Source of the DNA: Heteronotia binoei
Lineage: Eukaryota
Direction of reading: 5' to 3'
Assembly (NCBI RefSeq): GCF_032191835.1
Contig: NC_083237.1
Span: forward strand, 12,772,001-12,836,000
Length of the DNA: 64,000 nucleotides
Positions within the stretch are counted from its first letter, which is position 1, and each line of letters starts with the position of its first letter. Positions 1 to 64,000 of this stretch are shown piece after piece. The position numbers and the translations under genes were made by a program. The notes beneath the pieces were generated by a model. The model saw nothing but the letters and a program-made list of their open reading frames with translations. It did not search any database and was not told the origin of the DNA.

Positions 1-474
1 GTCAGCCTGGAGAAGCTGCTAGCCAGCGGCACTACTAGGCAGGCAGCGACTTAATCCACAAGTTGGCAGCCTTGTAGGACTAGAATCCTCTTCCAGGTTT
101 AAATGGAACGCTTTTCCTGCTGCTTCCCGAAAGTAAGGGGTTAACCTGGTTTAGGGAGTTGTGTTCAGCAAGGTGTTTCCGGGTGAGACCGGTCATCGGT
201 CATTTGCTTGAGTGTCTCTGTTTTTGCCCAGGCCACAAAGGCCTGTGTCGAGCCCAGGCCACAAAGGCTAAAGCTTCCCCTAGCCCTGCTTCCCTGCAGT
301 TGATATTCTGAGCCAGTTGACCTGGACTCGGAGGCCCCATGTTGCTGCTGTGGCTGATTCTTCCCTGAATGTGCCCTGTCCCCGTTGGGAGACCCATCTC
401 TGCTAGTCGACCAGCCCTTGATCTGACTATCTTAAGCGGGTGAAACTCCTTTTTTGAGTGCCTTGCCCTGGGAA

Positions 475-666
475 CAGTGTTCCCTTTAAGCTGTGGAGTC
501 TTGTGAGCAGAAATTCTACCTTGAGCTACTGGCAATAAAGTTGTGAGCTCCTGCATAAATTAGTTTGCTCTGGGGCCGTTTTTCCTGAGCTGAGACAAAA
601 ATGTGTGAGCCAGAGGCTAAAAACCTGTGAGCGAGCTCATGCTGACCCAGCTTAGAGGGAACACTG
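475..666 (+). mobile_element. hAT-type MITE family A
   Basis: 19-bp TIR CAGTGTTCCCT(T/C)TAAGCTG; degraded 8-bp TSD cctgggaa/cttgtgaa. Confidence 0.8.
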
Positions 667-1269
667 CTTGTGAACTGCTTCCCTTATGCTCTCCTTCCTC
701 TCCGCCGGACCCCACTTGTTCCAATTTAGCGGAAGTGGTTAAGTGTGTGGTCTCTTATCTGGGGGAACTGGGTTTGATTCCCAGCTCCTCTACTTGCAGC
801 TACTGGAATGGCCTTGGGTCAGCCGAGGCTCTCGTAGGAGTTGTCCTTGAAAGGGCAGCTGCTGTAAGAACAAAGAAAAAGCTCCGTGTAAAAACAATTC
901 TGACTTGTTGTGAATAATAAATGTCAAAAATGCAGAAAGAGTATCAACAGTACGCAGCATCTCTGTCATGTGCCAAGTTCAAACCTCATAAGTTCCGCAG
1001 TGCTCCTCCTGTCCTTATGTGGTTCAGAACCACTCTATTACATTCAGTGCAGTGTTTGATAAAACGGTCCAACGGAGAACTGGTCTGCTTTGCAAGCAGT
1101 TTCAGATCTCAAATCCTTCTTCTTGTGCCCAGTCTTGTATATTGTGTGCAGTATTCTAGGGCCAGTAGTGCCAAAAATTATTCAGTCATCAGCCACGTCA
1201 GTCCAAAATTCCTAGCTTTTGCTAATTTTCACGCTGAATAGCGGGAATGCCATAGTTAATACATTCTTT

Positions 1270-2010
1270 TTTTTTTAAACACAATTTTTTTTATTGATTA
1301 CATATGGTAACCATATCCATTAATACTTTCTTTTTATCTATCCCATATGCTATTTTCTAGTCCCCCCTCCCACCGTTACTTGACTCCCGCCGAAGTTATA
1401 TACTTAAAATACTAACATTTAAAGGTACCCTTAAACCATAAGAACCTATATTCATATTCTACTTTTTTCTAGCATTATATAATTATCAAAAAATTGTCCA
1501 ATATCCTTTTATATTCCATTCTTCTACATAACATCTAAACTTTTTCCACTCCTTTTCATACACTTCCGAATCATAGTCTCTTAAGATTCTTGTTAGTTTG
1601 CCCATCTCACTCCATGTTACAACTTTTACAATCCAATTCCATTTTTCTGGTATTTTTTCTTGCTTTCATAACTGCGCATACAATGTCCTAGCCGCTGAAA
1701 GCAAGTACCAGATCAAAGTTCTATCTTTTTTTGGAAATTTTTCCATTTGTAATCCCAATAAAAAAGTCTCTGCTTCTTTCTTGAATTCATATCCCAAGAT
1801 CTTTGAAATTTCTTGTTGAATCATCTGCCAATACTTTTTCGCTCTTTCACAAGACCACCACATATGGTAAAAAGAGCCTTCATGTCTTCTACATTTCCAA
1901 CATCTGTCTGGCATCTTTTTATTGATCTTTGCCAATTTTTTAGGAGTCATATACCACCTATACATCATCTTAAAACAATTTTCTTTTATACTCTGACATG
2001 TTGATAATTA
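1270..2010 (-). mobile_element. 5'-truncated L1/Tx1-type LINE (ORF2 C-terminal Cys/His region and 3' end)
   Basis: Minus ORF 1666-1968 contains RCWKCRRHEGSFYHMWWSC; T-run tail near 1266-1290; 18-bp TSD atagttaatacattcttt at 1252-1269 and 2011-2028. Confidence 0.85.
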
Positions 2011-2067
2011 ATAGTTAATACATTCTTTGTCAGCAAAAAGCTCTCTCAGCCCCACCTACCTCACAGG

Positions 2068-2264
2068 CAATGTTCCCTCTAAGCTGCAGAGTCTTGCAGG
2101 GCAGAAATTCTCCTTTGTGAGCTACTGGCATGAAAGCTGTGAGCTACTGCAAAAAGTATTGTGCTTTGGGGGTCACCTTTCCTGAGCTAAGACAAAAATG
2201 TGCGAGATGGAGGCGAAAAAATCTGTAAGCTAGCTCACGCTAACTCAGCTTAGAGGGAACACTG
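2068..2264 (+). mobile_element. hAT-type MITE family A inserted in a SINE
   Basis: Same TIRs; perfect 8-bp TSD CTCACAGG (2060-2067 and 2265-2272); host SINE spans about 2040-2365. Confidence 0.9.
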
Positions 2265-2326
2265 CTCACAGGGTGTCTGTTTTGGGGGTGGGGGGGGAAG
2301 GTAAAGGAGATTGTGAGCCGCTCTGA

Positions 2327-2728
<402 letters not shown>

Positions 2729-2969
2729 GAGCCCAGCACACCACGCCGCTCCTCCCCCCACCTCCACCCGGCCAACACAACGTTCTTCTGATATTGAGCC
2801 TCCGGCCAGCCCCTTGCTGGCGGCCTCCTCACTGCCCCCCGCCCCTCCCACCGACCCCCTCGGCCCTGTGTGTTCATGATGTTGTGTCTTCTGTTGCATA
2901 CTCTCTCCCCCCCCCCCCACCCGCTCCCCGAAATCTCCCCGGTAGTTCTGTTCAATCCCATGTAATTCT

Positions 2970-3035
2970 CCTCTTTTAATTTTGATACCTCTTTATTGAC
3001 TTAACAATTAAAAAAAAGGACGTATTGTTTTTAGA
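2970..3035 (+). promoter_or_regulatory. HNRNPC 3' UTR conserved block with ATTAAA poly(A) signal (3007-3012)
   Basis: TTTTAATTTTGATACCTCTTTATTGACTTAACAATTAAAA closely resembles the mammalian HNRNPC 3' UTR end as recalled; T-rich sequence follows. Confidence 0.65.
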
Positions 3036-3112
3036 TGACTTCTCTGTCGTGTGTTTGCAACGGGAGGGGCCGTCTTTCAACCAGGACGGGACCCAAAATA
3101 GGTCCGCACGAG

Positions 3113-3640
3113 GGAGGAAAGGTTGAAACGCTTGGGGCTCTTTAGCTTGGAGAAACACCGACTGAGGGGGTGATATGATCGAGGTTGACACGATTGTGCA
3201 TGGGATAGAGAGAAGGACTTCTCTCCCTTTCTCACAATACAAGAACTCGTGGGCACTCAATGAAATTGCTGAGCAGTCGGGTTAGAATGGATAAAAGGAA
3301 GTCCTTCTCCACCCAAAGGGTGATTAACACATGGAACTCACTGCTACAGGAGGTGGTGGCAGCTAGAAGCATTGCCAGCTTCAAGGGGGGATTGGATAAA
3401 CATTTGGAGCAGAGGTCCATCAGTGGCTATTCACCTCAGCATATTATTGGAACTCTCTGGGTCAAGTGATGCTCTGTATTCTTGTGCTGGGGGCGGGGAG
3501 ACACACAGTGGGAGGGCTTCTTATATTCTAGCCCCACTGATGGACCTCCTGATGGCACTTGGGTTTTTTGCGCACTGTGTGATAGAGTGTTGGGCTGGAT
3601 TGGCCATTGGCCTGATCCAGCATGGCTTCTCTTATGTGTA
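3113..3640 (+). mobile_element. CR1-type LINE 3' fragment
   Basis: Homologous to the 3' part of the CR1 copy at 14525-15790; ends in the family tail ggcctgatccagcatggcttctcttatg. Confidence 0.8.
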
Positions 3641-4324
3641 CATGACCAGGGGTGACTTAACGGTTCTCAGATTCCATGTCCCCTTTAGTTGCATTTGCTG
3701 ATCTCTAGCTCCGTGACTTCTGCAGCCAGAGGTCAGGTGAAGTTCAGCGGCCAGGTTTCAGGGTGGGAGACCGTTTCTTACAAAGTAGGTGGGCTTGCTG
3801 ACCAAAACAGCTGCTTGATGCATTGGCAGGATTTGATTTGCTGCTGACAGAAGTCAGAATGGGAAAGAGCTACAGAACCCTGTTGTGCTTCCCATGGGGA
3901 AATGGCATGGGGGGGGATTTCAGAAAGTCAGCATCTGTTTGCTCTTAAATCCACTGCGGTTAAAGTCCAGAACTGGTGGGTTTCCACTCCAGGCAGCTTG
4001 GCCGGTGTTCCAGATGGAGCGCAAAGCCTTTTGGGGTGCGAGTGAATCACGGCGACCTCATGAAGTTCCACCTCCTAGTGTTTCAAAATGGGAGTTGAAC
4101 GCCCAGGGGGATGTGCAGTTCAGCATTCTTCTCCCGTGGGTTAATGCTGGGAGATGTTGGAGGCAACCGGAAGAGGAAGACACAACCTGAGATGGACTGA
4201 CCCAGCCAAGGAAGCCACGACCTTCCATTGCCAAGCCCTGAGCCGAGCTGTGAATGGGGCATTTTGGAGAACATTCATTCATAGACTTTCCGTAAGTCAC
4301 AAGTGACACGATTGCGCTTTAATA

Positions 4325-4602
4325 GAGAGCCAGTTTGGCGCAGCGGTTAAGTGCGTGGACTCTTATCTGGGAGAACCAGGTTTGAATCTCCCACTCCTCC
4401 ACTTCCACCTGCTGGAACGGCCTTGGGTCAGTCATAGCTCTGGCACAGGTTGTCTGTGGAAGGCAGCTTCTGTCAGAGCTCTCTCAGCCCCACCTACCTC
4501 ACAGGGTGTCTGTTGTGGTGAAGGGGGAGAAGATAGAGGAGATTGTAAGCCGCTCTGAGTCTGGTTCAGAGAGAAGTGCAGGGTATAAATCTGCAGTCTT
4601 CT
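4325..4602 (+). mobile_element. tRNA-derived SINE family B (MIR/CORE-like body)
   Basis: Head gagagccagtttggcgcagcggttaag with box A/B-like motifs, body cacctcacagggtgtctgttgtgg, TC-rich tail; about 10 copies in the window. Confidence 0.8.
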
Positions 4603-5146
4603 AATACACATGGGAGTTTATGGGATGGATATGGTGCAATAGTGGGAAGGAGGGGAATTTATCTTCAGCAAACGACTAAAGCATAGGTGAGCAACACATT
4701 CTTTATTCAAACAAGGTGCCAACCAGCTACTCCCAATTTGGAGGGGTGACTTCTAGGCTAGAGATATAAATGTGGGAGGGGAAGGGATTGGGACAGAGCA
4801 AGGGGTCTGTTGGGGCGGAGGTGTGTGGTTGTCCAGAGGGGAAACCTAAATAGGAGAGAGAAGCAAAGTGCCAGCTCTTGCCAAGGCTGTGGTTTGGGAA
4901 ATAGAGGAGATGGTTCAAGACAGGTCGCAAAGATCTCTCTTTCCTGGTCTCCCTAGGTGAAAGATCCTGGTTTCCCATTCCTTGCCCAAACACACAAGCC
5001 AAGTCCCCATGTCAGTCTGAACCCATGTTCACATTCGTGAGGGTGTTTTGTCAGGCTGCAGGCAACCTACTTCAGACATCTGTCTACTAGTGACCAGCCA
5101 GCTGGCTCTAGCAAATGGACAAGCGGGGACATGGAGGCAGGAGTCC

Positions 5147-5560
5147 TGAGAGCCAGTTTGGTGTAGGGCAGGGGTGGCCAACGGTAGCTCTCCAGATGGT
5201 TTTTTCCCCCCTACAACTCCCATCAGCCCCAGCCAGCATAGCCAATGGCCGATGGAACCTGTAGGCAAAAAATATCTGGAGAGCTACCGTTGGCCACCCC
5301 TGGTAGTGGTTAAGTGTGTGGACTCTATCTGGGAGAACCGGATTCCCCACTCCTCCACTTGCAGCTGCTGGAATGGCCTTGGGTCAGCCATAGCTCTGGC
5401 AGAGGTTGTCCTTGAAAGGGCAGCTGCTGTGAGAGCCCTCTCCAGCCCCACCCACCTCACAGGGTGTCTGTTGTGGGGGAGGAAGGAAAAGGAGATTGTG
5501 AGCCGCTCTGAGACTCTTCGGAGTGGAGGGCGGGATATAAATCCAATATCTTCTTCTTCT
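5147..5560 (+). mobile_element. SINE family B interrupted by a palindromic hAT MITE (5169-5302)
   Basis: SINE head split at gtgtag by the element caggggtggccaacggtagctctccagat...atctggagagctaccgttggccacccctg. Confidence 0.8.
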
Positions 5561-5674
5561 AAGTGGCATCTGGAGACCTCCTGCTATTACAACTTATCTC
5601 CAGGTGACCATGATTGGTTCTCCTGGAGAAAATGGATGCTGGGGGGGGAGGGCTCTATGGCATTATACCCTACT

Positions 5675-5950
5675 GAGAGCCAGTTTGGAGTAGCGGTTAA
5701 GCGTGCAGACTCTTATCTGGGAGAACCGGGTTTGATTCCCCACTCCTCCACTTGCACCTGCTGGAATGGCCTTGGGTCAGCCACAGCTCTGGCAGAGGTT
5801 GTTCTTGAAAGGGCAGCTGCTGTGAGAGCCCTCTCAGCCCCACCCGCCTCACAGGGTGTCTTGTGGGGGAAGAAGAGAAAGGAGATTGTGAGCCGCTCTG
5901 AGATTCGAAGTGGAGGGTGGGATATAAATCCAATCTCATCTTCATCTTCT
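5675..5950 (+). mobile_element. SINE family B, full length
   Basis: Colinear with other family B copies from head to tail. Confidence 0.8.
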
Positions 5951-6067
5951 TGTCACAGAGTGTCTCCAGGATGGTGTGTAGTGGACATGTGTGTAGGGAC
6001 ATGGCTGATTTTGGTCGTGGCTTTGTAAGAGCTGATCGAATACAACAGCCTGGTCCTGACATGGATG

Positions 6068-6265
6068 CAATGCTCCTTCTAAACTGTGGAGTCTTGTGAA
6101 CAGAAATCCTACTGCGTAAGCTACTGGCATTAAAGTTGCAAGCTACTGCGGAAATTAATTTTGCTCCGGGGCTATACTTCCTGAGCTATGACAAAAAATG
6201 TGTGAGTCGGAGGCTAAAAAAAACTGTGAGCTAGCTCACGCTAATTCACCATAAAGGGAACACTG
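6068..6265 (+). mobile_element. hAT-type MITE family A (degraded)
   Basis: Degenerate TIRs caatgctccttctaaactg / aaagggaacactg; internal TGTGAGCT motifs. Confidence 0.7.
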
Positions 6266-6482
6266 CTTGTATGGCCCCAGCTAGCCTGCTCTTGTCAGCT
6301 GTGTAAATTAAAAAAATGCTAAGAGACACCATAATTTTAAACAACAAAACTAAAGTAAAGGTCAGTGGTGTTCTGAAAAAGCTTGCACATAGAACTCCAA
6401 ATAGAAAAGAGCATGGCGCAAAAAAAAAAAAACGTTGATAGAAGACAGTTCAAAAGTAGTCTTTCCAATCACAAAGGAGTAA

Positions 6483-7147
6483 AGAAGAAGATATTGGGTT
6501 TATATCCCGCCCTCCACTCCGAAGAGTCTCAGACCGGCTCACAATCTCTTTTACCTTCCTCCCCCACAACAGACACCCTGTGAGGTAGATGAAGATATTG
6601 GATTTATATCCCGCCCTCCACTCCAGAGAGTCTCAGAGCAGCTCAAAATCTCCTTTACCTACCTCCCCCACAACAGACACCCTGTGAGGTAGAGAAGATA
6701 TTGGATTTATATCCCGCCCTCCACTCCAGAGAGTCTCAGAGCAAGTCACAATCTCCTTTACCTTCCTCCCCCACAACAGACACCCTGTAAGGTAGATGAA
6801 GATACTGGCTTTATATCCCGCCCTCCACTCCGAAGAGTCTCAGAGCGGCTCACAATCTCCTTTACCTTCCTCCCCCACAACAAACACCCTGTGAGGTAGA
6901 TGAAGATATTGGATTTATATCCCGCCCTCCACTCCAAAGAGTCTCAGAGCGGCTCACAATCTCCTTTCTCTTCCTCCCCCACAACAGACACCCTGTGAGG
7001 TGGGTGGGGCTGGAGAGGGCTCTCACAGCAACTGCCCTTTCAAGGACAACCTCTGCCAGAGCTATGGCTGACCCAAGGCCATTCCAGCAGGTGCAGGTGG
7101 AGGAGTGGGGAATCAAACCCAGTTCTCCCAGATAAGAGTCCACACAC
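6483..7147 (-). mobile_element. SINE family B with its 104-bp 3' module in five tandem copies
   Basis: Unit marker ata(t/c)tg at 6491, 6595, 6698, 6802 and 6906; head aaccactacaccaaactgg at about 7130-7148. Confidence 0.85.
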
Positions 7148-7611
7148 TTAACCACTACACCAAACTGGATCTCAAGAAGGAGAAGGAAGGAAGAAGAAGA
7201 AATAATATTGGATTTGTATCCCACCCTTCACTCTGAATCTTAGAGTCTCAGAGCAGTCACAGTCTCCTTTACCTTCCACACACAACCTTTACCCCACACA
7301 CGCATCAGACACAACTCCTACCAGAGCTTTGGCTGACCCAAGGCCATTCCGGCAGGTGCAAGTGGAGAATCAAACCCGGTTCTTCCAGATAAAAGTCCGC
7401 ACCCTTAACAACTACACCAAACTGGCTCTCCATTCCAGTATTTAGTTTACGGAACTAAAAGAAGCCCTTCCAAAGATGTATGTTTTAGATATCAAGACGT
7501 TTCCTCCGTCTTTCTTCAGTTTGGAGGCTTATTTATCGCTGGAACCTAATCTTTGCAATACGTTCACAGGAGACCAACAAGGTTCAGAACACGCCTGTAA
7601 GATTTCCAGGT

Positions 7612-7722
7612 TCTGATCTTGTCAGCTGAGCAGGGTCGGCCCGGGTTAGTAGTCGGATGGGAGACCCCAAGGATGTCCAGGGCTGCTACACAGAGGCAGG
7701 CAACGGCAAACCACCCCTGAGC
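7612..7722 (+). mobile_element. 5S rRNA-derived SINE (5S-Sauria-like)
   Basis: gatcttgtcagctgagcagggtcggcccgggttagtagtcggatgggagacc resembles the 5S internal control region, then Sauria-type ggcaacggcaaaccacc; related copies near 11270, 14050 and 45555-45690. Confidence 0.65.
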
Positions 7723-7894
7723 ATCTTCCTTTTAAAAAAAAAAAACCTATGGCAAGGGCGGCCAAACTTGTTGAATAGAAGAGCCACATAGAATAAATGC
7801 CAGAGGTTTGAGAGCCACAAGAAATTAACGTCCTTTGCCTGGGCCGGGGCAGTCTGGGTAGCGAAATCCCCCTTCCAGCAATTGACGATGTGCC

Positions 7895-8710
7895 ACTGAA
7901 AGCTTGTGGATGCTGCTAGAGCCTGCCTTAACAATGGAGGTCCAGATAGCAGCCACTGCTAAATCCGCTTTTTCCCATCTTAGGCGGGTGAGGCAGTTGG
8001 TCCCCTTCCTGGAGCGTGACGACCTGGCAACAGTGATCCATGCAACGGTCACCTCGAGGTTGGATTACTGTAACGCCCTCTACATGGGGCTGCCCCTGTG
8101 CCGAACCCGGAAAGTGCAGCTGGTGCAGAACACAGCGGCCAGGTTGTTATTGGGGCTCCCTAAGTGGGAGCGCATACAGCCGGGGCTGAGGGAACTGCAC
8201 TGGCTGCCAATAGCATACTGGATTCGTTACAAGGTGCTGGTTATTACCTTTCAAGCCCTATATGGCTGAGGACCTGCCTATCTTAGAGACCGTCTCTTCC
8301 CATAATCTCCCCAGAGGGTGCTTCAATCCGGTTCTCAACATCTATTGGTAATCCCCGGGCTGAAGTAGGCCAAATTGAAGGTCACCAGGGAAAGGGCCTT
8401 TTCAATCACTTCCCCCCACTGGTGGAATCAACTCCCAGGGGAAATACGGGCCTTGCGGAACCTTGGTCAGTTCCGCAGGGCCTGCAAAACAATCCCGTAA
8501 AATCGAACAAGGTAATATCTAGGTCTGAGCACCAAATTATATACTGTTTTAATTTTAAAACGTATAATTACTTCATAGAATGTATTATTTTATAATACGT
8601 AGTTTTAACTCTGAGGTTTTATGCTGGGAGCCGCCCTGAGCCTGCTTCGGTGGGGAGGGGGGGGATACAAATCAAATCAAATAATAAATAAAATAAAATA
8701 AATAAAAAAC
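7895..8710 (+). mobile_element. L2-clade LINE 3' fragment
   Basis: ORF 7904-8269 contains VTSRLDYCNALYMGLP...QLVQNTAARLL...LHWLP, typical L2 ORF2 C-terminus; AAAT-rich tail near 8670-8710. Confidence 0.85.
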
Positions 8711-8796
8711 AAGGAACCCACAGTCTACCGTCCTGGCAAGGGTAGAAAGCGTCCTCCAGTTGCAGCCCCATAAAGTTTTCAAGCCAAGGGATGTTG

Positions 8797-8960
8797 GGGG
8801 AGGGACAGTGGAGCATCTGCTTGGTAAGCAGAAGGTCCCAGGTTCAATGCCGGCATCTCCAACTAAAAAGGGTCCAGGCAAGTAGGTGTGAAAAACCTCA
8901 GCTTGAGACCCTGGAGAGCCACTGCCAGTCTGAGTAGACAATACTGACTTGGATGGACGC
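8797..8960 (+). mobile_element. tRNA-derived SINE family C
   Basis: gagcatctgcttggtaagcagaaggtcccaggttcaat head followed by non-tRNA body; copies at 24103-24300 (+) and 45275-45482 (-). Confidence 0.75.
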
Positions 8961-9326
8961 AGGGTCTCTCTTCCAAAACAGACCAGGGCCAAACACTGCT
9001 TCGCTTCTGAGCCAGGCTTAGCCTGGTTGGGCCATCAAGGTCGGAGCACCCCATCATCCCAGCAATGGGCGAAGGGGGTCAGGTGGGTGGGGGGGTGTAC
9101 ACCCACTACAGAAGAAAAGGCTCCTCACCTGAATGCAGCCCCCCAAGACTGTACTCGACAGGGAGAAAGCAACTTGTTTGGCTTTAACTTGAATTTCTAC
9201 TTGTGCCATCAACCTAAATTGATCTCAAGCATAGTTCGTATGGTAGTTAGGAAGTGCTCCCTTTCACTCTCCGCTTCTTTGGGCAAGAATTACATTGGAT
9301 GGAGCTTTGCTTACTTTTGTAGCCGG

Positions 9327-9510
9327 CCAGGCTCTTTTTGTAGCAGGAACTCCTTTGCCTATTAGGCTACACACCCCTAATGTAGCTACCCAATCCTCTA
9401 AGAGCTTACAGGGCTCTTAGTACAGGGCCTACTGTAAGCTCAAGGAGGCGTGGTTACATGAGGGGCGTGTGGCCTAATATGCAAAGGAGTTCCTGCTGCA
9501 AAAAAGCTGT
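9327..9510. mobile_element. Palindromic MITE
   Basis: Long TIR tttttgtagcaggaactcctttgc / gcaaaggagttcctgctgcaaaaaa. Confidence 0.7.
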
Positions 9511-10389
9511 GTGAATAATAGACTCCATGAGTAGCTATCTTGATCGGTGGCAGAAGCCGGATTCAGGAACAGAAGCACCTTGGGACAAGCAAAATGGTGG
9601 GGCACTAGCTTTCAAAACTCTTGCTCATATGTTGAGAATTTCGACATTCAAAAGTTCATACCGGGAAAATCTGTGACTAATGGTCTTGGAAGGGAGCGCT
9701 GTAACTTGAATCCAACAGTAGTTCAAAGCCACTCGCCTCTTTACACAAAATGCTCGTAAGATCAGCTGGTGAGAATCGGCTTCCCGTTTCTTTTTCTAAA
9801 TGTAACGCTTTGCCTGAGTTCTGAGTGCCCTGAAAGCTTTCACAATTATTTATGTCGCTGGCCCTAATAAAAAAAGAATTACATGCCCGCCCGCCCGCCC
9901 CCCCCCCCCCAAACCCTCGTGTGCTCATTTACTGGTAAATTCTATTGGAAAACTACAGGGGACATTTTTTAACAGACCACAGGCATGAAGTGCGGAATAA
10001 TATCCCGTACACAGTAAACCAAAAGAGCCCACCCCTAAGCACCAGTAAGCCTCTGTCGACTGCAATGCCCCCCCCCTCCCTTTTGGCTATGGGTTCCCAG
10101 AGTGGAGTACTCAAGCAGGCATCCGTTCTCAGGTTCATAAAGCAGAGACAAGCTGGCTCACATCAGATTTATTTGCAAGGAGACAACTCTTAACAGCAAC
10201 TTCAGCTAACATGCAAATACCGGAAACTTTAAACTAGCGCTCCACCTAAAAGTCTTTATCAAGTCAAACATTTATTACAGGATGAGCATACCGTTCCAAA
10301 TTCACATATACAATAAATACACCACATCGATGCCTGTAACCAGCATTAAACTTTGCTGTTCTTCAAGTTGCCACTGGATTCAGACCCAA

Positions 10390-10600
10390 ACGGCTACCTT
10401 CCGGAGTCCCTCATTTTGCGGCGGAAAGGATGTAGTCTCCGAATGCTCATTGGCTGATTCGAAAAACAAGCTCCTGTAAGTGATTGGACAATACTCATTT
10501 CGCCCGCCAAAGTTCTCTGACGTTAGAGGAGGCGTGGTCCTTCTCTAGTTTTCCGTCTGGTCCGACTCTCTCATATTTAAACGGAACTCTCCGGCGCAAG
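10390..10600 (+). promoter_or_regulatory. H4 promoter: E2F-like sites, H4 site II (GGTCCG), TATA-like
   Basis: atttcgcccgccaaa 10497-10511; tctggtccga about 10556-10565; catatttaa 10572-10580; ATTGG boxes near 10449 and 10483. Confidence 0.7.
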
Positions 10601-10623
10601 CTTGCAGTTACTTATTTTGGTAG

Positions 10624-10944
<321 letters not shown>

Positions 10945-10984
10945 GAGGCGCTTCCGAATCCTGCGCTTTTCCAACAACACCAAA

Positions 10985-11000
10985 GGTCCTTTTCAGGACC
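10985..11000 (+). promoter_or_regulatory. Histone 3' stem-loop (H4 copy 1)
   Basis: CCAAA GGTCCTTTTCAGGACC ACCCA; purine-rich HDE-like AAAAAGTTG downstream. Confidence 0.95.
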
Positions 11001-12332
11001 ACCCACCTTTTCACTAAAAAGTTGCTTTCACTCGGAAAAGGTTGGCCAAACTGGCTCTTTTAACACACTGGCTCTCGAAGCCCTGTCGACCAACTTGGAA
11101 AAAGTATTTAAAAGTTACTTTCCTTCCTATCATGTCTTGTGGCTCTCAAATATCGGACATTCCACGTGGCCACCCGTTTTCGTAAAACGTTTGAGCAATT
11201 TGTTTATCAGGACACTTGGTAGTTGCTTTGCCGTGCCCAGGCTAGTCCGTTCTCGACTGCGAAGCGGGGTTTAAACTTGGATGGGTCGCTATGTACAAAG
11301 GTAGGAAACGACAAACCGCCTCTGAACGTCTCTTGCCTTGAAAATCCTATGATGCTCCCGTACGTCGACTGTCATTTAGTAAAACTTTCCACCATAGCCG
11401 TTTTGCTTGCTTTTCAATGAGTCCAAGGTTAAAGGAGCATAGTACGGTAATATTGGATTCAAAGGCTTCCCAATGGGTTTTGTGATTTTAGCTCCCATCT
11501 GCCGAAACGTTCCAGGTGGGTTTGACCTATTTTAAAGACCTTCAAACAGCGAATGCCACTTTAACAGCACAGCCTATCATGCAGCCTTAATCCAATTTTA
11601 GCTATATATATATCGCTCAATTCCATCTGTGTCTTGACTCTATCCCGTTCTGGCAAACTCCCTCTTGACCTCTATGTAATGGTTGGTAACTTGTTTCAGA
11701 GTATCTCAAGAACGGATGAAAGGAAGTACCGTACTTCTTCACCCAAAGGGTGATTCAACATGTGGAATTCACTGCCACGGGAGGTGGCGGCGGCTACAAG
11801 CATAGCCAGCTTCAAGAGGGGATTGGATAAAAATATGNNNNNNNNNNNNNNNNNNNNNNNNNNNNNNNNNNNNNNNNNNNNNNNNNNNNNNNNNNNNNNN
11901 NNNNNNNNNNNNNNNNNNNNNNNNNNNNNNNNNNNNNNNNNNNNNNNNNNNNNNNNNNNNNNNNNNNNNNNNNNNNNNNNNNNNNNNNNNNNNNNNNNNN
12001 NNNNNNNNNNNNNNNNNNNNNNNNNNNNNNNNNNNNNNNAGTGTTGGACCGGATGGGCTATTGGCCTGATCCAACATGACTTCTCTTATGTTCTAAGAAG
12101 TGCGGGCGCACACGAAAATTTATACGCAGAATAAAAGTTCGTTGGTTTTAAAGGTGCAACTGAATTTACGCTTAACTCAGCCTTTTTCAACAATGGAAGG
12201 CTTTACCTGCTTTTTCTTTCTTCTTTCCACTTTAATCTCTCGCTTCAGTTTGGAACAGAATGCAACAACTGACTGCACTAACGCGGGAACACTACCAAGG
12301 AATAAAGTATACGGGAGGAATAAAATTGAAAC

Positions 12333-12405
12333 TGCCGAAACCCGGGATCGAACCAGGGACCTTTAGATCTTCAGTCTAACGCTCTCCCAACTGAGCTATT
12401 TCGGC
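12333..12405 (-). tRNA. tRNA-Phe(GAA)
   Basis: Reverse complement GCCGAAATAGCTCAGTTGGGAGAGCGTTAGACTGAAGATCTAAAGGTCCCTGGTTCGATCCCGGGTTTCGGCA. Confidence 0.97.
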
Positions 12406-12519
12406 TTCTTGGTTACATTTTTTTCTAGTGCTCGTAGAGAACTTGTCCTGTGTTGTTACACTTCAGAACCAAAGAAATAATTTTAAAAGAACAGCAAACC
12501 CATACGGAATACTTCCTTT

Positions 12520-13306
<787 letters not shown>

Positions 13307-13345
13307 AAAGGGGGAAGGGATCCAAAGCCCTCTTCGAAACCCAAA

Positions 13346-13361
13346 GGCTCTTTTAAGAGCT
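13346..13361 (+). promoter_or_regulatory. Histone 3' stem-loop (H2B copy 1; basal G-U pair)
   Basis: CCAAA GGCTCTTTTAAGAGCT ACCCA; HDE-like AAAAGAGCT near 13377. Confidence 0.9.
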
Positions 13362-25220: not shown

Positions 25221-27917
25221 ATGATTCCAAGGTACGGGAGGGGAAGACTGGCTCAGCTGGCGGCGTCCACCGGAAGGGCTGCGGCTGTCTGTCTGCAAGA
25301 ACCACATTTCTCAAGTGGGGACGAAACCGGCGCCCCTCAGGCCCCTGCCATGGGGCCTCCCCGGAGGTCTGTACAGCCAGTGCTGAAGGAGGAAGAAACC
25401 TGCCAGTCAACAGCGCAGAATCTGTTTTCCTACCTGAAAGAGGAGGAAGAAGAGGAAGAGGAGGAGGAAGAAACCACCGAGCTAGGAGCTTTTTTGACAG
25501 CACCTACACCTTCCACTCGGCTGGCTTTGAAACAGTCCTGCCACTCGGAGTCTCGTGAGGTGCTCTGCTACTTAAAGAAGGAGCAAGACGAGGCGACAGC
25601 CGCAGGGATAATGCCGTCGTCCCCACCCCATCACCTTCCACCCTTAGGCACTCCTCCAGAATTCCCTTCCTACTCATCACCTGCAGCCACAGGGAGAAAG
25701 TTCCACCGCCACGCTGGAAAAGAGATGCTGCATGTCTTCCCGCCGTTGACCCACGTCTCGGCATCCTCGTACCACTACAAACGTGGACGCGAGCACGAGG
25801 GACCGACGGCCGGAGTGGACTTTGCGCCCTCTCCTGCACCCAAGAAGACGACGTCGGCCGTGTGGGATTACTTCACTCTGGACCCGAGAGAGCCCTGCGT
25901 GGCGATCTGTAGCACTTGCCAGAAACGGGTGCGGAGGGGCAAAGACGGAGGTACCCGGCCCGGCACCACAGCCCTCCACAAACACTTGAGGGTCCACCAC
26001 GGGCTCCATTTGCCAGGAGTTGCGGTGGTCCCGCCTTCAACTCTGCTGCCCCCCAAAGAGAGACCTCAACGGAATCCTGTGGCAGTCGCTGAACCCGCTG
26101 CAGCCTTCCAGCTTGCCCATCAGGAGAGGAGCCAGCACTATTACCCTCCCACCCACCCGATGGCCATCCAGTTGGCCTCGGACACTGCTTGGATGTTAGC
26201 CGTGGACATGCAGCCCCCCTCCTACGTGGAAAGCGAAGGGTTCCTCCGGCTGATGGCTACCGCCCAACCCCTTTGGAAGGTTCCCGGCCGAGCGTTCTTT
26301 GCCACCAAGGCCATGCCGGAATTGTCCAACGCGTTGTCCAGAATGGTGCGTCAAGCCGTAGCATGCAGCGTAGGCCGCACCATCCATATTGCCCTAGACA
26401 CGTGGTCCGGCTGCCAAGCGGTGTGCTACATATCTGTGACAGCGCACTGGGTTGCTGAGTCGGAAGGCACGCTCTCCCGGCAGCATGCCACCCTCTCCGT
26501 GTGCGCCTTCGAGGGGACCCGCTCGGAAGAGGACATTTGCCAGAAACTGCGGGAAGTCTTGCAGGATTGGCTGTGCGACTTGAAGACCGGGGGCGTGATC
26601 ACAGACGACGGCACCGACTTGACCGAGGCCACGAGGCGACTGAGCCTCAAGCACGTCCCTTGTCTAACGAGCAGCCTGAAGAGGGTCACGAAGGCCTTTT
26701 TGGCGACCGACCCCCAAGTCGCCCGGCTCCTGAAAAAGTCCCGGAGGATCTGCAGCCGCTACGCGTCCTCGGCAGCCGCCCAGCACCGCCTCCTAGAAGC
26801 ACGAGCCGATCTGGGTGTACGTCGGGCGAGGTGCTCCGAGGCCCCAGCGAGATCCAGCTCGACCTTAAGAATGCTGGAATGCCTGCTCAGGCAACAGCGA
26901 GCCCTTAGTGCCATGTGGGACCAAGACGAGGAAGCTCCCTCCTTACGTCTGACGCTGGTGGACTGGGAGCTGTTGAAGTGCTTGGTTGACATCCTCAAAC
27001 CGTTCGAAGATGCTGCCTTGCTGGTGACCCGGGCTGAGGCTACTCTCTGCCAGGCCCTCCCTCTTCTGTGGTTCCTGGAGGAACAACTCCGGGCCCTGAG
27101 AACCCGCTACTATCAAGAGAACAGCAACTCTGGAGCACACTTGACCACCCAGGCCTTGAACTGTCTGGTAGGGGACGGCCAGCTCCAGGAGATGAAGAGC
27201 GGAACAGTCTGCCGCGTGGCTGCCTTCCTCGATCCCCGCTTCCGGGACATCACCACCATGAAGCTGGGCGGTGCCGGCACAGCCGACGTGGCCCTGTTAA
27301 GAGAGCATATCACTGACTTGGCGACGAGGTCTTACGTGCCACCCGGGCCGGACGGCGAGTTCTCTCAGGCGGGCCGGTTGTCTCCTCAGCGGCCCAGCCC
27401 TTCCAGCAACTCCCCTGGTTCGGCAGCGTGGCAGATCACCATGAAGCGATGGAGGGTCATTACCAAAAGCGACCCCGCGATGGGGCTGGTGAGCGAAGGG
27501 GGCGCCGCCGTGGCCCTTCGGGAAGTGGAGGAGTACCTCCACGACAATGTGGACCACGTTGGGGAAAACGCCGACCCGATGCTTTACTGGCAAGAAAAAA
27601 TGGGGACCTGGCCGGCGCTTTTCAAGGTTGCCGTGTTCCATTTTGGATGCCCGCCGACTTGCGTGTTCTCCGAGGACCCCTCCGAGATGGCCAGCTCTGT
27701 GCCGGCTGCCAGCTACCGCAAGAACCTGACCCCTGCCAACGTGAAGATGTTTACGTTCATCAAGAGGAACCGTCATCTCCTCCCACCAGACTGGAGGCTC
27801 TCTACCGAAGACCTCTCCTCGTCACAGAGCACCATGGGGTCCAGCGGGGACATGGACATGGTAGAGGAAGATCTTCTGACCATGGATGATGAGGGGCAGG
27901 AAGAGAAGGTGGAGTGA
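25221..27917 (+). CDS. ZBED-like protein (BED zinc finger plus hAT transposase core and dimerisation domain), 898 aa from the likely ATG; open frame extends back to 25128
   Basis: BED finger TSAVWDYF...CSTCQK...LHKHLRVHH (about 25845-26000); IALDTWS, VITDDG, AAFLDPRF, DPMLYW, TFIKRN hAT motifs; no stop in 2.7 kb; acceptor tttatctcctctgcag at 25208 then gccATGa. Confidence 0.92.
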   Translation: MIPRYGRGRLAQLAASTGRAAAVCLQEPHFSSGDETGAPQAPAMGPPRRSVQPVLKEEETCQSTAQNLFSYLKEEEEEEEEEEETTELGAFLTAPTPSTRLALKQSCHSESREVLCYLKKEQDEATAAGIMPSSPPHHLPPLGTPPEFPSYSSPAATGRKFHRHAGKEMLHVFPPLTHVSASSYHYKRGREHEGPTAGVDFAPSPAPKKTTSAVWDYFTLDPREPCVAICSTCQKRVRRGKDGGTRPGTTALHKHLRVHHGLHLPGVAVVPPSTLLPPKERPQRNPVAVAEPAAAFQLAHQERSQHYYPPTHPMAIQLASDTAWMLAVDMQPPSYVESEGFLRLMATAQPLWKVPGRAFFATKAMPELSNALSRMVRQAVACSVGRTIHIALDTWSGCQAVCYISVTAHWVAESEGTLSRQHATLSVCAFEGTRSEEDICQKLREVLQDWLCDLKTGGVITDDGTDLTEATRRLSLKHVPCLTSSLKRVTKAFLATDPQVARLLKKSRRICSRYASSAAAQHRLLEARADLGVRRARCSEAPARSSSTLRMLECLLRQQRALSAMWDQDEEAPSLRLTLVDWELLKCLVDILKPFEDAALLVTRAEATLCQALPLLWFLEEQLRALRTRYYQENSNSGAHLTTQALNCLVGDGQLQEMKSGTVCRVAAFLDPRFRDITTMKLGGAGTADVALLREHITDLATRSYVPPGPDGEFSQAGRLSPQRPSPSSNSPGSAAWQITMKRWRVITKSDPAMGLVSEGGAAVALREVEEYLHDNVDHVGENADPMLYWQEKMGTWPALFKVAVFHFGCPPTCVFSEDPSEMASSVPAASYRKNLTPANVKMFTFIKRNRHLLPPDWRLSTEDLSSSQSTMGSSGDMDMVEEDLLTMDDEGQEEKVE

Positions 27918-28007
27918 GGCATTCCGTGGCCTGTCCCGTGGGCTTTTATTTCCTCACGTGAATACAGGGCCATCAAGTTGCAGCCAATTTATAGCAACCC
28001 TGTAGGG

Positions 28008-28651
28008 CAGGGGTGTGGAACTCATTTCTTATGAGGGCCGGATCTGACATAAATGAGGCCTTGTCAGGCTGGGTTGTGTCGAGGCCTTGTCGGGCCGGGT
28101 TGTGTCGAGCCGAGCCGTGTGCGTACCTATGTATGATTAGGTAGCAGAGATATAAACTTTATAAAGGACGCAGATTAACATAATTAAAGAGTTTTTAAAA
28201 AACCCTTAACATAAAACATGTTTAAAACATTAGCACTTGTTGGTCCTAAAGGTGCTTTCTTTGTATCTCTCCCACGGGATCCAGGGAAGTGGGCAAAGGA
28301 AGCTCTGGCTCTTTCCTTCCTTCCACAGGGGGCCAGGAGGGAGGAGGAGCCTCAGCCAACAGAAGGCGGAGAGTCTTGGCTCAGTAGCTTTGCAGTGCGA
28401 TTGAGAGAGCCTGGCAAAGCAGGCTCTCCCTCCCCTCTCCTCCCAAAGGGAGGAGCCTCAGCCAATGGAGAAAATAGAGGCTTTGCTCTGTAGCTCCTGT
28501 GCAATTGAGCAAGCCTGGCAAAGCAAGCTGTGATGCAAAAGGAAGCAAGAGAAAGGGAGAAAGAAGCAGATGACAGCCAATTGCTTGGGGGGCTGATAGG
28601 AGCCCTCTGGGGGCCAGATTCAGCCCCCTAACTGCATGTTAGACAGCCGTG
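28008..28651. mobile_element. MITE family D (right arm, inverted; in the putative ZBED 3' UTR)
   Basis: caggggtgtggaac ... gttagacagccgtg; flanks do not form a TSD. Confidence 0.8.
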
Positions 28652-28963
28652 CTCTATCACCAACTCCATCCTTGTACTTCTGGTGAAGCCACTTACAAAG
28701 TCTTTCCACACGACTTTCCCCTTCCTCACAACTAGATGACCCTGGAGGTCCCTTCCAACTCGATGATTCTGTGCTACCTATAGAAAACTCCAGGCTACTG
28801 GATTGCTGGCTATAGCTTGGACCCTTCTGCTGCAAGAAGGTGTACCGTCTAATAACAGGTACTAAACATATTAGATAGGAAGTTAGGGGTTTTTTTGTTT
28901 TGTTTCTCTGTGGCTAAGCTGTGGAGACTGAACTGCATCGTGAAATCCTTTTTTGAATTGTTC

Positions 28964-28969
28964 AATAAA
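28964..28969 (+). promoter_or_regulatory. Candidate poly(A) signal of the ZBED-like gene
   Basis: AATAAA followed by a GT/T-rich stretch at 28990-29010. Confidence 0.5.
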
Positions 28970-29394
28970 CCTTTATTTTTTACAAAGGTCTGTTTTGTTT
29001 GTGTTTCTTTAACCTGGAGGACCTCTAGGGCTGGGTGGTGCTCAGGGAAAAAGGAGCAGGGGCCCAGGTGTGGGTCTCTGACCACAACCTCGCAGGGTTG
29101 TCGTGAGGCTAAAATGGAGAATGCAGCAAGGCACTTTGCGGGTCTCCTTTGAGCGAAAAGTGGGATAAAGTTAACAAAAAAAAAATTAAAATTGCCAAGG
29201 ATCATAGGACCTGTCCAAAGACAAAAAATCTCACAAACATTTCTTCTCACAAACATGAAATCCGTGAGAGACAAGACAGCAATCCAACAAGAAAATATAT
29301 TGACCCTTGGAATATCTATATTGATCAGTCTACCTGTATACCCACACATGTATACTGGGTAAGAAAAAACACTAAAAAGCCACTAAAAATAAAC

Positions 29395-29531
29395 CAGGGG
29401 TGGCCAACGGTAGCTATCCAGATGTTTTTTTGCCTACAACTCCCATCAGCCACAGCCATTGGCCATGCTGGCTGGGGCTGATGGGAGTTGTAGGCAAAAA
29501 ACATCTGGAGAGTTACCGTTGGTCACCCCTG
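29395..29531. mobile_element. Palindromic hAT MITE (137 bp)
   Basis: Long TIRs; perfect 8-bp TSD AAATAAAC. Confidence 0.9.
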
Positions 29532-29959
29532 AAATAAACCATTATGAGGAATTTTTCCAAGGGGTTTATGGACTTCAGGTGTGTCCAGGGTAGGGGCTGC
29601 TTTGTGCAAACAAAAAAAAAGTGGAAACAATGATCAGTGGGGGGGGGGAGGACCAAGGAATTCTGTTTTCAGTTATTTGCATAGACAGATGGACACAATT
29701 ATCCTTCTGGAATTTATCACAGGAGTTGAAAGGGTTAAGCATCACCAGCTTCAAGAGGGGGTTAGATAAAAATATGGAGCAGAGGTCCACCAGTAGCTGT
29801 TAGCCACAGCGTGTATGTGTGTGTGTTTTTGGCCACTGTGTGACACAGAGTGTTGGACTGGAAGGGCCATTGGCTTCTCTTATGTTCTTATGGATAGCGC
29901 CATGAAAATATCACCCCGATATGCTGTAAGCAGCAAAAAAGGCAAACTACATGCTAGAG

Positions 29960-30377
29960 CAGAGGTGGCCAAACCGTGGCTCTGCAGCCGCGTGTGGCTC
30001 CTTCACACATATTATGTGGCTCTTGAAGCCCTCACGGCCTTGTCAGCTGGCTTGGAGAAGGCATTTCCCTTTTTAAATCTCTTCTCCAAGCCAAGCCAGC
30101 TGGCAGCTTGGAGAATGCATTTAAAGTTAAAGTCACTTTCTTTCCACCTNNNNNNNNNNNNNNNNNNNNNNNNNNNNNNNNNNNNNNNNNNNNNNNNNNN
30201 NNNNNNNNNNNNNNNNNNNNNNNNNNNNNNNNNNNNNNNNNNNNNNNNNNNNNNNNNNNNNNNNNNNNNNNNNNNNNNNNNCGGCTCTCAAGCATCTGGC
30301 ATTCATGTCTTGAGGCTCTGAAACATCTGGCATTTATTCTATATAGCTCTTACATGAAGCAAGTTTGGCCACCCCTG
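29960..30377. mobile_element. MITE family E (contains an N-gap)
   Basis: cagaggtggccaaac ... gtttggccacccctg; TSD tgctagag/tgctagcg. Confidence 0.8.
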
Positions 30378-31324
30378 TGCTAGCGGTTAGTAAAAGAAGG
30401 AATGTAGTCCTAGCTACAGGCAAAGGAAACTTTAAAGGGGATTTGACAAATACACAGAGGAAGATCTACTGGTGACTGAACTCGGAATACCAGTGCCATG
30501 AGAAAACACCAGGGGAAGGCTACAGCCTCTAGGCCCCGTTGTTGGTCTCCAAGACTGCTTGAGTGGCCCCTGGGCAAGACAGGCTGCTAGACTAGATGGG
30601 CTGCGTGCCTTTACTTCCTCTACACAAGCTAAGACAAAATGCAGTGGAGGAAGGTTTCTACAAAGCCCACAAGTTTAGGTAACACTTCTGAGAGCGCCAG
30701 CCTACTGAATAAAGAGTTCACGTGTGTGTTGTATAACACAGTCAGGACAGCTGTTTGCAAACCTATCAGATATGTAAGGCTACTTAATTTTAAAGCTTTC
30801 ACTTCAGCAGGGAACCAAAAGCAGCTTACGCAGTTCTCTCTTTATCTTCACAACAACCCAGTGTTAGGTAGGTAGGCGAGGCTGAAGTATACTCTAAATA
30901 TGGGAAAATATCATTTCTTGCCCAGCACTCCATGAGTTAACTTTATTACCGGTGATCAAGGCGAGTTTTTCATTAATTAGCTACGCAACATTTTTTCTCC
31001 CCACCTCCTGTTAAAAATTTCGTTTTCCAGATTACTCTCCCCCTCCCTTCAAGTTGGTTTAAACAAAAGTGAAGCCAGAGTAGCAAAAGCCGGTAGAGTA
31101 TGGGATCCAAAAATCGCAGTTCCATTCTCGTTTTTGGTTCTTTCGTTGTTGGAAGAAATACGTTGTCTCATTTGGAGAAATATTCCCCGGGGAAGGGGAG
31201 AGGTCCATTAAAGGCTGCATTAGAGTACAATTTGTCAAGCAGGGAATCCCCCTTCATGTCTTTTAACTAAAATGCTCTTTGGGGGTTCCCAAATAACAAA
31301 TGAAAGTGATATTTTAAAAAAGCA

Positions 31325-31918
31325 AACTAGCAGAGTTTAGTTAGTATATGTAATGAGACAAACGGTCCACATCCCTCATCTGAGCATGTCAACACAAAAA
31401 GAACCCAAAAAAGCATTCGGATACACAGTTCTAAAAGAGAAATACACTGGAACACTGTGGATGCACAGCTATGCTCCGCGAGAATTGATTTAGTATATGT
31501 AATGAGATAAAAAAAATGATATCCCTGTTCAGTCCTGGGGAAGTGTTTGTGCCAAGTTTCATAATGTTGTAATTCAGCAATTTCTCTCCACTCTGTTCTT
31601 GAAGTTCCTTGCAATAAAACAGCTACTTTGAGGTCACCCGCTGGATGCTCAGGAAGGATATAGTGTTCTCCAACAGGTTTCTCAGTTCTGTAATCCCTGA
31701 TGTCAGATTTGTGTCCATTTATCCTTTGGCGGAGGGTTTGTCCTGTTTGCCCTATGTAGAGAACTGAGGGGCACTGTTGGCATTTAATGGCATATATAAT
31801 GTTGGAAGATGAGCAAGTGAATGAGCCTGAGATGGTATAGTTAATGCTGTTAGGCCCAGTGACTGTGTTGTCTGGGTGTATGTGGAAGCAAAATTGACAC
31901 TTGGGCTTATTGCAAGCT
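31325..31918 (-). mobile_element. Penelope-like retroelement fragment (GIY-YIG endonuclease)
   Basis: NIIYAIKCQQCPSVLYIGQTGQTLRQRINGHKSDI is the Penelope GIY-YIG motif with its extra Cys pair. Confidence 0.88.
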
Positions 31919-31923
31919 CTTTT

Positions 31924-32121
31924 ACCGGGTGGTTTGCCACTGCCTTCCCCAGTCATCTACACTTTCCCCCCAGCAAGCTGGGTCCTCATTTTACCGACCT
32001 CGGCAGGATAGAAGGCTGAGTCAACCTCGAGCCGGCTATCTGAACCCACATTCTGCAGGGATCGAACTCAGGCCGCGAGCAGAGCTTGGATTGCAGCTTT
32101 TACCACTCTGCGCCAGGGAGC
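31924..32121 (-). mobile_element. Sauria SINE (partial)
   Basis: ggtttgccactgccttccccagtcatctacac...ttttaccgacctcgg...accactctgcgcc. Confidence 0.8.
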
Positions 32122-32275
32122 TCTTAAACAACTATTTAACATAGGGCAATTATTTCGACAAATGAAAGAGGATCAGATTACGACCAGCATATCTATTCTA
32201 CTGAAGCCACTATATTTGTCACACTGTAAATGCAGAAATACAAAGTACTCAGCTTTTTCTAGTGAAAAGGTGGGT

Positions 32276-32291
32276 GGTCCTGAAAAGGACC
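32276..32291 (-). promoter_or_regulatory. Histone 3' stem-loop (H4 copy 2)
   Basis: Reverse complement GGTCCTTTTCAGGACC ACCCA; HDE-like GAAAAAGCTG. Confidence 0.95.
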
Positions 32292-32331
32292 TTTGGTGTT
32301 GTTGGAAAATGGCAGGATTCGGAAGCGCCTC

Positions 32332-32811
<480 letters not shown>

Positions 32812-34559
32812 TCAAACGAGCCAATCAGCATCTCGCCTTCCTTTTTAAAAATAAAAACATTGCTGCCGCCTTTTTAAACATTTCCCAGCTTAGATAGGAA
32901 GGAACTTCATCTAGGCAAATATCGCTTATAATTTATTCCTTTCTTATTTTATCGAAATGGTTGGTGGCAGGTTACAGAAATCAAATACTTAAGAAGTGAA
33001 ATAGTACGCATTAATAATGCTCTACCATTTTGAAAACAGTATAGACCTGCTGAAAAGTCGACAAAGTTAAAATTCACAGTTTTCTTCCAAAACAGATTGG
33101 AGAGAAAATAAAAATCTGGCAGAAACTAACGTTTTATTCTTAGTTTCTGCACAACTAAGAAACACTGCAGAACTGAACTACAGGGAACTAAACTAAATCA
33201 TCTCCTCTCTTGCTGTTCATATACTCAGGAAAACAAAGTTATAGTGGCATCTTTAACTTCCATTTCTATGTATCAGAAGAACGCTGCATGTGCATCAAAG
33301 CTCATACCTTACATAAAACTTGTTTGGTCTTAAAGGTGCCACTGGACTCAAAGCTTGTTCTGCTGCTTCAGTCCCAATACAGCTACCCCACCTGGATCTA
33401 TACAAAGAAAAAGGTACTGAGAACATAAGAGAAGCCATGTTGGATCAGGCCAATGGACCATCCAGTCACACAGTGGCCAATATATGTGTATACACACAAA
33501 CACACACACATATACATACATATACACACACACACACATATATATATATATTGTGGCTAATAGCCACTGATGGACCTCTGCTCCATGTTTTTATCCAATC
33601 CCCTCTTAAAGCTGACTTTGCTTGCAGCCGTACTGATGCTTGGATTGTAAAAGCAGACAAAGCAGAAGCATTCTTATTTTGTATCCTGTATTTGTCGTAT
33701 CCATATGCTTGGGGAAAATAAACTCCAGCGTGGGGGAAAGGCGCAGAGTAACATGGCACGATCTTTATTGACATATCAAGGTGCCACAAGAATTTCTTGC
33801 ACTATTTGCCCCATAAATGCTGCCTCCTTTGAAATCTGCACAAGAGACTTTTTTTTTAAGGCTTTCCTGATTCTCAAAGATAGGAACTGCAGACATTTTG
33901 TTTCTCCTGGCATGCCTTTTCCTGTCCACTAAACTTCCAGCCTAGCAATCCTGGCGAACAGAAGCGCTTCTACTCATTGTTTTAAGGTATTTCAAGTGGG
34001 TCCACAACTGAAACAGTCCCACACTGTAGATTCAGGGGGGCCACTGTGTTGGCCTGAAGCCACAGAAGCAGTTTGAGTCCAGTGGCACTAACGGACAGAT
34101 AGTATGAACTACACACTGTGACAGATAGTATGAACTACACACTGTCCCTAAAGTATAAATCATGGGTGGTCAAGTCTGCTTCATGTAAGAGCCACATAGA
34201 ATAAATGCCAGATGTTTGAGAGGGAGGGAAATAGGTGCGGGAGGGAGAAGTGGAAAGAAAGCAACTGTGAATGCATTCTCCAAGCTGCCGGCTGGCTAGG
34301 CTTGGAGAAGTGATTTAAAGAGACAAATGCCTTTTCCAAGCTGGCCAACAGGGCAGTGGAGGCGTTGAGAGTCACAGAATATGTGTGAAAGAGCCACATG
34401 TGGATCCTGAGCTGCAGTTTGGCCACCCCTGCTATAAACTGTACGCTAAACAACGGACTTACAGAGTCTCTAAGCCTTTACCCCGAGATTCTCTATGAAC
34501 CACATTATTACAGCACAGCCCTCTTTCCTGGGCAAAAGGCACTCTTGAATAATTGTATT

Positions 34560-35150
34560 TTGCATAGATTGCAAAAATTCAGGAGTGGGCACCTTTCTAA
34601 TTTTGTCAGGTAAGCCATTCCACAAGACAGGGGTCACAATTGACAAAGCAATTGTTGGCTTTTCAGGATGGCACCCGAAGATGAACAGAGCAGCCATGAC
34701 AGAGCAGCAGACGCGAGGAACGATGTCACGAAGGGCTCTGCATGTCACAATGAAAATCTTAAAATGATGCCCATAACTGACAGGCAACAAGGGCAATGAC
34801 CGCAGGGTGGGCGTAAAGGTCTGCTCTCTCTGGCTCCCAATAATACCTGAGCTGCAGCATTCTGTTCCATCTGGAGTCTCTGAGTTGACTTCAAGAGAAG
34901 ACGTGTACACCGTGCATTGCAGTAGTCTAGTCTGGAGGTTATTGCGGCACGGATCCAGTAGGCCAGATCGGTGGAGTCAAAGCTAGGGGTTCATCTTCTG
35001 TGCTAAACCGAGTTAGCAAGGAAGTGGATTTTGCCGCTGCATTAGCTTACTTCGTGCTGAATCCAGTGTCACTCCAAGGCTCCCGACAGAGTCCCCAAAA
35101 CCCATCCAAATTGGGCAGCACAACACCCTTCGGGGACCTCCACCTTCTCA
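34560..35150 (-). mobile_element. Old L2 fragment
   Basis: Minus translation with FKIFIVTCRAL and LWNGLPDKIR, typical L2 3' coding end. Confidence 0.6.
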
Positions 35151-35648
35151 GCCACTGAGTGACAAAGTTGCAAATCCTTGTACACTTCTCAGTTTGTTTT
35201 GTGGTACATTTCTTGTGTCTGTACAACTATTAAGTGTACACATACACAAACAATAAGCTTTTTCAGGGGTAAATATGCGCATATTCTTAAGTCCTTCTAA
35301 GCATATTAATGTAATAGTTGCATGGAAATGCCTGAAAGCTCTCAAGAAATAAGGGAAGAAAACACAGCAGTGAGTCCCTGCAGTGCCTACTAGGCTTTAC
35401 AGCCCCCCCCCCAGAGCCTTGAGGGAACATTAGAATTAAAAACAACCCCCCCTTAAAAAAAAAAACCCTTTTGATATGGAAAAATCCTACCAGCTCATTT
35501 AGGCTTGTCTTCCCCCTCCCCCTCATGCAAGTTCTTATTCCAGTTTCAAAGCGCAATAAAAAGGACCAGACAATGTATCCAAGAACGAAATACATTCTTC
35601 ACAGTGGATTTGCTTAAATCTGTTTACTAGTGGCTTCGAAGTTCTTAA

Positions 35649-35882
35649 AAAGGTAGTGGTAGTCCCCTGTGCAAGCACCAGTCGTTTCCGACTCTGGGGT
35701 GACGTCGCATCACAACGTTTTCACAGCACTTTTTACGGGGTGGTTTGCCATTGCCTTCCCCGGTCTTCTACACTTTCCCCCCAGTAAGCTGGGTCCTCAT
35801 TTTACCGACCTCGGAAGGATGGAAAGCTGAACCCAGCTTCCGTTGGGATTGAACTCAGGTCGTGAGCAGAGTTTGGACTGCT
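35649..35882 (-). mobile_element. Sauria SINE (partial)
   Basis: aaaggtag...tcccctgtgcaagcaccagtcgtttccgactctgggg tail/body. Confidence 0.8.
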
Positions 35883-36326
35883 CTTCAAAGTTCTTGGGAC
35901 TCTTCAAAGTTCTTAACTGTAGCCAAACAAGTAAACCTAGCAACTATTTTGCAAGTTAACAAAATTAGACCAACTATAGCAGGGGAGGATGCGATTCTCT
36001 AGATACTTTTCATTACCCTTCTAAGAGTGCTAAAATGTTACCAACATAAGAAAGCACGTTTGCAACAAGTTTGTTACATTAAAAAGTACATGTCCGCTAA
36101 GTATCCAGAATAATCCCTTTAGAACGCGGTTTAAATTACTTGGTGCACAGAGAGTACTTTGAAATGTCGCATCAGTAGCTTTGTTAAGAGAGCTTCTATT
36201 CTAATAAACAAATATGTTTACATCTAGAGTAAGGAAAATTGTATTGGTTTATCTAATAAGACAGAAAACAGGATTAAATCACGGGTATCTTTGTAGTGAT
36301 CATGGCTCTTTTGTGAAAAAGTAGGT

Positions 36327-36342
36327 GGCTCTAAAAAGAGCC
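36327..36342 (-). promoter_or_regulatory. Histone 3' stem-loop (H2B copy 3)
   Basis: Reverse complement GGCTCTTTTTAGAGCC ACCTA; HDE-like AAAAGAGCC. Confidence 0.95.
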
Positions 36343-36396
36343 TTTGGGTTTTGGACCTGCTGTTTTCAACCTCCGGCTCCGGGGGGGGGGGGGGGA

Positions 36397-37588
<1,192 letters not shown>

Positions 37589-37648
37589 TTTTGCAACTTG
37601 GAAAAGGAAAAAAGCGTCGCCCCGCAGGCAACAAAACGACAACACAAA

Positions 37649-37664
37649 GGCTCTTTTAAGAGCC
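37649..37664 (+). promoter_or_regulatory. Histone 3' stem-loop (H2A)
   Basis: ACAAA GGCTCTTTTAAGAGCC GCCTC; HDE AAAGAGCTG near 37682. Confidence 0.92.
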
Positions 37665-38301
37665 GCCTCCAACTTCAAAAAAAAGAGCTGGTTTACTAAT
37701 CTTATACTTTTCCTTTTAAAGTTGGGAAGTTCAATTTATGCAGTGGAGTCTTAAGTGGGAACGCTAGGCTGCGAACTGGATCTCTGATGTTAGGCTTCGG
37801 CCATAGGGCTTGTCCACGTGCGTTTCTTCAAAACTGTTCCGGTAGAGTCCATAGTTCTGGCCATGATGGGGTCAAGTGCTGGGAACCCGCGTCCTTTAAG
37901 TGTTTTCTAGCTGATTTGGGGGTTCCAAGGCTGTTGTGAAGTTTTTGTGGGCTACCCTTAAGAGCGATCGGCTCACTTCGGTGAAAGCGGTCCACAAGAC
38001 AGATAAGCCGTGTTTGTCTATAGCCGTAAAAAAGTGCAAGACTCCCAATAGCAGCTTAGAATCGTAGAGTTAGAAAGGACCTCCAGGGTCATCTAATCCA
38101 ACCCCATGCACAATGCAGGAAAAAGACTAAAGACTAACTTTGGGCGGGGAGGAGGGTGAAGTTTGAAGCTTTGAGGAGCGCTTCTGGGCTTGTGAATATG
38201 ATGGACGGGATATATAGTAACCGCCATGTTGTGGAGCCGAAAACAAGTTTGCAATGCTGAGACGCAAGGAGGAACCGAGTACGGGGTAACTTCCACCTTT
38301 T

Positions 38302-63900: not shown

Positions 63901-64000
63901 TTGCTTTTTTATACATAATGGAACATTGTATACATATCCTTCTAAGCACTCTACAATGTTTTATTCCACTGCACCATAATAAATTATTGGTGTGTGTGTA

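What the first reader, a model, noticed from the sequence alone, without database searches (positions are those of the whole stretch)
25221..27917. Domesticated hAT transposase (ZBED-like) gene embedded in a histone/tRNA cluster
Seen: an uninterrupted 898-codon ORF among otherwise decayed transposons, with a ZBED4/6-like BED finger and a complete hAT fold. Two acidic catalytic positions look retained (DTW 26397, TDD 26604). The CxxH histidine is lost (CLTS, 26661-26672), the RW motif reads ARSSST (26847-26864), and the ERxFS motif reads SEDPS (27669-27683). No enclosing TIR/TSD pair was found. Established: ZBED genes are repeated hAT domestications that act as DNA-binding regulators; ZBED1/hDREF regulates histone H1, and mammalian ZBED9/SCAND3 lies in the chr6 histone/tRNA region. 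Inference: a catalytically dead, possibly lineage-specific transcription factor, conceivably acting on neighbouring S-phase genes.
Basis: partly seen in the sequence, partly recalled or inferred. Interest (0 to 1): 0.75.

Follow-up and report, generated by a model that had tools for sequence, protein, structure and literature searches.

The report
Squamate-wide domesticated hAT gene beside histones
This is a former "jumping gene" enzyme that lizards and snakes have kept for roughly 200 million years as one fixed, selectively preserved gene next to a histone H2B gene, with an invariant DNA-binding finger and a disabled cutting site; it is a clean but fairly ordinary new case of transposase domestication.

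Summary
An 898-codon ORF (ATG 25221, stop 27915-27917) encodes one BED finger plus a complete hAT transposase fold (family profile vs Hermes E 7e-44; Foldseek top 12 hits all Hermes). All motif coordinates check.

It is not a transposon. Full-length orthologues (62-77% identity) occur in every squamate lineage sampled, one locus was returned for each orthologue looked up, and all sit in the same slot: H2B(-) upstream in 7 of 7 loci, H4(-) downstream in 5 of 7. ML dN/dS is 0.167 (BED finger 0.014). The 700-bp inverted repeats flanking the ORF are copies of an interspersed repeat, not TIRs.

It is not ZBED4 or ZBED6. Outside squamates the best relatives are 34% identical, and AU tests reject grouping with ZBED6 (p 0.0003) or ZBED4 (p 2e-7).

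This copy keeps the D, D, E triad. The hairpin Trp (Hermes W319) is replaced in all 17 squamates, and each acidic residue is lost in some orthologue.

New here: a conserved non-coding exon 1 about 1.26 kb from the orphan H2B, a 4.76-kb intron, and a spliced skink transcript contig confirming the junction.

A role on the neighbouring histone genes is untested. The scan earlier noted a different domesticated hAT in this genome (s1-341864).

The parts
18732..19188 (-). Orphan replication-dependent H2B gene (CDS 18811-19188) with its 3' stem-loop (18732-18776); no H2A partner. It faces the ZBED gene.
   Evidence: Pfam Histone E 1.6e-25; tblastn 99% to Eublepharis H2B; Rfam Histone3 41.1 bits; no H2A relic between it and exon 1. 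The same H2B(-) lies upstream of the orthologue in 7 of 7 squamate loci.
19189..20452 (.). Divergent CpG-rich interval between the H2B start and the end of ZBED exon 1. The H2B proximal promoter block (19235-19369) is conserved; a CCAAT box lies about 190 bp before the exon 1 donor. The ZBED transcription start probably lies about 20300-20430 (inferred).
   Evidence: CpG observed/expected 0.7-1.0 here against about 0.4 inside the intron; blastn blocks conserved with Eublepharis, Podarcis and Anolis.
20433..20459 (+). 3' end of non-coding exon 1 (ends at 20452) and its splice donor (GT at 20453-20454).
   Evidence: The block TTCCATCTTGG.T.G|GTRAGT is invariant in window, Eublepharis, Podarcis and Anolis (A3). 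It is unique in the window, occurs exactly once in each of L001, L002, L006, L007 and L008, and has 3 mismatches in Liasis. A spliced skink contig, L011, joins this exon to exon 2.
20453..25208 (+). Intron 1 (4756 nt), enlarged by lineage-specific repeats including the left arm of the flanking inverted repeat.
   Evidence: Donor and acceptor conservation. The corresponding intron is about 2 kb in Eublepharis (donor block at L001 7957-7977, ATG at 10001).
25209..27917 (+). Exon 2: 12 nt of 5' UTR, then the whole 898-codon CDS (ATG 25221, stop 27915-27917). The 3' UTR extends further downstream; its end was not determined.
   Evidence: ORF; acceptor CAG|G conserved in 5 species; full-length orthologues; skink mRNA contig with a 3' UTR of at least 1.4 kb.
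25221..25841 (+). N-terminal region (aa 1-207), low complexity and acidic, with two conserved [FL]SY[LF]K motifs each followed by an acidic run.
   Evidence: Invariant S70 Y71 L72 and L115 Y117 K119 in A1; dN/dS 0.154.
25842..26030 (+). Single BED zinc finger and its invariant extension (KKTTSAVWDYF ... HLPGVAVV).
   Evidence: Pfam zf-BED E 1.9e-5; matches the ZBED2 BED structure 2djr; almost every residue invariant in 17 squamates; dN/dS 0.014.
26136..27830 (+). hAT transposase body: RNase H-like core split by an all-helical insertion domain, plus the C-terminal hATC dimerisation region. Hermes-equivalent positions: D180 at 26397, D248 at 26604, C265 at 26661, H268 changed to S (26670), R318 at 26850, W319 changed to S (26853), E572 at 27672, R573 changed to D (27675).
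   Evidence: Profile vs Hermes E 6.8e-44 with a residue-level alignment; column table; coordinates; AF2 model and Foldseek; dN/dS 0.10-0.15.
23412..24102 (.). Left arm of the flanking inverted repeat: one copy of an interspersed repeat, inside intron 1. Not a TIR.
   Evidence: not matched in the Eublepharis H2B-to-ATG interval.
28008..28728 (.). Right arm of the flanking inverted repeat: another copy of the same family, 91 nt after the stop codon and probably within the 3' UTR. Not a TIR.
   Evidence: other copies at 14122-14513, 15804-15991, 48567-48939 and 53021-53481.
32251..32643 (-). Downstream replication-dependent H4 gene (CDS 32335-32643) with its 3' stem-loop (32251-32296). This is the conserved downstream neighbour.
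   Evidence: tblastn 100% to Eublepharis H4; Rfam Histone3; H4(-) downstream in Eublepharis, Podarcis, Anolis, Tiliqua and Rhineura.

Best explanation
This is the gecko orthologue of a squamate-wide, apparently single-locus gene. It arose when a hAT (Ac/Hermes-type) transposon of a lepidosaur-centred lineage became fixed and immobile beside an H2B gene in the replication-dependent histone cluster, at or before the common ancestor of living lizards and snakes. The gene has a short non-coding exon 1 about 1.26 kb from the H2B start, in a shared CpG-rich interval, one intron, and a single coding exon. The protein keeps one extremely conserved BED zinc finger and the whole transposase fold, including the dimerisation region, and all of it is under purifying selection. 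The residues needed for hAT cutting and hairpin formation are not maintained. The most likely mode of action (inferred, not shown) is a sequence-specific, oligomerising DNA-binding regulator like the other ZBED proteins, with the dead transposase body acting as a multimerisation and interaction scaffold. Its targets are unknown.
For: Shown. Intact ORF with the correct start. BED finger and hAT fold. Orthologues at 62-77% identity in Gekkota, Scincoidea, Lacertoidea including Amphisbaenia, Serpentes, Iguania and Anguimorpha. One locus returned for each orthologue looked up, with conserved H2B(-)/ZBED(+)/H4(-) order. dN/dS 0.10-0.19 pairwise; ML omega 0.167 with lnL 1041 units better than omega = 1; BED finger 0.014. 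W319 equivalent replaced in 17 of 17, R573 in 17 of 17, H268 in 14 of 17; D180 lost in Salvator; D248 lost in Tiliqua, Phrynosoma, Pogona and Phrynocephalus; E572 changed to D in four species. Several outgroup relatives keep the complete set. No TIRs: the flanking inverted repeat is a dispersed repeat family. No other copy in the window. Separate clade with 100% support and a 0.69 stem, nested among tuatara, turtle, tick and other squamate hAT-like proteins. AU tests reject union with ZBED6 (p 0.00028) and ZBED4 (p 1.9e-7). Splice donor and acceptor conserved across families, and a spliced skink transcript contig uses exactly those sites.
Against: The acidic triad is intact in this particular copy, so residual nuclease chemistry cannot be excluded from sequence alone. 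The window's lineage evolves faster than its sister: protein-tree branch 0.18 vs 0.078, codon-tree branch 0.67 vs 0.37, and 15 private changes at sites invariant in the 16 other squamates. That could mean some relaxation of constraint. Squamate-specificity rests on annotated proteomes; an unannotated tuatara or turtle orthologue is not excluded. dS values are saturated (0.8-1.9), so omega is approximate.
Confidence: 0.85

Rival explanations
1. A young or still autonomous hAT transposon that happens to have an intact ORF.
For: Intact 898-codon ORF with the D, D, E triad nominally present; long inverted repeats on both sides.
Against: Orthologous position in seven other squamate genomes spanning the crown group. 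Strong purifying selection. The W319 equivalent is lost clade-wide. The flanking repeats are a dispersed family, 79% identical to each other and no closer than to other copies. No second copy in the window. The gene has acquired an upstream non-coding exon and an intron.
Confidence: 0.02
2. A plain orthologue of a known vertebrate ZBED gene (ZBED6, ZBED4 or ZBED1) that has diverged in squamates, as the automatic name 'ZBED6-like' implies.
For: NCBI names the orthologues ZBED6-like, ZBED6 or ZBED4-like; precomputed Pfam hits to ZBED1_RNase-like families.
Against: Mammalian ZBED6 is 29% identical and frog ZBED4 31%. ZBED6 and ZBED4 fall in the other half of the tree. AU tests give p 0.00028 and 1.9e-7. 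Published synteny anchors are ZC3H11A intron 1 (ZBED6), ALG12 (ZBED4) and DHRSX (ZBED1), with lizard orthologues of ZBED1 and ZBED4 listed there (PMC3606216), whereas this gene lies between H2B and H4. It has one BED finger, whereas ZBED6 has two and ZBED4 four (my knowledge of the literature). No named ZBED1 was placed in the tree.
Confidence: 0.03
3. A once-domesticated gene that is now losing its function in this gecko lineage (relaxed constraint, incipient pseudogene).
For: The window's protein-tree branch is 2.3 times that of Eublepharis. It has 15 private substitutions at otherwise invariant sites; the other species have 2-9, except Salvator with 16. Window-Eublepharis omega of 0.19 is at the top of the observed range. 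Unique changes include CxxH read as CLTS.
Against: The ORF is intact over 898 codons, omega is still far below 1, the BED finger is unchanged apart from conservative substitutions, and the splice sites are intact. The codon-tree branch is longer overall (0.67 vs 0.37), which suggests a generally faster lineage rather than relaxed constraint alone.
Confidence: 0.07

Closest known systems
ZBED6 (placental mammals; domesticated hAT in ZC3H11A intron 1)
   Same: Domesticated Ac/Hermes-type hAT transposase. The whole CDS lies in one exon behind a non-coding upstream exon. BED finger plus hATC region retained under purifying selection, with the catalytic motifs degenerate (mammalian ZBED6 has R at the H268 position and C at the R573 position). 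It acts as a sequence-specific transcription factor (PMC2780926).
   Different: A separate clade, 29% identity, a different host locus, and a different taxon. One BED finger here against two in ZBED6 (my knowledge). ZBED6 keeps the W319 equivalent, which the squamate gene has lost.
ZBED4 (bony vertebrates; next to ALG12)
   Same: The same broad hAT group, with a BED finger plus the full transposase body retained as a host gene.
   Different: A separate clade (AU p 1.9e-7). ZBED4 has its own lizard orthologue next to ALG12 (PMC3606216), four BED fingers (my knowledge) and about 1150 aa.
ZBED1 / hDREF
   Same: One BED finger plus a hAT body.
   Different: ZBED1 lies at DHRSX and has a lizard orthologue. 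Nothing outside squamates exceeds about 36% identity to this gene. No named ZBED1 was placed in the tree, so the relationship was excluded only indirectly.
Hermes transposase (Musca domestica hAT; PDB 2bw3, 4d1q, 8edg)
   Same: The same fold end to end: RNase H-like core, all-helical insertion domain and C-terminal region (profile E 6.8e-44; Foldseek E 2e-13). The D, D, E positions align.
   Different: Hermes is an active transposase with CxxH, RW and SERxFS motifs intact. Here H268, W319 and R573 are replaced, there are no TIRs, and the gene sits at a single fixed locus.
Other squamate hAT-derived genes of the same lineage (Sphaerodactylus 'ZBED6-like' P0026 next to SCAN-ZNF genes; Eublepharis LOC129329364; scan note s1-341864)
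   Same: The same lepidosaur-centred hAT clade (98% support). These are also annotated as host genes, and several have degenerate catalytic positions.
   Different: About 30-34% identity and different loci. None has the histone-cluster position or squamate-wide one-to-one orthology shown here.

Membership tests
hAT transposase superfamily (homology / fold) | N-terminal BED zinc finger | tested here: met
   Pfam zf-BED 25 bits, above the cut-off of 20.6; matches the ZBED2 BED structure.
hAT transposase superfamily (homology / fold) | RNase H-like catalytic core interrupted by an all-helical insertion domain, plus a C-terminal hATC region | tested here: met
   Profile vs Hermes in two collinear stretches, E 6.8e-44; AF2 model and Foldseek with Hermes as the top 12 hits. 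The Pfam Dimer_Tnp_hAT hit alone is below its cut-off (17.2 vs 21.4 bits).
Active (autonomous) hAT transposon | Conserved DDE triad with CxxH, RW and SERxFS motifs | tested here: not met
   The triad is present in this copy but each position is lost in some orthologue. The W319 and R573 equivalents are replaced in 17 of 17 squamates and H268 in 14 of 17.
Active (autonomous) hAT transposon | Short terminal inverted repeats with 8-bp target-site duplications enclosing the ORF | tested here: not met
   The only enclosing inverted repeat consists of two copies of a dispersed 700-bp repeat family. No short TIR pair stood out among the 25 longest pairs listed. Target duplications were not searched for exhaustively.
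Active (autonomous) hAT transposon | Multiple dispersed copies; non-orthologous positions between species | tested here: not met
   One copy in the window. One contig was returned per orthologue, always between H2B and H4. Whole-genome copy number in this gecko could not be tested.
Domesticated transposase gene | Orthologous position across species over deep time | tested here: met
   H2B(-) upstream in 7 of 7 loci and H4(-) downstream in 5 of 7, plus the window. The taxa span crown Squamata.
Domesticated transposase gene | Purifying selection on the coding sequence | tested here: met
   NG86 omega 0.10-0.19; ML omega 0.167, against lnL -15373.7 at omega = 1; BED finger 0.014.
Domesticated transposase gene | Host-type gene structure and expression | tested here: inconclusive
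   Conserved non-coding exon 1, donor and acceptor, and a spliced transcript contig from a skink-like species.
ZBED6 orthologue | Membership of the ZBED6 clade and location in ZC3H11A intron 1 | tested here: not met
   Tree; AU p 0.00028; the locus lies between H2B and H4, whereas the ZBED6 anchor is ZC3H11A per PMC3606216.
ZBED4 orthologue | Membership of the ZBED4 clade and a position adjacent to ALG12 | tested here: not met
   Tree; AU p 1.9e-7; synteny anchor per PMC3606216.
ZBED1/DREF orthologue | Membership of the ZBED1 clade and a position at DHRSX | tested here: inconclusive
   No named ZBED1 was in the tree. Indirectly excluded: nothing outside squamates exceeds about 36% identity, and the lizard ZBED1 is reported at DHRSX.
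Sequence-specific transcription factor | Demonstrated DNA binding and target regulation | not testable with these tools
   Inferred only from the invariance of the BED finger and by analogy with ZBED1 and ZBED6.

The most novel reading that the evidence does not exclude
The transposase was captured into the slot normally held by H2A in a divergent H2A-H2B pair. It inherited that side of a histone-type CpG-rich promoter region and now works within the histone locus, either expressed in step with replication-dependent histones or binding the cluster itself as a squamate-specific regulator or architectural factor. The 200-million-year retention of the head-to-head orphan-H2B arrangement, with a 0.9-1.3 kb spacing, would then be functional rather than passive.
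Probability: 0.12. Interest if true: 0.7.

Novelty: new member of a known kind. Interest (0 to 1): 0.42.

Why it matters
hAT-to-ZBED domestication is a well-known, recurrent route to new vertebrate regulators, but the described cases are almost all mammalian or pan-vertebrate. This one is a clade-defining, squamate-wide gene, currently hidden behind the misleading automatic name 'ZBED6-like'. It has clean one-to-one orthology, a datable origin (at or before crown Squamata, not seen in annotated tuatara or turtle proteins) and living transposase-like relatives in the same genomes for comparison. That makes it a good natural experiment on which parts of a transposase stay constrained after immobilisation: the BED finger almost absolutely, the whole fold moderately, the catalytic residues not at all. 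Its fixed position facing an orphan H2B gives a concrete, testable hypothesis about promoter capture in a histone cluster. On its own it is not surprising to a specialist.

Tried and rejected
1. The 929-aa ORF starting at 25128 is rejected. That ATG lies in the intron, upstream of a conserved acceptor.

2. The flanking 700-bp inverted repeat as TIRs is rejected.

3. A search for a decayed H2A between the orphan H2B and exon 1 in five species found nothing below E 0.39.

4. Turtle 'ZBED6-like' (P0025) and Sphaerodactylus P0026 as divergent orthologues are rejected. Neither has histone neighbours and both lie outside the squamate clade.

6. The first tree attempt timed out in MAFFT on the full-length multi-domain proteins. 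It was redone on the regions homologous to the BED-hAT part.

7. An IQ-TREE codon model with tree search and gamma failed and then timed out. It was replaced by a fixed accepted topology with GY+F1X4. In the omega = 1 comparison kappa was also fixed at 2.0, so it is not a strict one-parameter likelihood-ratio test.

8. The second literature search was swamped by 'hat' matching 'hatch' and histone acetyltransferase papers, so it gave nothing useful.

9. Logan contigs L010 and L012 proved genomic or unspliced and say nothing about transcription.

The CDS lies in one exon and exon 1 is non-coding.
Full report
OBSERVATION. The ORF is real. The ORF listing gives 25128..27917 on the + strand, 929 aa from the first in-frame ATG. 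All squamate orthologues begin MMPR.GRG at that position, and a splice acceptor conserved in five species (AG at 25207-25208) lies 12 nt upstream, so the ATG at 25128 is intronic.

Pfam finds one BED finger (E 1.9e-5, above threshold) and a sub-threshold hAT dimerisation hit. The full hAT fold is nonetheless secure. A profile of 34 family members matches Hermes transposase in two collinear stretches at E 6.8e-44. An AlphaFold2 model of residues 196-898 (pLDDT 78, pTM 0.71) has Hermes as its 12 best Foldseek hits (E about 2e-13, target TM 0.57-0.70).

The setting is also as described. The window holds 12 tRNA genes, three H2B, two H4 and one H2A interrupted by an N run, and four histone 3' stem-loops. 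The neighbours are therefore replication-dependent histone genes.

TWO CORRECTIONS TO THE OBSERVATION. First, the printed HMMER alignment to Hermes reproduces the known catalytic positions with a constant offset of 75 (D180, D248, C265/H268, R318/W319, E572; the residue identities come from my knowledge of the Hermes literature). Mapped this way, the window's protein keeps all three acidic residues, not two. What it lacks is H268 (S), W319 (S) and R573 (D).

Second, the ORF is in fact bracketed by a roughly 700-bp inverted repeat, at 23412-24102 and 28008-28728. The arms belong to an interspersed repeat family with at least four further copies in the window. They are 79% identical to each other and 73-87% identical to those other copies. 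The left arm found no match in the Eublepharis H2B-to-ATG interval. They are two independent repeat insertions, not TIRs.

WHAT IT IS. A word-index search returned 23 proteins, all from squamates and almost all full length, at 66-77% identity over residues 230-929; across the whole protein the 16 aligned orthologues are 62-73% identical. The taxa are Eublepharis, Rhineura, Podarcis, Hemicordylus, Tiliqua, Lerista, Liasis, Thamnophis, Erythrolamprus, Crotalus, Naja, Pseudonaja, Phrynosoma, Sceloporus, Anolis (two species), Pogona, Phrynocephalus, Salvator and Varanus. An exhaustive HMMER scan of 1.84 billion representatives shows a sharp break: the squamate cluster at 65-69% identity and 900-1190 bits, then nothing better than about 34-36% and 350 bits.

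The next-best proteins are a tuatara BED protein, turtle 'ZBED6-like', a Sphaerodactylus 'ZBED6-like' paralogue, Ixodes and Dermacentor hAT proteins, and coelacanth and caecilian ZBED6. True mammalian ZBED6 (29%) and frog ZBED4 (31%) lie further away.

Seven orthologue loci were fetched with 10-kb flanks. H2B(-) lies 3.3-6.9 kb upstream in all seven. H4(-) lies 5-8 kb downstream in five: Eublepharis, Podarcis, Anolis sagrei, Tiliqua and Rhineura. Liasis and Crotalus show only the H2B within the flank. The window has the same order as Eublepharis through the next pair: H2B(-) 18811-19188, ZBED(+), H4(-) 32335-32643, H2B(-) 36400-36777, H2A(+) from 37199. By contrast, the turtle gene has no called neighbours within 10 kb, and the Sphaerodactylus paralogue sits beside SCAN zinc-finger genes.

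SELECTION. All eight coding sequences are intact. Nei-Gojobori dN/dS is 0.10-0.19 for every pair among five species. By region it is 0.014 for the BED finger, 0.15 for the RNase H-like core, 0.10 for the insertion domain, 0.11 for the C-terminal region and 0.15 for the acidic N-terminus. A Goldman-Yang codon model on the accepted squamate topology gives omega 0.167 and kappa 3.2, with lnL -14332.6. With omega fixed at 1 and kappa fixed at 2.0, lnL is -15373.7. dS is saturated, so the values are approximate, but the direction is not in doubt.

CATALYTIC STATUS. Across the 17 aligned squamate proteins the positions behave as follows:
- The W319 equivalent is S (A in Salvator) in all 17.
- The R573 equivalent is D, N or E in all 17.
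- The H268 equivalent is R or S in 14 of 17.
- D180 is T in Salvator.
- D248 is G, N, H and H in Tiliqua, Phrynosoma, Pogona and Phrynocephalus.
- E572 is D in four species.

Several outgroup relatives keep the complete D-D-E, CxxH, RW and SER set: P0030, the tuatara B-box fusion P0032, P0034, P0063, P0081, P0087 and P0099. So the squamate pattern is a derived loss, and the acidic residues in this gecko are retained without being under catalytic constraint. From established Hermes biochemistry (my knowledge), W319 is needed for the hairpin step, so its clade-wide loss argues for an ancestral loss of transposition.

PHYLOGENY. An ML tree of 79 proteins (630 columns, LG+G4) puts the nine squamate sequences in one clade (SH-aLRT 100) on a long stem of 0.69. 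This clade lies inside a 28-member clade (98% support) made of turtle, tuatara, tick and other squamate hAT-like proteins. The ZBED6 clade (mammal, coelacanth, caecilian, tortoise, frogs) and ZBED4 lie in the other half of the tree.

Naming the sister lineages shows that they are mostly other lepidosaur genes: Eublepharis LOC129329364, Sceloporus LOC121921799 and 'ZBED4-like', a family of Hemicordylus 'ZBED4-like' genes all recorded on contigs of the same length, and tuatara BED proteins. AU tests reject forcing the squamate clade together with ZBED6 (delta lnL 82.6, p 0.00028) or with ZBED4 (delta lnL 103.1, p 1.9e-7). The published synteny anchors of ZBED1 (DHRSX), ZBED4 (ALG12) and ZBED6 (ZC3H11A intron 1) differ from this locus, and lizard orthologues of ZBED1 and ZBED4 are listed there (PMC3606216). 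The window's sequence is sister to Eublepharis (99% support), which agrees with the scan's note that this genome is a gecko.

GENE STRUCTURE (new here). Comparing the H2B-to-ATG interval across species shows the H2B proximal promoter (19235-19369) and one short block conserved in gecko, lacertid and anole. Aligned, that block ends in an invariant splice donor: TTCCATCTTGG.T.G followed by GTRAGT. It is unique in the window at 20438-20459. It occurs exactly once, between H2B and the CDS, in Eublepharis, Podarcis, Anolis, Tiliqua and Rhineura, and with three mismatches in Liasis. It was not found in Crotalus.

The model is therefore non-coding exon 1 ending at 20452, an intron at 20453-25208, and exon 2 from 25209. 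A Logan contig, L011 (run SRR12656981), encodes a protein 84% identical to that of Tiliqua. It is collinear with the Tiliqua genome from 13 nt before the ATG through the CDS and well into the 3' UTR, and it carries about 1.46 kb of sequence after its own stop codon. Its first 57 nt do not continue into the intron. Instead they match the Tiliqua exon 1 block and abut exon 2 exactly at the predicted donor and acceptor. So the orthologue is transcribed and spliced as modelled in at least one skink-like species.

In the window, the interval from H2B to exon 1 is CpG-rich (observed/expected 0.7-1.0), against about 0.4 inside the intron. It holds no H2A relic in any of five species. The H2B is therefore a conserved orphan that faces the ZBED gene, with 0.9-1.3 kb between its start codon and the exon 1 donor in window, Eublepharis, Podarcis and Anolis.

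MECHANISM. Shown: a fixed, apparently single-locus, selectively maintained gene with an invariant BED finger, a constrained but catalytically unconstrained transposase body, and host-type exon structure. Inferred: it acts as a sequence-specific, probably oligomeric DNA-binding regulator like ZBED1, ZBED4 and ZBED6. Speculative: that its targets include the surrounding histone genes, or that its promoter derives from the H2A side of a bidirectional histone promoter. Only the conserved arrangement speaks for this.

THIS LINEAGE. The window's protein evolves faster than its sister's. The protein-tree branch is 0.18 against 0.078, and the codon-tree branch is 0.67 against 0.37. It has 15 private changes at sites invariant in the other 16 species, where the others have 2-9, except Salvator with 16. 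Because the whole codon-tree branch is longer and the ORF and splice sites are intact, I read this as a fast lineage with at most mild relaxation.

No eukaryotic genome collection was available, so whole-genome copy number in this gecko and absence from the tuatara, turtle and bird genomes, as opposed to their annotated proteomes, are untested. No exon-joined sequence was built or searched. No N run was filled.

VERDICT. This is a real and correctly read finding: a squamate-wide domesticated hAT gene, distinct from ZBED1, ZBED4 and ZBED6, and fixed beside an orphan H2B in the replication-dependent histone cluster. It is a new member of a well-known kind. I found no description of it in the literature searched. 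The scan had earlier noted a different domesticated hAT in this genome, in a ZNF cluster (s1-341864).

Noticed in passing
window 23412-24102 and 28008-28728: Two copies of a roughly 700-bp interspersed repeat lie in opposite orientation, one in intron 1 and one 91 nt after the stop codon. Given the skink UTR length, the second is probably within the 3' UTR. If both are transcribed in the pre-mRNA they could pair around the coding exon (stretches up to 55 nt at 95% complementarity). The family has internal sub-repeats of about 100 bp and other copies at 14122-14513, 15804-15991, 48567-48939 and 53021-53481.
   Followed up: partly
proteins P0027, P0031, P0038 (tree): Multi-copy Ixodes and Dermacentor hAT proteins ('ZBED4', 'hat-25') nest with 99% support inside the otherwise reptile-centred hAT clade. 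This pattern would fit horizontal transposon transfer between ticks and reptile hosts.
   Followed up: no
window 25425-25595 (aa 69-125 of the 898-aa protein): Two conserved short motifs, [FL]SY[LF]K each followed by a run of Glu/Asp, are invariant at S70-Y71-L72 and L115/Y117/K119 across 17 squamates in an otherwise variable N-terminus. Their role is unknown; they may be an interaction or transactivation motif.
   Followed up: no
protein P0032 (Sphenodon, 1351 aa): A tuatara protein named 'B box-type domain-containing' carries a hAT body of this lineage with the complete D-D-E, CxxH, RW and SER set. It is either a host-transposase fusion model or an annotation that merges a transposon with a neighbouring gene.
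   Followed up: no
proteins P0035, P0046, P0050, P0051, P0098 (Hemicordylus capensis): At least five distinct 'ZBED4-like' proteins of this hAT lineage are all recorded on contigs of the same 459-Mb length, presumably one chromosome. This suggests a local expansion or a cluster of recent copies in that lizard.
   Followed up: no
window 18811-19188, and L001-L003, L006-L009: The H2B upstream of the ZBED gene has no called H2A partner in the flanks examined, and no H2A relic was found in the five species tested, whereas the next H2B (36400-36777) has the usual divergent H2A (from 37199, cut by the N run at 37339-37555).
   Followed up: yes
L003 5880-6314 (Liasis): The python's H2B upstream of the ZBED gene is called as 144 aa instead of 126. 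This is either an N-terminally extended call or a variant H2B.
   Followed up: no
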